Of a stretch of 58,503 bases of DNA, positions 1 through 58,503 are shown piece after piece; the stretch's first letter is position 1, and every line of letters begins with the position of its first letter. Location of the stretch: positions 1 through 58,503 of the forward strand of contig JAVEYA010000004.1 of the NCBI GenBank assembly GCA_034003745.1, read 5' to 3'. Both the position numbers and the translations under genes were made by a program. Below the pieces are notes generated by a model. It made no database searches. It had not been told where the DNA came from and saw only the letters and a program-made list of their open reading frames with translations. Source of the DNA: Clostridia bacterium (GTDB lineage Bacteria; Bacillota; Peptococcia; DRI-13; PHAD01).

Positions 1-1
1 G

Positions 2-1060
2 GATAACTCCATCCGAAAAAACGCCGCCCGCCTGCCGGTGGTCGTCGATATCCTTAATTGTGAAAAAGGCTGCAATATGGGGCCGGGGACCATCAACCTC
101 CATGAATCCATTGATAGAATCGAAGGAGCCATCTCCGACAGGACTTACACCAATATCAAACAGAACAAAGGCAATCACCGCGCCCTGCAGAGATTTCTGC
201 ACTATACTCTGCGCAAAAACGATTTCGGCTATTACCATTACCGCGACCTTTCGGAAAATAATACGATCATTCAATTTTCCGAGGATGAAATTCAAGCTGT
301 TTTCAAACAAATGCACAAAGTGTCCGAAAATGATGTCAGAAACTGCGGCGCCTGTGGTTACAGGTCCTGCCGCGAAATGGCGGAAGCCATCTTAAACGGC
401 TTAAACAAAAAAGACAACTGCTTCTTATACAAGGAAAAAGAGATCCTGCTGGAGAAAAAGCTGATTGAGGACTCTGTCCGCGAAGCTGAAATCCATAAAA
501 GAAGAGCCGAAGAAAAATCCATGGAGGCGGAAAATAGCGCCGCCCGTATCAAGGACCTCTTAGGTCAGGTTACTCATATTTTCTCGGAAATCACCGATAA
601 TGTCCAAGAGATTTCCTCCAGTTCCGATATCACCTTAAAACAGTTCTCTACCATCATCGATAATATCCAGGATTATGGAAACATCGCTACCAAGGTCTCC
701 GCTAAGACCACCAATCTGCTGCCGATTGTGGAAACCATCGGCGAGATAGCCAATCAGACCAACCTTTTAGCCCTTAACGCCGCCATCGAAGCGGCGCGGG
801 CCGGTGAACAGGGCCGCGGCTTTGCCGTTGTAGCCGACGAAATCAGGAAGCTGGCCGACAAAACAAGCCAGGAGCTCAGAAAAATCCGGCCCTTTGTGGA
901 TGACGTTATTACTTTGGTCAGCAGCCAAAATGAAGAAACCAAAAAAGTCACGGAGCGGTCTTTACAATCCCAGCAAACAACAAAGGATATGCTTGCCGCC
1001 GTGCAAAACCTGAAAATCCAGATGACCAAAATAGCCCAACAGCTGGAACAGATGAAATAA
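2..1060 (+). CDS. Methyl-accepting chemotaxis protein, 5'-truncated by the window edge. The visible part is the tail of a hydrogenase-like/Fe-S sensory region, a coiled coil and the MCP signalling domain.
   Basis: The frame is open from nt 2, with no stop before the listed GTG at 38. MCP hairpin tip: [49 protein letters not shown] resembles the RnfB-type N-terminal Fe-S module. [12 protein letters not shown] resembles the last Cys motif of [FeFe]-hydrogenase-like domains. Confidence 0.85.
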
Positions 1061-1080
1061 ACCCTGAAGCTATAAAACGA

Positions 1081-1123
1081 AAGAACGGAGTATGCGTGCT
1101 GGAAGCATACCCCGTTCTTTTTT
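1081..1123. terminator. Hairpin terminator between the convergent chemoreceptor gene and trxA
   Basis: aagaacggAgtatgc (1081-1095) pairs with gcatacCccgttctt (1105-1119) with one mismatch. It is followed by a T-run on the plus strand. Confidence 0.6.
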
Positions 1124-1140
1124 AATTTAATTCGGTATTT

Positions 1141-1473
1141 TTAAAGATACTGTTCTATTACTTTCGCGATATTCGCCTTCGGCACAAAGCCCACCATCCG
1201 GTTAACTTCTTTGCCGTCCTTGAAAATCACCACAGTGGGAATACTCATGACCCCATAATCTCCAGCCGTTTTTTGGTTCTCATCTACATTTAATTTGCAA
1301 ATTTTGGCTTTGCCTTTAAAATCATCGGCTAATTCTTCTATTACAGGGCCCAGCATTTTGCACGGGCCGCACCAGGGCGCCCAAAAATCAACCAGTACGG
1401 CGCCTTTGGCCTCCAATACTTCCTCTTTAAATCCCTGATCGCCTAAAGTTACAATGTTCGGATTCTCCGCCAT
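1141..1473 (-). CDS. trxA: Thioredoxin
   Basis: WCGPC active site (FWAPWCGPCK), about 110 aa. Start moved to MAENPNIV because GGAGGTG lies 6 nt upstream of that ATG. Confidence 0.93.
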   Translation of the reverse strand: MAENPNIVTLGDQGFKEEVLEAKGAVLVDFWAPWCGPCKMLGPVIEELADDFKGKAKICKLNVDENQKTAGDYGVMSIPTVVIFKDGKEVNRMVGFVPKANIAKVIEQYL

Positions 1474-1571
1474 AACCAACACCTCCATATTTTGATAAAG
1501 ATATTATTATCTTGTTCAAACATCATTATATCAATATATGACAGGAAAAACCATCCAAAAAAATAATTAGA

Positions 1572-1775
1572 CCCCACTATGCCGTGGGGCCGTCGTTTTG
1601 AACCTGCGCACGGCAGGGGGGTGCCCTCCCGACTGCTTTATGCTTCCCGTCGAAGCGGGCCTGCAAGCCACAGCCGAAGTCCAGGCTCCCAATGTAAAGG
1701 TGTTGGCTCAAAACATAACGGTCAACTCACGAACACCGCAGGGTACAAATTCAACTGCTGTAAAGTTATTTTAAT
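1572..1775 (-). ncRNA. ssrS: Candidate 6S RNA (ends approximate)
   Basis: About 200 nt of GC-rich non-coding sequence directly downstream of aspS, the position of B. subtilis bsrA/6S-1. The ends can pair (cctgcg with cgcagg; gttgaa with ttcaa). On the minus strand it closes with hairpin ccccac/gtgggg (1572-1589) followed by a T-rich tail. The plus-strand ORF 1579-1791 is probably spurious. Confidence 0.5.
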
Positions 1776-1858
1776 ATTGGTTCTGATTTAATGTTAGCAT
1801 ATGCCCGCGTTCTATGCAAGTTGACTGAAGCTGGTTAATTTTTACTTTTTAACGACAG

Positions 1859-3652
1859 TTATTCATTCTTTGTTTTTATCTTTGTCCTTATATGCAGTTC
1901 CTGAAGCTGCCGTTCGGCCACCGGAGAAGGGGCCTGACACATCAGATCCATGGCGCTTTGGGTTTTGGGGAAAGCAATAACGTCCCGGATGGTATTGCGG
2001 TTGGCCATCAGCATCACCAGGCGGTCGATCCCGAAGGCAATCCCGCCGTGCGGCGGCACGCCATATTCGAAGGCATCCAGCAGGAAACCGAATTTTTCCT
2101 GTGCTTCAGAGGAAGAAAAGCCCAATGTCTGGAACATTTTTTCCTGGAGCCGGCGCCGGTGTATCCGGATGCTGCCTCCGCCGACCTCCACGCCGTTTAA
2201 GACCATATCGTAGGCCACCGCTTTCACCCGGCCGGGATCGGAGTCCATATAGGGAATATCTTCTTCCCGCGGCGAGGTAAAAGGATGGTGCATGGCCGCC
2301 CAGCGCTTCTCTTCCTCATCATACTCCAGCAGGGGGAAATCGACGACCCAAAGGAAATTAAGCTCCTCAGGATCAATTAAATTGAGCCGCCGGCCTAATT
2401 CGAGCCGCAGGTGCCCCAGGGAAGCCGCCACCACTGCCGGTTTATCCGCTACGAATAAGAGCAAATCCCCTGTCTTGCCGTCGAGCTTTTGGACGATCGC
2501 CTGAATTTGCTCCTCGCTGAAAAACTTGGTAATGGGGGATTTTACGCCCTCCTCGGTCAGGATGAAGTAAGCCAGCCCTTTGGCCCCGTAAATACCGGCA
2601 AATTTGGTCAGATCATCCAAATCCTTACGGGAATAATGGGCGCAAGTCTTGGCATTGATGGCCTTGACCTGTCCGCCGGAGGCCAGGACCTGGGTAAACA
2701 CCTTAAATTCAGAATTTTGGATTTCCGCACCAATGTCGACAAGTTCCATACCGAAACGCAAATCCGGCTTATCCACTCCGAAACGGGCAAGAGCTTCGGC
2801 ATAGCTTAAACGCGGCAGCGGCGTCTTAATTTCTTTATTTAAAGCGGTTTTAAAAACATGGGCCATCATGCCTTCCATCAGCGTTAAGATATCATCGCGT
2901 TCCACAAAGGACATTTCCACATCCAGCTGGGTGAATTCCGGCTGGCGGTCGGCCCGTAGGTCTTCATCCCGGAAACAGCGGGCAATCTGAAAATATTTAT
3001 CCATTCCGGCTACCATCAACAACTGCTTAAAAAGCTGCGGAGACTGGGGCAGGCTGTAAAACTCTCCTTCATGCAGACGGCTGGGCACCAGAAAATCCCT
3101 TGCTCCCTCCGGGGTACTCCGGATCAACAGCGGCGTTTCCACTTCCAGGAAACCGCGCTCGGACATATAGTCACGGATGGCTTTAACCGTCTTATGCCGC
3201 AGAATCAGTCCCTGCTGCATAAAAGGACGGCGCAGGTCCAGATAGCGGTATTTCAAACGCACCATTTCATCCACTTCCACCTCATCCGTCAGATAAAAGG
3301 GCGGCGTCTTGGCGGTAGAAAGAATCTTAAAGTCGGTAATGTTGACTTCAATTTCGCCGGTCGCCATATTCGGATTAACGGTACCTTCGGGACGAGCGCT
3401 GACTACTCCGGTCAGGGCCAATACGAATTCATTCCGGACCGTTTCCGCTTTATTAAACAACACCTCACCGATTTGAGGGCTGAAGACTACCTGCACCATG
3501 CCTTCACGGTCCCGCAAATCCACAAAGATAACCCCGCCATGGTCCCGGCGGCGGTTCACCCAGCCCATCAATATTACTGTTTTTCCGGCGTCTTGCCCGC
3601 GCAGCTCCCCGCAAGTATGGGTGCGCTTCCACCCCTGCAGCGTCTCACTCAT
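1859..3652 (-). CDS. aspS: Aspartyl-tRNA synthetase
   Basis: 597 aa, class IIb aaRS. It has an N-terminal OB fold, [18 protein letters not shown] (motif 2 region) and [10 protein letters not shown] / GIAFGIDRL (motif 3). Confidence 0.97.
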
Positions 3653-3658
3653 TATTGT

Positions 3659-4927
3659 TTAGCCCTCCTTAATCATTGTCAGCAAATCTTCTACGAGGCT
3701 GTCTAATTTAACCGCGGTCTGGGTGCTGTCTTTCATCCGCCGCAGGATTACTTCCTGATTATTCAGCTCATTTTCCCCGATAATTAAAACATAAGGCGCC
3801 TCAAGCCTTCCAGCCGTCTTCAGCTGTGCTTTCAGGCTCTTGCCCAAATAATCTTTCTCCACGGAGACGCCCTGTTTTCTTAATTCCTGGGCAAGAACAG
3901 CGCCCTTCAAGTTAGCTTCCTCGCCCAAAGCGGCGATGAAAACCTGCACCGGTATACGGGAGCCCAGCGCAATGCCCTGCTGCTCCAGTACTGCCAGAAT
4001 CCTTTCCAGACCGGTGGCATAGCCTATTCCCGGCAGCGCCGGCCCGCCAATCTGTTCAATCAAACCGTCATAGCGTCCGCCGCCGCAGATGGACGACTGC
4101 GCGCCGATCCCTTGGGCTACGATCTCAAAGGCGGTCATGACATAATAATCCAGACCCCGGACCAATCTCGGCTCCAGACGGTAGGAAACACCAAAGGCCT
4201 GCAGGTATTCCCGGACCTTGGCAAAATGCTCCGTGCATTCCGGGCAGAGCACATCGGTAATCTCCGGGACACCCCGGACGAGCTCCTGACAGGCCGGATT
4301 CTTGCAATCAAGAATTCTCAGGGGATTCTTTTCAAATCTGCCCTGACACGTCGGACACAACTCCTGTCTTTTGGGAGCAAGGAATTTTTTCATTTCTTCC
4401 AGGTGCGCCGGCCGGCACTTCGGGCAGCCCACACTGTTCAGTTCGACGATCAAATCTTTGAGTCCCAGACGCTGAAAAATGTCTACCGCCATGGCAATCA
4501 CTTCGGCATCCACGCCGGCATCGGCGGAGCCGAACACTTCAATACCGTATTGATGGAACTGCCGGTAGCGTCCGGCCTGGGGACGGTCATAGCGGAACAT
4601 CGGTCCCAGATAATACAGCTTGACCGGCAGGGAGTCGGCATACAGCTTATTCTCCACAAAAGCCCGCACCGTCGGCGCCGTACCCTCCGGACGCAGGGTC
4701 AGGGACCGCTCGCCCCGGTCGGTAAAAGTATACATTTCTTTTTCCACGATATCCGTAGTCTCTCCTACACTACGCAGAAACAACTCCGTCTGCTCAAAAA
4801 TGGGCGTTCTGATCTCCTGTAAGCCATACAGCCGGGAAATCTGCCGGAGCGCTTCCTCCAGGTACTGCCATTTTTCTATTTTCCCCGGAAGAAAATCATT
4901 GGTTCCTCTCGGCCGCGTTGTCAACAT
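3659..4927 (-). CDS. hisS: Histidyl-tRNA synthetase
   Basis: 422 aa. PRGTNDFLP near the N-terminus, MFRYDRPQAGRYRQFHQ, GGGRYDGL. The stop lies 6 nt upstream of the aspS start. Confidence 0.97.
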   Translation of the reverse strand: MLTTRPRGTNDFLPGKIEKWQYLEEALRQISRLYGLQEIRTPIFEQTELFLRSVGETTDIVEKEMYTFTDRGERSLTLRPEGTAPTVRAFVENKLYADSLPVKLYYLGPMFRYDRPQAGRYRQFHQYGIEVFGSADAGVDAEVIAMAVDIFQRLGLKDLIVELNSVGCPKCRPAHLEEMKKFLAPKRQELCPTCQGRFEKNPLRILDCKNPACQELVRGVPEITDVLCPECTEHFAKVREYLQAFGVSYRLEPRLVRGLDYYVMTAFEIVAQGIGAQSSICGGGRYDGLIEQIGGPALPGIGYATGLERILAVLEQQGIALGSRIPVQVFIAALGEEANLKGAVLAQELRKQGVSVEKDYLGKSLKAQLKTAGRLEAPYVLIIGENELNNQEVILRRMKDSTQTAVKLDSLVEDLLTMIKEG

Positions 4928-4974
4928 ATGTATGAACCTCCTCTTTTTTAAGGCGGTTTAATCATCTAATTATT

Positions 4975-6507
4975 TTATACAAAGGCTTTGAGCTTGTCAA
5001 TTTTCTTTAGAATCAGGTCGTCAAGACGGTCCAGATACATCAGCAGGTCTTTGGGATTATATATGTTCTCGATGCCCTCTTGCCGCGGATTGATAATTTT
5101 GCTGCCGGCGCCTACCCCGCAGCCGATAATGGTCTGCTTCTCCTCCATCATCTCGATATTATAGCGGCAGACGTGGCCCTCCAGCGTATAGCCTACATTT
5201 TCGCCGTGGGCAAAAATATCTTTTTGCCGATAGAGATAATAGGGCAGATAGCCGGCTTTCTCCACGGCTTTTTGCGCAAACGCCATCATCGCCTGCCCTT
5301 TGCTCCAGCCGGCCGAGCGGACCACGATGTTTTCCTGGCGGTAAATAGCGGCGCGTTTTAAGGCTAAGGCATGCAGGGTGATATTTTCCGGCCTTAGGGC
5401 CAGCGTCTCGGTTAAGGTCAGCGCCAAATCGGAGATATCCTCGCCCGGCAAGCCTACAATCAAATCCATGTTAATCGTCGGGATGCCCATTCTCTTGGCC
5501 ATATGGCGGCTTTCTTTAATCTGCGCTACAGTATGACGCCGGCCGATGGTGTACAGCGTCCGCTCACACATGGTCTGCGGATTGATACTTAAACGTTTGG
5601 CCTGATTATTCCGGATAACCTGGAGATTATTGAAATCCAGCGTATCCGGACGGCCGCCCTCCACCGTGACCTCACAGTCCGTTCCATACCGAAAGGCTGC
5701 CGCCGTGGTCTTGAGCAGGCGGTCCAACTGCGCCGCTGTCAGAAGCGTGGGCGTCCCTCCGCCTAAATAGACGGAGCCGACGGTTAAAGCGCTGTCTTTG
5801 ATACTTTCACCAACAGCGCGTATTTCTTTTTGCAGCGCTTCCAGGTAGGCCTCCAGCAGATGCCCCCAACGGCTCAGGGGTAGGGAGGGAAAAGAACAGT
5901 AATGACAGCGTGTGGGGCAAAAGGGGATGGAAATATAGATGCCGATTCTGCGTGCGGCTTCCTCCGCGGTCAACAGATAAGGGCGCTGATACTCGGCTGT
6001 GCGGCAGACCAGTTCGGCCTTGTCCGGCCTAAGGCCGTATTCATTCAGCAGGATTCTGGATACTTTCTCCCGTGGAAAGCCCAGGTCCAATAAGCGATGC
6101 ACGATTTTGACCGGCCGCACTCCGGTCAAAACTCCCCAAGGGCTGAGCCCCCTGCTGTCCTCCTGCGCCTCCGCAGAATTCATCCCGGCGAAATATTTGC
6201 TCAAAACACGGTAAACCGCCAGTCTGAGCAGCCGGCGGTTCCGGTTGGTTTCCTGTTCCGGAAAATTATTTTTAAGGGTGCTCTCCATATGCTGATAATC
6301 ATGCTGCGCGATACGCAGACGTACCCGTAAACCTTTGTCCTGCCGGGCAATAATTAAGTTCAGACTTCCTGCAGCCGGCTCCTCAGCCTCTTTTGCCTCC
6401 AGCGGAAATATGGCGAGTTCGGTTTCCGGGAAATGTACTTTTAAGAGGTCATGCAGTACCTTGAGGTCTTCAGCTTCAGCTGAATATATCTTCACCTTAT
6501 CCATCAT
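4975..6507 (-). CDS. hemZ: Radical SAM protein, HemZ/HemN-like coproporphyrinogen dehydrogenase family
   Basis: 510 aa. CxxxCxxC motif (PFCPTRCHYCSF) followed by a HemN-type core (YLGGGTPT), with a long N-terminal extension typical of clostridial HemZ. Confidence 0.8.
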   Translation of the reverse strand: MMDKVKIYSAEAEDLKVLHDLLKVHFPETELAIFPLEAKEAEEPAAGSLNLIIARQDKGLRVRLRIAQHDYQHMESTLKNNFPEQETNRNRRLLRLAVYRVLSKYFAGMNSAEAQEDSRGLSPWGVLTGVRPVKIVHRLLDLGFPREKVSRILLNEYGLRPDKAELVCRTAEYQRPYLLTAEEAARRIGIYISIPFCPTRCHYCSFPSLPLSRWGHLLEAYLEALQKEIRAVGESIKDSALTVGSVYLGGGTPTLLTAAQLDRLLKTTAAAFRYGTDCEVTVEGGRPDTLDFNNLQVIRNNQAKRLSINPQTMCERTLYTIGRRHTVAQIKESRHMAKRMGIPTINMDLIVGLPGEDISDLALTLTETLALRPENITLHALALKRAAIYRQENIVVRSAGWSKGQAMMAFAQKAVEKAGYLPYYLYRQKDIFAHGENVGYTLEGHVCRYNIEMMEEKQTIIGCGVGAGSKIINPRQEGIENIYNPKDLLMYLDRLDDLILKKIDKLKAFV

Positions 6508-6508
6508 T

Positions 6509-7129
6509 TTAGTTCAGAAAAGGATTTCCCGACTTTTCCGCGCCGATGGTGGTTTTGCCGCCATGTCCGGGAAAGACGGTGGTATTCTCATCCAAAGCAA
6601 GCAATTTATCCGTAATGGAAGAAATCAATTCCGGATAAGAGCCGCCCGGCAGGTCGGTCCGCCCGATGGAATACTGGAAGAGCGTATCGCCTGAAAAACA
6701 GGCCTTGCCGGATACCAGGCAGATGCCGCCGCGGGAATGTCCCGGCGTATGCAATACGGTAAAGATCATTTTTCCAACTTCCAGCGTATCCCCATCCTTT
6801 AAGAGCAGATCGGCAGCCGGTCCGTTGGTCCGGACAGGCATATACAGCGACATATTCTTCGCCGCATCGGTAAGCATTGGCGCATCCTCCCGATGGATGG
6901 CTAAAACCGCTCCCGTAACCTCTTTCACATAGCCGTTGGCCCCGATATGATCCCCGTGGCCGTGCGTGTTAACGATATATTTTACCTGCAGGTCTTTCTT
7001 TTGTATTTCCGTGCAGATTTTCTCCCCTTCCTCACCGGGGTCGATCACCAGGGCCTCTTTCGTCTCCTCGTCATAGACGATATAGCAGTTCGCACCGATA
7101 AATCCTACGGGTATGATGATGATTTTCAA
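6509..7129 (-). CDS. MBL-fold metallo-hydrolase (glyoxalase II-like)
   Basis: 206 aa with the HxHxDH motif (NTHGHGDH) and downstream HTPGHS. Confidence 0.85.
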   Translation of the reverse strand: MKIIIIPVGFIGANCYIVYDEETKEALVIDPGEEGEKICTEIQKKDLQVKYIVNTHGHGDHIGANGYVKEVTGAVLAIHREDAPMLTDAAKNMSLYMPVRTNGPAADLLLKDGDTLEVGKMIFTVLHTPGHSRGGICLVSGKACFSGDTLFQYSIGRTDLPGGSYPELISSITDKLLALDENTTVFPGHGGKTTIGAEKSGNPFLN

Positions 7130-7158
7130 GATGCTTCCTCCTTCGCTTACAATATCTC

Positions 7159-7608
7159 TTAAAATAATTTCCGGCTATCCAGCAGCATCGTCACCGGTCC
7201 GTCGTTTTCCAGCCCAATTCGCATATGCTCCCGGAAGATCCCCGTTTTAACTGCAAGTCCCGACTGCCGGAGCAACTGTACATATAACTGATATAACCTA
7301 TCCGCCTCCTCTGGCGGCGCGGCTTCGGTGAAGCCCGGCCTGCGTCCCTGGCGGCAATCTCCATAGAGCGTGAACTGGGACACCGCCAAGATCTCTCCGC
7401 CGCTGTCTTTAACAGAAAGGTTCATCTTACCCGCTTTATCTTCAAAGATGCGCAAATGGGCCGTCTTCTCGGCAAGATATCCGGCGTCCTCTTCCGTATC
7501 CTCTCTGCCTACCCCCAGCAGCACCAGCAGCCCCGGCCCAATCCGGCTGATTTCATTTTCTCCGATCTGCACAGAGGCATTCGTCACTCTTTGGATAACA
7601 GCGCGCAT
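7159..7608 (-). CDS. dtd: D-aminoacyl-tRNA deacylase
   Basis: MRAVIQRV N-terminus, SQFTLYGD and NDGPVT motifs. Start trimmed to MRAVIQRV, which clears the relA stop at 7616. Confidence 0.93.
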
Positions 7609-7615
7609 TTCTTCC

Positions 7616-9799
7616 TCACTTACCCGGCGTAACACGGTAAACGTCTATGACGCCGCGCAGCCGTTTGATTTTCTCCATCACCAGACTTAACTGGCTTAAC
7701 GTCTTGATTTCTATCTTCAGATTTACCGTAGCCATATCATTCCGGGTGGAGCGCGCCCTGACCGCGTTAATCTGCACCTTCATATCGGCAATAGTCGTCA
7801 TAATATCGGTGGTCAAACGGGCCCGATCCATGGCCACCACTTCTATTTCCACCTGATAAGAACTTTCGTTTTCTTCATCCCAGGTCACATCCACAATACG
7901 TCCCTGTTCCTCCTGCAGAACATGATGCACATTGGAACAATCCGTCCGATGAACCGAGACGCCCCGCCCCCGGGTAATATAGCCGATGATGGGATCACCG
8001 GGCAGGGGATTGCAGCAATGCGCCAGCCGGACCAAAATATCATCTACCCCGCGCACCCGAACCCCTTGCTGTGATTTACCGTAGGCAGACCCCTTTTTCG
8101 CCTCCGCGACATAATCGGGGAAGAGACCGTCGTCACTTTGTTTTTTCAGCTTCAGCTGCTCGTCCCGCAGGCGGGTGATGATCTGCAGCGGGCTGATGGC
8201 GCCCTCTCCGATAGCGGCCAGCAAATCGTCCGCCGTAATCATGCTGAAACGCTTGACAATTTCCTGAAATTTTTCGGTTTTGAACAATTCCACCGGATCA
8301 AAGCCCTGCTTTTTAAATTCTTTTTCCAACAGCTCTTTGCCCCGGTGCACATTTTCTTCTCTTTTTTCCTTCTTGAACCAGTGCCGGATACGGTTCTTAG
8401 CCAGCGACGTCTTGACCACCTTCAGCCAGTCGCGGCTAGGTCCGTTGGCCTGTTTGGAAGTGAGGACATCCACGATATCCCCGTTTCTCAAAACATAATC
8501 CAAGGGTACAATGCGCCCGTTGACTTTGGCTCCAATGCAGCGGTGACCGATATCCGAGTGAATGCGATAGGCAAAGTCGACGGGCACGGAGCCTGCGGGC
8601 AACTCGATAACGTCGCCCTTGGGCGTGAAAACAAAAACAACATCGGCAAAGACGTCGATCTTCAACGTCTCCATAAATTCTTTGGTGTCTCTGACTTCCG
8701 TCTGCCACTCCAACAAATTGCGCAGCCAGTTCAGGCGCTTTTCCAAATCCTTACCGCCCGGCTTGGCGCCGCCTTCTTTGTATTTCCAATGGGCCGCGAT
8801 ACCATATTCAGCCGTGCGGTGCATCTCCCATGTCCGTATCTGAATCTCGAAAGGCTCCGCGCCGAAGCCCATCACTGTGGTATGCAGAGATTGATACATA
8901 TTGGGTTTGGGCATAGCGATATAGTCCTTGAATCTTCCCGGAACCGGCTTCCACAGTGTATGGATAATGCCCAGCGTGCCGTAACAGTCCTTGACATTTT
9001 CAACCAGGACCCGCACTGCGACCAGGTCAAAGATCTCATTTAATTCCCGGTTTTTGTCCAGCATCTTTTTATAAATGGAATAAAAATGTTTGGGCCTCCC
9101 GACAATATCCGCCTTGATGCCGACCTCGTCCAGTTTCTCTTTCAGATTTTGGATGACCTTTTCGATATAGACCAGGCGTTCCTGGCGCTTCATGGAGATT
9201 TTGTCCGCCAGATCGTAATACTTTTCCGGCTCCAGATAGCGGAAAGAGAGGTCCTCCAATTCCCATTTGAAGGCAAAAATACCGAGGCGATGGGCCAGCG
9301 GGGCAAAAATATCGATGGTTTCGCGGGCAATTTCTTTCTGCTTCCAGTCCGGATGGTGCTCCAGTGTACGCATATTATGCAGCCTGTCGGCCAGCTTGAT
9401 CAGAATCACCCGGATATCTTTGGCCATAGCCAAAAACATCTTGCGTAAATTCTCGACCTGCTGTTCCTCCTTGGTATGAAACTCCAGTTTGCCCAGCTTG
9501 GTCACGCCGCCAACCAGATAGGCCGTCTCCGCGCCAAAGGTCTTTTCCACGTCGGCCAGGGTAATCTTGGTGTCCTCCACCACATCGTGCAGAAGAGCCG
9601 CCGCAATAGTGGGCAGGTCGAGTTCCAGCTGCGCCAGCATTAGCGCTACAGCTACAGGATGAATGATATACGGTTCTCCGGAGTTCCGCAGCTGTCCGTC
9701 ATGCGCCTGGCGGGCCAGTTCATAGGCCTTATCGGCAATATTCAATTCTTCTGCCGTCAGGTATTTACCCAGACGTTCGGTTAACTCTTGATAGGACAA
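7616..9799 (-). CDS. relA: Bifunctional (p)ppGpp synthetase/hydrolase (RelA/SpoT, Rel)
   Basis: 727 aa. HD hydrolase domain (HDVVEDT), synthetase domain ([14 protein letters not shown]), and TGS and ACT regions. TTG start with GGTGGTGA upstream. Confidence 0.95.
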
Positions 9800-9815
9800 G
9801 CTGCTTCACCACCCT

Positions 9816-12800
9816 CTAGTTGCGTTTGCCCGGGGACAGACGCAGTATCTTCTTGGGATAGATCGGTTTATTAATACCGGCTAATAATTTGGCCTCCGGC
9901 TCCCCTAAAACGCTGCCGGCAAATTCCGCGAACGCTTCTTCCTCCTCCAAGCCTTCCAGGTAGCGCACTGAATCGGTCAAATCCAGTTTTCCCGGAGGGG
10001 GCGGGGCAAAATGGATAAAACGTTTGCCGCCTTCGACCTCGCGCAGGAGCAAGCCCATCTCTTCCAGAATAGCCAGCGCCGCGGAAGCCGTCTGTTCACG
10101 GAAATTTTTCACACCCGCCTTTTGCATGGCCTCCTTGAGTTCGGCATTGGTCAGGACCAGGGGATTTGTTTCCTTCGCTTTGTCCCGCAGCAATACATAT
10201 AATTTGCCCAGGAGCTCGCGGGAAGGAGCCGCACTCTCCAAAATCAGCTCATTTAAGGTTCTGTCTCTTTCCCCAAAGAGGATATGAATATAGGCTTCCT
10301 CATTGTTGCGTCCCGCCCGCCCGGACAGCTGGTTGAATTCAGCGTGGGAGAAGCTCAGGTGATACAATACCACGTGCCTGATATCCGGTATATCGATCCC
10401 CTCGCCAAAGGCGCTGGTCGTAACCATTACGCGCAATTCACCGGAGCGGAACATTTCCTCCAGGCTCTTCCTGTACTCGCTGTGCAGGCCGCCGTGATAA
10501 AAACCGATTTCTTCTTTGGCCGGCGGGTAATAGCTTCTAAGATCGGAGGCCAGCTGATAAGCCTGCCTGCGGCTGTTCACATAAATAACAATTTTCTCTC
10601 CCCGGGCGGTCAACTCCAGCAAATAGGCCAGTTTATCCCTCTCCCCCCGGCGGTCGGTCAGCCGGAGATTGGTCCGGACATGTTCTTCGATTATGGCGCT
10701 TTCACACAAAAGCGTATCCGCAATTCTTTGCGCCGTTTCGTCATCAGCGGTAGCGGTAACCGCCAGCGCCAACGGCCGGCCTAATCTTTCCCAGCTCGAT
10801 TTCAGCATCCGGTAGCCGCGGCGCTTGCCTTTAGCCAGATGATGCGCCTCATCTACTACAAAGAAACCAATTTTATGCTGGATAAGAGCGAATTTATCGA
10901 CATGAAAGGAGAGAAATTCCGGCGTTGTCAGCACAATATCGATCTCGCCGCGTCCCAGCCGTACAAAAAAATCCTGTTTTTCTCCCAGATTCATGGAACC
11001 GGTAATCGCTTCGGCGGTTACCCCCAGCGGCGCCATTTTCAAGCGCAGGCGCTGCAATTGGTCGTTGACCAGGGAGCGCAGCGGATAGACGATAACGCTG
11101 ACTTGATTCTTCACCAGCGCAAGGTGGGCGCCCATACTTTGAAAGATTGCCGATTTGCCCCGGCCTGTAGCGAGTATGGCCAGCGTATTGCGGCCTGCCT
11201 GCAGTTCCTGCAGCGCTTCCTCTTGTTTGGGATGATAGGGAAGAGCGCCGATAACAGCCTGACGAATCTTTGGGGCCAATTCTTCCGGTGTAAGTTTCTG
11301 CAGCTCCGTCCTGGCCTGTTGCAGGGAAACTTTATCCGTCTCCCGGGTGGTTCTTTTAATACATAAATTTAAGCCCAGCGTATCTTTATCCCGCCCTGTC
11401 ACCTGGGTCACAAAGGCTTCATAGCGAGCTCCCGCATCGATAACCGGAGCAAGGACCCTGCTCAGGCAGGCATTCAGATAGCCGGCCTGTTCCCCTTGCC
11501 AGAAGACCGCTACGGCATTGGCGTCATATTCATTCAAAGGCTCCCGCACAAGCTCCGCCGAGTCCCCGTCCTGTATCCGGCTGAGCACGCTCTGGCGTTC
11601 GGCAAAAGTTACGCCCACCGCTTTGGTGAAAAATTCCTCACGGTTGATAATATCACGGTAATAATCATCCTCCAGCCAAATTTCGCCTTCGGCATATAAC
11701 CTGTCTAAAAAAGACAGGGGTATGTAAGGATTGTCCCTTTCTAGGGCAGGCTTGAGGTCCTTGATGATCAGCTGCAGCCTGGAATGTCCCCTGTATGTAT
11801 TCAGCTCCGGCACAACAGCCAAGTCGTACCCGTCGGAAGAAACCAGCGCCCCCTTATAGGCGCCCTTTTGAAAGGCAATCCCGTCCAGATACCCGTCGTC
11901 CCCCAGAACCCTCATCTTTAAATGGTTCTTTTTGCTGCCTACTTCTTTGCAGTGGGCCAGTTGTTTATTCCTTAATATCAACAGCGGACAAGGATTATGA
12001 TAACCGAAAGGCGCCAGCATTGCAATCTCTTCCGCCAAAGCGCGCGAGAGCTCCGGCCACAAGACTTCGCAATCCGCTTTTAGAACAGGAATCAGGTCCT
12101 TTTCCGTCAACGTCTCCTCTGCATACCGATTTAAGGATTCCCGGAAGGCAGGAATCTGCGCTTCTTCCAGCGATAAACCGGCCGCCATTCCATGTCCGCC
12201 GAAATTGAGCAGGTAGTTTTTATGCCGTTGCAGGGATTCAAAGAGATTGAAGCCGGGAATGCTGCGGCCCGAACCCTTGCCGACGCCATCCTCGACGGAA
12301 ATGACCAGCGCCGGGCGGTAAAACTTATCTACCAGCCGTGAGGCGACAATGCCGATGACCCCATGGTGCCAGTTCTGCCCAGCCAGGACAATCACCTTAT
12401 CTCTGGCCAGGTCGACCTGCTCTTCCAGCAAGGCTAAAGCTTGTTCTAAAATATTCGTTTCCAGCTCCTGGCGGGCTCTATTCTCAGAATCCAGCGCGCA
12501 GGCTATTTCTTGCGCCGCTGCAGTGTCTGCGGTAATCAAAAGTTCCACCGCTTTGTCGGCCTTGCCTAATCTGCCGCTGGCATTCAGTCGGGGCGCAATG
12601 AAATACCCGATGGCCTCGCTGTTTACTTCATAGTTATTATTCCCACTGACTGCCAGTAAAGCCGCTACACCCGGCCTGGCCGAATTCTGCAGTCTTTTCA
12701 GGCCTTCTTTGACCAAAATTCTATTCTCATTCCTTAAAGGGACAATATCGGCGATGGTCCCCAGCGCTACCAGGTCCAGGAGTTCCAGGCAATACGCCTC

Positions 12801-13442
12801 CAGGCCGAAGGGTTTCCCCAGCGCCTGGGCCAGCTTAAAGGCGACCCCCACCCCGGCCAGTTCCGACCAGGGCTGAAGAGAATCCGCAAGTTTAGGATTG
12901 ATAATGGCTTGTGCCTGGGGCAATATTTCCGGCGGCTCATGGTGGTCGGTAATTACCATTTCCAGCCCCAGGGAAGAAGCGTATCGTACTTCCTCCACCG
13001 CGGCGATACCGCAGTCCACCGTCAGCACCAAGTCTATGCCTTGCGCTTTTGCTTTGTCCAGCGCCTCTATGTTTAAGCCGTAGCCTTCTTCCAAACGCTG
13101 GGGGATATAATAACTGACCCGGCCTCCCGCCTGCTGTAAAAAACTATACAGGACAGCTACTGCGGTAATACCATCCACATCGTAGTCCCCATAAATCAGG
13201 ATATGCTCTCCTTGGGTAATCGCCTGATAAACGCGGGCCATTCCTTCCTGCATACCCGGCAGGACCAGTGGGTCCTGCAGATCATCCATATTCGCGCGCA
13301 AAAATGCCTTTACCGCATCCGCGGATTTAAACCCCCTATTTCCTAAAACCCTCGCCAGGACGGCGGATATTCCCAATTCTTTGCTTAACGACAAGACGGC
13401 TTGGTCCGTTGTTCCGATTTGCCAAATTTGTTTCTCTCGCAT
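9816..13442 (-). CDS. recJ: RecJ 5'-3' ssDNA exonuclease fused to a HIRAN-like domain and a RecQ-like SF2 helicase (single 1208-aa ORF)
   Basis: aa 1-565 (nt 11748-13442): DHH/DHHA1 motifs DYDVDG, VDCG, ITDHH, GTIADIV, GGHGMAAG, plus an OB-like tail. aa ~604-697 (nt 11352-11633): VGVTF..RQ, REPLNEYDANAV, GYL (HIRAN-like). aa ~735-1050 (nt ~10263-11240): ATGRGKS, VVDEAHHL, VTATA, FYHGGL, QLSGRAGR. aa ~1080-1150: wHTH-like. Confidence 0.9.
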   Translation of the reverse strand: MREKQIWQIGTTDQAVLSLSKELGISAVLARVLGNRGFKSADAVKAFLRANMDDLQDPLVLPGMQEGMARVYQAITQGEHILIYGDYDVDGITAVAVLYSFLQQAGGRVSYYIPQRLEEGYGLNIEALDKAKAQGIDLVLTVDCGIAAVEEVRYASSLGLEMVITDHHEPPEILPQAQAIINPKLADSLQPWSELAGVGVAFKLAQALGKPFGLEAYCLELLDLVALGTIADIVPLRNENRILVKEGLKRLQNSARPGVAALLAVSGNNNYEVNSEAIGYFIAPRLNASGRLGKADKAVELLITADTAAAQEIACALDSENRARQELETNILEQALALLEEQVDLARDKVIVLAGQNWHHGVIGIVASRLVDKFYRPALVISVEDGVGKGSGRSIPGFNLFESLQRHKNYLLNFGGHGMAAGLSLEEAQIPAFRESLNRYAEETLTEKDLIPVLKADCEVLWPELSRALAEEIAMLAPFGYHNPCPLLILRNKQLAHCKEVGSKKNHLKMRVLGDDGYLDGIAFQKGAYKGALVSSDGYDLAVVPELNTYRGHSRLQLIIKDLKPALERDNPYIPLSFLDRLYAEGEIWLEDDYYRDIINREEFFTKAVGVTFAERQSVLSRIQDGDSAELVREPLNEYDANAVAVFWQGEQAGYLNACLSRVLAPVIDAGARYEAFVTQVTGRDKDTLGLNLCIKRTTRETDKVSLQQARTELQKLTPEELAPKIRQAVIGALPYHPKQEEALQELQAGRNTLAILATGRGKSAIFQSMGAHLALVKNQVSVIVYPLRSLVNDQLQRLRLKMAPLGVTAEAITGSMNLGEKQDFFVRLGRGEIDIVLTTPEFLSFHVDKFALIQHKIGFFVVDEAHHLAKGKRRGYRMLKSSWERLGRPLALAVTATADDETAQRIADTLLCESAIIEEHVRTNLRLTDRRGERDKLAYLLELTARGEKIVIYVNSRRQAYQLASDLRSYYPPAKEEIGFYHGGLHSEYRKSLEEMFRSGELRVMVTTSAFGEGIDIPDIRHVVLYHLSFSHAEFNQLSGRAGRNNEEAYIHILFGERDRTLNELILESAAPSRELLGKLYVLLRDKAKETNPLVLTNAELKEAMQKAGVKNFREQTASAALAILEEMGLLLREVEGGKRFIHFAPPPPGKLDLTDSVRYLEGLEEEEAFAEFAGSVLGEPEAKLLAGINKPIYPKKILRLSPGKRN

Positions 13443-13487
13443 CTTTTTCTCCCTGCAGGTAAGGCTACACCCTTATTTGTGTATTAT

Positions 13488-13515
13488 GAAAAGAAGAGAC
13501 CGGCGTCTCTTCTTT
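13488..13515 (-). terminator. Rho-independent terminator after the LapA-domain gene
   Basis: aaagaagagac / cggc loop / gtctcttcttt, running into T residues on the minus strand. Confidence 0.55.
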
Positions 13516-13538
13516 CACTGGCGTTTGTCCACAATTTT

Positions 13539-13928
13539 TTATACTGTTTTGCTTCCCCCGGATTCTGTTTCTGAAACGGTCTCCGGCTTAATTCCTTCAT
13601 TCCCGGCACTTTCGGCTCCCGCCGTATTCTTCGGCTCAGTCTGCCCTGCGCAGGTGTTGAGCTTCTCTTCCAGCTTCTTCACTTGCTTTTCCAGTTCATC
13701 CTTACGGTGATTCAGCTGCCGTATCTTCATCCAGGCGCCGACCTGCTTGAACAGGCCGAAAAAGTACAATACCAATGCGCCGGCCACGGCGGCCCCCAGT
13801 AAGACCAGCACCAGCGAAACGGAAAACGACCATGTTAAAAAATTAATCGACACCACTTCCGTATTCTGTACGGCAAATGTTGCCACCAACAACGAAAATA
13901 TCAAAGCGCTAATGAGATAAATTTGCAT
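13539..13928 (-). CDS. LapA-domain (DUF1049) membrane protein with a C-terminal coiled coil
   Basis: 129 aa with two N-terminal TM helices (VQNTEVVSINFL...), then a charged heptad region (KDELEKQVKKLEEKL). Confidence 0.7.
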   Translation of the reverse strand: MQIYLISALIFSLLVATFAVQNTEVVSINFLTWSFSVSLVLVLLGAAVAGALVLYFFGLFKQVGAWMKIRQLNHRKDELEKQVKKLEEKLNTCAGQTEPKNTAGAESAGNEGIKPETVSETESGGSKTV

Positions 13929-13993
13929 TTTCTCACCTCTTTCTAAAGAAATATTCGCCTAAATTCCTCATATTCCTGCAATAAAGAAAACTT

Positions 13994-14067
13994 GGCTTCG
14001 CCGAGCCCTGCAACGGCGAAGCCTTCATTGCATATAAAAATCCCGTCCGCCTAAGCGAACGGGATTT
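13994..14067 (-). terminator. Two tandem hairpins downstream of secF
   Basis: aaatcccgt/acgggattt (14038-14067) is followed by TTTT on the minus strand. A second 10-bp GC-rich stem, ggcttcgccg/cggcgaagcc, lies at 13994-14023. Confidence 0.55.
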
Positions 14068-14073
14068 CTATAT

Positions 14074-15021
14074 TTACGCTCTCGAAGCCCTTAAAGCCTT
14101 TTTCGTTTTCTTCTTGTGCTCCTGCCACATGGTCCAGAGCGGACCGGCAATACAAATCGTGGAGTAGCAGCCGGAGACGATACCGAACATCATCGGCAGG
14201 GCAAATGCCCTGATGGAACTGATATCGTACATCTGGGCGAAGATATAGACTACGGTAATGCTCACAAACACGGCAAGGTTCGTATTGATCGAGCGGGACA
14301 TAGACTGGGTAATGCTCAAATTGACCAGTTCGTCCACCGGGACTTTATTGCCCAAAAGACGTTCGTTCTCCCGGATCCGGTCATAAATAACAATCGTATC
14401 GTTGATGGAAAAACCAATGATGGTCAATATGGCCGCGATAAACGAATCACTGATGGGGATTTTAAAAATAATAAATACCGCGGTTACGATCAAAGCATCG
14501 TGGAGTAAGGCTACAATAGCCATGGCCCCTGCGGAAAGACCGCCGATTTTACGGAAACGGACCCCCACGTAAACGAGAATAAGCAGGAAGGAAAGGGCGA
14601 TGGCAATCATTCCGTTGGTAAAAAATCTTCGTCCGATAAAGGGTTCTACCGTCAGCGATTCGGACAGGGTGAACTGGACGTCCGGGAAAGCCTTGGTCAA
14701 AGCGGCGGTAACGGATTCCTGTTCCTGGGAAGTCAGCGCTTCATTGCTGGGCAGGCTGACAATCAGCTTCTGTTCCGTCTGGGCCAGGTTCGTCTGCGTC
14801 TGGGCATTGGTCACCCGGCTCAACTCTTCACCGACAAGCTGGCCGGCTTGTTCGGCGTCAACGGTTCCCGTATAGGTGTATTTCAGGATACTGCCGCCCC
14901 GGAACTGGATATCCAGCTGCAGGCCGTTTAGAAAAATGGCCGCTACGCCAATCAACATCAAGCAAATGGAAATCGCAAAGAAAATCTTGCGGTATTGGTA
15001 GAATTTAATCACTTTATTCAT
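14074..15021 (-). CDS. secF: Protein translocase subunit SecF
   Basis: 315 aa, 6-TM SecF topology, conserved FSINDTIVIYDRIRE. Overlaps the secD stop by 4 nt. Confidence 0.93.
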   Translation of the reverse strand: MNKVIKFYQYRKIFFAISICLMLIGVAAIFLNGLQLDIQFRGGSILKYTYTGTVDAEQAGQLVGEELSRVTNAQTQTNLAQTEQKLIVSLPSNEALTSQEQESVTAALTKAFPDVQFTLSESLTVEPFIGRRFFTNGMIAIALSFLLILVYVGVRFRKIGGLSAGAMAIVALLHDALIVTAVFIIFKIPISDSFIAAILTIIGFSINDTIVIYDRIRENERLLGNKVPVDELVNLSITQSMSRSINTNLAVFVSITVVYIFAQMYDISSIRAFALPMMFGIVSGCYSTICIAGPLWTMWQEHKKKTKKALRASRA

Positions 15022-16274
15022 TGGGGCACCCTCCTCGCGCCGTAGTACTGAGGCTTACGGAAAACCGTAAAATTGCTTAAGGACCGGATCATCAGGCGGG
15101 AAGCCGTAATGCCGGCTACAAAGTTCATAATTACGCCGCACAATAGGGTGTAACCGAAGGAGAGCATCGCGCCGGAACCGAAAATAATCAGAATCACCGC
15201 TACAATAATCACCGTAATATTGCCGTCGAAAACCGAGGAAAAAGCCCTTTCAAAGCCGGCGTCAATGGCCCGGCGCAGGGATTTTCCCGTATTAATCTCT
15301 TCTTTAATCCGTTCGGAAACGATAACATTGGCATCCACGCCCATCCCGATGGAAAGAATAACCCCGGCAATACCGGGCAGGGTCAGGGTAAATTGGGGGA
15401 CGGAAAGGGCCAGTAACTGCCCGGATACCTGTAACAGTAAGGCGATACAAGCCACCAGACCGGGCAGGCGGTAATAAAACAGCATAAACAGACAAACCAA
15501 AACCAGCGCAATCTCCCCGGCCAGGACCATCACGTCCAGCGCATTGCTGCCCAGGGTCGGGCTAATAATATTGGAATTCTTGACCTCCAGGGAGAAAGGC
15601 AGGGCGCCGGCATTGATTCTATCGGATAAATCCTTGGCGGCCTGCAGGCTTTCCATATGGGTAATCTCCGCCCGTCCGCCCGAGATCTGCTGCTGCACAG
15701 TCGGGGCGGAGATAATCATCTCATCCATTAAGATATAAATCGGCTGACCAATCAACCGGCCGGTGGCTTCGGCAAACTTTTCCGCCCCCGCGGCGGACAG
15801 CTCCAGGGCAACGAGAGGCTGGTTAGACTGGTTCATTTGCGGGGAAGTATTGACGACGTCAGCTCCCTCCAGGACGATATTCCCCTCCGGGTCCCGGAAG
15901 GTCAGCCTGGCTGTTTCCCCTAATTCCGAAACAGCCTTTTGCGGGTCAAAATCAGTTTCATCGGATTTCCAGGGGAAACGGACGATGATATTGCCGTTCG
16001 TCGTATCTATGGTCACATCGCGGTCGGTGATATTTTGACCGTCCATCCGGGTCTCAATAATCGCCCGGGCTGATTCCAGTTCGCCGGCAGTCGGCGCACG
16101 GTCCAAATCCTTAGGTTCGTAAGTAGCGTCAACGCCGCCGCGGATATCAATCCCAAACCGCATCTGGTCCGCGCCTTTTATTTCATAATTGCCGATTTTC
16201 AATCCGAAAATAGCAAGATAAAGAATAATTCCGGTAATCAGCGCGGTGGCAAAAAATATCCATTTCCTGTTCAC
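15018..16274 (-). CDS. secD: Protein translocase subunit SecD
   Basis: 418 aa. N-terminal TM helix, periplasmic-type domain (GIDIRGG), C-terminal 5 TM with GMGVDANVIVSERIKEE. GTG start with GGAGGA upstream. Confidence 0.93.
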   Translation of the reverse strand: MNRKWIFFATALITGIILYLAIFGLKIGNYEIKGADQMRFGIDIRGGVDATYEPKDLDRAPTAGELESARAIIETRMDGQNITDRDVTIDTTNGNIIVRFPWKSDETDFDPQKAVSELGETARLTFRDPEGNIVLEGADVVNTSPQMNQSNQPLVALELSAAGAEKFAEATGRLIGQPIYILMDEMIISAPTVQQQISGGRAEITHMESLQAAKDLSDRINAGALPFSLEVKNSNIISPTLGSNALDVMVLAGEIALVLVCLFMLFYYRLPGLVACIALLLQVSGQLLALSVPQFTLTLPGIAGVILSIGMGVDANVIVSERIKEEINTGKSLRRAIDAGFERAFSSVFDGNITVIIVAVILIIFGSGAMLSFGYTLLCGVIMNFVAGITASRLMIRSLSNFTVFRKPQYYGARRVPQ

Positions 16275-16372
16275 ATCAACATTCCTCCTTGGGAGAGATT
16301 AAATCTTTCAACCATACTGAATAATTATATTCCTATGAACCCAAGCCTGTCAAATAGCGAATCTTGTTACTC

Positions 16373-17032
16373 TCACAAAAGCTTGGCATTATTGATAATA
16401 ATGGAAAAATACGCGTCTAAAAATTGGGCTGCCTTGCGGCACATCAGCATCCTCTTTAAAAATATCTCGAAATACTCAATAACCGGTACGATGGTAGTCT
16501 CAATTGTAAGTTGCAGGGTCATCAGCCGGCCTGCCCCATCCACGTCAAAATCAGAATCGACGACCGCGTAGTTGACCCGGTCATGGATATCGAACTTGGC
16601 ATAATCATGATTGCGTACCCGGGAGCGGTGCACATCGGTCTTATCAGCTAGAACCAACGCCGCAGTCACAGCATTGGCTATTTCGTTGGAATCTTCGTCG
16701 TGATTGCCTATTGCCGCAATAATCAGCGCGATTTCTTCACAGTCCATGCCCAGACGCTTCAACTGTTCATACGCCAGCATAGCGCCGTGGTAGTTATGTC
16801 CCTTTCTGCTGATCACATTGCCGATATCGTGTAAATATCCGGCGATAGCGGCCAATTCAGCCATACGCGGGGGATAATCCAGTTTCAGCATGATTTCTTC
16901 GGCTTTGGCGGAAACGATGTTCAGATGGCGGAAGCTGTGGTCGGTATAGCCAAGTATACCTAAGTGCTGATTGGCCATCTCAATGTAACAGTTGATCTCT
17001 TTGTCCCTTTTAACCTCTTCCAGAGAAAGCAT
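16373..17032 (-). CDS. HD-domain phosphohydrolase
   Basis: H...HD motif (FRHLN..., YLHDIGN, GNHDED). Start set to ATG MLSLEEV, which has GGTGAGGG upstream. The listed TTG at 17050 lies inside that RBS. Confidence 0.8.
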   Translation of the reverse strand: MLSLEEVKRDKEINCYIEMANQHLGILGYTDHSFRHLNIVSAKAEEIMLKLDYPPRMAELAAIAGYLHDIGNVISRKGHNYHGAMLAYEQLKRLGMDCEEIALIIAAIGNHDEDSNEIANAVTAALVLADKTDVHRSRVRNHDYAKFDIHDRVNYAVVDSDFDVDGAGRLMTLQLTIETTIVPVIEYFEIFLKRMLMCRKAAQFLDAYFSIIINNAKLL

Positions 17033-17166
17033 ACCCTCACCTATTACCAAAAAAATTATTGGTAATAGTATGGCCGGGCCTTCATAGAATAACTCAAAAC
17101 AAAAGAAGAGATATCTGGAAAAACCTTTCCTAATCCCTTCTTAGCGGCAAGTATATATTCTTGGCC

Positions 17167-17466
17167 TTATTCTTCGACGGTTTCCTGTATTTCCGCTTCC
17201 GTCTCTTCCTCTACTTCCTTTGCTTTGATAAACGCGATGGAAGTACGCTGCATAGTAATTTTCACGCCCTGCGCCACTTCCAATACAACTTCCTCATCGC
17301 TCAGCGCTGTAATTTCTCCGTGGATACCGCCTATCGTAACAACTTCATGGCCTATTTTCAAGCTATCCAGCAGCTCCTGACGCTGCTTTTTCTGCTTTTG
17401 CTGCGGCCGGATCATCATAAAATACATGATCGCCATTAATGCGACTAACCAGACAATACTGTTCAT
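17167..17466 (-). CDS. yajC: Preprotein translocase subunit YajC
   Basis: 99 aa, single TM helix, then MIRPQQKQ...GDEVVTIGGIHG-type motif (GHEVVTIGGIHGEI). Confidence 0.9.
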   Translation of the reverse strand: MNSIVWLVALMAIMYFMMIRPQQKQKKQRQELLDSLKIGHEVVTIGGIHGEITALSDEEVVLEVAQGVKITMQRTSIAFIKAKEVEEETEAEIQETVEE

Positions 17467-17499
17467 TCATTGACCCCCTAGTATAATTTCTTTGTCCTA

Positions 17500-19641
<2,142 letters not shown>

Positions 19642-19655
<14 letters not shown>

Positions 19656-21117
19656 ATGCTTTCACCACTAAACGCCCGTCATAATAGTTCTGGTTATAGA
19701 AATGTTCGAGAATACTGCGGTAATCCTTTCCGTTAGCAGCCATGCCCATCGCTCCCCACTGGCTCATCCCCACTCCATGGCCGTTGCCGTTTCCTTTGAT
19801 GGTCAAGGTGGTGTAGGACTTGGGCATCTCTTGAACGCCGGAAGCGGTGAGCAGATAATACTTGCCGTTATTCCCGTTAAGTTTGCCGATCTCGCCGTCC
19901 ACATTGATACCCAGCAGGTCCCCGGCCTGGTTAAATGAAGCCAGTGAACCGAAGGCGTCCCAGACCTGAATAGAAGAATCAAAACAGAGCTGGAACAAGG
20001 TGCTTCTTAACTCAAAGACAGCGCGGATACCGTCGCGAAAAAAACTCTTGACCCCGTTGGAACCGACGAAATCCAACTGCGTGACTCTGCCGGAGGCCGT
20101 ATCCTTCGAGAGATACCCCTTGGTTACGGGGTCGACAGCCTGACGACGCGCCACAATATCTTGCAGTGTTCCCACATTGATTTTTTCCTGAGAATTGGAG
20201 GCATTCCATTTATTTATTCTATCCAGAAGTTCCTGTTTCGTATAACTCTTTTCCCATTGATACGTGTTGGCCGGCCAGCCCTGACTCTGTGATACGTTGA
20301 GTACATAAGCGTCCTCAGGCGTAGCCACCGGTCTGAGGTAAGGGAGCTGCGCCGACCAGACATTCTCGCAGCTTTCCGTATAGCCGCCGGAGTTGGAGTG
20401 GAAAAAGGGTTGAATCAGCTGATTGTCAAAATACACGGCCAGATGGGCGGTGGCGTCCACAGCGGATTTGACGGCTTCCCCGCCGTTTAATTCCCCCTCA
20501 TACCCGGCATAGACTTGCGTCTGCTGGTCCATGCCGATATCATAATTCAATTGGGGATACTGCTTGCGGTATAAGGCATAGGTCCTGGATACCACAGCCT
20601 GCGCCTTGTAGGCTTCCGGCAAGGCTTTGAAGCCTAGTTCCGGACCCACTACGCCATAGAGATATTGTTCCAATTTAACAACATTGATGACATGAATACT
20701 GCCGTTTACATTTTCCAACAGGAGGTCTCCGCGGTAACGAGTGTTCTTATACTGAAACAGGTTTAACCCATCCGGCTCTTTCTGCCGCAGCATAACGATG
20801 GAACCGGCGTGATTCTGAACGCCCTGCGCGCTGTTCGCTATCTGGATATTCTGATTCCCCAGGGGTGCGACCAGCCAAACGCCGTCTCCTGCCGAAGGGC
20901 TGATGACCCGCTGGGTAGCGTAATCGATAAGTTCATACGCGCCCATGTTAACGGAAAATTCACCGGAACTTAAATTCAGCGCCAGCGCTACCCGGATGGA
21001 GCCCTGCGGGCAGGAAAATGCGGCCGTAGCCACCGTGGGATGATGTAATAATCCGGTAAGCAAAAAAATAAACAGGGTCACCGGCAATATGAAAGAGGGT
21101 TTAGCACATCTGGACAT
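19642..21117 (-). CDS. SpoIID/LytB-domain protein (secreted lytic transglycosylase-like)
   Basis: Signal/TM at the N-terminus. SpoIID core motifs EAYKAQAVVSRTYA and FHSNSGGYTE. C-terminal GHGVGMSQWGA. Start set to the ATG after GGAGGA; the listed TTG at 21132 is the alternative. Confidence 0.85.
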
Positions 21118-21178
21118 GATTCCTCCAGTCAAAAAAACATTATATTGGTAATTTCGACAGTTTTATCCCATATTCCTG

Positions 21179-21211
21179 CAAAAAATAGGCCGCAGTTGTG
21201 AAACTGCGGCC
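21179..21211 (-). terminator. Rho-independent terminator after rsgI
   Basis: ggccgcagt / tgtgaa / actgcggcc, followed by TATTTTTT on the minus strand. Confidence 0.65.
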
Positions 21212-21239
21212 AGGGAGCCTAAAGACGAGAACCGCTGCA

Positions 21240-22658
21240 CTATCTGCGGATTCTTCTTGACGTCCTCTTATCATTATCCTCTTTTTTATCCTGTTCTGTT
21301 TTTTGTGGAGACGATTTGACTTCCTTATTCAGCCGGGGGTTCCGCCCCTGATTCATTTGGCTGGTCTTTTTGTCTTCATCCTTTTTCCCAACGGATTTAT
21401 TTGCCGGATTGCCGGTTTGTACAGGGGTTTGTACAGGGGTTTGTACAGTACCCTGCCGATTCAGCGGCCAGGCGCCGGTATTGTTTTGCCGTCCGGTTTC
21501 CTTGGACCTGATTTCTTTGGACTCAGCCGCTTTGGGCTGGTCGGTTTGGTTATTCCACCGGGAATTTCGCCCTTGGTCCTGCCGGACGGTCTTTTCATCC
21601 TGATCCTTTTTCTCGCTGCTCTTTTTCTCATCGTTCTTCTTTTCCTGAGTGCCCTGCTGTCCTGCCGGCGTTACACTGCCGTTCCAGCCCGGCGGCCAGT
21701 TCCCGGCATTATATTCCCGATTCTTCCCGCCATCTTGCCGTACTTCCGGGCTTCTCTCCCGCTCCGGTGCGCTCTGCTGTCCCCAGCCCCAGCCGATATT
21801 CGTGTTTTGTCCGGCTTGCTGTTTTTCCCGCAGATCCTGCTCGTATTTCTTCTGCATATCTTTAATGCGGTCTTTATCCTGCTGGGCTTTTTGAATCAAT
21901 ACTGCAGTCTCTCCGCCGGCTTGATTGATCACATTGCTGATGCTGTTCTCCCGTAAATCATCTAAGGATACTTCCAGCCCTTCTTCCACCGCTTCCATGA
22001 AAACAACATATTTCCCGGCGGAAACATTGGCTTCCCGGGCTTTGTTGTGGATAACCGCCGGCACTTCCACGGTAGCGGCTTGGGCGACAATATTCTTTTC
22101 CTGCAGGACCTTTTGTACTTCTTTCTCCAGTTCTTTGACCTGGGCAGGCAGTTTCTTGTCACTGGATACGGTAATCAGGATGTTATTCCCTTTGTCGGGT
22201 TCCAGGTATTTTTCCGCTATCGCCCCGGCGGTAAGTTTTTCGATGGCTTCCTGAACAGAGATTCCGGAGACCTGCACCTTTTCCAAAAGCTTTTTCCCGT
22301 CATCGTTCAACCCGATCGTTTCGACTACTTTGCCTTCTTTATTGATCCCCAGCTCCAGGCTGGGGTTAATATCCACGTTGATATAGGCTATGACCTGCAT
22401 AGGCCCGGTAAAGATCAAGCCGTACATAGCCGGAATAAATAATAAGATAAGAGCGATACTTGCGGCCAGTGCAGCAAAATAGGGCCGTTGCCAAAGACGT
22501 TCCTTCCTTTCGGCAGGCTGCTCGAATTCCACCTCTTTGCCCACGCCCGGCAGAGCTCCTTGAGACCACGGAACATTCAGGAATTCTCCCTGATTGGTCA
22601 TTACCGTAATAAACCCCCGGGACGCCTCCATGACCAATCCTTTGTTTAACTGCGTCAT
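21240..22658 (-). CDS. rsgI: Anti-sigma-I factor RsgI-like, with a long low-complexity extracytoplasmic tail
   Basis: Follows sigI by 5 nt. RsgI-type N-terminal domain (GLVMEASRGFITVMTNQGEFLNVPW), one TM helix, and a folded juxtamembrane domain. The last ~200 aa are K/E/Q/N/R/G/W-rich. Start ATG MTQLNK with GGGGTGAG upstream. Confidence 0.8.
   Translation of the reverse strand: MTQLNKGLVMEASRGFITVMTNQGEFLNVPWSQGALPGVGKEVEFEQPAERKERLWQRPYFAALAASIALILLFIPAMYGLIFTGPMQVIAYINVDINPSLELGINKEGKVVETIGLNDDGKKLLEKVQVSGISVQEAIEKLTAGAIAEKYLEPDKGNNILITVSSDKKLPAQVKELEKEVQKVLQEKNIVAQAATVEVPAVIHNKAREANVSAGKYVVFMEAVEEGLEVSLDDLRENSISNVINQAGGETAVLIQKAQQDKDRIKDMQKKYEQDLREKQQAGQNTNIGWGWGQQSAPERERSPEVRQDGGKNREYNAGNWPPGWNGSVTPAGQQGTQEKKNDEKKSSEKKDQDEKTVRQDQGRNSRWNNQTDQPKAAESKEIRSKETGRQNNTGAWPLNRQGTVQTPVQTPVQTGNPANKSVGKKDEDKKTSQMNQGRNPRLNKEVKSSPQKTEQDKKEDNDKRTSRRIRR
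21415..21448 (-). repeat. 12-nt tandem repeat (about 2.8 copies) inside the rsgI tail
   Basis: gtttgtacaggg gtttgtacaggg gtttgtacag. On the coding strand it encodes (QTPV)n: TVQTPVQTPVQTGN. Confidence 0.85.
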
Positions 22659-22663
22659 TTTTC

Positions 22664-23392
22664 TCACCCCCTCATCCCGCGCAGGTATTCTTGCAAACAA
22701 TAGTACTCGCCCATCAGAACCACAGTTAAGGCTATGATATATTTTCGCTGCCTCTCTATCGTTTTGCGGCTCACTTTCACTTCCTGTTCCAGATCTTTAA
22801 GCGGAAGTGTTTTATATTTCTCCAGATATTTCCGGTAATGGGCATTTTGGTAGATCTGCTGCGCTATTTGAAAGGCCGAAACACGGGCGTCACGGTGCTT
22901 GGGGGAAACGGCGACCAGGTCCTTTAAAGAAATACCGAAACCGGAGAGTTTCTTTTGATAATCAAAAATCTCCATCTTGCGCATTTCATTGGTTTCCTGG
23001 TCCATCAATTCGGTATGGGATTTTTCTCCCATCAGCTTATCCAGCTTATAAGCGCTTTCTTGTCCTTCTGTTCCCTCTTCCAGAGCTGACCAGGCAATTT
23101 CTTTGTTATCCCTTTGGTTTTTGCGGAAGTAATCAATCAGCCGTCTTCTGATCACGGCTTCGGCGAAAGAAAAAAACGAAGCGCCCTGCAGGCAGTTATA
23201 TTTATCCAAAGCCTCATTAAACGCGATTAGCGCTATGCTGACCTCATCGTCAATCCCCATGCGGACGAAGCGTTTGCACGTCTGTGATGTAACTTTAAGA
23301 ACAAAGGGAAGATACCGCCGTATCAATTCTTCCCTGCACTGATCATGACCCTGCTGGATGCTTGTGATTTTTTGGATCATATCTTCCAACAT
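22664..23392 (-). CDS. sigI: RNA polymerase sigma factor SigI
   Basis: About 242 aa, sigma-70 region 2 and 4 with a SigI-type layout (YLPFVLKV..., C-terminal HTH region KTIERQRKYIIAL), paired with rsgI. The start is ambiguous (GTG 23398 or ATG 23392). Confidence 0.85.
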   Translation of the reverse strand: MLEDMIQKITSIQQGHDQCREELIRRYLPFVLKVTSQTCKRFVRMGIDDEVSIALIAFNEALDKYNCLQGASFFSFAEAVIRRRLIDYFRKNQRDNKEIAWSALEEGTEGQESAYKLDKLMGEKSHTELMDQETNEMRKMEIFDYQKKLSGFGISLKDLVAVSPKHRDARVSAFQIAQQIYQNAHYRKYLEKYKTLPLKDLEQEVKVSRKTIERQRKYIIALTVVLMGEYYCLQEYLRGMRG

Positions 23393-23441
23393 GATCACCC
23401 CTTATGTATGATATACGTTCTCTCCCAGAATTTTCTGGGGG

Positions 23442-23666
23442 TTACCGACGGAAAAATATGTTTAAAATTGCTGTCAGTACTAAGCTTAAAATAATTGAGG
23501 TAACCAGGGGGAAATAAAAAGTGAAGTTGCCCCGCTTGAAATAAATATCCCCGGGCAGCCTGCCGATTCCCTCAATCTTACTCATGGCCAGGACAATCAG
23601 GCCCATGAAGAGAATAAAAGCGCCCACGCCGATCAGTGTTTTGGCCAGCCAGGATAAATCATGCAT
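23442..23666 (-). CDS. DUF2905 small membrane protein
   Basis: 74 aa, two TM helices flanking GRLPGDIYFKRGNFTFYFP. Confidence 0.75.
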   Translation of the reverse strand: MHDLSWLAKTLIGVGAFILFMGLIVLAMSKIEGIGRLPGDIYFKRGNFTFYFPLVTSIILSLVLTAILNIFFRR

Positions 23667-23688
23667 ATCCGCACCTAACCTTTCTTAC

Positions 23689-24234
23689 TCAATCCTTTTT
23701 TCGGGGCATATAGCGGTCTCTCTCACTATAAATGCAGCCGCAGTATTGCTGGCGGTACATGCTTTCCTCCTTGGAAATGCGAACAGCCTGCGCATAGCCG
23801 GGACGAAAATCTTCATAATAAAAGGGAATCCCTGCCGCCTGGGCGGCCCTCTCCCCTGCTTCCCTGATCAAATCATGTTTTTGCCGGGGGCTGACCAACA
23901 AAGTCGTGGTAAAAGCGTCAAACCCGCCTGAGCGGGCAGCTTGCGCCGCGGATTCGAGCCGCAGTTCATAACAGACGCGGCAACGCTCCCCTTCCTCTTC
24001 ACGTCCGTGGACCTTACGCAAAAAATCTTCCAGGTGGTATCCTTCCTCTATTATGGCCGGTAAAGCAACTTTTTGAGCGTACTCCAAAAAGGTATCCCTT
24101 CTTTTCCCATACTCCGTATAAGGATGGATATTAGGGTTGTAAAACCAGGCTGTGAGCGCGTGACCTTGCTCACGGAGACTCTTTACCGGATAAATGCTGC
24201 AAGGACCGCAGCAGACATGTAGCAACAGGCGCAT
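23689..24234 (-). CDS. queH: Epoxyqueuosine reductase QueH (DUF208)
   Basis: 181 aa. LLHVCCGPCS N-terminal Cys motif and C-terminal YRQQYCGC. Confidence 0.88.
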   Translation of the reverse strand: MRLLLHVCCGPCSIYPVKSLREQGHALTAWFYNPNIHPYTEYGKRRDTFLEYAQKVALPAIIEEGYHLEDFLRKVHGREEEGERCRVCYELRLESAAQAARSGGFDAFTTTLLVSPRQKHDLIREAGERAAQAAGIPFYYEDFRPGYAQAVRISKEESMYRQQYCGCIYSERDRYMPRKKD

Positions 24235-24237
24235 CTG

Positions 24238-25275
24238 CTAACCCTCCTGAAATAAAGACAATCCCTCATCCTGTCCATCTTTCCTGTTATACTTAATATT
24301 CAAATGCTGATAGGCCAACGGGGTAGCCACCCGACCGCGGGGCGTGCGCTGCAGGAAACCCAGCTGCAGCAAAAAGGGCTCATAGACGTCCTCAATAGTG
24401 GAGGTCTCCTCGCTGATGGCCGCAGCCAGCGTTTCCACGCCCACCGGACCCCCGCCAAACTTTTTGATGATGGCCGCAAGCATTTGCCTGTCGATATCAT
24501 CCAGTCCCAAATTATCGATTTCCAACAGGTTCAGCGCCCGGTCGGCTATCTTTTTGCTGATGGAATTCTCCCCGTCGACCTGGGCGAAATCACGCACTCT
24601 TTTTAAAAGACGGTTGGCGATCCGGGGAGTTCCCCGGGCCCGTTTGCCGATCTCTTCGGCTCCTTGAGGCTCAATGCCGATCTTTAAGATTTGCGCCGCT
24701 CTCTCAATAATGGTTACCAATTCTTCCTGCTTATAAAATTCCAGGCGGCTGACCACGCCAAACCGGTCTCTTAAGGGTGCGCTCAAATTGCCGATGCGGG
24801 TGGTGGCGCCGACCAGCGTAAAGGGCGGCAGTTCCAGTCGGATGGAACGGGCGCTGGGTCCTTTGCCGATCACGATATCCAGCGAGAAGTCTTCCAGCGC
24901 CGGATAGAGTACTTCTTCCACCGCGCGGTTTAAACGGTGGATTTCATCAATAAAGAGAACATCCCCCGGCTGCAGATTGGTCAGAATTGCCGCCAAATCG
25001 CCGGGACGCTCGATAGCCGGCCCGGAGGTAGCGCGAATCTGCGCTTCCATTTCCACCGCGATAATATTGGCCAAGGTCGTCTTGCCCAATCCCGGCGGTC
25101 CGTACAGGAGCACGTGGTCCAGCGCTTCTTTTCTTTGTTTGGCGGCCTGGATAAAGACGGCCAGATTCTCTTTGGCTTTTTCCTGCCCTATGTAGTCCCG
25201 TAAACGGTGTGGTCTTAATTTCTGTTCATCTGCTTCATCAATAGCGAGCATTGGTGAAACAATCCTCTCTTCCAT
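24238..25275 (-). CDS. ruvB: Holliday junction branch migration ATPase RuvB
   Basis: LRPxxLxDYIGQ, Walker [16 protein letters not shown]. Start moved to ATG MEERIV, which has GGAGGAAG 5 nt upstream. Confidence 0.96.
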
Positions 25276-25293
25276 GAACGCTTCCTCCGTCAA

Positions 25294-25896
25294 TCAATAT
25301 TTGGCCAGCTGCTTCAAAGCTTGGCGCAGCAATTCTCCGGCGGTGACATTCGTCTGGTCGGGTCCCGGAAAAGGAACTGCGTTTTGCGCCTCATGGGCGC
25401 TGTATCCCAAAGCGACCAGCCCTGCTACCGCCTCCTGGCGGACGTCCATCTCCCGGGAGGCCGCGACGGGCTGGGCCCACTCGGCCGCTTCTTGTTTACC
25501 GACTTTATCTTTGAGCTCCAGCACAATGCGGTCCGCCGTCTTCTTTCCGACCCCGGGTATGCCGGTCAGGGCTTTGGTATCGCCCCATACGATAACGCGG
25601 CGTAATTCTGAAACCCGGTACTTCGAAAGAATGCTTAAAGCGAGTTTGGGACCGATGCCGGAAATAGTCAGCAAGGTAATAAAGAGTTCTTTCTCTTCCG
25701 GATTCTGAAACCCGTATAAACTGAACTCCTCTTCCCGAAAATACAAATAAGTATATAAGCAGATTTCCTCATGCAGGCGGGGCAATCCCTCCACGGTCAG
25801 GGCGGGTACAGACAGGCGGAAAGCGAATCCCCCCGTCTTGACAACGACACTGTTTAGACCTTTATTCAGCAGTTCTCCCTGGATGAATTCCAGCAA
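25294..25896 (-). CDS. ruvA: Holliday junction DNA helicase subunit RuvA
   Basis: HhH motifs (ISGIGPKLA, IPGVGKKTA) and a C-terminal domain III. TTG start giving MLEFIQGEL with GAGGTG upstream. GTG 25905, which overlaps the ruvC stop, is the alternative. Confidence 0.92.
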   Translation of the reverse strand: MLEFIQGELLNKGLNSVVVKTGGFAFRLSVPALTVEGLPRLHEEICLYTYLYFREEEFSLYGFQNPEEKELFITLLTISGIGPKLALSILSKYRVSELRRVIVWGDTKALTGIPGVGKKTADRIVLELKDKVGKQEAAEWAQPVAASREMDVRQEAVAGLVALGYSAHEAQNAVPFPGPDQTNVTAGELLRQALKQLAKY

Positions 25897-25901
25897 ACTT
25901 C

Positions 25902-26396
25902 TCACCTCAAATTCCGGTTAAATTCAGAATGATATGAATTGGCGTGGCAAATACCGATGGCCAGCGCGTCGGCGGCATCATCGGGCCGGGGGATTTCGGT
26001 CAGATTCATGATCGCCTTGACCATGTACTGCACCTGCTGCTTCTCGGCCCGGCCGTATCCTACGACCGCCTGCTTGACCTGCAGAGGCGTATATTCATAC
26101 ACCGGCAACCCTTTTAAGGACGCGGCCAGGACAATTACGCCCCGGGCGTGTCCCACCGCCAAAGCGGTTTTAGCATTTTTATTGAAAAACAATTCTTCGA
26201 TGGCAATATGGTCCGGGCGGTATGTTTCGATTATTTTGTTGATTCCGGTAAAAATGGCATGGAGCCGTTCAGCCAAAGATAAATCATTCGTACTTTGAAC
26301 AACTCCATACTCAATCATTTTAAATTTATTGCCCTGATGCTCGACAACGCCATAACCGGTGATCGCCGTACCCGGGTCAATCCCAAGAATAATCAT
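25902..26396 (-). CDS. ruvC: Crossover junction endodeoxyribonuclease RuvC
   Basis: 164 aa. [28 protein letters not shown]. Confidence 0.95.
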
Positions 26397-26457
26397 TTTT
26401 CCACCTCAACCATTATTTTCTCCGTGAAGCGGATATTATCCTGCCGGAAGAATTTCC

Positions 26458-27096
26458 CTATTCATCCAGTCCATCCAGCGTGCCGATTAAATCATCCCAT
26501 TCAATAAACTCCATCGAACGTTCCTGAATTCTTTTTTGCAGATTCATAGGCAAATCCGCGATGTTTATGCCGGTTTCCTGCACAACGCCGGCAGCGTCGC
26601 CCACGGCCGCCGGTCCCAGGTAAATCACGACTTTTTGGCCGGTCACATCGGGCGCCAGGTGCCACCTTTTCTGGTGCAGCGGGCAAAGCCCTCCGTAGGA
26701 TTGCTGCAGAATCACCTTATTATTACTATCCTGCCAGATAACCTCCCAGCCGGCTTCGGCAGGATATTTCCGCTGCAATTCCTCTGCGGTCAAATTATCC
26801 ATACCTGCCCTGGCCGCGCCGGTAATCAGCGCTTCATTGCTGCAGGCCAGGTCATATTCTTCGCAAAGGGCATAGTGTTCTTTTAAATAGACGATCGTAT
26901 CGCTTCGGATAATCTGTTCTACCGGCGCGACGACCGCCGCCTGTTGCGGGTCATTCTCACCGTTCTCCACCGGAATCATGACCATATAGCGGTAGAAGAC
27001 GGCAAAGCTTATCCCGGCTATAAACAGACAACACAGCAGGATATGCTTGTACTTCTTAAAAATCAAAGCGGGCGCTCCTTTCCCAGCATTATCCAT
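26458..27096 (-). CDS. BofC-like (bypass-of-forespore C) sporulation protein
   Basis: N-terminal TM helix. The C-terminal region (GLCP...HLAPDVTGQKVVIYLGP...INIADLP...LQKRIQERSMEFIEWDDLIGTLDGLDE) fits the BofC C-terminal domain pattern. bofC also neighbours ruvAB in B. subtilis. Confidence 0.55.
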   Translation of the reverse strand: MDNAGKGAPALIFKKYKHILLCCLFIAGISFAVFYRYMVMIPVENGENDPQQAAVVAPVEQIIRSDTIVYLKEHYALCEEYDLACSNEALITGAARAGMDNLTAEELQRKYPAEAGWEVIWQDSNNKVILQQSYGGLCPLHQKRWHLAPDVTGQKVVIYLGPAAVGDAAGVVQETGINIADLPMNLQKRIQERSMEFIEWDDLIGTLDGLDE

Positions 27097-27151
27097 ATTA
27101 TAGCCAATTGCTTATAAAAATTATACATTGCCTATGCCAATACGCATGGCA

Positions 27152-27183
27152 GCAAAAAAGCGCAAGAGAACTCCTGCGCTTTC
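27152..27183 (-). terminator. Rho-independent terminator after lctP
   Basis: Minus strand reads ggaaagcgcaggagttctcttgcgcTTTTTTgc. Confidence 0.6.
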
Positions 27184-27239
27184 CATCCTAGTCATTCTTC
27201 GTTTCACTCAGAATGACAAAAACCAGTATGCTTTTACTT

Positions 27240-28892
27240 CTAAAACAGGTTCGTCACCTGCATAATAAACATGGCCAGAAGGGCCGCGGCCAGAGCATAC
27301 AGGACGCAGGGCAGGAAGTTTCTCCTGATAATGGTCCCTTCCACGCCGATGGCGCCAACCGTCGCGCAGGCAGCCACCACATTGTTCACACAAATCATAT
27401 TTCCCACCGCCCCTCCTACCACCTGCAGGGCGACAATCATCGTGTGGGACATCTGCAATTGGGTAGCCACGTCATACTGAAAAGCCGCGAAAAGGATATT
27501 GGAAACGGTATTCGAGCCGGAAATGAAGGAACCCAGCACTCCCACAAAAGGGGAGACCAGGGGCCAGGCCGAGCCAAAGATAGCTACCGCCGCACTGGCC
27601 ATGGTTACCATCATACTATCCAGGCCGGCCGGATTGATATTGGAATTGAGCATCAGCTGCACCATGGCGACGCCGAAAATCAGGGCAATAAAGGGGCTGG
27701 CCAGTTGTTTGAAGGTCAGTTTCCAGGCTTCCGCCGTCTGCTTCAAAGACATCCGATGGAGAAAGACCGTGACCACGGCAATACCGGCAAAGACCGTTCC
27801 CGGTGAAAAGAGGTAGGCCAGTTTATAAGTAAAAGGGGCATAACCGAAAATAGCCGGTACGATCAGAACCTGCTCATTCATCCAGGCTTTTAAGCCCAAA
27901 GCGGGGATTCTCGTCAGCACCAGGATTAAGGCGATAATAAAGTAGGGTGTCCAAGCCAAAAGAAGCGGCATCGCCGGTTTTTCGTTTGTCTCCTCCGGCA
28001 CTTCCGTGTGCACGCCTTTCCAATTCTCCTCCCAACTGCTTCTTGCGGGGAAATCCCATTCATCTTTGGGCATTAAGAAACCCTTCTTGGCAGCAAAGAG
28101 CACCACGGGCAGCGCAATGAGAGCGCCCACCAAAGAGGGCAGCTCGTTGGCCGTAAACCAGGCGATAATAAAAAAGGGAATGGTGAAGGCCAATCCGGCA
28201 AAGATGGCGAAAGGAGCGGCGGCCAAAGCCGGCTTGATGGATTTTTCTTTGCCGAAATATTTGGTCAAAAAACACAAGCCCAAAAGCGGCACAAAAGTAC
28301 CTATCGAGGCATGCAGGACCGCAATCCCTTTGGATAAAAGAAAACGGAAAGCTTCCATTGACATGGGCGAGGCGGCTATGGCCTGTTCCAGAACGGAGAG
28401 AGCACCGAAGGTGGGTACCCCCACCACGCCGAAACTTACCGGGGTAGAGTTAAAGATAAGGGCAATCATGGCCGCCGCCAGGGGCGGAAAACCCAACCCC
28501 ACCAAAAGGGGGCCGGCCAGGGCGGCGGGTGTGCCGAAACCGGCGGCGCCTTCGATAAAGGCCCCAAAAAGCCAGCCGACAATAACCGCCTGAATCCGGC
28601 GGTCTTTGGTAATTCCCCGGAAACCGTGGTTGATGGAGGCCATCCCCCCGCTTGCTTCCAGCGTATTTAAAATTAAAATTGCTCCGAAAATCACCAATAA
28701 AACATCGAATGATTTCAGGGCGCCATAAATACTGGCTCCCACAACTGTGACCGGCTCCATCTTCCAGCCGACTACGGCCATCAGGCAGGTCAGGATCCAG
28801 GCCACCGGCAGAGCCTTTCTGGCCGGAACATTAACGCCTGCCATGAGGATTACTACTACCAGAATAGGCAAAAACGCCATAAAAGCCAACAT
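27240..28892 (-). CDS. lctP: L-lactate permease (LctP family)
   Basis: About 550 aa, polytopic, LctP-type N-terminal region ([21 protein letters not shown]). Adjacent to larA. Start set to ATG MLAFMAF; GTG 28907 is the alternative. Confidence 0.87.
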
Positions 28893-28931
28893 CACGTGTC
28901 CCCACACCCCTCGCTTCTCTATGCTGATACT

Positions 28932-30206
28932 TTAAAGAACTATAACCGCTACACCATCAGGAATTACGGTAATTTTGGCGCTTTCGGCATCGATTTTATC
29001 ATAAGCCATTTGCAAGGCTGTCTCCAAATCCGGCGCCCATTTCATAAACATGGTTTCCACCATCTCCCGGGGGGCTTCCGTGATCATGATCACTTCATGC
29101 TTTAAGAGAATGCGGGACAGGATTTGCGATTCCCACTGGTCCGCTACCGTATCACAGGCCAGGCGTTTGACTATATCCTGATGAATGCCGTCCACATCCT
29201 TCGCTTCGGCAAAGGTATTGTAGAACGCTTCTCCGCCGTGCCCATCGGCACACTGGGAGAAGATGATGATGACCCCGCCGGGCTTGCAGGAAGCTTCCGC
29301 CGCGGCCATAGACTTGACAGCCTGGTAAATATTTTGATCCAGCGGATAGCCCCCGTTGGAGGTTATAACAATGTCCGCAGGAACCGCTTTAACCCCGGCC
29401 AACTCTTTCACAAATTCACATCCGGCTACGTGCGCGTCGTTGAAATGTCCGGCAAAAGCCTGAATGACCTTCTTTTCTGCGTCAATAACCACATTCAGGA
29501 TGAAGGCGAGACCTGCCTTCTCAGCGGCATAAATCATATCCGTATGGATGGGGTTGCCGGCGAGGAGACCGCTTCGGGCCTGCGGCGAGGCAATGAAGGC
29601 CGCGCAGTGATTGGCCATTACCGTGGCCGCGCTGGCAATCCCGGGCAGCACGCTTTTGCGGCCGCCGGAAAAACCGGCAAAGAAATGCGGCTCAATAAAA
29701 CCTTCCGCAATTAACAAATCGGTGTCCAGAGCCAGTTTATTCAGCTTAAGGCTGCCGCCGGAGGGAAGGATCCCCAAATCAACCATGGCCTCATCATCAA
29801 AGGCGTTATGTACGACGATTTTCTCTCCGGCAACAATCTCGGCGCCATATTTATTCTTCAATTCATCCAGCGTAGTAAGCCGATGATACCCCGTCGCCAC
29901 CAGGATGGTGATATCGGCTTGGGGATTGCCCCGGCGGATTTCGCTTAAGATGAGCGGCATGGTCACATGGCTGGGCACCGGCCGGGTATGGTCGCTGGAG
30001 ATAATCACGATTCTTTTTTTCCCCTGGACCAGTTCCTTCAGCGGCCGGGAATGAACCGGATTGTCGAGGGCTTTTTGCACAATTTCCGCTTCCGTACCCG
30101 TTTTCTTATAATCATGCGCTTGGGAGACCAACAGCCCGGCCAGTTTGTCCTCGGGAATGTCAATCGTTACAGATCCTTTACCATAAGGGATATTGATTTT
30201 ACTCAT
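28932..30206 (-). CDS. larA: Nickel-pincer-dependent lactate racemase LarA
   Basis: 424 aa, DUF2088/LarA fold. By direct count His108, His174, Lys184 and His200 sit at exactly the positions reported for the catalytic His pair, the NPN-tethering Lys and the Ni-binding His of L. plantarum LarA. Confidence 0.88.
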   Translation of the reverse strand: MSKINIPYGKGSVTIDIPEDKLAGLLVSQAHDYKKTGTEAEIVQKALDNPVHSRPLKELVQGKKRIVIISSDHTRPVPSHVTMPLILSEIRRGNPQADITILVATGYHRLTTLDELKNKYGAEIVAGEKIVVHNAFDDEAMVDLGILPSGGSLKLNKLALDTDLLIAEGFIEPHFFAGFSGGRKSVLPGIASAATVMANHCAAFIASPQARSGLLAGNPIHTDMIYAAEKAGLAFILNVVIDAEKKVIQAFAGHFNDAHVAGCEFVKELAGVKAVPADIVITSNGGYPLDQNIYQAVKSMAAAEASCKPGGVIIIFSQCADGHGGEAFYNTFAEAKDVDGIHQDIVKRLACDTVADQWESQILSRILLKHEVIMITEAPREMVETMFMKWAPDLETALQMAYDKIDAESAKITVIPDGVAVIVL

Positions 30207-30217
30207 TAGAAACCTCC

Positions 30218-30976
30218 TTAACTCAATTTCGCCATTATTTCATCAGGGATATCCAAATTGGTATACGTATTTTGCACATCATCGTGTTCTTCCAACAGAT
30301 CCATCAGCTTCAGGAGCATCCTGGCCTGCTCCGCATCGGTTACTTCCGCCGTTGTTTCAGGGATTCTGGAGATTTCCGCGCCGGTAAAGTTCAGGCCCTC
30401 TTTCTCCAGCGACTCCCTGACCTGATTGAAACTTTCCGGCGCCGTAATGATTTCCACTTCCTCTTCATCCTCGAATTCGACGTCTTCCGCGCCGTTTTCC
30501 AGCGCCAAAAGCAACAGGTCGTCCTCAGAAACCGAGAGGCCCTCTTTGGCGATGGTCAAAACACCCTTTTCCTGAAACATCCAGCCGACGCAGCCGGTTT
30601 CACCCAGGTTTCCGCCATGTTTGGAAAAAAGATGACGGATTTCGCCGGCCGTTCTGTTCCTGTTGTCGGTCAGAACAGTGGCCATCACGGCGACCCCGCC
30701 CGGTCCATATCCTTCATAAGTTAACTCCTCGAAATTACTGCTGTCCATCCCGCCTGCGCCGCGCTGAATGGCCCTTTGAATATTATCATTAGGCATATTG
30801 GCTTCTTTGGCTTTCTGAACGGCTATCTTCAGGCGGAAATTCGTATCGGGATTGCCTCCGCCCATTTTGGCGGCTACAATTAACTCCCGGCCCAGTTTGG
30901 TGAAAATTTTTCCCTTGGCTTCATCCTGTTTGCCTTTTCTGTGTTTGATATTGGCCCATTTGGAATGACCGGACAT
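30218..30976 (-). CDS. yebC: YebC/PmpR family DNA-binding regulator
   Basis: [15 protein letters not shown]-terminus, about 250 aa. The stop lies 11 nt upstream of the larA start. Confidence 0.93.
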
Positions 30977-31002
30977 GAACAATCCTCCCTGTTATTAAAT
31001 AA

Positions 31003-31074
31003 AGGCACAGAGAACTGTGCCGCATACACGCTTATTTTATCATACAAATGACCTGTTTTAAAGAACAGGTCATT
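31003..31074 (-). terminator. Two tandem hairpins between the lipoprotein gene and yebC
   Basis: aatgacctgtt/aacaggtcatt (31047-31074) and ggcacag/ctgtgcc (31003-31020). On the minus strand the second is followed by TTTATTT. Confidence 0.5.
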
Positions 31075-31080
31075 GAAAGG

Positions 31081-31464
31081 CTATTTTTCTTCGTAATTCT
31101 CGATGTGCTGTTTCAAAACGCTTACAGCCCGGTCAAACTTTTCATTAAAGATTTTTAGCTGCTGCTCATCGCCCTTTTCCAGATATTCCAGCAAATAAAC
31201 ATAGGTCGAAGCTAATTTGCCTACCGCTTCCGCCAATTCCTTTTCGTCTATTTCTTCCGCTTTTACGCCGAATTCCGAAATCTGCCCCCAGATACTTCTG
31301 GCTGTTTTAAGATCCTTCTTAGCGATAATCTCCTGTGTAGTAGCAATGGCTTCGTCAACCATTTTTTGCATTGTTTCAGGATTGGTAATCTTTTCCGAAT
31401 TACACCCGGCGACGGATATAATCAGCATTAGAAGAAGAAATACTGTAGAAAGTACTTTCTTCAT
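31081..31464 (-). CDS. Small lipoprotein, helical, unknown function
   Basis: Signal peptide with lipobox (LIISVAGC), 127 aa, charged helical body. Confidence 0.7.
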   Translation of the reverse strand: MKKVLSTVFLLLMLIISVAGCNSEKITNPETMQKMVDEAIATTQEIIAKKDLKTARSIWGQISEFGVKAEEIDEKELAEAVGKLASTYVYLLEYLEKGDEQQLKIFNEKFDRAVSVLKQHIENYEEK

Positions 31465-31601
31465 TTTTTCACTCCTTAATCCCTATAAGTCTTTTTAGAG
31501 AGATAAATTGTTGAATTCGCTATGAGAGCCAATTTTCCTTTTAATATTATATTAAATTTTTATAAATATGCAATCCCAATCTTTCATTTAAAACAGCGCG
31601 C

Positions 31602-32807
31602 TTACCTTATCCTGGGCAGAACAATCTCAAAAACCGTCCCCTTATTGATAAAGGAACCGACTTTGATTTTGCCCTGATGGTTTTCAATAATAGAATAACA
31701 AACACTTAAACCCAGACCGGTACCATGCTCCTTGGTCGTATAAAAAGGGTCAAAAATCCGTCTGGTCTGTTCTTCCGTCATGCCGATACCCGTATCCTCA
31801 ACCTGAAAATAAATATTCTCCGCATCGAATTTAGTTGTTATCTTGATCACCTTGGTCTCACAATATTGCATCGCATCCACGGCGTTCAACACTATATTTA
31901 TTATGACCTGTTTGATTTGGTCGTAATCACAATAGATCGTAGGCATCTCCTGATCCAGCAGAAGATTCATACTGATCTCACTTCTGGCGCATTGCGCCTC
32001 GATTAAAGCGCTGCTGTCCTTAATGATGCTGTTGATATTATTTACGGACAGTTTGGGTTTTATCGGCTTGGCGAACTGCAGAAAATCCTTGAGCAATTCA
32101 TTCATGCGGTCAATTTCTTTGTCCATTAAGCTAAGATAACTGGACATGACAAGCGTGTCCTTATCCACGTCATACTTTAATAAGAGTTGTACAAACCCCT
32201 TGATTGTTGTCAATGGATTCCGCACTTCATGCGCAATACCGGCGGCTAATTGTCCGATGGCGGCAAGCTTTTCACGTTCCTGCATTTTCTGCTTATCCTT
32301 TTGGATTTGCCTTTCCACTTCCATAGAAGCGTTGACCAGCAAACCCAGGATCCAGATAAAGCTGGTCAGGATAATCAGATAGTCCATTTCAAAAACACGA
32401 TAAACCATCGAGTTAACGATAATCACAAAAGTCGTCATAAAAGCGGTAATAATGGTATAAAGCACCGAATAGCGCAACGCCATAATCACCGTCGGCAAAA
32501 CGATGATGATTTGAATGGTCGGATTAAGCGTTTCCATCAGTAACTGCGCGGCGATATATAAATAAAAGAATCGGACCACCAGCTCGAAAACCGAGGGTTT
32601 GGCCGTTGATCCGCTGTAGTACAGCACAATGCTGTAGACCAAAGTCACGGAGATATTGACTATTAATGGGCTGTACAAAGCAAATTCACTAATAGGCTGA
32701 TATTTTTTAATAATCAGAATACACAGGAAAGCCAGATACAAGTATTCTACCAGAAAGCTGAACTGTCTTATTTTGTTAAAAGAATACAATCCTTTCAGGA
32801 ATTCCAA
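31602..32807 (-). CDS. Orphan membrane sensor histidine kinase (sporulation-kinase-like HisKA)
   Basis: About 5 N-terminal TM helices. H-box AHEVRNPLTTIKGF, N-box NIVLNAVDAM, G1 EDTGIGM, G2 GTGLGLSV. No response regulator nearby. Confidence 0.85.
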   Translation of the reverse strand: MEFLKGLYSFNKIRQFSFLVEYLYLAFLCILIIKKYQPISEFALYSPLIVNISVTLVYSIVLYYSGSTAKPSVFELVVRFFYLYIAAQLLMETLNPTIQIIIVLPTVIMALRYSVLYTIITAFMTTFVIIVNSMVYRVFEMDYLIILTSFIWILGLLVNASMEVERQIQKDKQKMQEREKLAAIGQLAAGIAHEVRNPLTTIKGFVQLLLKYDVDKDTLVMSSYLSLMDKEIDRMNELLKDFLQFAKPIKPKLSVNNINSIIKDSSALIEAQCARSEISMNLLLDQEMPTIYCDYDQIKQVIINIVLNAVDAMQYCETKVIKITTKFDAENIYFQVEDTGIGMTEEQTRRIFDPFYTTKEHGTGLGLSVCYSIIENHQGKIKVGSFINKGTVFEIVLPRIR

Positions 32808-32883
32808 AGATCATTCCTCATTTACTGATTTTTACTGAATCTATTATAATATATATTTTCCTATTGTGTTATTTTTTTCATAT

Positions 32884-33369
32884 TTATTTAATAATTTGTC
32901 GTTTCAACTCATTGCGCCGGTAAATCCAAGCGGAAAGAGAGAACCAGAGCAGAAAGCTGATAAAGTTTATGAAAGCGGATAGCGTAAAACCATAAGAATA
33001 GGTGAAATAACCCAGATTTTGCAAAACAAAGCCCAGAAGTACGGCAAATCCACTGAAGCCGGTGATATATACGACGAGGAAGGTTGTTTGTACAGGAAGG
33101 AAATACAAAAAAAGCATCCAAGTAAACGTAAACGCAATGGGAATAAAAATAGGAATTCCTTGGACGACCAGGGGCCCGTCAGAATACATAAACATACCCA
33201 GGATATTGCCTAATAAGACGATGGTGAGGATATCGACCATTCCGCCCAGGATAAAACCATAAAGGAAATACCCTTTGTATTCCCTCCGGGGAATAAAAAG
33301 CAGGGTGGGGATAAAAAACACCAGTATGTATAGGGGCCAGAACCAGGACTTCATATCCAACATAAACAT
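32884..33369 (-). CDS. Integral membrane protein, unknown function
   Basis: 161 aa, 5 predicted hydrophobic helices. No recognisable motif. Confidence 0.55.
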   Translation of the reverse strand: MFMLDMKSWFWPLYILVFFIPTLLFIPRREYKGYFLYGFILGGMVDILTIVLLGNILGMFMYSDGPLVVQGIPIFIPIAFTFTWMLFLYFLPVQTTFLVVYITGFSGFAVLLGFVLQNLGYFTYSYGFTLSAFINFISFLLWFSLSAWIYRRNELKRQIIK

Positions 33370-33461
33370 CTTCTCCTATACTTAAATAGTTCCCCTTCAG
33401 CAAGCGTTTAATACTAATAAGGAGGAGAATAACCGGCCGGCCTGTCCTTTATCTTTATATA

Positions 33462-33488
33462 AAAAAATGCGCCCAGCAACTGGGCGCG
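33462..33488 (-). terminator. Rho-independent terminator after the GntR-family gene
   Basis: gcgcccag / caa / ctgggcgc, followed by ATTTTTTT on the minus strand. Confidence 0.65.
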
Positions 33489-33527
33489 AGGAGATATCCA
33501 AAAATTATTACAGACCTGGCTTACTGA

Positions 33528-34277
33528 TTATTTTTTTTCGTAAAGACACACTTGCCAATACTTATTGACGTCCTCCACCAGACTATCGATATGCGCCGCC
33601 ATAGCGGCTTCGGCTTTATCCGGATCTCTCTGACGGATCGCGTCCGCAATACGCCGGTGGGAAACCATATACTCCGCCTGGATTTTTGTTCGGATATATT
33701 CGAAGGATTTGGACTGCTGCCCGAAAATGGCCAATTGGTTGTACACGGTCTCCAGAATCGTATTTTTCGAAGCTTTGGCGATGGTTTTGTGAAAGGCCAG
33801 GTCATCGCCGGTAATCCATTGTTTTTCTTTGTGTTTTTGTTCCTGGCGGGCGAGGACCCCGTCCAAAAAGGAAATTTCCTCGGGCGTAGCCTTAAGGGCG
33901 GCCAAGCGCGCCGTACCTCTTTCCACCGTGCGGCGGGCCTCCAGTACGACCAAAAAGTCTTCCAGCACCTGGGGATTGATGTATTTATTGAGCTTGTTCT
34001 GCTCTGAAGTGATATCCTTTAATTGTTTGTTATAGCGGATCGCGTCCATGCCTTTATCCGTGATAATCCTGCCGCGGAATTTTTCTTTCTGCAGGTACCC
34101 CAGACTTTCCAGCCTATTCAAGACGCGCCCCACCGTAGCAGAACTGGTCTCAATATTTTCTTCCGCCAGTTGATTCACCAGATACCAGGAACCGATGGGA
34201 ACCTGGGCGTCCCCCACCATTTCCAGGACCAAAATTTCTTTTTCATCTAATTCTTCGTACAACTGCCAAACCTCCAC
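33528..34277 (-). CDS. GntR/FadR-type transcriptional regulator (wHTH + FCD domain)
   Basis: N-terminal wHTH (SSATVGRVLNRLESLGYL) and a C-terminal all-helical FCD-like domain (LEARRTVERGTARLAA...HRRIADAI). Confidence 0.78.
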   Translation of the reverse strand: MEVWQLYEELDEKEILVLEMVGDAQVPIGSWYLVNQLAEENIETSSATVGRVLNRLESLGYLQKEKFRGRIITDKGMDAIRYNKQLKDITSEQNKLNKYINPQVLEDFLVVLEARRTVERGTARLAALKATPEEISFLDGVLARQEQKHKEKQWITGDDLAFHKTIAKASKNTILETVYNQLAIFGQQSKSFEYIRTKIQAEYMVSHRRIADAIRQRDPDKAEAAMAAHIDSLVEDVNKYWQVCLYEKK

Positions 34278-34336
34278 TTTCCGAGTACCGGGATACTCTG
34301 CGCTGAGTATATTTTACCCATCCGCAGCACAGTTGT

Positions 34337-35779
34337 CTAGGCTTTCACGGAGTGGGAAGCGGAAGAGGTTTTGGTGAAGAGGGAAACCACGATAATCAAG
34401 ATAAAGGAAATAGCCAGGGCAATGAGCACGCGATGGGGTCCCAAAGCGGTAATCTGAGTCAGGAGAGCGCCGGCCACCATGCCGATTCGAGCGCCCCAGG
34501 GCGTGACTTTACTGTTTCGTTTACCTGCGACATGGGCTTCTCCGGGCCGTTCCTTCCACAGCAGGCCGACCACCAGCAGCGGGACCAGACCTCCGCCGGC
34601 CATCTGATAGGCTCTGGAGAACAGACTGAGGATTGAACTGGCATAAATGGCCGTGATGGCTGCAAAAACCCCAATGATGACAGTAAGCCAGCGTACGGTT
34701 TTCAGCATATCCTTATCGCTGATCTCAGGTTTGAATACCTTGACCACGTCATTGGTTAAGAGTACAGAGGCGGAGTTTAAGTTGGAATCCGCCGAGGACA
34801 TCCCGGCCGCCAGGATCAACAGGAAGATCATCACAGCGATGGAAGGCGGCACCACGTTCATCATAAACCAGGGCATGGCGTCATCCGGGCTCAGACTGGG
34901 ATTCATGGTGAAAATAATTACGCCGACGAGGGCGGACAGCATAACCATAATAATGGCGATAGTGCCCGAAGAGAGCAGGCCGTTTCTGGCTGTTTTGGCG
35001 TCTTTAGCCGCAAAGCAGCTCTGCCAGTACATTTGCGCCGCCAAGATACCGATACAGCCGGTGACAAAGTTCGTGGCCGCCGTGGCGTAACTGGTGCCGG
35101 CGAAGGTCCACATATTGGATTTACCCAACGTGGTAAGGCGGGCGCCGATTTCGGCAAAGCTGAAGTTCACCTGGGAGAAGGCAAAGCCATAGAAAATCGT
35201 GCCGAAAACGACGACCATCAGGCCCAGGACAAGGTCCATCCAGACCAGGGAGTGATAGCCGCCCAAAGTAGTATAGACAATATAAATGGCAGTAAATAGG
35301 AAGATGATTGGAATCGGATTGGCGCCGGTGATAACGTTGAAAATGGTACCGAAGCCTTTCGCCTGACCGCCGGTCCAGGCAATCATGATGCTGCAGGCCA
35401 AAAGCGCGGCTATTACGCGCGTTACTTTATCCCGTACCACCAAATCGTCCAGCATTTCTACATAGGTATTATAGATAAACCTTCCGGCAAAACCCGCGAA
35501 TACAAGTGCAAAAATGATTTTAGACCCCTGTTCGCCCAGGATGAAAAACAGCCAGGGCAAACCGGTGGAATACCCTCTGCCGGCATGGCCGACAAAGTTG
35601 CCGACCCCCATGATATTGGCAAATTCAGTGAAGAAGATTAAAAAGAAGGGAAGCGTGCCCGCGGCGATAGCATAGTTGGAAAAGCTTTGATCGGCTTTGC
35701 TTTTCATTTTGATGGAAATCCACAGGAAAAACAGGCCCAACACGATTGTGGCAATCCAGAGCATAGTGCCTAAAGACAT
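34337..35779 (-). CDS. Sodium:solute symporter family (SSF) transporter
   Basis: 480 aa, about 12-13 TM helices, SSF-type pattern (GGYHSLVWMDLV, AAGMSSADSNL). Confidence 0.85.
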   Translation of the reverse strand: MSLGTMLWIATIVLGLFFLWISIKMKSKADQSFSNYAIAAGTLPFFLIFFTEFANIMGVGNFVGHAGRGYSTGLPWLFFILGEQGSKIIFALVFAGFAGRFIYNTYVEMLDDLVVRDKVTRVIAALLACSIMIAWTGGQAKGFGTIFNVITGANPIPIIFLFTAIYIVYTTLGGYHSLVWMDLVLGLMVVVFGTIFYGFAFSQVNFSFAEIGARLTTLGKSNMWTFAGTSYATAATNFVTGCIGILAAQMYWQSCFAAKDAKTARNGLLSSGTIAIIMVMLSALVGVIIFTMNPSLSPDDAMPWFMMNVVPPSIAVMIFLLILAAGMSSADSNLNSASVLLTNDVVKVFKPEISDKDMLKTVRWLTVIIGVFAAITAIYASSILSLFSRAYQMAGGGLVPLLVVGLLWKERPGEAHVAGKRNSKVTPWGARIGMVAGALLTQITALGPHRVLIALAISFILIIVVSLFTKTSSASHSVKA

Positions 35780-35884
35780 AATTAAATCCTCCTCTCAATT
35801 TTATACAGACTGTTTTGAAGATACCGTTAGCTTTAAGCAAAGGAAGAATGCCGGTGCTGCCACCTCCTTTCTTGAAGGTGTCCT

Positions 35885-37108
35885 TTAACCCGAGTGCTGC
35901 AAAGTGTCTTGGGAGAGAAACAAACGGGCCGGGGACAATTCCTGCAAATCGTGTTCCTGCAGTTCGGCCGGCAGGCTGTTACCGGTAATCATTTGGGCGA
36001 TGATTTTTCCGGTTACGGGCGCCAAGGCGATGCCGTCGCCTTCATGGCCTGCGGCCAGGAAGAAGCCGGGCAGTCCCGGAACTTCTCCGATAAAAGGTTT
36101 GCCGTCGTCGGAAGCCGGACGCAGCCCGGCAAAGCTGCGGATAATGTGCACATTTTTAAGGAGCGGAATAAACCGGGTGGCTTCTTTGATCATCAGGTGC
36201 AACGCAGCAAAATGGGTGGTTTTCTCGAAACCGGCATACTCCCGGGTACCGCCGATAAAATAGTTGCCGTCATGGGTCTGGGAAAGGGAAAGACCGATCC
36301 CCAGTTCATCCAGCAGCGCCGGGCGGCCCAGCGAAAGAGTAGGATCCAGTTTCATCACGATATAATCAGCGCTCCAGACATTGGTTTGACCCAAAGGGGG
36401 AACCTGTTCGGTTACGGCAATCTGTCCGCGCTTAGGCAGGATGGGGACGTCCAGCCCCACCAGTTTGGTCACCTCCGGCGTCCAGGCGCCTGCCGCCACC
36501 AGAACTGTTTCGGCGATAAATTTTTCTCCGTTGGTAGACGTTATTTCCCAGCTCCGGTCCCCAATCATCCGGAATTTCCGGGGCGCAGTTCCTTTTTTTA
36601 CGGTCAGACCTTTTTGGCCGGCGGCATAGGCGAAAGCCCGCATGACTTTGAGGGGATTGACCTGAGAATCCAGCGGGCTGTATGTAGAGGCTAAAACATG
36701 CGGGCTGACGTGGGGTTGTAGTTTGCGCATCTCGTCTTTTTCTAAAAATCTTACATCCAAGCCCAGCTGCTGCTGCTGCTCCACAAAATTTTTCATAACC
36801 TTAAGCTGTTCCGGCGTTTCGATCAGGACCATCCCCCCCCTGGTTTCCAAATCCAACGGCAGCGGCAGGTCTTTTTCCAAACGGCGGTAGAGCTCAAGAC
36901 TGTACAGGGCCAGGGAAAGCATGATACCCGGTTTTTTGGATTGGAGAAAAATCATATCATCGCAGGAGCCGGAGGCGCCGCCGCCGATCTCCTTTTTCTC
37001 CAGGAGCAGAACTTTTTTACCGGCCTGTGTAAGATAATAGGCGCCGGCCAAACCGGTAATGCCGCCTCCAATAATAACAATATCGTAATGATGTTGATTT
37101 AATGACAT
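35885..37108 (-). CDS. FAD-dependent oxidoreductase, DadA/HcnC/sarcosine-oxidase-beta family
   Basis: DIVIIGGGITGLAGAYYL dinucleotide fold. C-terminal GHEGDGIALAP. Start ATG MSLNQ with GGAGG 7 nt upstream. Confidence 0.85.
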   Translation of the reverse strand: MSLNQHHYDIVIIGGGITGLAGAYYLTQAGKKVLLLEKKEIGGGASGSCDDMIFLQSKKPGIMLSLALYSLELYRRLEKDLPLPLDLETRGGMVLIETPEQLKVMKNFVEQQQQLGLDVRFLEKDEMRKLQPHVSPHVLASTYSPLDSQVNPLKVMRAFAYAAGQKGLTVKKGTAPRKFRMIGDRSWEITSTNGEKFIAETVLVAAGAWTPEVTKLVGLDVPILPKRGQIAVTEQVPPLGQTNVWSADYIVMKLDPTLSLGRPALLDELGIGLSLSQTHDGNYFIGGTREYAGFEKTTHFAALHLMIKEATRFIPLLKNVHIIRSFAGLRPASDDGKPFIGEVPGLPGFFLAAGHEGDGIALAPVTGKIIAQMITGNSLPAELQEHDLQELSPARLFLSQDTLQHSG

Positions 37109-37198
37109 GTAATACCTCCAAACTTTAATTATGGAAGCCAATCCGACTACTCATCATTTAATGAGAAGCTCTTAATAATAAAATACCACAACTGTGCC

Positions 37199-37213
37199 AC
37201 TATTTGAAATAGT
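37199..37213. promoter_or_regulatory. Perfect 7-1-7 palindrome in the divergent intergenic region (candidate operator)
   Basis: ACTATTT-G-AAATAGT, about 40 nt upstream of the putative -35 of the plus-strand operon. Confidence 0.3.
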
Positions 37214-37250
37214 CTAATAGCAAGTATACAAAATTTTTTCTTTTCCCGGT

Positions 37251-37278
37251 TTGAAATTGGCGGCAAAGACGATATAAT
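37251..37278 (+). promoter_or_regulatory. Candidate sigma-A promoter of the 2Fe2S-dapA-oxidoreductase operon
   Basis: TTGAAA (37251-56), 16-nt spacer, TATAAT (37273-78). Confidence 0.4.
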
Positions 37279-37349
37279 GGAAAGTGAAAGCTACTCACCT
37301 TATGATGAGCAATTCAGCAAAAAGAGATCACACAACAGGAGGTAAGAAG

Positions 37350-37643
37350 ATGGACGCCAAGGAGCAAGTCTATATCTGCCGGTGTGAAGAAATATCCCGG
37401 CGGGAAATAGAAGAAGCCATTGCCAATGGGGCCACTACCCTGAATGAAATAAAGCGCTGGACCAGGGCCGGGATGGGTCTCTGTCAGGGTAAAATTTGCG
37501 CGAAAAATGTCTCCCGGATCATCAGCGAGCAAACCGAACAGCCCCCGGAACGGGTGTTGCCGGCCACAACGCGCCAACCTGTGCGTCCGGTTTCTATCCG
37601 GGTGATTTCGGAGACCAATCAGATAATTTCTGAGATAAAGTGA
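37350..37643 (+). CDS. BFD-like (2Fe-2S)-binding protein
   Basis: CRC...CQGKIC cysteine pattern. Start ATG MDAKEQ with AGGAGG upstream. The upstream part of the listed ORF lacks an RBS. Confidence 0.75.
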   Translation: MDAKEQVYICRCEEISRREIEEAIANGATTLNEIKRWTRAGMGLCQGKICAKNVSRIISEQTEQPPERVLPATTRQPVRPVSIRVISETNQIISEIK

Positions 37644-37654
37644 GGAGGATGTTT

Positions 37655-38548
37655 ATGCAGGACTGGGGACGCTTGATCACCGCTATGGTCACTCCTTTCG
37701 ATGAATCCGGGAAACTGGATTTGGGCGGCGCATGCTCGCTTGCCGGTCAACTGGCGCAGGAAGGCGCCACCGCATTGGTACTGGCCGGAACCACCGGAGA
37801 AAGTCCCACGCTTTCCAAAGAGGAAAAACTGGCGCTGTTTCGCAGTGTAAAAAAGGCCGTATCCCTGCCGGTTATCGCCAATGTGGGCAGCAATAACACC
37901 TTGGAATCGGCGGAATTTGCCCAGGCGGCCCGGAAGACCGGCGTAGACGGCCTGATGACCGTCGTACCCTATTATAATAAACCCAATAAGGCCGGTTTGT
38001 ACCGGCATTATCAGACCATTGCCGAAGCAGGCCGGCTGCCGCTGATGATCTATAACGTGCCCGGCCGTACCGGGCTCAATCTTGATGCCGGGACGATTCT
38101 TCAGCTGACGGAAATTCCCTATGTCTGCTGCATCAAGGAAGCCACCGACGACTTTGCCAAGATCGCCTGTATCCTCCGGAACGCCCCTCCTCATTTCAAG
38201 GTTTACACCGGTGAAGACAGCTTAACGCTGCCGGTTCTGGCAGTAGGGGGGTATGGGGTGGTGAGCGTGGCCTCCCATGTGGCCGGACCAATTATGCGCC
38301 GGATGATCGATAGTTTCCTGTCCGGAAATATCGCCCTGGCGCAAAAATTACATCTGACTCTTTCCCCACTGTATGAAAGTTTATTTATGACGTCGAATCC
38401 TATCCCGGTCAAAGCCGCTCTAAGAATCCGGGGTTTTAACGCCGGGCCGCTGCGCCTGCCTCTCATAGAAGCGGATGATACGGTCATTGCCCGGCTGTCT
38501 GCAGATCTGGCCGGTTTGGCCCGGATGGAAGGAGCGGATAAAGGATGA
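37655..38548 (+). CDS. dapA: 4-hydroxy-tetrahydrodipicolinate synthase family (DapA/DHDPS)
   Basis: GTTGESPTLS, YYNKP, YNVPGRTG, active-site Lys context CIKEA, NPIPVKAAL...RLPL. Closely resembles Gram-positive DapA. The start is ambiguous (37649 or 37655, both after GAGGAGG). Confidence 0.85.
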   Translation: MQDWGRLITAMVTPFDESGKLDLGGACSLAGQLAQEGATALVLAGTTGESPTLSKEEKLALFRSVKKAVSLPVIANVGSNNTLESAEFAQAARKTGVDGLMTVVPYYNKPNKAGLYRHYQTIAEAGRLPLMIYNVPGRTGLNLDAGTILQLTEIPYVCCIKEATDDFAKIACILRNAPPHFKVYTGEDSLTLPVLAVGGYGVVSVASHVAGPIMRRMIDSFLSGNIALAQKLHLTLSPLYESLFMTSNPIPVKAALRIRGFNAGPLRLPLIEADDTVIARLSADLAGLARMEGADKG

Positions 38549-38880
38549 ACCGGATTGAGCATCATATTGTATTAGGTGAACTGCCCCTCAAGAAGCAAGT
38601 GACGATTTATGTAGATAACCGGCCGTTAACCGCTTATGAAGGCGAAATGATCGCCGCTGTCTTATGGGCTAACGAGCAGAAAACGCTCAGATATACCAAA
38701 AAAAATCATCCCCGGGGCATCTATTGCGGAATCGGGCGCTGCACGGACTGCGTCATGACGGTGGACGGCGTGCCGAATGTGCGGACCTGCAAAACACCTG
38801 TGCGCGACGGGATGAAGGTAGAAACCCAGCGGGGGCTGGGGCAGTGGACAAAAGGAGAACCTATTCATGAAAAAGTTTGA
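38545..38880 (+). CDS. HcnA-like / sarcosine-oxidase-alpha-N-terminal-like (2Fe-2S) protein
   Basis: 111 aa. YCGIGRCTDCVMTVDG...RTC cysteine pattern. The start overlaps the dapA stop (ATGA). Confidence 0.75.
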   Translation: MNRIEHHIVLGELPLKKQVTIYVDNRPLTAYEGEMIAAVLWANEQKTLRYTKKNHPRGIYCGIGRCTDCVMTVDGVPNVRTCKTPVRDGMKVETQRGLGQWTKGEPIHEKV

Positions 38881-39979
38881 ATTGGCGGTCGTAGGCGGCG
38901 GTCCAGCCGGTCTTTCCGCCGCAATCGAAGCGGCCAAGCACGGGGTCAAGACGCTGGTAATCGATGAAAATGACCGGCCGGGTGGACAGCTTTTCAAACA
39001 AATCCATAAATTTTTTGGTTCCAGTGAACACCAGGCCGGAATCCGGGGGGTGGAAATCGGCAGGCGGCTCTTGGCCGAAACAGCTCAACTGGGTATTGAA
39101 ACCTGGCTCAATTCGGAAGTGGTCGGCATCAGCCCGGAGAAAACGGTCTGGGTAGTGAAAGACGGTACGGAATCCCTAGAGGTTCAGGCCGAACGGATTA
39201 TCCTCTCTACCGGCGCTCTGGAAAACGCCCTGAATTTCCCCGGCTGGACCCTGCCCGGGGTAATGAGTGCGGGGGCGGCCCAGACGATGATCAATATCCA
39301 CCGGGTGAAACCCGGCCGACGGGCTTTAATGATCGGTTCCGGCAACGTCGGGGTCATCGTCTCTTACCAGCTTTTGCAAGCCGGCGTGGAAGTGGCGGCC
39401 ATTATTGAAGCGGCCCCCCGCCTGGGCGGGTACGGTGTCCATACAGCCAAAGTACGGCGCGCCGGGGCGCCATTTTACGTTTCCCATACCATATCCAAAA
39501 TATTGGGTGAACACAAGGTAGAGGGAGCGGAAATTGTGGCTCTGGATAAACGCTTCCTGCCCATTTCCGGTTCGGAAAAGACGCTGGAGGTCGACACCAT
39601 TTGCGTCGCCACGGGCTTGACTCCCTTAGCGGAACTGGCCTGGTTCTTAGGATGCCGTTTCCATTTTATCCCGCAGTTGGGTGGTTTTGTCCCCGATCAT
39701 GACAGTCACATGGAGAGCAGTGTTCCCGGGGTTTATCTCGCCGGAGATATTTCCGGCGTGGAAGAAGCCTCCACGGCTATGGAGGAAGGCCGGCTGGCCG
39801 GTATCCGCGCGGCGGCGTCTCTAGGCCGCCTTTCCCCGGAGGAGGCGAATACGTTGGAAGAGACCGTTTGGGCGCGCTTAAACGCCCTGCGCAGCGGTCC
39901 TTTCGGCGCGGTCCGGCGCCAGGCCAAGGAATCCATCTTACAAAAAGAGGGGGCGATCGCCTATGACAGCGTCCGATAA
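38867..39979 (+). CDS. FAD/NAD(P)-binding pyridine nucleotide-disulfide-type oxidoreductase (HcnB/OoxA-like)
   Basis: VVGGGPAGLSAA and a second dinucleotide fold IGSGNVGV. GDISG near the C-terminus. Overlaps the upstream gene by 14 nt. Confidence 0.85.
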   Translation: MKKFELAVVGGGPAGLSAAIEAAKHGVKTLVIDENDRPGGQLFKQIHKFFGSSEHQAGIRGVEIGRRLLAETAQLGIETWLNSEVVGISPEKTVWVVKDGTESLEVQAERIILSTGALENALNFPGWTLPGVMSAGAAQTMINIHRVKPGRRALMIGSGNVGVIVSYQLLQAGVEVAAIIEAAPRLGGYGVHTAKVRRAGAPFYVSHTISKILGEHKVEGAEIVALDKRFLPISGSEKTLEVDTICVATGLTPLAELAWFLGCRFHFIPQLGGFVPDHDSHMESSVPGVYLAGDISGVEEASTAMEEGRLAGIRAAASLGRLSPEEANTLEETVWARLNALRSGPFGAVRRQAKESILQKEGAIAYDSVR

Positions 39980-40508
39980 GAAACCGTCTACACCGCTGAA
40001 CCCACATCCCGGTGTCAAAATTTGTGGGGCGCCCAGCCATGCGGAAGTCATCCGTACGCCCGGCTATCCCCGGGAAGAAATCTGGCGTAAAGGCCCGGTG
40101 GCTTTTATCGAGTGCGTGGAGGAGATTCCCTGCAATCCTTGCGAAGGGGCCTGCCCCCAGGGAGCGATTACCGTAGGCCGGCCGATCACGAACCTGCCAG
40201 TCCTGGATGCGGAAAAATGCCGGGGCTGCCGGCTCTGTATCGCGTCTTGTCCCGGTTTGGCCATCTTTGTTAAGGATTACACTTACAGCGCCACAGAGGC
40301 AAAGATAACCTTCCCTTATGAATATTGGCCCCTCCCGGCCAAGGGGCAGCAGGTGACTCTGGTAGACGAGCTGGGGGAAGCCGTGTGTCCGGGGCAAGTC
40401 CTCCAGGTGATGAATACGGAACGCAATAAACAGACCCCGCTGATCACCGCCAGTTTCCCCAAAGAATACTTTGAACGGGTCAAGTCTATGGAAAGGCTTC
40501 GTTCATAA
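39963..40508 (+). CDS. 4Fe-4S cluster-binding protein (electron-transfer subunit)
   Basis: CNPCEGACP and CRGCRLCIASCP motifs. Overlaps the upstream gene by 17 nt. Confidence 0.75.
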   Translation: MTASDKKPSTPLNPHPGVKICGAPSHAEVIRTPGYPREEIWRKGPVAFIECVEEIPCNPCEGACPQGAITVGRPITNLPVLDAEKCRGCRLCIASCPGLAIFVKDYTYSATEAKITFPYEYWPLPAKGQQVTLVDELGEAVCPGQVLQVMNTERNKQTPLITASFPKEYFERVKSMERLRS

Positions 40509-40567
40509 CGGACTGCAGCCGGTTATACTATTAGCGCAGCATCATTAATTCCAGGAGGAAAATACGT

Positions 40568-41593
40568 ATGAAAAAATTAACTGTCGCTGTTGTAGGCGCC
40601 CTGGGCGCGGTGGGGACGGAGATGCTCCGCACCCTTGAGAAATCCTCCCTGCCTCTCCAGGAGATCGTGCCGCTGGATATTGCGGCACATCAGGGCAAGA
40701 CCGTTTCTTTCCGTAATCAGCTGCTGACCGTTAAAACAGCGGAACCCGGCGCCTTCCGGAGTATCGATATCGCCCTTTTTTCCGCCGGGGAGCAGGCCAG
40801 CCTGGCTCTGGCGCAGGTAGCCGTCGCCGAAGGCGCCGTGGTCATCGACAACAGCAACGCCTGGCGGATGGACCCGGCTGTTCCGCTGGTGGTGCCGGAG
40901 GTCAATCCCCAGGCTGCCGGGGAACATCGGGGGATTATTGCCAATCCCAACTGTTCCACCATTCAGATGCTGGTCGCCTTAAAGCCGCTTCATGATCGAT
41001 TTAAAATCAAGCGGATTGTGGTTGCCACTTACCAGGCTGTTTCCGGGACGGGGCTGCCCGCCATCCGGGAACTAAGCAGCCAGGCAAAGGACTGCCTGGC
41101 AGGCAAAACGGTTACGCCGGCCGTATATCCGCACCAGATTGCTTTTAATTGTTTGCCCCATATTGACACTTTTCTGAAGAACGGTTACACCAAAGAGGAA
41201 ATGAAAATGTTCCATGAAACCAGGAAAATCCTGGGGGATCCGAATATTCTGGTCACAGCCACCGCGGTCAGGGTCCCGGTTTTCCGCTGCCACTCGGAAG
41301 CCCTTAATATCGAAACAGAAAACGCCCTGCCTTCTGTAGAGGCAGTCAGAGAACTGCTCCGCGAAGCGCCGGGCGTTGAGGTGGTTGACGATGTCGGTAA
41401 CAATCTCTATCCCCTGGCCTCACTTTCTGCCGGGGCGGATAAGGTTGCTGTCGGCCGGATCCGCCAAGACTTTAGCGTGCCTAACGGCCTGAACCTATGG
41501 GTGGTCGGGGACAACTTGCGTAAAGGCGCGGCTTTAAACGCCGTCCAAATTGCCGAACTGCTGGTGGAGAAAAACTGGCTGAAAAGGGAATAG
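40568..41593 (+). CDS. asd: Aspartate-semialdehyde dehydrogenase
   Basis: 341 aa. VVGALGAVG, active-site IANPNCSTIQ, YQAVSGTG. Confidence 0.95.
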   Translation: MKKLTVAVVGALGAVGTEMLRTLEKSSLPLQEIVPLDIAAHQGKTVSFRNQLLTVKTAEPGAFRSIDIALFSAGEQASLALAQVAVAEGAVVIDNSNAWRMDPAVPLVVPEVNPQAAGEHRGIIANPNCSTIQMLVALKPLHDRFKIKRIVVATYQAVSGTGLPAIRELSSQAKDCLAGKTVTPAVYPHQIAFNCLPHIDTFLKNGYTKEEMKMFHETRKILGDPNILVTATAVRVPVFRCHSEALNIETENALPSVEAVRELLREAPGVEVVDDVGNNLYPLASLSAGADKVAVGRIRQDFSVPNGLNLWVVGDNLRKGAALNAVQIAELLVEKNWLKRE

Positions 41594-41595
41594 GG

Positions 41596-43548
41596 TTAAG
41601 AAACGATACCGCTGCTGCCGAGTTTTCCTATTTTCTCCAGATCATCAGCCACTTTTGACAGGCTGTATTTTTCCAGCGTGGCTCTGGTAGGATAACTGGT
41701 TTGAGGATCCCAGCCATGTATCTCGTAATAATGATCCAGCATTTTCTCAAATTTTTCCCTATCCAGCTTCCATCCGGCCAGGGATCCTGAGGGGATCGGC
41801 TCAAACGTGCGGGCCTGCGGGATATCGTCTTTTCTATCAAAACTTGTAAACTTTAGATTCAAAGCCTTTTCCATATTCAGCTGACGCATCGCGATGGCCT
41901 CCAGGTCCTCGATGGTATATTCCCGACCGATGGCCGCCGATAACAGCTCCGCAAAATCATGGATATTCATATAGCCAAAATTCTGGCAAATGGTATTGAA
42001 GACACATACCCCGGTGCTGTTGCAGATCCTGGTCATTACTTCCGTATGCTGGATCAGCTCCGGTTTCCCCTCGTAGCCGATGGGGTTCTTGATCCGGTTA
42101 TAATCTTTGATGCCGGAAATCTGATAGACTCTTTCATCCTCTATCTCAATGGTCCGATGTTCCCAAAAGGGGGTACCCGTGGTATGGCCGCCGCCCCGCG
42201 TGGAGACCAGCGTCCCCAGCGACCAGCCGTTCGTCCCCCGCAATGTCTCATAAAGGTCTTGCCTTTTGACATGAAAAGCATATTCGCTGCCCCGCCCCAT
42301 CAAGTTGGAAGCGCGGTAACAGCCTTCCGCCAGAATGTTGCCAAATCCTTCCCTGTAACATATTTTACGGATCAGCTCCAGGATGACTTCTTCATTGCCC
42401 CAGGTCAATTCCAGGCCATCCGTATCCTCTTTGGTCAAAAGCCCTTTTTCATAGCATTCCATAGCCCAGCCGATTGCGCCCGATGGTCCTTCCATATCTA
42501 CTCCCATTTGATTCAGATAGGAATTCACCTTAGGTGCGAAGGTAACATCCTCTACGGCCAGTTTAGCCATCAGTCCGCCCATCAGCTCCCATTGCTGCGC
42601 TTCGGTGGTCAATCCCTCATAGCGTCCGTCCGTAATGGTTACATGCCTGGAGCAGCATAGGGCGCAGCCTGGGAAACCCTGTTTGGCGACTTCATATTTA
42701 TCAATCATTTTCTGCGTATTCAACTTCTCATAGATGTCTTGCGGCCAGCTGCAATCCTGAAAATTCTTATAGGAAATGGCGCAGACTTTTTGTTTTACCT
42801 CGTAGTTGTTGCCCAGCGTACCATATTTTCTAAACTTCTCGGTACCTGGGTTATTTTTGATTTTTTCCCGCACTTCGGAAACGATCTTGGCAAACCTTTT
42901 ATGATCAGCCACCTTGATCGGTTTCTTCCCTTTACAGACAATGGCCTTTAAGTTTTTGGAGCCCGCTATTGCCCCGGTACCGCAGCGTCCGATGGCCCGG
43001 TTTTTATCCTGGATCAGGCAAGCGCTCCTGACCAGGTTTTCCCCGGCCGGGCCAATGGACAGGACGTGCAGGCTAGGATCCTGCAGCTCTTCCCGAATGG
43101 CCTCCAGGGTGTCCCAGGTGGTTTTTCCCCAGAGGTTGGAGGCGTCTTTGATTTCCACCTCTTCATCCGTTATCCATAGATAACAGGGTTTATGGGCGCG
43201 GCCTTCCACGATCAGATGGTCATAACCGGCATGCTTGAGTTCCATCCCCACATAGCTGTCCGTGGAACCGGTAGCCCACCCCCCGGTAATCGGTCCCAGC
43301 GTGCTGGCCGACATTTTACAGGCGCCGGGAGCCAGCGTTCCCATTAAAGGGCCGGCAGAAAAAATGATTTTATTGTGAACATCAAAAGGCGTCACCCAAT
43401 CGGGGAGTTCGTCATAGAGTATTTTTACCGCCAAGGCGCCCAGCCAATCGTCATATTGGGCGGAATGGTCTTCTACCGTAACGGTTTTTGTCGTCAGATT
43501 AACGCGCAGGGTTTTACCCGTATAAGCATAGATTTCCGGTTTGTTCAT
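41596..43548 (-). CDS. aor: Aldehyde:ferredoxin oxidoreductase family (tungstopterin enzyme)
   Basis: 650 aa. AFOR N-terminal domain (LRVNLT...), cluster/pterin-binding region with conserved Cys. The stop lies 2 nt from the convergent asd stop. Confidence 0.9.
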   Translation of the reverse strand: MNKPEIYAYTGKTLRVNLTTKTVTVEDHSAQYDDWLGALAVKILYDELPDWVTPFDVHNKIIFSAGPLMGTLAPGACKMSASTLGPITGGWATGSTDSYVGMELKHAGYDHLIVEGRAHKPCYLWITDEEVEIKDASNLWGKTTWDTLEAIREELQDPSLHVLSIGPAGENLVRSACLIQDKNRAIGRCGTGAIAGSKNLKAIVCKGKKPIKVADHKRFAKIVSEVREKIKNNPGTEKFRKYGTLGNNYEVKQKVCAISYKNFQDCSWPQDIYEKLNTQKMIDKYEVAKQGFPGCALCCSRHVTITDGRYEGLTTEAQQWELMGGLMAKLAVEDVTFAPKVNSYLNQMGVDMEGPSGAIGWAMECYEKGLLTKEDTDGLELTWGNEEVILELIRKICYREGFGNILAEGCYRASNLMGRGSEYAFHVKRQDLYETLRGTNGWSLGTLVSTRGGGHTTGTPFWEHRTIEIEDERVYQISGIKDYNRIKNPIGYEGKPELIQHTEVMTRICNSTGVCVFNTICQNFGYMNIHDFAELLSAAIGREYTIEDLEAIAMRQLNMEKALNLKFTSFDRKDDIPQARTFEPIPSGSLAGWKLDREKFEKMLDHYYEIHGWDPQTSYPTRATLEKYSLSKVADDLEKIGKLGSSGIVS

Positions 43549-43563
43549 GATTCATAACCCCTT

Positions 43564-43905
43564 TCATTTGGATTTTAACGCCCCATTGCTGTTCGACCGG
43601 CACTTTCCCACAAATTCTTTAATGATTTCTTTTAATTCAGTACTTTTAAGACAATAGTCCAGACAAAAAGGGGCTTCCCGATCTATGCAGCCGTCACAGG
43701 CCAGCCGGTTCCCTTCCGGTTGTTCCAGCAATTTAATGTCATATCCGCTTCCATCTTTTCTTTCCACAATTTCAATGCCGGAAATCTGATGGTTGAATTC
43801 TCCCGTCAGTTTATATGAACAGGCTATCTCACATGTTTTGCATCCACCGCAGTCATCCATCTTAAATAACACTTCCTGTATCCCTCCAATCCGTTTTATT
43901 GGCAA
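43564..43905 (-). CDS. Small ferredoxin-like Fe-S protein
   Basis: 113 aa. CGGCKTCEIAC plus CDGC...C...C. Confidence 0.6.
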   Translation of the reverse strand: MPIKRIGGIQEVLFKMDDCGGCKTCEIACSYKLTGEFNHQISGIEIVERKDGSGYDIKLLEQPEGNRLACDGCIDREAPFCLDYCLKSTELKEIIKEFVGKCRSNSNGALKSK

Positions 43906-43908
43906 GTT

Positions 43909-45174
43909 TTATAGGTCTTCTATCCTGTTAACAGCCGGTATAATTCTGACCTGATCTCCCGGCGCCAGCGGTCCGCTGCCGGCCGGAATATCGACCAATA
44001 CGTCGGCTTTCACAAAAGAAGAAATAATACTGTTTCCCTGATGATCGCAGAGCTTCACACAAGCCTTGCCGTCTATCACCGCCAATTTGCCGCACAAAAA
44101 GCGCCTGGCCGGACTGGCCTTGGAGAATCCGTCCAGGGTGACGGCGGAAATTGGCTCAGGCAGGCAGCGTTCTTGCCCTTTAAGCTTCTTCAAGGCAGGC
44201 AATACGAGCAAATGAAACATCACGGCAACAGCAGCCGGGTTTCCCGAGAGGCTAAAAATCAGTTTTCCATCCAGCTTCGTAACCGTTGTGGGTGATCCCG
44301 GCTTCATTTTCACTTGCCAAAAAAGCTGTTCAACGCCAAGAAGCGCCAAGGCTTTTTTGACCACATCCGCTTCGCCTACCGAAACGCCGCCCGTCGTTAT
44401 CACCACGTCGGCGCATTTAAGGCCGTTCCTAATATGCCCCATCACAGAGGCCGGATGGTCAGCCGCGGTACCGATAACCTTCGCTGCAACGTGATATTCC
44501 CGGCAAAAGTTCTCCAGTAAATACCCGTTGCTGTTGCGGATTTTCCCGGGAACAAGCTGCCCGTCTATAGGAATAAGCTCATCCCCGGTATTGATGATGG
44601 CAACCCGCGGCAGGTCATAGACCGGTATTTCCGTTATGCCCAGCGCCGCAAAAAGAGCCGCCTGGGCGGGCGTTACCAGGGAACCCCGGGCTGCGATCAG
44701 ATCACCCCGGGTTACATCTTCTCCTGTTCTGATAATATTGCTTTTTGGCTGGAGCGGTTCGGAGATAAAAATGTCCTCTGCGTTTTTTACCGTATCCTCG
44801 TATCTGATTACGGTATCTGCGCCGGCGGGGACGGGAGAACCGGTCATGACTTGAATTGCTGTTTTTGCCGTAATTTTTCGGGCTGAAACCTGCCCGGTCC
44901 GAATCGCATCAATGACCCGCAGGCGGACAGGCGAACGCGGACTTGCTTTTTCCGTATCTTTGGCCCGAAGGGCATAACCGTCTAAGGGGGAACGATCAAA
45001 AGGAGGAATATTTTCTCCGGCGTAGGCATTACGGCTGATAATTCTGTGCAAGGCCATATCCAGCGAGACGGAACACTCCCCGACCGGTTCCAGTTCCTGC
45101 AGAACCAATTCCTGGGCTTCTTCTAAAGAAACCTTTTTTTCTGCCGGCCAGTTGGATGATGACAGTATATTCAC
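43909..45174 (-). CDS. moeA: Molybdopterin molybdenum/tungsten transferase MoeA
   Basis: 421 aa. PPFDRSPLDGYA, TGDEL, TTGGVSVGEAD. Confidence 0.9.
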   Translation of the reverse strand: MNILSSSNWPAEKKVSLEEAQELVLQELEPVGECSVSLDMALHRIISRNAYAGENIPPFDRSPLDGYALRAKDTEKASPRSPVRLRVIDAIRTGQVSARKITAKTAIQVMTGSPVPAGADTVIRYEDTVKNAEDIFISEPLQPKSNIIRTGEDVTRGDLIAARGSLVTPAQAALFAALGITEIPVYDLPRVAIINTGDELIPIDGQLVPGKIRNSNGYLLENFCREYHVAAKVIGTAADHPASVMGHIRNGLKCADVVITTGGVSVGEADVVKKALALLGVEQLFWQVKMKPGSPTTVTKLDGKLIFSLSGNPAAVAVMFHLLVLPALKKLKGQERCLPEPISAVTLDGFSKASPARRFLCGKLAVIDGKACVKLCDHQGNSIISSFVKADVLVDIPAGSGPLAPGDQVRIIPAVNRIEDL

Positions 45175-45683
45175 ACGCCTTCCCTCCTGTTGAATTCGAT
45201 CATGTACTTTTCCAGTTCATCCGCGATTCCGGCTGCGTCGTCGAGAGAGAAACAAGGAATCCCCATCTCCCATTTGACATCGCTGGCCAAGGCAAGAAGC
45301 TCATTCTCCCGGCAAAGCAGTTCCTGATGTATGCCGGCCCGGTATACTTCAATTTTCGGCTTATGCTCATTTTTGTAGCCCTCTGTCAAAATAAGATCAA
45401 CGCCGGTCAGTTTTTCCGCCAGTTCATCAAGCCCATATTCCGAGGACCTTTTTTCGATGACCGCCATTTTCCGCGGAGACGAGATGGCTACGATATCTGC
45501 GCCGGCTTGGGCCAGTATCCAGGTATCTTTACCAGGCCGGTCCATTTCAAAACCGTGGACATCATGTTTGATCACAGCAATACGGTAATTTCGTTTTTTT
45601 AATTCTTTCACAATCTTTTCCAGCAAAGTGGTTTTTCCCACCCCTGATCTTCCTACGACAGAAACTACCGGAATACCGCTCAT
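45171..45683 (-). CDS. mobB: Molybdopterin-guanine dinucleotide biosynthesis adapter MobB
   Basis: Walker A GRSGVGKTTL, then IKH. Start ATG MSGIPVV with AGGAGG 6 nt upstream. Confidence 0.88.
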   Translation of the reverse strand: MSGIPVVSVVGRSGVGKTTLLEKIVKELKKRNYRIAVIKHDVHGFEMDRPGKDTWILAQAGADIVAISSPRKMAVIEKRSSEYGLDELAEKLTGVDLILTEGYKNEHKPKIEVYRAGIHQELLCRENELLALASDVKWEMGIPCFSLDDAAGIADELEKYMIEFNRREGV

Positions 45684-45725
45684 GCTTAACCTCCTACTCA
45701 TAGCCCGGGATAAGCGCCGCCTGAA

Positions 45726-46493
45726 TCATTCTCCGATCAACGCTACGGCGCGGCACCAGCCTGCAGTAGCCCCGGCCAACTTTACCGGCAGAGCTGATAG
45801 AATAAACCCATAGGGTTGAGGAAGTTTTTCTAAATTGGCCAGTTTTTCAATTTGGATGTATTCCCGTTGGCGGCCATGCATATGGGTCCCCCAGAGTTCA
45901 TTTTTATCGCCTGTTTTCCGATAGGCTTCCACCATGGCATTGACCGGACGGTCCAGCGTCCAGGCATCGATACCGATACAGCGGACCCCCCGGTCCAGCA
46001 GCCAATCCAAGCCTGCGACGCCTAACCCTGATTGCATTTTCAGGTAGGTAGCCGTGTCGGTGCCCCAATATTTATCGCACCCGGTATGGAAAATCACAAT
46101 ATCGCCCGGCTTGATTTCATAGCCGATTTTTTCTAAAGCTTCTTGTATATCGGCCGCCGTGATCTCCGCCCCGGGTTCCTTATGACGCATATCCAGAACT
46201 ACCGCCGGACCGAAGCACCACTCCAGCGGAACCTGATCGACAGATTTGGCGGGCTTGCCTTCGCACAGGGGACCATAATGCAAAGGCGCATCAATATGCG
46301 TACCGGAATGACCGCTGCCGGAAATGATATCTGTGGCCAGCGCCATAGACTCCGGAAAATCGGCAGCTTCAACACCTGCAAGTTTGGCCAGGCGGTGCGC
46401 GCCGGCGGTATGATCCGAAAATTCAATCTTCGGTGGAAAAGGTTCCGTCCCTCCATTTTCATGGGCTAAACTCAGGTCGACGATCTTAAACAT
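45726..46493 (-). CDS. Cyclase-family protein (kynurenine formamidase-like metallo-hydrolase)
   Basis: HxGTHxDxPxH motif present as GHSGTHIDAPLH. 255 aa. Confidence 0.85.
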   Translation of the reverse strand: MFKIVDLSLAHENGGTEPFPPKIEFSDHTAGAHRLAKLAGVEAADFPESMALATDIISGSGHSGTHIDAPLHYGPLCEGKPAKSVDQVPLEWCFGPAVVLDMRHKEPGAEITAADIQEALEKIGYEIKPGDIVIFHTGCDKYWGTDTATYLKMQSGLGVAGLDWLLDRGVRCIGIDAWTLDRPVNAMVEAYRKTGDKNELWGTHMHGRQREYIQIEKLANLEKLPQPYGFILSALPVKLAGATAGWCRAVALIGE

Positions 46494-46507
46494 TTTAACT
46501 GTCTCCT

Positions 46508-47212
46508 TTATTCTCCGGCGTTATGGAGTTTGTTTTTTTCGATTTGTTTGATACTTTCGACGAAAACTTTGCCTACACGTTCTTTATGCTTTCGAAATAG
46601 CTGTTCAACTTTATCCCCGTCCCCTTCCATCAATACCTTAATAATTTCTTCATGTTCTTTTAACGATTCCTGAGGTCTTGACTTGGCATAGCTAAAAACT
46701 GCCCGGGTTCTCTCCGCTCCGTCCCACAAGTCAAAAAGCATTCTATACAGACGTTTGTAGGGTGAAAGTATATATATTTTCCGGTGAAATTCCCTGTTTA
46801 AAACGCCAAAAGCTGCAATATCGCCCATTTTTATACATTGTCTCATTTCCTCGAGACAAGTATTGAGTTCGGCAATAATCTCGTCGGTAATAAAAGGCAG
46901 CGCAGTCCTGGCGGCATAACCTTCCAGCAGTCCTCTGACATTAAAGATTTCTTCAATATCTTCAATATCAAACGTGACTACCTCCGCCCCGGCATGGGGC
47001 GTAATAGTTACAAGCCCCTGGGACTCCAGCATGCGGATCGCTTCCCGGACAGGGATCTCCGAGACGCCCAATTCTTGTGCAATCTTCTTTATGATAAGCC
47101 TGGCGCCAGGCTGCAGATTGCCGTTCAAGATATTTTCCTTCAGCACATTAAATACGATTTCAAGCTTGGTTGTTACAAACTGGTCTTTACCGCTAAACAA
47201 AATCTGGTTCAT
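46508..47212 (-). CDS. GntR/FadR-type transcriptional regulator (wHTH + FCD)
   Basis: LNGNLQPGARLIIKKIAQELGVSEIPVREAIRMLESQGLV, plus a helical FCD-type C-terminus. Start ATG MNQILF with GGGAGGA 5 nt upstream. Confidence 0.85.
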   Translation of the reverse strand: MNQILFSGKDQFVTTKLEIVFNVLKENILNGNLQPGARLIIKKIAQELGVSEIPVREAIRMLESQGLVTITPHAGAEVVTFDIEDIEEIFNVRGLLEGYAARTALPFITDEIIAELNTCLEEMRQCIKMGDIAAFGVLNREFHRKIYILSPYKRLYRMLFDLWDGAERTRAVFSYAKSRPQESLKEHEEIIKVLMEGDGDKVEQLFRKHKERVGKVFVESIKQIEKNKLHNAGE

Positions 47213-47244
47213 ACGAATCCTCCCGGCCATAATAAGTAATATAT

Positions 47245-47262
47245 ATCATATATCATATAATA
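47245..47262. promoter_or_regulatory. 18-nt motif ATCATATATCATATAATA upstream of the GntR gene (candidate operator, copy 1)
   Basis: Identical over 18 nt to the reverse complement of 51603-51620. Confidence 0.35.
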
Positions 47263-47275
47263 CTATAACATTATA

Positions 47276-47311
47276 CCTGAAAACTGCGAAATAAAAATCG
47301 CAGTTTTCAGG
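47276..47311 (-). terminator. 14-bp perfect hairpin after the TAXI binding-protein gene
   Basis: cctgaaaactgcga / aataaaaa / tcgcagttttcagg. Confidence 0.55.
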
Positions 47312-47349
47312 TATTTACAGCCGGGCTTTCCGGCTCCCAGACAATGCGA

Positions 47350-48348
47350 TTATTTTTTCTCGTTAAAATATTTTTGGGCGCCGGGATGCAGTTCGATGGA
47401 AGTTTCGGCAAGCGTTGCAGGATCAATCTGGGCGGCAACCTTATTGTTTTCGATCAGCTCATCCAAATTGTCATAAAGCGCTTTGGCGATATTATAAATC
47501 GTCTCGTCGTCAACGTTTTTATCACAGACTAATACGTTCTTGATACCGATTGCCTTAGCGTCCGCATCCAGTTTATAAACATCTTTGGGTACGGTTGTAA
47601 TGGAATAGTACGGAAATTTCTTCATCAGATTATCGAGTTCCGCATCGCCCGGTTGAATAAACTTAATTTTTTTCGTTGCTGAAACCTCCATTACCGCAGC
47701 GGCGGGATAACCGCTTACGGCCAGAGCGATATCCACATTGCCGTCGGATAACTGGGTGAACCCATCCGTATAAGGAAGATAGCTGGGCTTAACATCATTC
47801 ATGGTCATCCCATATTCCGCCAGAACATTCTCCAAAAGACCGATGGTGGCGCCTCCGGCCGGTCCAGCCGCAATTTTCTTGCCTTTAAAATCTGCAATAC
47901 TATTGATGTTCGAATCGCCCATGGTGATAATATGAAACACGCTGGGGTGCAGGTTGCCTACGGCGGCTATGTTCATGGTTTTTTCATAAGGTTTTTCCCC
48001 ATTTGCCGCAAAAAAGGCCAGGTCGGCATTCGTCAGGGCCAAAGCCGACTCCCCCGCGTCAAGCAGCCGGTTATTCTCCAGCGCGCCATTGGTGACCTCA
48101 GCGGTTAACTGTACGGCGTCATAATGCGCATTGACCACATTGGCTACGGCCTGCCCCATGGGATAATAGGCTCCCCCTATTGTCGCAGTAGCGAGTCCCA
48201 TCTGGATCGGAGCAGCAGGAGCCGCAGGCTGATTCGGCTGAGCCGGCTGGGACGGTTGTGAAGAGCAGGCGGTAACACTGAAAACCATCAGCAATACGCA
48301 AAGTAAAATCCCTAAATTTTTTCTCCCCATTTTTGTTCTAATCATCAT
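47350..48348 (-). CDS. TAXI-family TRAP transporter solute-binding lipoprotein
   Basis: Lipobox VTACSS, a P/Q/A-rich linker, then a TAXI core (ATIGGAYYPMGQA..., ELHPGAQKYF). Confidence 0.88.
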   Translation of the reverse strand: MMIRTKMGRKNLGILLCVLLMVFSVTACSSQPSQPAQPNQPAAPAAPIQMGLATATIGGAYYPMGQAVANVVNAHYDAVQLTAEVTNGALENNRLLDAGESALALTNADLAFFAANGEKPYEKTMNIAAVGNLHPSVFHIITMGDSNINSIADFKGKKIAAGPAGGATIGLLENVLAEYGMTMNDVKPSYLPYTDGFTQLSDGNVDIALAVSGYPAAAVMEVSATKKIKFIQPGDAELDNLMKKFPYYSITTVPKDVYKLDADAKAIGIKNVLVCDKNVDDETIYNIAKALYDNLDELIENNKVAAQIDPATLAETSIELHPGAQKYFNEKK

Positions 48349-48442
48349 TTCTTATCCTCCTTTTCTTTTTAAAAGGGCAACGGTTGAACCTGCAAAAGCG
48401 AGCCTTTCCATACACCTCCTTAACCAGCACAGCCGGGAGCAA

Positions 48443-50332
48443 TCATTTGCCGAGCAGTACCGTTTTCCCGGCAGCAGCTTTTCTATGCAGATAAATAAAA
48501 GTTCCTATAATAGCAACCAAACCGGATATATCTGTGATCAGCCCCTGATCTACCAAAAGCAATCCGCCGGTGAAAAGCAATATCCGTAAAGGAATGGAAA
48601 TATCCGTTTTAAAGTAACCGACGATGCTTGCTGCGATTGCGTAAACCCCTAGAATACTCAGCGCCATGGTTCTGGCTATTACAGGCCATGATCCGCTTGC
48701 CAACAGGGAAGGGCTGTAAACAAACATATACGGCAGAATGAAGCTGACCAAGCCAAAACGGAAAGCTGTCCAGCCCACTTTACTCACATCAGCCCCCGCT
48801 AATCCCGCCGCCACATAAGAAGCCAAGGCTACGGGCGGCGTGATGGTGGAAATGCAGCCGAAGAAAAACACAAACATATGCGCTGTTAATAAGGGTACTC
48901 CCATATTCACCAGCGCCGGGGCCACCACCGTCACTACGACCAGGTAAACAGCCGTTGTGGGCAGTCCCATTCCCAAGATGATGGAGGTTAGCATAGTAAG
49001 AAATAAGGCGATAAGCAATTGCCCCTGGGATAAAAGAATAATCAGGTTGGACAGTTTGGTTCCCAATCCTGTCATGGAAATTACGCCGACGATAATACCC
49101 GAGGCGGCGCAAGCGATGGCGATCGTAACCGAATCGATGGTTCCTTTTCTGAAAGCGTCTAAGGTCTTTTCGATAAAACCATAGGAAAAATCTCTCGTGG
49201 CGATAAGATAAACAATCAACATACAAATGATGGAATAATAAGCAGCCTTGAAGGGGGAATAGCCCAGGGCCAGCATGGCAAATAAAGCCAGGATAGGCAA
49301 GATGTAATACCAGCCTGCTCTGATGACGTCAGTCAAATTCTCAACCGCTTCGCTTTTTTCATGAAAATCAATTTTCCCTTTGATTGCCGTTAAATGTACA
49401 ATAAAGTAGATGGAAATAAAGTATAACAGCGCCGGTATGATTGCCGCTTTCATAATACTGATGTAAGGCATTCCCAACATTTCCGCCATAATAAAGGCAG
49501 CAGCGCCCATAACGGGCGGCATAACCTGTCCCCCCGTGGAAGCCACTGCCTCGATAGCCCCTGCGACCTCCGGCTTATAGCCGTTTTTCTTCATCATGGG
49601 AATGGTGATGGAGCCCGAAATCGCTACGTTCCCTGCAGCTGATCCTGAGATCATCCCGGCGAGCAGGCTGAAGATTACCGCGGTCTTAGCCGTGGCTGCA
49701 ACTAAACCCCGGGTAAGGGAAGCCGCCAGCTTGAACATAAATTCGCCGGCGCCAAAAACATTCAGAAACGCGCCATAGATACAAAACAGAACAATATAAC
49801 TGGCGGAAACGCTGATGGGAATTCCGTAAATACCTTGCGTGGAGACATATATGAAGCTGATTACTCTATTCATGCTGTAAGCTTTGCTTTGCAACATCCC
49901 CGGCAGATACTGCCCCAAAAAAGGATAAAGCAAAAACAGCAGCGCTATAATCATCAGCACGTTGCCGACCGATAGCTTGGTGGCTAAGAGCAGTACTACT
50001 ACAAAAATAATACCTACCACGATATCGGTTGAATTCGTGACGCCGCCGCTTTCAATAATGCCCTGCCATCTATACAGAATATAAAACCCGGTGGCCAGGC
50101 TGATAAGAGTCCCTGTTATTTTAATGATCAGATCATAGACGGACGCTGCCTTCTTTTTCGGAAAAAGCAAAAACATAATTGACATCATAGCCATGAGGTG
50201 TATTACTCTGAGCGTCATTGCCGATAACGCCAGCACACCGCTGACATTGAGGATATGAAAGATACCGGTTAGGGTTGCCAGTACTGCTGCGAGTTTCTCC
50301 AAATAGGCATTCAGATTATTAATTTTAAACAT
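48443..50332 (-). CDS. TRAP transporter fused permease (TAXI type)
   Basis: 629 aa, about 16-18 TM helices. Sits directly upstream (minus strand) of the TAXI binding-protein gene. Confidence 0.88.
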   Translation of the reverse strand: MFKINNLNAYLEKLAAVLATLTGIFHILNVSGVLALSAMTLRVIHLMAMMSIMFLLFPKKKAASVYDLIIKITGTLISLATGFYILYRWQGIIESGGVTNSTDIVVGIIFVVVLLLATKLSVGNVLMIIALLFLLYPFLGQYLPGMLQSKAYSMNRVISFIYVSTQGIYGIPISVSASYIVLFCIYGAFLNVFGAGEFMFKLAASLTRGLVAATAKTAVIFSLLAGMISGSAAGNVAISGSITIPMMKKNGYKPEVAGAIEAVASTGGQVMPPVMGAAAFIMAEMLGMPYISIMKAAIIPALLYFISIYFIVHLTAIKGKIDFHEKSEAVENLTDVIRAGWYYILPILALFAMLALGYSPFKAAYYSIICMLIVYLIATRDFSYGFIEKTLDAFRKGTIDSVTIAIACAASGIIVGVISMTGLGTKLSNLIILLSQGQLLIALFLTMLTSIILGMGLPTTAVYLVVVTVVAPALVNMGVPLLTAHMFVFFFGCISTITPPVALASYVAAGLAGADVSKVGWTAFRFGLVSFILPYMFVYSPSLLASGSWPVIARTMALSILGVYAIAASIVGYFKTDISIPLRILLFTGGLLLVDQGLITDISGLVAIIGTFIYLHRKAAAGKTVLLGK

Positions 50333-50352
50333 TTTCCGGCCCCTCCCGTCGC

Positions 50353-51552
50353 CTAGGACTTAAATTTTTTTACAAGACTCAGGAATTCCTCATCGGTAAG
50401 CAGACGTTTCTTTTCAATTCCCAGGGTTTTAACCTCTTTTAAGAGCGTTTGCTTTTGTTCGGTATCCAGTTCAATCTGCTCTGCTTGCAGCTTCATCTCA
50501 ATGGACGTCATCCCGCTCTTTTTACCTAATACCAATTTAGGAGCTCTGCCGAGGAAAGCGGGATTTATGGCAAACATGGCCAAAGGCGCATGAATCAAGG
50601 CGTCGGCGCCGATACCCGATTCCCGCGTATAATTGTCCTCACCAACAACAGGTTTGTTCCGGGCCAGCTTAAACCCGCTCATTTGCTCTACTCGCTTGGA
50701 CAATTCCACTATTTTCTCCACATCAATTCCCAGATCGTGGTTCAGGAGCAGTTTGAACGCCACCATCACTTCCTCCAAAGCGCAGTTACCGGTCCGTTCC
50801 CCCATTCCGTTGATGCAGCAATGGACCACCTCCGCCCCGGAGCATACGGCTTCAATGGAAGTGGCCAAGGCCAGGCCAAAATCATTATGGGTATGTATTT
50901 CAATGGGCAGCCCGGTTCTTTCTTTCATGAACTCCGTAAGATAAGCGATCGTCCCGGGCAAAGCGCAGCCCATCGTATCCACCAATCCGATAGAGTCGGG
51001 CTTTTTCAATTGCACGAGCGCGTCAAGCAGGCGCTCCAAGTCTTCTTCATCCGCCCTGGTCGTATCATAAGGGAAAAGCACGGTATACAATCCCAGCTCT
51101 TTAGCTTTAGAAATGGATCGTATGCTCATATCGATGATACGCTCTACTTCCCATTTAAACTGGAGCTCCAGTTTAGGCCGGCCGATAGGCAGTTCAATAA
51201 TGACCCCGTCTGCTCCGCATTCCCGGGCCATAATAATATCCTCATCCGAAGCCCGGGCAAAAGAAAAGATTTTTGACTTCAAGTTAAGCTTTTTGATTTC
51301 TTCCAGAGCTTGGCGGTCATCCTGCGATACCGCGGGCATACCGGCTTCAATCCTATGAACGCCGGCTTCCGCTAACCGCCGGGCGATTTCTATTTTTTCT
51401 TCCTTCCTTAATACAACGCCCGGTGTCTGTTCCCCATCTCGCAACGTAGCATCATGAAGTTCTATTTGGGCAGGAAGTGAGTACCGTTGCCTTATCGCTT
51501 CCTTATAGTTGTAATTACTAACCCACCAGTTATCATTCCTCCAACGCTCCAT
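50353..51552 (-). CDS. DRE-TIM metallolyase of the LeuA/NifV/CimA (HMGL-like) family, short form without the LeuA regulatory domain
   Basis: HDATLRDGEQ, HTHNDFGLA, NGMGERTGN. Start set to ATG MERWRN with AAGGAG 9 nt upstream. The listed 495-aa ORF runs through the promoter region and into the HAD gene. Confidence 0.8.
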   Translation of the reverse strand: MERWRNDNWWVSNYNYKEAIRQRYSLPAQIELHDATLRDGEQTPGVVLRKEEKIEIARRLAEAGVHRIEAGMPAVSQDDRQALEEIKKLNLKSKIFSFARASDEDIIMARECGADGVIIELPIGRPKLELQFKWEVERIIDMSIRSISKAKELGLYTVLFPYDTTRADEEDLERLLDALVQLKKPDSIGLVDTMGCALPGTIAYLTEFMKERTGLPIEIHTHNDFGLALATSIEAVCSGAEVVHCCINGMGERTGNCALEEVMVAFKLLLNHDLGIDVEKIVELSKRVEQMSGFKLARNKPVVGEDNYTRESGIGADALIHAPLAMFAINPAFLGRAPKLVLGKKSGMTSIEMKLQAEQIELDTEQKQTLLKEVKTLGIEKKRLLTDEEFLSLVKKFKS

Positions 51553-51602
51553 AAACTTCAGCTCCTTTAAGTTTTTGTCCATACAATAAATATATAATAT
51601 AT

Positions 51603-51620
51603 TATTATATGATATATGAT
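51603..51620. promoter_or_regulatory. 18-nt motif, inverted copy 2 (candidate operator upstream of the metallolyase-TRAP operon)
   Basis: tattatatgatatatgat is the reverse complement of ATCATATATCATATAATA at 47245-47262. Confidence 0.35.
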
Positions 51621-51704
51621 TATATTCAACAGCATTTTTCAAATTCCTTCCTCTCTGAGAATTTTTTATGAAAGCCTTCCGACAATTATTAAATCCGCAG
51701 GCAA

Positions 51705-51749
51705 CAAAAAAGAGCGTGGCGCTCGTGTTTAAAACGAACTCGCCACGCT
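51705..51749 (-). terminator. Rho-independent terminator after the HAD gene
   Basis: agcgtggcg (51713-21) pairs with cgccacgct (51741-49). Followed by CTTTTTTG on the minus strand. Confidence 0.6.
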
Positions 51750-51769
51750 GCCGAAACCTTACAGCTAGC

Positions 51770-52471
51770 TTATAATTCCTTCCGGACAAATTCCAGCAAA
51801 TCGGATAAAGACCCCCGCCCTTGGGGTACAAAGGAGGCATTCTCTCGTTCGATCAGGTAGTCGGTAACCAGATAGGTTTTCAGCCCCAGTTGGGAAGCCA
51901 CCAGATCCTCTCCGGTATCATTGCCGATCATCCAGCAGTCTTCCGGGTGCAGGCCATGACCCTGCAGTATCTGCTGATAATATAACAGGCTGGGTTTACT
52001 GCTTTTGCTGTTTTCATAGCTGGTTACATGCAGCCAGGGAAGCTGGTCAATTCCGGCCCATCTCATTCTTTCCATAATAGCCTTCCTGGGGAACAAGGGA
52101 TTGGTCGCCAGAATAATTTGCCAGCCCCTTGATAACACTTCTTCCGCCACCAGACGGGCCTCATCCGCGCGTTTCACGTATCTCTCCAATAAAGGAAACT
52201 CCTGTGTATAGAAATTTTCCAGCACCGGATAGACTTCTTCCTTTCTTTTACCTATAGCCGGAAGAAAGCTTTGCATAAATACTTCCTCATTGGTCCGGCT
52301 GCCGTCGTTTTGGACCATCCTATGCGTGGATTCCAGCAGGCGCTGCGTAAAAACCTGAGGTTCGGCCAAAGAGCGGCAGTAATTAGAAATCGCCTGTAAG
52401 TATTCCTTCAGAAAAGCCTCAATATCTACATGTAATAACGTCCCGTCCAAATCAAAAAGAACCGTCTTCAT
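51770..52471 (-). CDS. HAD-superfamily hydrolase/phosphatase
   Basis: Motif I LFDLDGTL at the N-terminus and motif IV GNDTGED near the C-terminus. Confidence 0.8.
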   Translation of the reverse strand: MKTVLFDLDGTLLHVDIEAFLKEYLQAISNYCRSLAEPQVFTQRLLESTHRMVQNDGSRTNEEVFMQSFLPAIGKRKEEVYPVLENFYTQEFPLLERYVKRADEARLVAEEVLSRGWQIILATNPLFPRKAIMERMRWAGIDQLPWLHVTSYENSKSSKPSLLYYQQILQGHGLHPEDCWMIGNDTGEDLVASQLGLKTYLVTDYLIERENASFVPQGRGSLSDLLEFVRKEL

Positions 52472-52499
52472 TTTTTACAACCCCCTCGTCTCTTCTCAT

Positions 52500-53945
52500 C
52501 TATATCTTTAAAACTTCATATACTGCCTTCAGGCTATCCTCCGTTCCCACGTTACCGGGGAAAATCACATAAGGCGCGCCGGGAAACAAGCTCTCCGGGC
52601 CAAGATGCCAGACCGGGACGCCCGGGAGAATTTGACCCATTACCATAGCCCTTTTCACCTTCAGGGCTCTGACGCCCACGTCGCTGGAAGTAACGCCGCC
52701 TTTAGCCACCAGAAATCCCGGCCGGCTGGAAAGACCCTGAATAACCCGGACCAGCCCTAAAGAAACCCGATTGGAAAAAATCAGATTGCTTTCGCTCTTC
52801 TGGTGCAGGGGATCTCTCCAGAGGTATTCCCGGCTGGTATAAATACAGACATTCCGCCCTGCTTGAAAGGCAGCCTCAGTTTCTTTGATAACTCTGGCCA
52901 CTTCTTTCTCCAGGCCCTCATCGTCTTGGGCTTTACTTACATCCCACTCCACGCCGGTCAGATCCGGCGAGGCCAGCAATTTCTCCAGTTGGCGGGTCGT
53001 CTTCTGAACGTAGGAACCGGCCACGATCAGTCCCGGCTGCGGGTTGCGCCCTGCCGGATAAAGTGTTTCTTTCGTCAAGATCGGCTTGGGGATAATCCCG
53101 CCCATTACCTGCACAAAAGGCGCCGCTGTCCGATACAGGTACCTTTTCCCCTGAGCCAGGGCCTGGGCCAGGCTAATGCTGAAAATCTTCAGATCGGTAT
53201 AGTCAAAAGCGTTCAGGACTAATTTATTGAAATTCTTTAAGCCCAGCAGCGGTTCACTAATGCGGTCCAAATTCCTGTGCCGCAAATCTTCCAGGCTGAC
53301 GCTCTGCACCCGGCCGGCAGGGAAGCGCCCTTCGGTCTTTTCCTCCACCCACTCTTTGAGATCAGAGGATTTATAGCCGAAGGTCCCGTCTTTGGCGAAC
53401 TCCGTCTGCCCGGCCGGAACCAGCATATCCCCTTCTTTGACGTAGTGAACGTCTGCATAGGTATACCGCCCCCCTTCCAGAAAAAAGGGTGCGATAATTT
53501 CGCCGTCCACCGGAATCCCCGCTTTTTGGTATTCCTCATAGATAACTTGCGTCTCCAATGGGTAGTGGCCCCGTAAGGTGGAGTCACCCCGGGAGATCAG
53601 CTGGAAAGGGATGTTCTGCTCCCTGCTTATTTTCAGAAGTTCCCGGGCAATCTGCCTGTGCAGGACCTCCGTCTGCTCTGCAGTCAAAGCACGGGAATTT
53701 GTCAGGATATAGATGAGTTTGCAGGGGTCATTAAATACTTGCCGCAAAATCTCCGGTTCCCAGGAAGTATAAACCGGAATGCCGTGTACCGTCTGGACCC
53801 CGGTAGGATCGTCATCTAAGACGATGATTTTTCCCGCTATACTTGCCACGGCCTCCTGCCAAGCTCCGTCAATTTCCTCCCGGCTCACCGCCGGAGGGAG
53901 CATCGCTGTCAGGTCCGCCCAAGTTTGCCGCTTTTCCGTTACCAT
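52500..53945 (-). CDS. Four-carbon acid-sugar kinase family protein (DUF1537)
   Basis: N-terminal VLDDDPTGVQT motif and C-terminal nucleotide-binding-type region (LVAKGGVTS). 481 aa. Confidence 0.78.
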   Translation of the reverse strand: MVTEKRQTWADLTAMLPPAVSREEIDGAWQEAVASIAGKIIVLDDDPTGVQTVHGIPVYTSWEPEILRQVFNDPCKLIYILTNSRALTAEQTEVLHRQIARELLKISREQNIPFQLISRGDSTLRGHYPLETQVIYEEYQKAGIPVDGEIIAPFFLEGGRYTYADVHYVKEGDMLVPAGQTEFAKDGTFGYKSSDLKEWVEEKTEGRFPAGRVQSVSLEDLRHRNLDRISEPLLGLKNFNKLVLNAFDYTDLKIFSISLAQALAQGKRYLYRTAAPFVQVMGGIIPKPILTKETLYPAGRNPQPGLIVAGSYVQKTTRQLEKLLASPDLTGVEWDVSKAQDDEGLEKEVARVIKETEAAFQAGRNVCIYTSREYLWRDPLHQKSESNLIFSNRVSLGLVRVIQGLSSRPGFLVAKGGVTSSDVGVRALKVKRAMVMGQILPGVPVWHLGPESLFPGAPYVIFPGNVGTEDSLKAVYEVLKI

Positions 53946-53996
53946 ATCTACAAACCTCGCTTTTCATGTGTCGATTCTGTGTAGTCTCACAGAGGC

Positions 53997-54875
53997 TTAC
54001 TTCAGCTTATTTTCTTCTTTCATCAGTTCAATGATATAGCAGTGGTCCATTTTGCCATAGCCCTGATCCTTGGCGCTCTGGTAATAATGCCTGCCCAGCT
54101 CGGTGAGGGGAATTTTATAGCCCAGGTCCTCAGCCATTTGGGAGGCCAGGCTGAAATCTTTGGCCATCAGCTCCAGACAAGCTGCAGATTCGTATTTTTT
54201 CGGGATAATATATTCAGGCACGGAACGTTCCAGCATCCGGCTGTTTCCCCAGGCATTGACCAGGACATTTAATAATTCCTGGAGATTCAAGCCGGCTTTT
54301 TCCCCAATCAGCATGGCTTCACAGACAATAGCCTGGTTGACGCCCGTCAGCATCTGATTGATCAATTTGGTCACATGACCGGAACCGGTCGGTCCCATGT
54401 AAACTACATTGGTACCCATAGTTTTTAAGACTGGGAGGGCCTTTTCAAAGGCCTCTTTTTTGCCTCCTATCATGATGGCCAGAGTACCCTGAAGAGCTCC
54501 GCCGGCCCCGCCGCTAACCGGAGCGTCCAGAAAGAACACCCCCGCCGCGGCCAGTTTTTCCGCCAATTCTTTAGCCAGCTTAGGTGAGGCTGTGCTGTGA
54601 TCGATGACAATGGCCCCAGGTTTCAGGTTATCGTACATTTCAGCCACCACAGCCCTTACCGCAGCGTCGGAAGTCAGCGACAGGGCTACGACATCGGCCC
54701 CTTCAACGGATTCCCCCAGGGTCTCGGTGGTTTTAGCCCCTTGGGCGACTATCTCTTCCACATTAGCGTAGCATTCATCCTTGCGGTTCCATACGATAAT
54801 CTCAAAGCCGCCTTTTAAAATATTGGCGGCCATTCCTTTGCCCATCTGTCCCAGGCCTATAAACGTAACCTTCAT
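53997..54875 (-). CDS. NAD(P)-dependent beta-hydroxyacid dehydrogenase (3-hydroxyisobutyrate / tartronate-semialdehyde reductase family)
   Basis: MKVTFIGLGQMGKGMA Rossmann motif, DAPVSGG, catalytic-Lys context GSGHVTKLINQ. Confidence 0.88.
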   Translation of the reverse strand: MKVTFIGLGQMGKGMAANILKGGFEIIVWNRKDECYANVEEIVAQGAKTTETLGESVEGADVVALSLTSDAAVRAVVAEMYDNLKPGAIVIDHSTASPKLAKELAEKLAAAGVFFLDAPVSGGAGGALQGTLAIMIGGKKEAFEKALPVLKTMGTNVVYMGPTGSGHVTKLINQMLTGVNQAIVCEAMLIGEKAGLNLQELLNVLVNAWGNSRMLERSVPEYIIPKKYESAACLELMAKDFSLASQMAEDLGYKIPLTELGRHYYQSAKDQGYGKMDHCYIIELMKEENKLK

Positions 54876-55009
54876 GCTTTTTCCTCCTTATGACTGCCTG
54901 AATATTATCCTTATAATAATACGTCATCCTCTTAGTTTATCCTTCTTAATACAACAAAGCCGCTTCCTCATTTGCCAATGAACGATAATAATTTCAAGTG
55001 CGCTAATGC

Positions 55010-55038
55010 TTGACAGATCAGCGGCATAATTTTATCCT
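55010..55038 (+). promoter_or_regulatory. Sigma-A-type promoter of the VOC gene
   Basis: TTGACA (55010-15), 17-nt spacer, TATCCT (55033-38). The same element is duplicated at about 57343-57371. Confidence 0.5.
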
Positions 55039-55076
55039 AAGTCTATAAATAATAATATTGTTTGTGGAGGGAAATA

Positions 55077-55442
55077 ATGAAATTCTGCTGGAGTACATTA
55101 ACAGTTAACAACATGGATGAATCAATTAATTTTTATACTGAAATCATTGGGTTAAATGTAGTCCGCCGATTTCCTGCGGGGCCCGGAACAGAAATTGCCT
55201 TTTTAGGCGAGGGAGAAACCCAAATAGAACTTATCTGCCAAGAAGGAAACGGCCAAACAGACGCCGGGCGAGATATTTCCTGGGGCTTTGAGGTTGATTC
55301 CCTTGAAAAGGCGCTCGCTCTTATTAAAGATAAGGGAATTCCTATAGAGAGCGGTCCTGTTCAACCAAATCCGCACGTAAAATTTTTCTTTATTAAAGAC
55401 CCCAATGGAATGAAAATACAGCTGGTAGAGAACATAAAATGA
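55077..55442 (+). CDS. VOC-family (glyoxalase/bleomycin-resistance/dioxygenase fold) protein
   Basis: 121 aa, paired beta-alpha-beta-beta-beta pattern (VNNMDESINFYTEIIGL..., DPNGMKIQLVE). Start ATG MKFCW after GGAGGG. Confidence 0.85.
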   Translation: MKFCWSTLTVNNMDESINFYTEIIGLNVVRRFPAGPGTEIAFLGEGETQIELICQEGNGQTDAGRDISWGFEVDSLEKALALIKDKGIPIESGPVQPNPHVKFFFIKDPNGMKIQLVENIK

Positions 55443-55457
55443 TCCCGTTTATGCCGT

Positions 55458-55500
55458 GATGAAGAAGACCTGATTCGTAATGAATCAGGTCTTCTTCATC
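55458..55500. terminator. 19-bp perfect hairpin between the convergent VOC and SEDS-like genes
   Basis: gatgaagaagacctgattc / gtaat / gaatcaggtcttcttcatc. Confidence 0.6.
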
Positions 55501-55533
55501 GCGGCAACATCTGCGCTGTAAGAGCTTAAATGC

Positions 55534-56889
55534 CTACTTTCTTATAAAAGAAATGATCAATTTTCCGTCGTTCCATTGAATCATACTGTCGTCGCCGCTG
55601 TGAGTAACAGCCTTATCCTTCACCATATCCCCTATCCTGAATACCGACAGCATCAGGCCTATCAAGACTAAATTGATAACAGCGGCCGTATCCCCATAAG
55701 AAATGAGCGGCAGGGAGATAGGCGCACTAAATTGGAGGCCTAAGTTAAACAGGACATAGCTTAATACTTGCATGGCAAAGGTCAGCATGACAGAGACGGA
55801 TATAAGCGAACCCAGAACGCTTTTTTGCTTGAAACTAAGCATAAAACCTCTGACGATAAAAAACAGCAACAAACCTATGATCATGATAAAAGCAATCCAG
55901 CCGAAACGGAAGATCAAGTATGTCAGGAGATAATCGGTCTGAAAAAACATTTCAGACATTGTCAGCATTGAATACTCTACCGGCATTGACCCACGTCCGA
56001 AGATTACCGAACCATCCAGCAAAGCCCTCATCATCAGGCTGAAATATCCGGCGCCCGTAGAATCAAGGGCGGGGTTTAAGGCTATTTGCAGCCGCAGCCA
56101 ATAATAGTGGGGCATATTCGTCAATACCAGAAGAACGAAAATAATGGGCGGGATAAACGTAAGCAGATAACCGTAAAACTTTTTAACTTTAAACCATCCT
56201 TTATATATAGCTGCCGTCAGAATAATCCATCCTGACACAGCGGTCAGCAAAAGGCCCGTTGCTGTTGGAGTCAGAATGTTGACAAACATCATTATAAACA
56301 AAGCCGCCTGGCAAAGGATTATTCCCTTGTAACCTATGTTTCTTGCGGCATAAACAACAGCGGCGAACCCCAGGGGAAATAGCAAAGGGGGGATCAAACC
56401 GGCATAAAAACGCCTGCCGTTGATCATTGGCGAGTAAATCAAAGTAGCAGCCGACAAAGCAAGGGTAAAGAAGTACGTTAATTTCGGGAACTTGCCTATG
56501 AGCGTAAAGTCTGTAAAATATGCCGCTGCCATTAATATTAAACCCACAGCAGCAGCAAAAACCGGTTTGTCAAAATCACCAATACCCATAGTGAAAATTT
56601 TGATAACCAATCCGACAGCCACAAGGACAACGGTTAATACAATCATATCCCACTGCGATTTGGGCCGGTGCGTACGGTCAAGCTGCGTCCCAACAAGGAC
56701 AGGGTCCCCCATCTGTACAATCGCCTTTTCCGTGGCCGTGCTTACATCCGTCCCTTCAACCATATAGGCGTCTCTTTGATCTATCAGATGATTCTCTAAT
56801 TCTTCGGAAACAACCGGATGCGCCTTCTTCCATCTGACCTGCTCGCAAACGGAGCTTACATACTCCTGTATTTTCTCAAAAGGCGGCAA
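55534..56889 (-). CDS. Divergent SEDS (FtsW/RodA/SpoVE) family membrane protein with an N-terminal PadR-associated prefix domain
   Basis: aa 1-75 form a soluble helical domain of the type found after PadR genes. About 10 TM helices follow. SEDS-like landmarks: NPALDSTGAGYF, FFQTDYLLTYL (compare TDFIF) and PISLPLISYGDT (compare PxxSYGGS). Confidence 0.68.
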   Translation of the reverse strand: MPPFEKIQEYVSSVCEQVRWKKAHPVVSEELENHLIDQRDAYMVEGTDVSTATEKAIVQMGDPVLVGTQLDRTHRPKSQWDMIVLTVVLVAVGLVIKIFTMGIGDFDKPVFAAAVGLILMAAAYFTDFTLIGKFPKLTYFFTLALSAATLIYSPMINGRRFYAGLIPPLLFPLGFAAVVYAARNIGYKGIILCQAALFIMMFVNILTPTATGLLLTAVSGWIILTAAIYKGWFKVKKFYGYLLTFIPPIIFVLLVLTNMPHYYWLRLQIALNPALDSTGAGYFSLMMRALLDGSVIFGRGSMPVEYSMLTMSEMFFQTDYLLTYLIFRFGWIAFIMIIGLLLFFIVRGFMLSFKQKSVLGSLISVSVMLTFAMQVLSYVLFNLGLQFSAPISLPLISYGDTAAVINLVLIGLMLSVFRIGDMVKDKAVTHSGDDSMIQWNDGKLIISFIRK

Positions 56890-57250
56890 AACTCACACCC
56901 CCGTGCAGGACCTGATTAACCGCGCCGGCATATTTGGCCCATTGGGCCTGTTTACTTTCGAGGAATTTTTTACCCTTGGCCGTAAGATGATAGTACTTCC
57001 TGACTCTGCCGCCCTCTGCGCGATCATCGTAAGACTTCAGTATCTCCTCATTCTCCAGGCCGTGCAGCAGAGGGTACAGCGTTCCTGCTTTTAAATCAAA
57101 AATGTTATTTGATTTGCGGGATAACTCCTCAATCATCTGATACCCGTACATATCCTTTTCTTCCAGCAGCTTCAGAATCAGCATTGTCGTACTGCCTGTA
57201 ACCAGGCTTTTGTCCAGCGTCAATTGTGTCTCCCCCCATATATAGATCAT
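56876..57250 (-). CDS. PadR-family transcriptional regulator
   Basis: MLILKLLEEKDMYGYQMIEEL...GTLYPLLHGLENEEIL...RKYYHLT. Overlaps the downstream gene by 14 nt. Confidence 0.88.
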   Translation of the reverse strand: MIYIWGETQLTLDKSLVTGSTTMLILKLLEEKDMYGYQMIEELSRKSNNIFDLKAGTLYPLLHGLENEEILKSYDDRAEGGRVRKYYHLTAKGKKFLESKQAQWAKYAGAVNQVLHGGVSFAAF

Positions 57251-57287
57251 CTATATATAATATATATCGGCCATCTACATATGTCAA

Positions 57288-57315
57288 TAAAAAAGCCCGA
57301 TTTTCATCAAGTCTC
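57288..57315. repeat. Degenerate copy of the 5S-terminator hairpin element
   Basis: cccgattttcatcaagtctctt compared with cccgattattcatcgagtctcttt at 58381-58404. Confidence 0.5.
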
Positions 57316-57317
57316 TT

Positions 57318-57496
57318 ATGAATAATTCAAGTACACTAATTCTTGACAAATCAACGGCATGGTTTTATCCTATGCCTATAAAGATAAGGGAATTCCTGTG
57401 GAGAGCGGTCCTGTTCAACCAAATCCGCATGTAAAATTTTTCTTTATTAAAGACCCTAATGGAATGAAAATACAGCTGGTTGAGAACATCAACTAA
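57318..57496 (+). pseudogene. Internally deleted second copy of the VOC gene: promoter plus the last 38 codons
   Basis: 57318-57382 aligns with the promoter/leader at 54978-55049. 57383-57496 aligns with 55329-55442 (106 of 114 nt identical by hand count). About 279 nt, including the RBS, the start codon and most of the CDS, are missing. The in-frame codon just upstream is a TAA. Confidence 0.78.
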
Positions 57497-57539
57497 GCAA
57501 TAAAGAAGCTTCCATGCAACGTAGAAGCTTCTTTATTGC
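57497..57539 (+). terminator. 16-bp perfect hairpin after the VOC remnant
   Basis: gcaataaagaagcttc / catgcaacgta / gaagcttctttattgc, followed by ttgctttt. Confidence 0.65.
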
Positions 57540-57552
57540 TTGCTTTTCAAGT

Positions 57553-57591
57553 ACTTGTACGGTACAATCAATGTATAAGTACCGTACAAGT
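57553..57591. repeat. 13-bp perfect inverted repeat
   Basis: acttgtacggtac (57553-65), 13-nt loop, gtaccgtacaagt (57579-91). Confidence 0.6.
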
Positions 57592-57593
57592 GA

Positions 57594-57947
57594 GGGGATT
57601 CCCATTGGGCGCTTGCCGCATCAGAAAAAGCAACTGACTCGTCTGTTTTCATTAAGTTCATGCTGCAAGCAATCCGCGATGCATTAAGCGAGCTTTTACA
57701 TACCGATCAAGTACGCGAACAAGGAACCGAGCAAGTCAAGCGTTTATTGACTACGCTTGGTAATGATACACTATCTGCAAAAGAGTTGATGAATAAACTT
57801 GGCCTCAAACACAGACCGACGTTCAGGGAAAATTATCTGCTCCCCTCGCTGAGGCTTGGGCTGGTCGAAATGACCGTACCCGACAAGCCAAACAGCAGCC
57901 GTCAACGTTACCGGGCAAAAACTCAGAAATTAAATAAAGAGACTTGA
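57594..57947 (+). pseudogene. C-terminal wHTH fragment of a Fic-type / AAA-4-type ATP-binding regulator (5' part missing)
   Basis: TEQVKRLLTTLGNDTLSAKELMNKLGLKHRPTFRENYLLPSLRLGLVEMTVPDKPNSSRQRYR matches the conserved C-terminal tail of much larger proteins. The frame opens only at 57594, and the first ATG (57660) has no RBS. Confidence 0.5.
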
Positions 57948-57970
57948 TTCTCTATGAATCAGGTCTCTTT
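57936..57970. terminator. 15-bp hairpin: terminator for the plus-strand fragment and the relic 5S terminator
   Basis: aaagagacttgattc / tctat / gaatcaggtctcttt, then TTT. Confidence 0.6.
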
Positions 57971-58060
57971 TTCCTGCAACAACATACTCTCCTCGGGTAA
58001 AGCATCTAGTTCTATCTATGCTAAATATCTTAACTGCCATTGGTGGATTGGGCTAAACCA
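57971..58060 (-). pseudogene. Degenerate 5S rRNA relic
   Basis: Aligns by eye with the true 5S at 58410-58503. ttcctgcaacaacatactctcc matches ctcctggcaacgacatactctcc, and tcttaactgcc matches gcttaactgcc. The intervening positions are heavily substituted. It is preceded by the same terminator-type hairpin. Confidence 0.5.
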
Positions 58061-58090
58061 AATTCTATTAAATTAAAATCTACTTTATAA

Positions 58091-58291
58091 TTATCTTATA
58101 CGCGGAGATTTAACTTGAACCTCATAATAATTATGACTGTTTGGAGGCTTAGCGACAAAATCAACACCATGGTCATCAACCTCTGAAGAATATACATCGA
58201 ATCCATATGAAGAAAACTCCATTTTTGCATAGTATTCTGCGTATCTTCCAAGTTGTAACTTCGACAGGCTTGACCATTTCATATTTGGCAC
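58091..58291 (-). CDS. Short ORF resembling the N-terminal part of a PD-(D/E)xK nuclease (probably truncated)
   Basis: 66 aa. D..GVDFV...YYEVQVKS fits a D...ExK nuclease core. The ORF stops right after the motif and abuts the 5S relic. Confidence 0.4.
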   Translation of the reverse strand: MPNMKWSSLSKLQLGRYAEYYAKMEFSSYGFDVYSSEVDDHGVDFVAKPPNSHNYYEVQVKSPRIR

Positions 58292-58360
58292 ATTTTTTCT
58301 CCTGATAAGAATTTTCTTACAGTATGACTTATAAATACAATAGTTGCAAGTATAATCAGC

Positions 58361-58414
58361 CCAGGAGAAAGAAAAGAGACCCGATTATTCATCGAGTCTC
58401 TTTCTTTCTCCTGG
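58361..58414 (-). terminator. Long hairpin terminator of the rRNA operon, overlapping the 5S 3' end
   Basis: ccaggagaaagaaaagagacccgat / tattc / atcgagtctctttctttctcctgg, about 24 bp with one bulge and one mismatch. Confidence 0.6.
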
Positions 58415-58503
58415 CAACGACATACTCTCCCAGGGCGCGAGCCCAAGTACCATCTGCGCGGAAGGGCTTAACTGCCGTGTTCGGGATGGGAACGGGTGGG
58501 ACC
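58410..58503 (-). rRNA. rrf: 5S ribosomal RNA, 3' portion (continues beyond the window)
   Basis: The reverse complement reads ...GGTCCCACCCGTTCCCATCCCGAACACGGCAGTTAAGCCCTTCCGCGCAGATGGTACTTGGGCTCGCGCCCTGGGAGAGTATGTCGTTGCCAGG, a typical bacterial 5S. Confidence 0.92.

Follow-up and report, generated by a model that had tools for sequence, protein, structure and literature searches.

A RecJ-HIRAN-helicase fusion at the canonical recJ locus of a Clostridia bacterium as a candidate single-polypeptide DNA resector

Analysis of the window (the whole 58,503-nt stretch of Clostridia bacterium DNA under study) reveals a single uninterrupted ORF at 9816-13442 on the minus strand, comprising 1208 codons plus a stop, in which translation, Pfam and NCBIfam matches, and collinear full-length homologues delineate a fusion of RecJ, HIRAN, helicase, and PF10141-like parts. 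The ORF starts with an ATG at 13442, and a Shine-Dalgarno-like GGGAGA read from the sequence lies 7 nt 5' of it (13448-13453, minus strand), while 16 nt separate its stop codon from the start of relA/spoT. Upstream are queA, tgt, an HD protein gene, secD, secF, and a small LapA-domain gene; downstream are relA/spoT, dtd, an MBL-fold gene, and a radical-SAM gene. The order tgt-yajC-HD-secD-secF-fusion-relA-dtd-MBL is common to the window, Thermincola ferriacetica, and Peptococcia MAGs. GC content is even over the RecJ and helicase halves (0.52-0.55), no second recJ or helicase copy was found within the 58,503 nt, and no defense genes adjoin the fusion gene in the window, where its neighbors are housekeeping genes. 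Lying at the canonical recJ locus, the fusion gene is the housekeeping recJ of this organism. An earlier sequence-only reading had proposed both the unbroken 1208-codon ORF and its placement between secDF and relA-dtd; translation and annotated neighbors bear these out and add the strand, which that reading had left unstated. Every motif it quoted, namely, DYDVDG, VDCG, ITDHH, GTIADIV, and GGHGMAAG for RecJ, VGVTF..RQ, REPLNEYDANAVAV, and GYLN for HIRAN, and ATGRGKS, VVDEAHHL, VTATA, FYHGGL, and QLSGRAGR for the helicase, occurs in the translation, and six Pfam models (DHH, DHHA1, RecJ_OB, HIRAN, DEAD, and Helicase_C) match above their gathering scores.

Residues 1-565 (11748-13442, minus strand) constitute the RecJ 5'-3' ssDNA exonuclease part, as indicated by Pfam, TIGR00644, Foldseek, and conserved catalytic residues, in agreement with the prior assignment of this stretch to RecJ with an OB-like tail. 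On the minus strand, DHH spans residues 80-229 (nt 12756-13205, E 1e-27), DHHA1 residues 348-442 (nt 12117-12401, E 7e-17), and RecJ_OB (PF17768) residues 457-562 (nt 11757-12074, E 1e-23), and NCBIfam TIGR00644 recJ scores 574.2 bits against an equivalog cut-off of 396.9, with residues 26-563 covering profile positions 2-546 of 546. The catalytic motifs DYDVDG, VDCG, DHH, D232, and GGH417 are all in the fusion, and the catalytic residues D86, D88, D90, D143, D166, H167, H168, D232, and H417 are retained in 205-206 of 206 aligned relatives. Foldseek matched the AF2 model to RecJ structures from S. aureus, D. radiodurans, and T. thermophilus (E 1e-48 to 1e-35), the matches to 8y30, 5f56, and 2zxo extending over about 555-590 columns. 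Judged by motifs and fold, this part is a complete, catalytically intact 5'->3' single-strand DNA exonuclease, and Mn2+/Mg2+-dependent 5'->3' ssDNA exonuclease activity is predicted for the fusion.

The linker that follows (residues 566-602; 11637-11747, minus strand) carries conserved helices (FLDxLF...LEDDxYRDI) evident in alignments and in the AF2 model, where their pLDDT is lower (68-83); because the same linker occurs in stand-alone HIRAN-helicases, it is part of the HIRAN-helicase module. The HIRAN domain itself, at residues 603-698 (11349-11636, minus strand), was delineated by PF08797, its AF2 fold, conserved residues, and direct sequence matches, themselves weak, to the bacterial HIRAN 3k2y and to HLTF HIRAN. 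PF08797 matches residues 603-684 (E 4.3e-13, 49.3 bits versus a gathering cut-off of 24.7), close to the 604-697 first suggested, and a precomputed HIRAN annotation is found in nearly all fusion homologues. The predicted fold is a beta-barrel plus a helix, with strands at 603-609, 628-633, 644-648, 651-656, 673-682, and 690-698 (numbering +8). Conserved positions are F604, T606, K607, G610-F613, R616, Q617, R633, N637, D640, A643, G654, T682, and G683, of which F613, N637, and D640 are kept in at least 94% of 191 domains. The family-conserved R633, N637, D640, and A643 line up with the RDPNNPYDKNA segment of HLTF, as does Y639 of the window protein, which is not family-conserved; the equivalent end-binding positions of HLTF are an R/Y72-type aromatic, N91, Y93, D94, and A97. 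The HIRAN of HLTF does bind the ssDNA 3'-hydroxyl, as the sequence-only reading had stated, and this binding is required for fork regression by HLTF (PMC7804152); a dinucleotide is stacked between its Y72 and Y93 (PMC4666394). The HIRAN of Rad5 can do without a 3'-OH (PMC7804152), and 3'-OH specificity is therefore not universal to HIRAN. By analogy with HLTF, the fusion HIRAN is a putative DNA 3'-end binder.

An SF2 helicase core with two RecA-like domains occupies residues 727-1050 (10293-11264, minus strand) and is RecQ-like by Pfam, NCBIfam, PDB, and Foldseek matches. DEAD (residues 738-905, E 6e-21) and Helicase_C (residues 937-1046, E 1e-24) contain motif 0 (Q740), motif I (GTGRGKS, 759-764), motif II (DEAHH, 864-868), motif III (TATA, 896-899), and motif VI (QxxGRAGR, 1038-1045; QLSGRAGR in the window protein). 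About 232 of 241 relatives have intact helicase motifs, and the ATPase/helicase motifs are intact and nearly invariant in about 184 of 203 full-length relatives as well as in the window protein, which indicates purifying selection on helicase catalysis. Among PDB sequences, RecQ, RECQ4, and WRN match best (E 1e-32 to 1e-25), and the structural matches from Foldseek are RecQ, RECQL5, BLM, and WRN, with RecQ-core alignments spanning about 500 columns. The RecQ-like SF2 core of the sequence-only reading thus stands as a complete set of motifs with RecQ as the nearest family, but RecQ membership does not: the core scores 163.2 bits with TIGR00614 recQ_fam (cut-off 219.8) and 183.6 bits with TIGR01389 recQ (cut-off 640.2), the latter match covering only profile positions 5-348 of 591. 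The four-Cys Zn-binding subdomain of RecQ is absent, residues 1046-1208 being without cysteine and a helical hairpin standing in its place; HRDC gave no Pfam match at E <= 1, and the protein ends about 160 residues past the core. AF2 predicts a winged helix at about 1099-1145, without an RQC match in Pfam, and the tail on its own aligns only with generic wHTH folds (E at least 0.016). Between motifs II and III, the window protein reads DEAHHLAKGK and, after a three-position gap, RRGYRML, a loop 3 residues shorter than that of its relatives; R874 and Y877 are conserved, and the W/F aromatics of the RecQ aromatic-rich loop, as in E. coli RecQ, are absent. An SNF2-rel_dom match stays at 13 bits (cut-off 24.9, E 0.054), and RING has no Pfam match in the fusion. 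By family cut-offs, the helicase is closest to the RecQ family yet outside its membership, and given the failed cut-offs and the missing Zn, HRDC, and aromatic-loop features, a RecQ-like polarity is an extrapolation.

The C-terminal tail (residues 1051-1208; 9819-10292, minus strand), described by AF2 (pLDDT 91.6), PF10141, and hhalign, consists of a helical hairpin, the winged helix, a long helix, and a terminal INxPIYP that is conserved at the protein's C-terminal end. The window protein's own tail, searched alone, has no Pfam match, PF10141 included. Across the family, PF10141 (ssDNA-exonuc_C) matches 13 of 35 tails (best E 3.8e-7; one at 26.5 against a gathering score of 26.4), and hhalign of the family tail with the C-terminal extensions of Listeria, Enterococcus, and S. 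aureus RecJ gives Prob 95.0% and E 3.5e-8 over 117 columns. At the family level, then, these profile comparisons identify the tail as a homologue of PF10141, the uncharacterized C-terminal domain of Bacillus/Staphylococcus RecJ, so that the wHTH-like tail proposed earlier keeps its winged helix and gains a more specific identity. A RecA2 relic surviving between OB and tail in Bacilli RecJ was also sought, and the result was not significant.

Homologues that are 43-67% identical, representing more than 110 independent clusters at the 90% level, have the full architecture, which places the domain arrangement noted in the window in a wider family, and they are collinear over 97-100% of the length. 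They were drawn from NCBI, JGI, ENA, and Logan assemblies, including isolate genomes with 0.3-2.7 Mb contigs, and the isolates with the complete fusion include Thermincola ferriacetica and Selenobaculum gibii. Pairwise divergence of the RecJ half correlates with that of the helicase half (Spearman 0.65) and, together with the even GC, fits long co-descent as one gene; alignments show little or no variation at the catalytic residues of either enzyme. HIRAN is kept in 160 of 203 full-length proteins and lost in 22, which retain an active helicase at the same locus. The helicase motifs Walker A, DExH, and VI are destroyed in other relatives, examples being Natroniella, Fuchsiella, Eubacteriales MAGs, and the P0218 group, but these keep intact RecJ motifs and sometimes an intact HIRAN, so that in some lineages the module can be of use to RecJ even when no ATP drives unwinding. 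The HIRAN-helicase-tail is by sequence a discrete module that also exists by itself elsewhere: stand-alone HIRAN-helicases, 39-43% identical, include some in phage-like contexts with small ORFs, HTH_3 repressors, and PHROG-family genes. An unbootstrapped NJ tree places these stand-alone forms within the fused ones, which suggests an origin from fusions.

RecJ alone resects only 5'-tailed ends, and blunt or 3'-tailed ends need RecQ, a 3'-5' helicase; the two also process blocked forks (PMC4846377). We consider it probable that the protein is a natural helicase-nuclease fusion in which a motor is coupled to RecJ for 5'-strand resection with HIRAN at the 3' end. The analysis establishes the architecture, motif integrity, conservation, locus, and modular make-up; the polarity, the helicase-nuclease coupling, the HIRAN role, and the pathway we infer, and the fusion would most likely be a single polypeptide that resects 5' strands at DNA ends, in gaps, or at stalled forks. 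The helicase would load on a duplex end, gap, or fork and move 3'->5' along one strand as RecQ does, the displaced 5'-ended strand would be fed into the tethered RecJ and degraded, and the product would be the 3' single-stranded tail or gap needed by RecFOR/RecA. HIRAN might hold the 3' end where single strand meets duplex, or else the end of the nascent leading strand, and this binding may position the motor on the correct strand and confer substrate specificity. The covalent link would stand in for the RecQ-RecJ cooperation of separate proteins in E. coli and Deinococcus. The full-length AF2 model is confident overall, at a pLDDT of 89.2 and a pTM of 0.69, with the inter-domain linkers as its least confident regions, and the motor-to-nuclease strand-passing geometry is for this reason putative. 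What the sequence-only reading envisaged, a self-contained machine for end resection or fork processing equipped with a sensor of 3' ends, is a reasonable proposal, and, consistent with the lack of any experimental characterization known to that reading, no description of a RecJ-HIRAN-helicase fusion was found in the searched literature.

Whether the protein instead specializes in forks, in the manner of PriA or HLTF, is a possibility to which we give lesser but appreciable weight. HIRAN would then capture the nascent leading 3' end, the helicase would unwind the nascent lagging strand, and RecJ would degrade it, clearing the stalled fork for restart or reversal; such a role is compatible with end resection, and the two are not mutually exclusive. 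In structure and function, the 3'BD of PriA is homologous to HLTF HIRAN (PMC5778457), fork regression by HLTF depends on 3'-OH binding by HIRAN (PMC7804152), most fusion members retain the domain, and RecQ/RecJ act on blocked forks in UV-irradiated E. coli (Courcelle & Hanawalt 1999, cited in PMC4846377). However, the sequence does not discriminate forks from ends or gaps, and the 22 active-helicase relatives without HIRAN imply that the domain is dispensable for the core job. It is improbable that the helicase part, lacking a working motor, serves RecJ chiefly as a scaffold for DNA binding or targeting, akin to PF10141 in Bacillus-type RecJ: several lineages do keep the whole scaffold with destroyed helicase motifs and intact RecJ motifs, and the tail is common to the fusion and helicase-less Bacilli RecJ, but the window protein and the large majority of full-length relatives counted above retain each ATPase/helicase motif intact.

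We regard as very improbable the capture of the HIRAN-helicase half from a mobile element or defense system, with a role against phage or plasmid DNA such as degrading invading linear DNA. The phage-like surroundings of stand-alone homologues and PADLOC scores of the core (194 bits for DpdF, 174 bits for PsyrT) speak for it, but these scores are comparable to the ordinary RecQ score (184 bits) and therefore reflect generic RecQ-likeness, the operon is a conserved housekeeping one in distant classes, defense neighbors are absent and composition is even, and the stand-alone forms nest within fused ones in the unbootstrapped NJ tree. An anti-phage defense helicase of the DpdF, PsyrT, BrxH, or HamB kind in PADLOC was rejected, as there was no specific match and the neighbors are housekeeping genes. 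Almost no credence attaches to an artefact of assembly or annotation in which a sequencing error joined adjacent recJ and helicase genes; nothing beyond prior suspicion speaks for it, the window being one contig, and it is effectively refuted by the same unbroken architecture in the >110 independent clusters, from several assembly sources and isolates, and by conservation of the junction itself, the linker helix.

Turning from these alternatives to the favored coupled helicase-nuclease, a close functional parallel is offered by separate RecQ and RecJ. The RecF-pathway proteins of E. coli and D. radiodurans, and RecJ with RecQ/RecS in B. subtilis, share with the fusion an orthologous RecJ core, the same two predicted activities, and the same expected product, 5'-strand removal leaving 3' ssDNA (PMC4846377). 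The fusion differs in being one polypeptide with HIRAN in between and a motor that lacks the RecQ Zn, HRDC, and aromatic-loop features and scores below the RecQ cut-offs. AddAB and RecBCD likewise couple motor and nuclease physically for end resection, but they are multi-subunit, Chi-regulated SF1 helicases with PD-(D/E)XK nucleases and have no homology to the fusion. HLTF and Rad5 (HIRAN, SNF2 translocase, and RING), whose SF2 ATPase acts on damaged replication intermediates, also join HIRAN to an SF2 ATPase, and HLTF-type end-binding residues are largely conserved in the fusion, which, in contrast, is bacterial, carries a nuclease, has a RecQ-like rather than SNF2 motor, and has no RING. Human WRN and DinG of B. 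subtilis/S. aureus place a repair helicase and an exonuclease on one chain (DinG, PMC12525004), but their nucleases are DEDD 3'->5' exonucleases N-terminal to the helicase, whereas the fusion has a DHH-family 5'->3' RecJ plus HIRAN. PriA provides a bacterial precedent for a 3'-end-recognition domain of HIRAN-like fold N-terminal to a 3'-5' SF2 helicase at forks (PMC5778457); the fusion lacks sequence relationship to it and its Cys-rich region, carries RecJ, and is not expected to have a primosome role. The long RecJ of Bacillus/Staphylococcus (DHH-DHHA1-OB plus PF10141; PDB 8y30) shares an orthologous RecJ core (Foldseek E 1e-47), a C-terminal domain homologous to the fusion tail, and the same chromosomal neighborhood, but has no HIRAN and no recognizable helicase between OB and tail.

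A broader and, in our view, unlikely reading is that the fusion is the ancestral Bacillota RecJ, a bacterial counterpart of HLTF/PriA-type fork processors that replaces stand-alone RecQ/RecS in its hosts. If so, the nascent 3' end would be gripped by HIRAN as the RecQ-like motor reels the other nascent strand into the attached RecJ, PF10141 of Bacillus/Staphylococcus RecJ would be all that is left of the helicase module, Halanaerobiia and Eubacteriales with a dead helicase would represent intermediate steps in evolution, and the module would have escaped at least two times into phage-like elements as a stand-alone HIRAN-helicase. On the favored reading of a motor coupled to RecJ, the fusion would represent a conserved, undescribed "all-in-one" form of a two-protein repair step.

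The interval 9816-13442 carries a single unbroken open reading frame of 1208 codons on the minus strand. A sequence-only reading had described such a frame, and that description stands with the strand, which it left unstated, now supplied; the plus-strand reading of the same interval yields only stops, which places the gene on the minus strand. The frame opens with an ATG at 13442, with GGGAGA 7 nt 5' of it, and its stop lies 16 nt ahead of the TTG start of relA/spoT. All peptide motifs quoted in the earlier reading were found in the translation, and a profile search of the 1208-aa product placed DHH (residues 80-229), DHHA1 (348-442), RecJ_OB (457-562), HIRAN (603-684, E 4e-13), DEAD (738-905), and Helicase_C (937-1046) above their curated thresholds, in line with the RecJ, HIRAN-like, and helicase parts proposed there. 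The protein also passed the NCBIfam RecJ equivalog (574 bits against a cut-off of 397).

The gene order in the window is queA, tgt, an HD protein gene, secD, secF, a small LapA-domain gene, the fusion, relA/spoT, dtd, an MBL-fold gene, and a radical-SAM gene. With queA-tgt and secDF on one side and relA-dtd on the other, this is the canonical Firmicute recJ neighborhood, and it agrees with the placement between secDF and relA-dtd given in the sequence-only reading. Further upstream, about 11 kb from the fusion and on the same strand, lie the Holliday-junction resolution and branch migration genes ruvC, ruvA, and ruvB (24238-26396, minus strand), followed by sigI/rsgI-like genes, spoIID, queA, and tgt; this context makes the host a spore former of the Bacillota whose repair genes cluster on a single strand. 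An LctP-family lactate permease gene adjoining one for a nickel-dependent lactate racemase, LarA (627 bits), at 27240-30206 (minus strand), is unconnected with the fusion. A 12-bp hairpin (GAAAGAAGAGAC-GCCG-GTCTCTTCTTTT; 13489-13516, minus strand) sits 23 nt past the stop of the LapA-domain gene, with the recJ ATG following about 45 nt downstream. In appearance it is a terminator, though it was not called by the terminator scan, and recJ and relA may therefore be transcribed from a promoter of their own; promoter and terminator scans of 9500-14200 returned nothing exceeding the shuffled expectation.

The fused architecture is not an artefact. Among the best 120 matches from a database of 5.8 billion protein clusters, more than 110 were distinct 90%-identity clusters that shared the same Pfam architecture, at 43-67% identity and collinear across 97-100% of the query, and they derive from NCBI, JGI, ENA, and Logan assemblies. 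Where named, the clusters are all called simply 'RecJ'. The species-level distribution, drawn from cluster names, takes in Peptococcaceae/Peptococcia MAGs, Firmicutes HGW-12, an Actinomycetota MAG, the isolate Thermincola ferriacetica (318-kb contig), and Selenobaculum/Anaerosinus gibii (2.68-Mb replicon). A single-sequence-query scan of genome contigs gave two close loci, and the order tgt-yajC-HD-secD-secF-fusion-relA-dtd-MBL recurs in Thermincola and in two Peptococcia MAGs. No second copy of the RecJ, HIRAN, or helicase part is present in the window, GC content is flat along the gene, and the pairwise divergence of the RecJ half correlates with that of the helicase half (Spearman 0.65, 101 homologues). 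Given this conserved synteny, the single copy in the window, the flat GC content, and the correlated divergence, the fusion is the housekeeping recJ of this lineage and has been inherited as one unit.

The catalytic apparatus was followed through alignments of 21 and 101 homologues and HMM-guided tables of up to 241 sequences. Invariant or nearly so are D86/D88/D90, D143, D166-H167-H168, D232, and H417 in the RecJ part and Q740, G760-K763-S764, D864-E865-H867, T896/T898, and Q1038/R1042/R1045 in the helicase, and every one of these residues is intact in the window protein. The HIRAN signature (F604, T606, K607, GVTF 610-613, R616, Q617, R633, N637, D640, A643, G654, T682, G683) is kept in at least 84-100% of 191 domains and aligns directly with the RDPNNPYDKNA segment of HLTF and with the bacterial HIRAN structure 3k2y. 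AlphaFold2, given the 101-sequence alignment, modelled residues 9-1208 with confidence (pLDDT 89.2, pTM 0.69); confidence is lowest in the connectors, near residues 570-620 and 700, so how nuclease and motor are oriented to each other is not fixed by the model. Foldseek comparison with the PDB retrieved the RecJ proteins of S. aureus, D. radiodurans, and T. thermophilus over about 555-590 columns (E 1e-48 to 1e-35) and, as the next matches, the cores of RecQ, RECQL5, BLM, and WRN (E about 1e-19 to 1e-17). A fold search of BFVD returned separate RecJ-like proteins and helicases only, with no fused architecture.

The helicase had been described as RecQ-like, a wording that holds for the SF2 core, whose nearest solved relatives by sequence are RecQ (E 7e-32), RECQ4, and WRN, but does not extend to membership of the RecQ family. 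Both NCBIfam RecQ cut-offs were missed, with the match ending at profile position 348 of 591; no cysteine occurs beyond residue 1045, so the Zn-binding module is absent; and a profile search of the window protein gave no match to RQC, RecQ_Zn_bind, or HRDC even at E <= 1. In the motif II-III loop, R874 and Y877 are kept while the aromatic residues are missing. These features together place the motor, by sequence, as a RecQ-like SF2 helicase outside the RecQ family. A defence role was considered on account of PADLOC DpdF and PsyrT model matches and was dropped, since their scores (170-194 bits) were no stronger than the RecQ match and reflect generic RecQ-likeness.

With residues 566-1208 as the query, a HMMER scan of 1.84 billion representatives recovered 640 50%-identity clusters at E <= 1e-30, the top matches being mostly fusions of about 1200 residues. 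Proteins of about 630-680 residues start exactly at the conserved linker helix and end at the same C-terminal INxPIYP, which makes a single discrete module of linker, HIRAN, helicase, and tail. The INxPIYP motif (residues ~1190-1197; window 9819-9860, minus strand) is kept in fused and stand-alone forms and is missing or changed in dead-helicase forms. Some short proteins are contig fragments, such as P0137, whose start coincides with the edge of its contig, and P0272, which is truncated and belongs to a fused cluster, whereas P0127, P0145, P0152, and P0160 are true stand-alone HIRAN-helicase genes. P0152 (locus L039, 6463-8496) and P0160 (L036, 632-2533) lie directly downstream of secD-secF without a RecJ part, and the P0152 contig carries flagellar export genes and a TonB-dependent receptor. 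P0127 (L006, 265-2193) and P0145 (L007, 6001-7974) have the HIRAN-helicase-tail layout and are 39-43% identical to the C-terminal half of the window protein; their surroundings, with small ORFs, HTH_3 repressors, PHROG-family matches (families 37082, 10048, and 5889; E 1e-40 to 1e-57), and a weak DnaD_N match, look like a phage or mobile element.

The stand-alone genes could have an outgroup origin, or they could have arisen by fission or escape from fusions. Scattering of the stand-alone forms among the fused ones in an unbootstrapped neighbour-joining tree of helicase cores, itself weak evidence, suggests fission or escape. A tblastn search of INPHARED phage genomes with the HIRAN-helicase part gave helicase-core matches only (about 30% identity), none of them over HIRAN, and a scan of IMG/VR gave one close relative, the remainder being generic helicases at 21-32% identity. 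That relative (L008, 7401-9506), a HIRAN-less RecJ-helicase fusion at a contig end, is probably not a viral gene but host DNA beside a prophage. In INPHARED, many of the records under the label 'UNVERIFIED_ORG: Listeria/Enterococcus/Staphylococcus phage ...' are chromosomal contigs of bacteria, with recJ and recQ on them (L040-L042, H1-H25), and phage matches in this collection call for verification.

To describe variation within the family, 203 full-length RecJ-containing members, a biased sample, were classified by family HMMs and motif checks. Helicase motifs are active with HIRAN present in 160 of the 203, the window protein included, with HIRAN weak in two (P0158, P0166), and with HIRAN absent in 22 (among them the Peptococcia protein P0046 and Slackia and Actinomycetes MAGs); one member, P0172, has a partial helicase with HIRAN present. 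The helicase is dead with HIRAN intact in 10/203 (four 50% clusters around P0218, P0224, P0226, and P0244), with HIRAN degenerate in 3/203 (Natroniella, Fuchsiella, P0240), and with HIRAN absent in 5/203 (Eubacteriales P0247 and relatives). All dead-helicase forms examined have intact RecJ motifs. The whole scaffold is kept while Walker A, DExH, and motif VI are lost in P0237, P0247, P0254, P0238, P0201, P0229, P0240, P0250 (Natroniella), and P0255 (Fuchsiella), and likewise in P0218, P0224, P0226, and P0244. A rule by which HIRAN decays whenever the helicase dies was rejected: it fits Natroniella, Fuchsiella, and P0240 and is contradicted by P0218, P0224, P0226, and P0244. Among dead-helicase relatives the signature is perfect in some (the P0218 group) and decayed in others. 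HIRAN has been deleted cleanly, in at least two different ways, and HIRAN-less proteins that are nearer to the window protein than many HIRAN-bearing ones point to secondary loss. HIRAN-less fusions with an active helicase occupy the same secDF-relA locus in L004/L005 (P0046), P0089, P0106, P0119, P0176 (Slackia MAG), and P0202 (Actinomycetes MAG). Some HIRAN-less fusions (e.g., P0174, P0169, P0208) have 60-170 unassigned residues inserted after the OB domain and ahead of the helicase, with no Pfam match.

Prediction gives the tail (residues 1051-1208) a helical hairpin, followed by a winged helix and a long helix (pLDDT 91.6). Its link to PF10141 (ssDNA-exonuc_C), the C-terminal domain of Bacillus-type RecJ, emerged only through Pfam scans of many tails and hhalign. 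PF10141 was matched by 13 of 35 diverse tails (best E 3.8e-7, one at the gathering score), other Pfam families being matched at most three times each, and the post-OB extensions of Listeria, Enterococcus, and S. aureus RecJ, taken from bacterial contigs mislabelled as phages (L040, L041, L042), aligned with the tail alignment over 117 columns (Prob 95.0%, E 3.5e-8). The Bacillus-type RecJ C-terminal domain is therefore homologous to the module tail (window 9819-10292, minus strand). Either the helicase was lost in Bacilli, or it was inserted before a pre-existing tail. A relic of the second RecA domain in the first ~100 residues of the Bacilli extension was sought and rejected as unsupported, hhalign of that part alone (Prob 0.2%, E 0.26) doing no better than the reversed control. 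When the tail model alone was put through Foldseek, it matched only generic MarR/PadR-type winged helices, and weakly (E >= 0.016), and neither the RecQ RQC nor 8y30. Searches of PDB sequences by phmmer with the pseudo-helicase P0247, and with a tail profile, showed no connection of the C-terminal regions.

RecQ and RecJ are functional partners, and a complete RecJ and a complete RecQ-like ATPase/helicase are here held in one chain, under purifying selection, at a housekeeping locus. RecJ by itself resects 5'-tailed DNA only, blunt or 3'-tailed ends need the 3'-5' helicase RecQ, and blocked forks are also processed by the two together (PMC4846377). The HIRAN of HLTF binds a free 3'-hydroxyl (PMC7804152) and stacks the terminal dinucleotide (PMC4666394), and its analogue in bacteria, by structure and function, is the 3'-end-binding domain of PriA, which precedes a 3'-5' SF2 helicase in the chain (PMC5778457). 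From these precedents and the intact parts, we infer that the window protein is a single-polypeptide helicase-nuclease, predicted to work like RecQ plus RecJ. The motor would track 3'-5' along the strand to be kept, the tethered RecJ would degrade the displaced 5' strand, and HIRAN would engage the 3' end at a DNA end, gap, or fork, setting loading and specificity. Rad5 HIRAN is not 3'-OH specific (PMC7804152), which advises caution over the assumed sensor role, and the main substrate may be a double-strand end, a gap, or a stalled fork, among which the sequence does not discriminate. The dead-helicase relatives show the module serving RecJ in some lineages without ATP-driven unwinding, which is not applicable to the window protein. 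The fusion shares its logic with WRN, DinG, AddAB, and RecBCD, and like HLTF and PriA it combines an SF2 motor with a domain that binds ends; it is nonetheless a RecJ member with a bona fide HIRAN and not a member of RecQ, HLTF/Rad5, or PriA.

The RecJ-HIRAN-helicase architecture is visible in public databases, unremarked and uncharacterised. A full-text search of about 8.3 million papers and preprints for RecJ with HIRAN, HIRAN with DHH, and RecJ-helicase fusions found nothing relevant, and the major RecJ-family survey PMC3307487 does not mention such a fusion. The covalent joining of RecJ and helicase in nature is a Rosetta-stone confirmation of the RecQ-RecJ partnership. To our knowledge, the handover of the displaced 5' strand from a 3'-5' motor to RecJ is not structurally understood, and the fusion, being a single chain, comes ready for cryo-EM and single-molecule studies. 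HIRAN is best known through HLTF and eukaryotic fork reversal; its presence inside a bacterial housekeeping repair enzyme provides a simple system for studying the contribution of 3'-end recognition to resection or fork processing. The most original by-products are the decay series and the PF10141 link, the latter giving a first way into the function and evolution of the uncharacterised RecJ C-terminal domain of Bacillus, Listeria, and Staphylococcus. Since the fusion is annotated as plain 'RecJ', a RecQ-type helicase may be wrongly scored as absent when pathways are reconstructed for Peptococcia, Thermincola, Negativicutes, and Coriobacteriia.

Follow-up and report, generated by a model that had tools for sequence, protein, structure and literature searches.

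A divergent gene cluster joining DapA and Asd paralogues to a flavo-iron-sulfur dehydrogenase: a possible substrate-inducible catabolic regulon at the HTPA/dihydrodipicolinate node

The window, by which we mean the whole 58,503-nucleotide stretch of DNA analysed here, carries nine genes arranged as two divergent units. ORF and profile checks found every gene where the original prediction had placed it and with the domains it had named, and the tight coupling of the genes and the cysteine motifs fitting the predicted cofactors were likewise borne out. The minus-strand unit encodes an FCD regulator, a Na+/solute symporter and a DAO-type flavoprotein; the plus-strand unit encodes a BFD-type [2Fe-2S] protein, DapA, a Fer2_4 protein, an FAD/NAD flavoprotein, a 2x[4Fe-4S] protein and Asd. 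The regulator (33528-34277, minus strand, 249 aa) joins a winged-helix N-terminus to an FCD ligand-binding domain (PF07729, 1.2e-23). It had been described as GntR/FCD; the FCD assignment holds, but in our profile search the N-terminus matched HTH_12 and not the GntR-type PF00392. Its orthologues, at 59-69% identity, occur in six related loci. The symporter (34337-35779, minus strand, 480 aa) is an SSF-family protein (PF00474, 3.9e-28; TIGR00813) that the profile search placed in the PutP/PanF family, and it is presumed to import the substrate. The DAO-family flavoprotein (35885-37108, minus strand, 407 aa; PF01266, 7.8e-70) is a beta-type catalytic subunit with full-length matches to 1Y56_B and to glycine oxidases; its start was revised to the ATG at 37108, with GGAGG 7 nt upstream, the longest ORF extending to 37141. 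A terminator-like hairpin (33469-33487, minus strand), with an 8-bp stem including 7 GC pairs and a following T-run, closes this unit.

On the plus strand, the BFD-type [2Fe-2S]/sarcosine-oxidase A3 domain protein (37350-37643, 97 aa; PF04324, 2.7e-15; PF17806, 7.1e-14) represents the C-terminal part of the alpha subunit, split off as a separate protein, and its CxC...Cx4C pattern is in keeping with a 2Fe-2S cofactor. We revised its start to the ATG at 37350, which has AGGAGG upstream, the longer ORF (37284-37643) covering the promoter and operator. DapA2, a DHDPS/HTPA-synthase paralogue of 297 aa, occupies 37655-38548 (plus strand), its start revised from the longer ORF (37640-38548) to the ATG at 37655, 11 nt past the BFD stop codon. 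Each of the three revised ATG starts is preceded by a Shine-Dalgarno sequence, and the resulting lengths match those of orthologues. The Fer2_4 [2Fe-2S] small subunit (38545-38880, plus strand; PF13510, 1.6e-31) is HcnA/SoxA-N-like, with Cys61, 66, 69 and 82 forming a Cx4Cx2Cx12C motif. The alpha-type flavoprotein (38867-39979, plus strand) has two dinucleotide folds, for FAD and NAD(P), with GxGxxG motifs at residues 10 and 157, and matches PF07992 (9.3e-36), TIGR01372 soxA over residues 171-486, 2GAG_A (SoxA) and 1Y56_A (PH1363). The ferredoxin-like gamma-type subunit (39963-40508, plus strand) has Fer4-family matches and eight cysteines for two [4Fe-4S] clusters (C51/57/60/64 and C86/89/92/96), one set forming a canonical CxxCxxCxxxCP and the other atypically spaced. 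Adjacent genes overlap by 4 nt (DapA/Fer2_4), 14 nt (Fer2_4/flavoprotein) and 17 nt (flavoprotein/Fer4); Asd2, the cluster-type aspartate-semialdehyde dehydrogenase (40568-41593, plus strand), starts 59 nt past the Fer4 gene with its own AGGAGG. Indeed, the matches of the beta subunit to 1Y56_B and of the alpha subunit to SoxA and PH1363 bear out the proposal that this subunit inventory is that of the heteromeric DAO-superfamily amine dehydrogenases.

Each of the divergent units is preceded by a sigmaA-type promoter, followed in both cases by a common 16-nt inverted repeat. The plus-operon promoter, TTGAAA-16-TATAAT (37251-37278, plus strand), agrees with consensus at 11 of 12 positions, and TTGACT/TTGACC-17-TATAAT lies at the equivalent place in four related loci (L119, L120, L121 and L009). 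Repeat site 1, CTCATC-N4-AATGAG (37150-37165), falls within the minus-strand leader, and site 2, CTCACC-N4-GATGAG (37294-37309), lies just 3′ of the plus-operon -10 element. These two matches in 58.5 kb compare with 0.24 expected, and the repeat occurs twice per locus in all seven orthologous loci, with the site-1 copy at an equivalent position in each. Since the leader RNA folds no better than its shuffles (z = 0.42), site 2 is likelier to be a DNA operator than an RNA element. Between the two promoters lies the GTATAC core (37224-37229) of a AATTGTATACAAAATT-like box, a candidate FadR/GntR-type operator that is found in four of seven control regions (the window, L119, L010 and L011).

Both DapA2 and Asd2 are extra copies of biosynthetic enzymes. 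DapA2 scores 297.9 bits against TIGR00674 (DHDPS equivalog cut-off, 206 bits), is about 50% identical to Bacillus DHDPS, and retains the GTTGES, PYYNKP, YNVPGRTG and IKEA motifs as well as the ASA-binding Arg. In the DapA tree it belongs to a cluster-specific clade (support 100/98) nested in true DHDPS and well separated from the distant DapA-family proteins that sister clusters encode; its description as a bona fide DHDPS-type enzyme was thus upheld by score, motifs and tree position alike. Asd2 scores 458 bits against NF011456 and 423.6 bits against TIGR01296 (ASADH cut-off, 324 bits), and is 63% identical to the only other Asd of the genome, which also exceeds that cut-off; the Asd proteins of the clusters group in one clade (100/99) within ASADH, separate from the housekeeping Asd. 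Because both enzymes exceed their family cut-offs, keep their catalytic motifs and fall inside the DHDPS and ASADH clades, ASA and HTPA are the probable intermediates. A second dapA adjoins dapB on contig 13, and a catabolic role for the cluster therefore survives the possibility that its dapA was the only one in the genome. The single aspartokinase gene is on contig 6, outside the cluster.

The same set was found in seven other genomes (G001, G002, G003, G005, G006, G018 and G440) and on seven metagenome contigs, so the linkage is not due to chance. The recurring members are asd, aspartokinase, BFD, DapA, Fer2_4, flavoprotein, Fer4, DAO, regulator and importer, in an order shuffled between loci; most relatives carry the aspartokinase gene inside the cluster, and the window's own cluster carries none. 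The SSS symporter is conserved in four loci (L009, L010, L011 and L120), and a TAXI-TRAP system takes its place in L119, L121 and five metagenome loci. TRAP systems are importers, and the linkage to an uptake system is thus kept through a non-orthologous swap. The cluster is present in 4 of 34 genomes of the host's order, and a 401-genome sample held one further case, making it rare in the phylum. Sister clusters encode the same complex, accompanied there by distant DapA-family proteins and by an AOR of the tungsten type.

These observations, with transporter and regulator in one regulon with the enzymes as the original prediction had argued, point to catabolism. The dedicated DapA and Asd steps most likely run backwards, degrading an imported ring compound, possibly dipicolinate. 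We give about even weight to a catabolic regulon that is induced by its substrate and has the HTPA/dihydrodipicolinate node at its centre, with dipicolinate the most parsimonious substrate because the core is the Bacillus dipicolinate gene set (oxidoreductase, asd, aspartokinase, dapA) plus an importer and a repressor. For flux direction, substrate and energy yield we infer the following scheme. An organic anion would enter through the Na+ symporter, or the TAXI-TRAP system in relatives, and a five-protein dehydrogenase (DAO-type beta, FAD/NAD alpha, detached BFD domain, small 2Fe-2S and 2x[4Fe-4S] proteins) would convert it to 4-hydroxy-tetrahydrodipicolinate or dihydrodipicolinate. DapA2 would act as a retro-aldolase, yielding pyruvate and L-aspartate semialdehyde, which Asd2 would oxidise to aspartyl phosphate, whose phosphate aspartokinase would pass to ADP, giving aspartate, NAD(P)H and ATP. 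Overall, an imported C7 N-dicarboxylate would be turned into pyruvate and aspartate semialdehyde and then aspartate; for dipicolinate (dipicolinate + 3 H2O -> pyruvate + aspartate) the conversion would be redox-neutral. The FCD regulator would hold both divergent sigmaA promoters shut while substrate is absent. By analogy with GAPDH/PGK, energy would be gained only in this reverse direction; the forward direction would cost ATP and NADPH and require no importer. Similarly, the interchangeability of the aldehyde-handling enzyme in sister clusters fits an aldehyde as product, and hence the catabolic direction.

Several points weigh against this scheme. DHDPS is usually described as irreversible, and reduction of the dipicolinate ring requires a low-potential donor, with DAO-type enzymes normally oxidising amines rather than reducing pyridines. 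Dipicolinate is achiral, which leaves the gene of the PF01177 (Asp/Glu/hydantoin racemase) family in five related loci unexplained. The metagenome locus L150, where the complex stands beside dapB, an aminotransferase gene and a lysA-like gene, has a biosynthetic look, and the window's cluster itself is without an aspartokinase gene. On the favourable side, anaerobic fermentation of dipicolinate is on record (Seyfried and Schink 1990, cited in 10.1101/803486), and our literature search found no paper assigning genes to it. The sole characterised dipicolinate route requires O2, and degradation by spore-formers has not been reported (PMC11472048).

It is possible, if rather unlikely, that the pathway is catabolic, with DapA2 cleaving HTPA, but starts from a reduced C7 compound, such as meso- or LL-diaminopimelate from peptidoglycan, piperidine-2,6-dicarboxylate or a 4-hydroxy derivative, which the DAO complex would oxidise to a cyclic imine as D-hydroxyproline dehydrogenase does ahead of LhpC. 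Oxidation is the usual catalytic direction of the DAO family, the racemase-family gene would parallel the hydroxyproline-pathway epimerase, and from its chemistry HTPA may be viewed as the six-ring dicarboxylate analogue of pyrroline-4-hydroxy-2-carboxylate. DapB-like genes near several related clusters (L131, L138, L174, L150, L155 and L156) would suit a tetrahydrodipicolinate- or diaminopimelate-level substrate, but they are absent from the seven orthologous loci. Moreover, diaminopimelate oxidation gives tetrahydrodipicolinate and not HTPA, so that an extra oxidation would be required for which the conserved core has no gene, and 4-hydroxy-piperidine-dicarboxylates are not known to occur abundantly in nature, which counts against them.

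We regard as improbable the second hypothesis of the original prediction, a non-orthologous dipicolinate synthase replacing SpoVFAB, in which Asd2 and DapA2 would work in the forward direction, with the flavo-iron-sulfur complex oxidising HTPA or dihydrodipicolinate to spore dipicolinate. The gene set does mirror spoVFAB-asd-dapG-dapA, a dapA embedded among subunit genes would make sense if an unstable product were channelled, and some clostridia are expected to have dipicolinate-forming oxidoreductases yet to be identified (10.1101/2022.02.25.481979). No spoVFA or spoVFB was found in this genome, which is that of a spore-former (SpoIVA, ylxY and ymxH are present), but spoVFAB is equally lacking from all 34 genomes of its order, 27 of which have SpoIVA, and 23 of these SpoIVA-positive, spoVFA-less genomes are without the cluster. 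Conversely, two genomes (G002 and G003) have both the cluster and a canonical spoVFA-asd-dapG-dapA operon. The genome also encodes two homologues of EtfA, the accepted substitute; the promoters are of the sigmaA type, come with an operator and do not look like sigmaK/E promoters; the set is invariably accompanied by an uptake transporter and a ligand-sensing repressor; and its occurrence in the phylum is very sparse.

Catabolism of an imino acid, the reading preferred in the original prediction, with proline, hydroxyproline or an opine-type compound as substrate, DapA2 LhpC-like and Asd2 acting on another semialdehyde, would account for a subunit set equal to that of PDH1/LhpBEF/OdhABC-type enzymes (PMC4575208) and for the PutP/PanF-family transporter and FCD regulator. 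Sister clusters with distant DapA-family proteins probably serve such catabolism. For the present cluster it is very improbable given the DHDPS-nested DapA2 with its ASA-binding Arg motif and above-cut-off score, the comparably orthodox Asd2 with aspartokinase as its usual partner, and a genome in which no Pro_racemase-family gene was found.

As a whole, the gene set matches no pathway so far described. The flavin-containing opine dehydrogenase OdhABC, the opine oxidase OoxAB and HcnABC have DAO, Pyr_redox_2 and Fer2_4 as core domains in common with it (PMC4575208), but have neither a DapA, Asd or aspartokinase partner nor a separate 2x[4Fe-4S] subunit. The archaeal dye-linked L-proline dehydrogenases (P. 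horikoshii PDH1, PDB 1Y56; alpha-beta-gamma-delta forms) resemble it in their DAO beta subunit, FAD/NAD-fold alpha subunit and small Fe-S subunits, one of them ferredoxin-like; here, in contrast, the alpha subunit is split, so that the BFD/A3 domain forms a 97-aa protein of its own, the DAO gene has shifted into the divergent unit, where the importer is also encoded, and proline is an unlikely substrate. The aerobic dip cluster, through which Alcaligenes faecalis JQ135 catabolises dipicolinate, is likewise inducible through a FadR/FCD-type repressor, the GntR/FadR protein DipR, whose sites have a GTATAC core (PMC11472048). The GTATAC boxes found here match these sites only weakly, since GTATAC is a common GntR-family core. 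Moreover, the dip route begins with an O2-dependent monooxygenase that forms 3-hydroxydipicolinate (PMC11472048), whereas our cluster has no such gene and its hosts are anaerobe-type spore-formers. The Bacillus subtilis spoVFA-spoVFB-asd-dapG-dapA operon similarly unites asd, aspartokinase and dapA with an oxidoreductase for the dihydrodipicolinate-level step (10.1101/803486), but the oxidoreductase here is unrelated to DpaAB, the sigmaA-type promoters come with a repressor site and an importer, and the cluster coexists with a genuine spoVF operon in two genomes. Finally, the bacterial L-hydroxyproline pathway (epimerase LhpA, D-hydroxyproline dehydrogenase LhpBEF, deaminase LhpC and semialdehyde dehydrogenase LhpG) also comprises an importer, an optional racemase-type gene, a heteromeric DAO-type flavo-iron-sulfur dehydrogenase, a DapA-family enzyme acting on a cyclic imine and a subsequent aldehyde oxidation; in contrast, our system has no Pro_racemase-family epimerase, adds a 2x[4Fe-4S] subunit, employs a true DHDPS paralogue as its DapA-family member, and replaces the ALDH of the aldehyde step with a phosphorylating Asd and aspartokinase.

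All nine ORFs of the original prediction were recovered as described between 33528 and 41593, and profile searches confirmed their domain content. The minus-strand unit comprises a regulator with a clear FCD domain (33528-34277), a symporter of the SSF family and a DAO-family flavoprotein (PF01266), while the plus-strand operon encodes a BFD/SO_alpha_A3 2Fe-2S protein (PF04324/PF17806), DapA2, a Fer2_4 2Fe-2S protein (PF13510), a Pyr_redox_2/SoxA-like flavoprotein with two dinucleotide folds (PF07992; soxA at residues 171-486), a ferredoxin-like protein of 181 aa whose eight cysteines would serve two 4Fe-4S clusters, and Asd2, in which PF01118 and PF02774 are both present. The GntR HTH model fails to recognise the regulator's N-terminus, which matches HTH_12 and, weakly, FUR. 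Better starts, all with good Shine-Dalgarno sequences, were found for the DAO protein (ATG 37108), DapA2 (ATG 37655) and the BFD protein (ATG 37350); with these revisions all three proteins have the lengths of their orthologues. Cysteine spacing in the BFD and Fer2_4 proteins corresponds to one 2Fe-2S cluster each. Besides glycine oxidases, the DAO subunit matches, along its entire length, chain B of the Pyrococcus horikoshii proline dehydrogenase 1Y56, and the flavoprotein matches chain A of the same structure and sarcosine oxidase alpha (2GAG_A). Indeed, a DAO-type beta subunit, an alpha subunit with two dinucleotide folds and a small 2Fe-2S subunit are encoded together, as in the PDH1/LhpBEF/OdhABC/HcnABC/SoxABDG class, and the earlier comparison with heteromeric amine/imino-acid dehydrogenases is thus borne out. 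Gene context, on the other hand, argues for a substrate other than proline, hydroxyproline, an opine, sarcosine or glycine. The genome also encodes, on contig 78, a paralogous five-gene complex (L123:1591-5184; Fer2_4, flavoprotein with 61% identity, Fer4, BFD and DAO), where no DapA, Asd, transporter or regulator was found nearby and the genes around it (for FeoB, an ECF component and an iron repressor) are uninformative.

The original assignment of DapA2 as a bona fide DHDPS is supported. DapA2 scores 297.9 bits against the TIGR00674 equivalog (cut-off 206.15), and the next-best model, HpaI-NOT-DapA, reaches 191 bits against a cut-off of 396.7. Its GTTGES, PYYNKP, YNVPGRTG and IKEA motifs align with those of 19 housekeeping DapA sequences and all catalytic motifs are kept, including, in the alignment, the positions that we take to be the Schiff-base lysine (K161 in E. 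coli numbering), T44, Y107, Y133 and the arginine that binds aspartate semialdehyde (R138). Clade-specific changes (W9, N81, V82, A94, T190 and E192) fall away from the catalytic motifs, and substitutions common to the embedded DapAs adjoin the SGDD and AGTG motifs. The closest relatives (56-66% identity) come from three MAGs, and the remaining matches, at about 50%, are housekeeping DapAs of Bacillaceae. In a tree built without any experimentally characterised LhpC, the embedded DapAs form one clade (support 100/98), which is sister to the housekeeping DapA of the class (97/89) within true DHDPS and stands well apart from a set of 12 distant DapA-family members (24-35% identity) encoded in sister clusters, that is, clusters with the same type of complex. 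By sequence, then, DapA2 is a true DHDPS paralogue rather than a deaminase-type DapA-family enzyme. Similarly, Asd2 passes TIGR01296 (423.6 bits, cut-off 324.2) and NF011456 (458 bits, cut-off 223), and the cluster-associated Asd proteins form one clade (100/99) separate from the housekeeping Asd of three other genomes (G002, G003 and G006).

Both enzymes have second copies in the genome. The window's dapA, which as a sole copy would have spoken against catabolism, is accompanied by a second dapA (351 bits) on contig 13, directly 3' of the genome's only dapB. The order there is pnp, ylxY, DD-carboxypeptidase, ymxG-like, ymxH, dapB, dapA and RNase J, the classical sporulation-linked position, yet spoVFAB is missing from it. 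A second asd on contig 6 is followed by the sole aspartokinase of the genome; this pair (40294-42498; L139:6295-8499) contains an asd of the cluster-type clade, and in the sister genus (L121) the corresponding pair comes immediately after the cluster on its downstream side. In the window's family, represented by this genome and G018, the aspartokinase-adjacent asd is likewise of cluster type and no asd of housekeeping type was found, so that the family seems to have lost the latter. ACT domains, considered as a possible sign of lost feedback control, were detected by Pfam (E <= 1e-5) neither in the cluster aspartokinases nor in the genome's own copy.

The same flavoprotein set, with a DapA embedded between BFD and Fer2_4, was found in these three MAGs, in another three genomes from the class and in one genome from a different part of the phylum. 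As far as the available sequence of each locus extends, Asd is present in five of these seven relatives; of the other two, L009 stops within the flavoprotein gene and the short locus of G440 (L230) does not reach far enough, the sole asd of G440 lying about 2 Mb from its cluster. Aspartokinase occurs in the same five loci, directly 3' of the cluster asd in four and 3' of a second, downstream asd copy in G018. Four relatives share the order asd, aspartokinase, BFD, DapA, Fer2_4, flavoprotein and Fer4, and in the window and G018 asd stands 3' of Fer4. The DAO, regulator and importer genes are divergent from the DapA operon in the relatives. Five loci, including the window, have a Na+/solute symporter (SSS) as importer, and two have instead a TAXI-TRAP system made up of an NMT1_3 binding protein and a fused DctQM. 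Seven metagenome contigs carry the same gene content, all on one strand, and three of them begin with TAXI-TRAP, in some cases with a racemase-family gene (PF01177) next to it. A metagenome scan by flavoprotein alignment returned no orthologue of at least 70% identity, related types reaching at most 66%, and an even sample of 401 genomes across the phylum held only one further embedded DapA2-type cluster.

The plus-strand operon is preceded by a near-consensus sigmaA-type promoter (TTGAAA-16-TATAAT, 37251-37278; motif level), and TTGACT/TTGACC-17-TATAAT, followed by an operator-like repeat, occurs in four of six orthologous loci (L119, L120, L121 and L009). This 16-nt inverted repeat, CTCAYC-N4-GATGAG, occurs twice in the whole 58.5-kb window, as compared to 0.24 expected, with one copy in each leader (37150-37165 and 37294-37309), and two copies occupy equivalent positions in all seven orthologous control regions, the window's own included. 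It differs from the usual GT-N-AC sites of FadR-type regulators. Since the leader at 37284-37352 folds no better than its shuffles (z = 0.42), an RNA element was rejected there, and an operator bound by a protein is the likelier explanation. In four of the seven control regions the two promoters flank a GTATAC box; because this core is generic to the GntR family, it offers only a weak lead towards a DipR-like site. A 15-nt palindrome noticed earlier (37199-37213), distinct from the conserved 16-nt repeat, was discarded because the control regions of the six other loci do not conserve it; the copy in the window coincides in part with what is probably the -35 of the minus-strand promoter. Read from these motifs, the layout is that of a repressor-controlled, vegetatively expressed regulon, and through it the unit of DAO, importer and regulator is linked to the DapA operon.

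These features suggest a catabolic route. The flavo-iron-sulfur complex would bring an imported C7 N-dicarboxylate to the level of 4-hydroxy-tetrahydrodipicolinate (HTPA)/dihydrodipicolinate, DapA2 would split the HTPA-level compound into pyruvate and aspartate semialdehyde, and, in analogy to GAPDH/PGK, Asd2 with aspartokinase would turn the aldehyde into aspartate with formation of NAD(P)H and ATP. We infer that dipicolinate is the simplest substrate, because the conserved core then needs no extra enzyme, the gene set, apart from its oxidoreductase, is that of the Bacillus dipicolinate operon, the overall sum is redox-neutral, the compound is abundant and its anaerobic fermentation is on record. 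Dipicolinate accounts for 5-15% of the dry weight of spores, and in sediments and soils it constitutes a carbon pool of very large size. For this substrate the low-potential complex would dearomatise the imported ring, and the ring reduction could draw on the two reducing equivalents that Asd yields. A role of the cluster in anaerobic dipicolinate use is plausible; that it is the missing anaerobic route itself, with dedicated DapA, Asd and aspartokinase running in reverse to give pyruvate, aspartate and one ATP in a redox-neutral sum, we put forward only tentatively, as a possibility with the odds against it. There are weak points: DHDPS is reputedly irreversible, reduction of the pyridine ring needs a low potential, and some loci contain a racemase-family gene. 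The fermentation is credited to Seyfried and Schink 1990, as cited in 10.1101/803486, and the only dipicolinate pathway characterised so far depends on O2 (PMC11472048); according to the latter source, degradation or recycling of dipicolinate by spore-formers has not been reported. Our literature search found no paper that links genes with the fermentation, and none dealing with a gene cluster for anaerobic dipicolinate use, with a diaminopimelate pathway run in reverse or with the archaeal complex in such a context.

The strongest alternative retains the catabolic direction with diaminopimelate or a reduced piperidine dicarboxylate in place of dipicolinate; DapB-like genes in some relatives point that way. 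Even with such a C7 substrate, the 'biosynthetic' DapA, Asd and aspartokinase would have dedicated catabolic paralogues, aspartyl phosphate would be usable for ATP synthesis, and assigning such genes automatically to lysine biosynthesis would mislead, both asd copies in the window's family being of cluster type. With dipicolinate, the preferred substrate, the cluster becomes a concrete candidate for its anaerobic use, and spore-formers could, if this is true, recycle the dipicolinate set free at germination.

The second option of the original prediction, a dipicolinate synthase replacing SpoVFAB, fares worse. None of the 34 genomes of the window's order was found to carry spoVFA, though SpoIVA occurs in 27, and the proposed search of the rest of the window's genome (96% complete) returned no DpaA/DpaB, the best TIGR02853/TIGR02852 matches scoring 25-27 bits and lying outside the cluster. 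The complex belongs to other protein families, with no DpaA/DpaB homology, and the cluster is present in only four of the 34 genomes and missing from 23 that are SpoIVA-positive and lack spoVFA. Moreover, one family (f10) has spoVFA in nine of nine genomes, two of them, G002 and G003, also with the cluster; these two have the canonical spoVFA...asd, dapG, dapA operon beside a second asd, aspartokinase and dapA set. The promoters are, at motif level, sigmaA-type and not of the mother-cell sigmaK/sigmaE type, and a core sporulation function would be unexpected for a cluster that is sparse, duplicated, repressor-controlled and importer-linked. Two EtfA homologues are encoded in the window's genome.

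Hydroxyproline-type catabolism, the substrate half of a prediction whose gene set and subunit class stand, is disfavoured by the DHDPS-clade DapA2 in place of a deaminase-type DapA-family member, by an aldehyde enzyme that is Asd with aspartokinase, and by the lack of any Pro_racemase-family match (PF05544, hydroxyproline 2-epimerase) in the 96%-complete assembly. Such imino-acid pathways are probably represented by the sister clusters with distant DapA-family proteins, which often include a tungsten-type aldehyde:ferredoxin oxidoreductase (AOR).

The window, too, encodes a tungsten-type AOR (650 aa), convergent with asd across a 2-nt gap and accompanied by genes for a small Cys-rich protein, MoeA and a MobB-like protein (41596-45701, minus strand); the AORs of sister clusters are 23-33% identical to it. 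It may act on the aldehyde as an oxidising enzyme or provide ferredoxin in reduced form, and its adjacency may be relevant; an AOR beside the cluster is not kept in the six orthologous loci. Related complexes occur in other settings. For example, L138 (G028:C2:1-13000) has a sigma-54 activator beside a three-gene complex (flavoprotein, BFD and DAO). Next come genes for an FCD regulator, for a DapB-like protein encoded divergently, for an SBP_bac_5 protein and for an SSS transporter; this transporter is 77% identical to the window's, closer than those of the orthologous clusters, and may import the same substrate for a different downstream route. The nearest paralogous complex (L131/L129; G033:C70 and G034:C14), with a DAO of 59% identity, stands under a sigma-54/PAS activator beside a DctM-like transporter, and its operon includes both a racemase-family member (PF01177) and a full DapB-like gene. 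DapB-like proteins of about 405 aa fused to a C-terminal ACT domain lie beside related complexes at L156:11626-12840(-) and L155:4179-5399(+), the latter locus having a homoserine-dehydrogenase-family gene in the expected DAO position.

The cluster represents a so far undescribed variation on a scheme that combines a heteromeric flavoprotein dehydrogenase, a DapA-family enzyme and aldehyde oxidation. Whereas the enzyme after the DapA-family step is ALDH in the described hydroxyproline pathway and AOR in the sister clusters, it is Asd with aspartokinase here, and such interchangeability fits an aldehyde made by the DapA-family enzyme, that is, catabolic flux.
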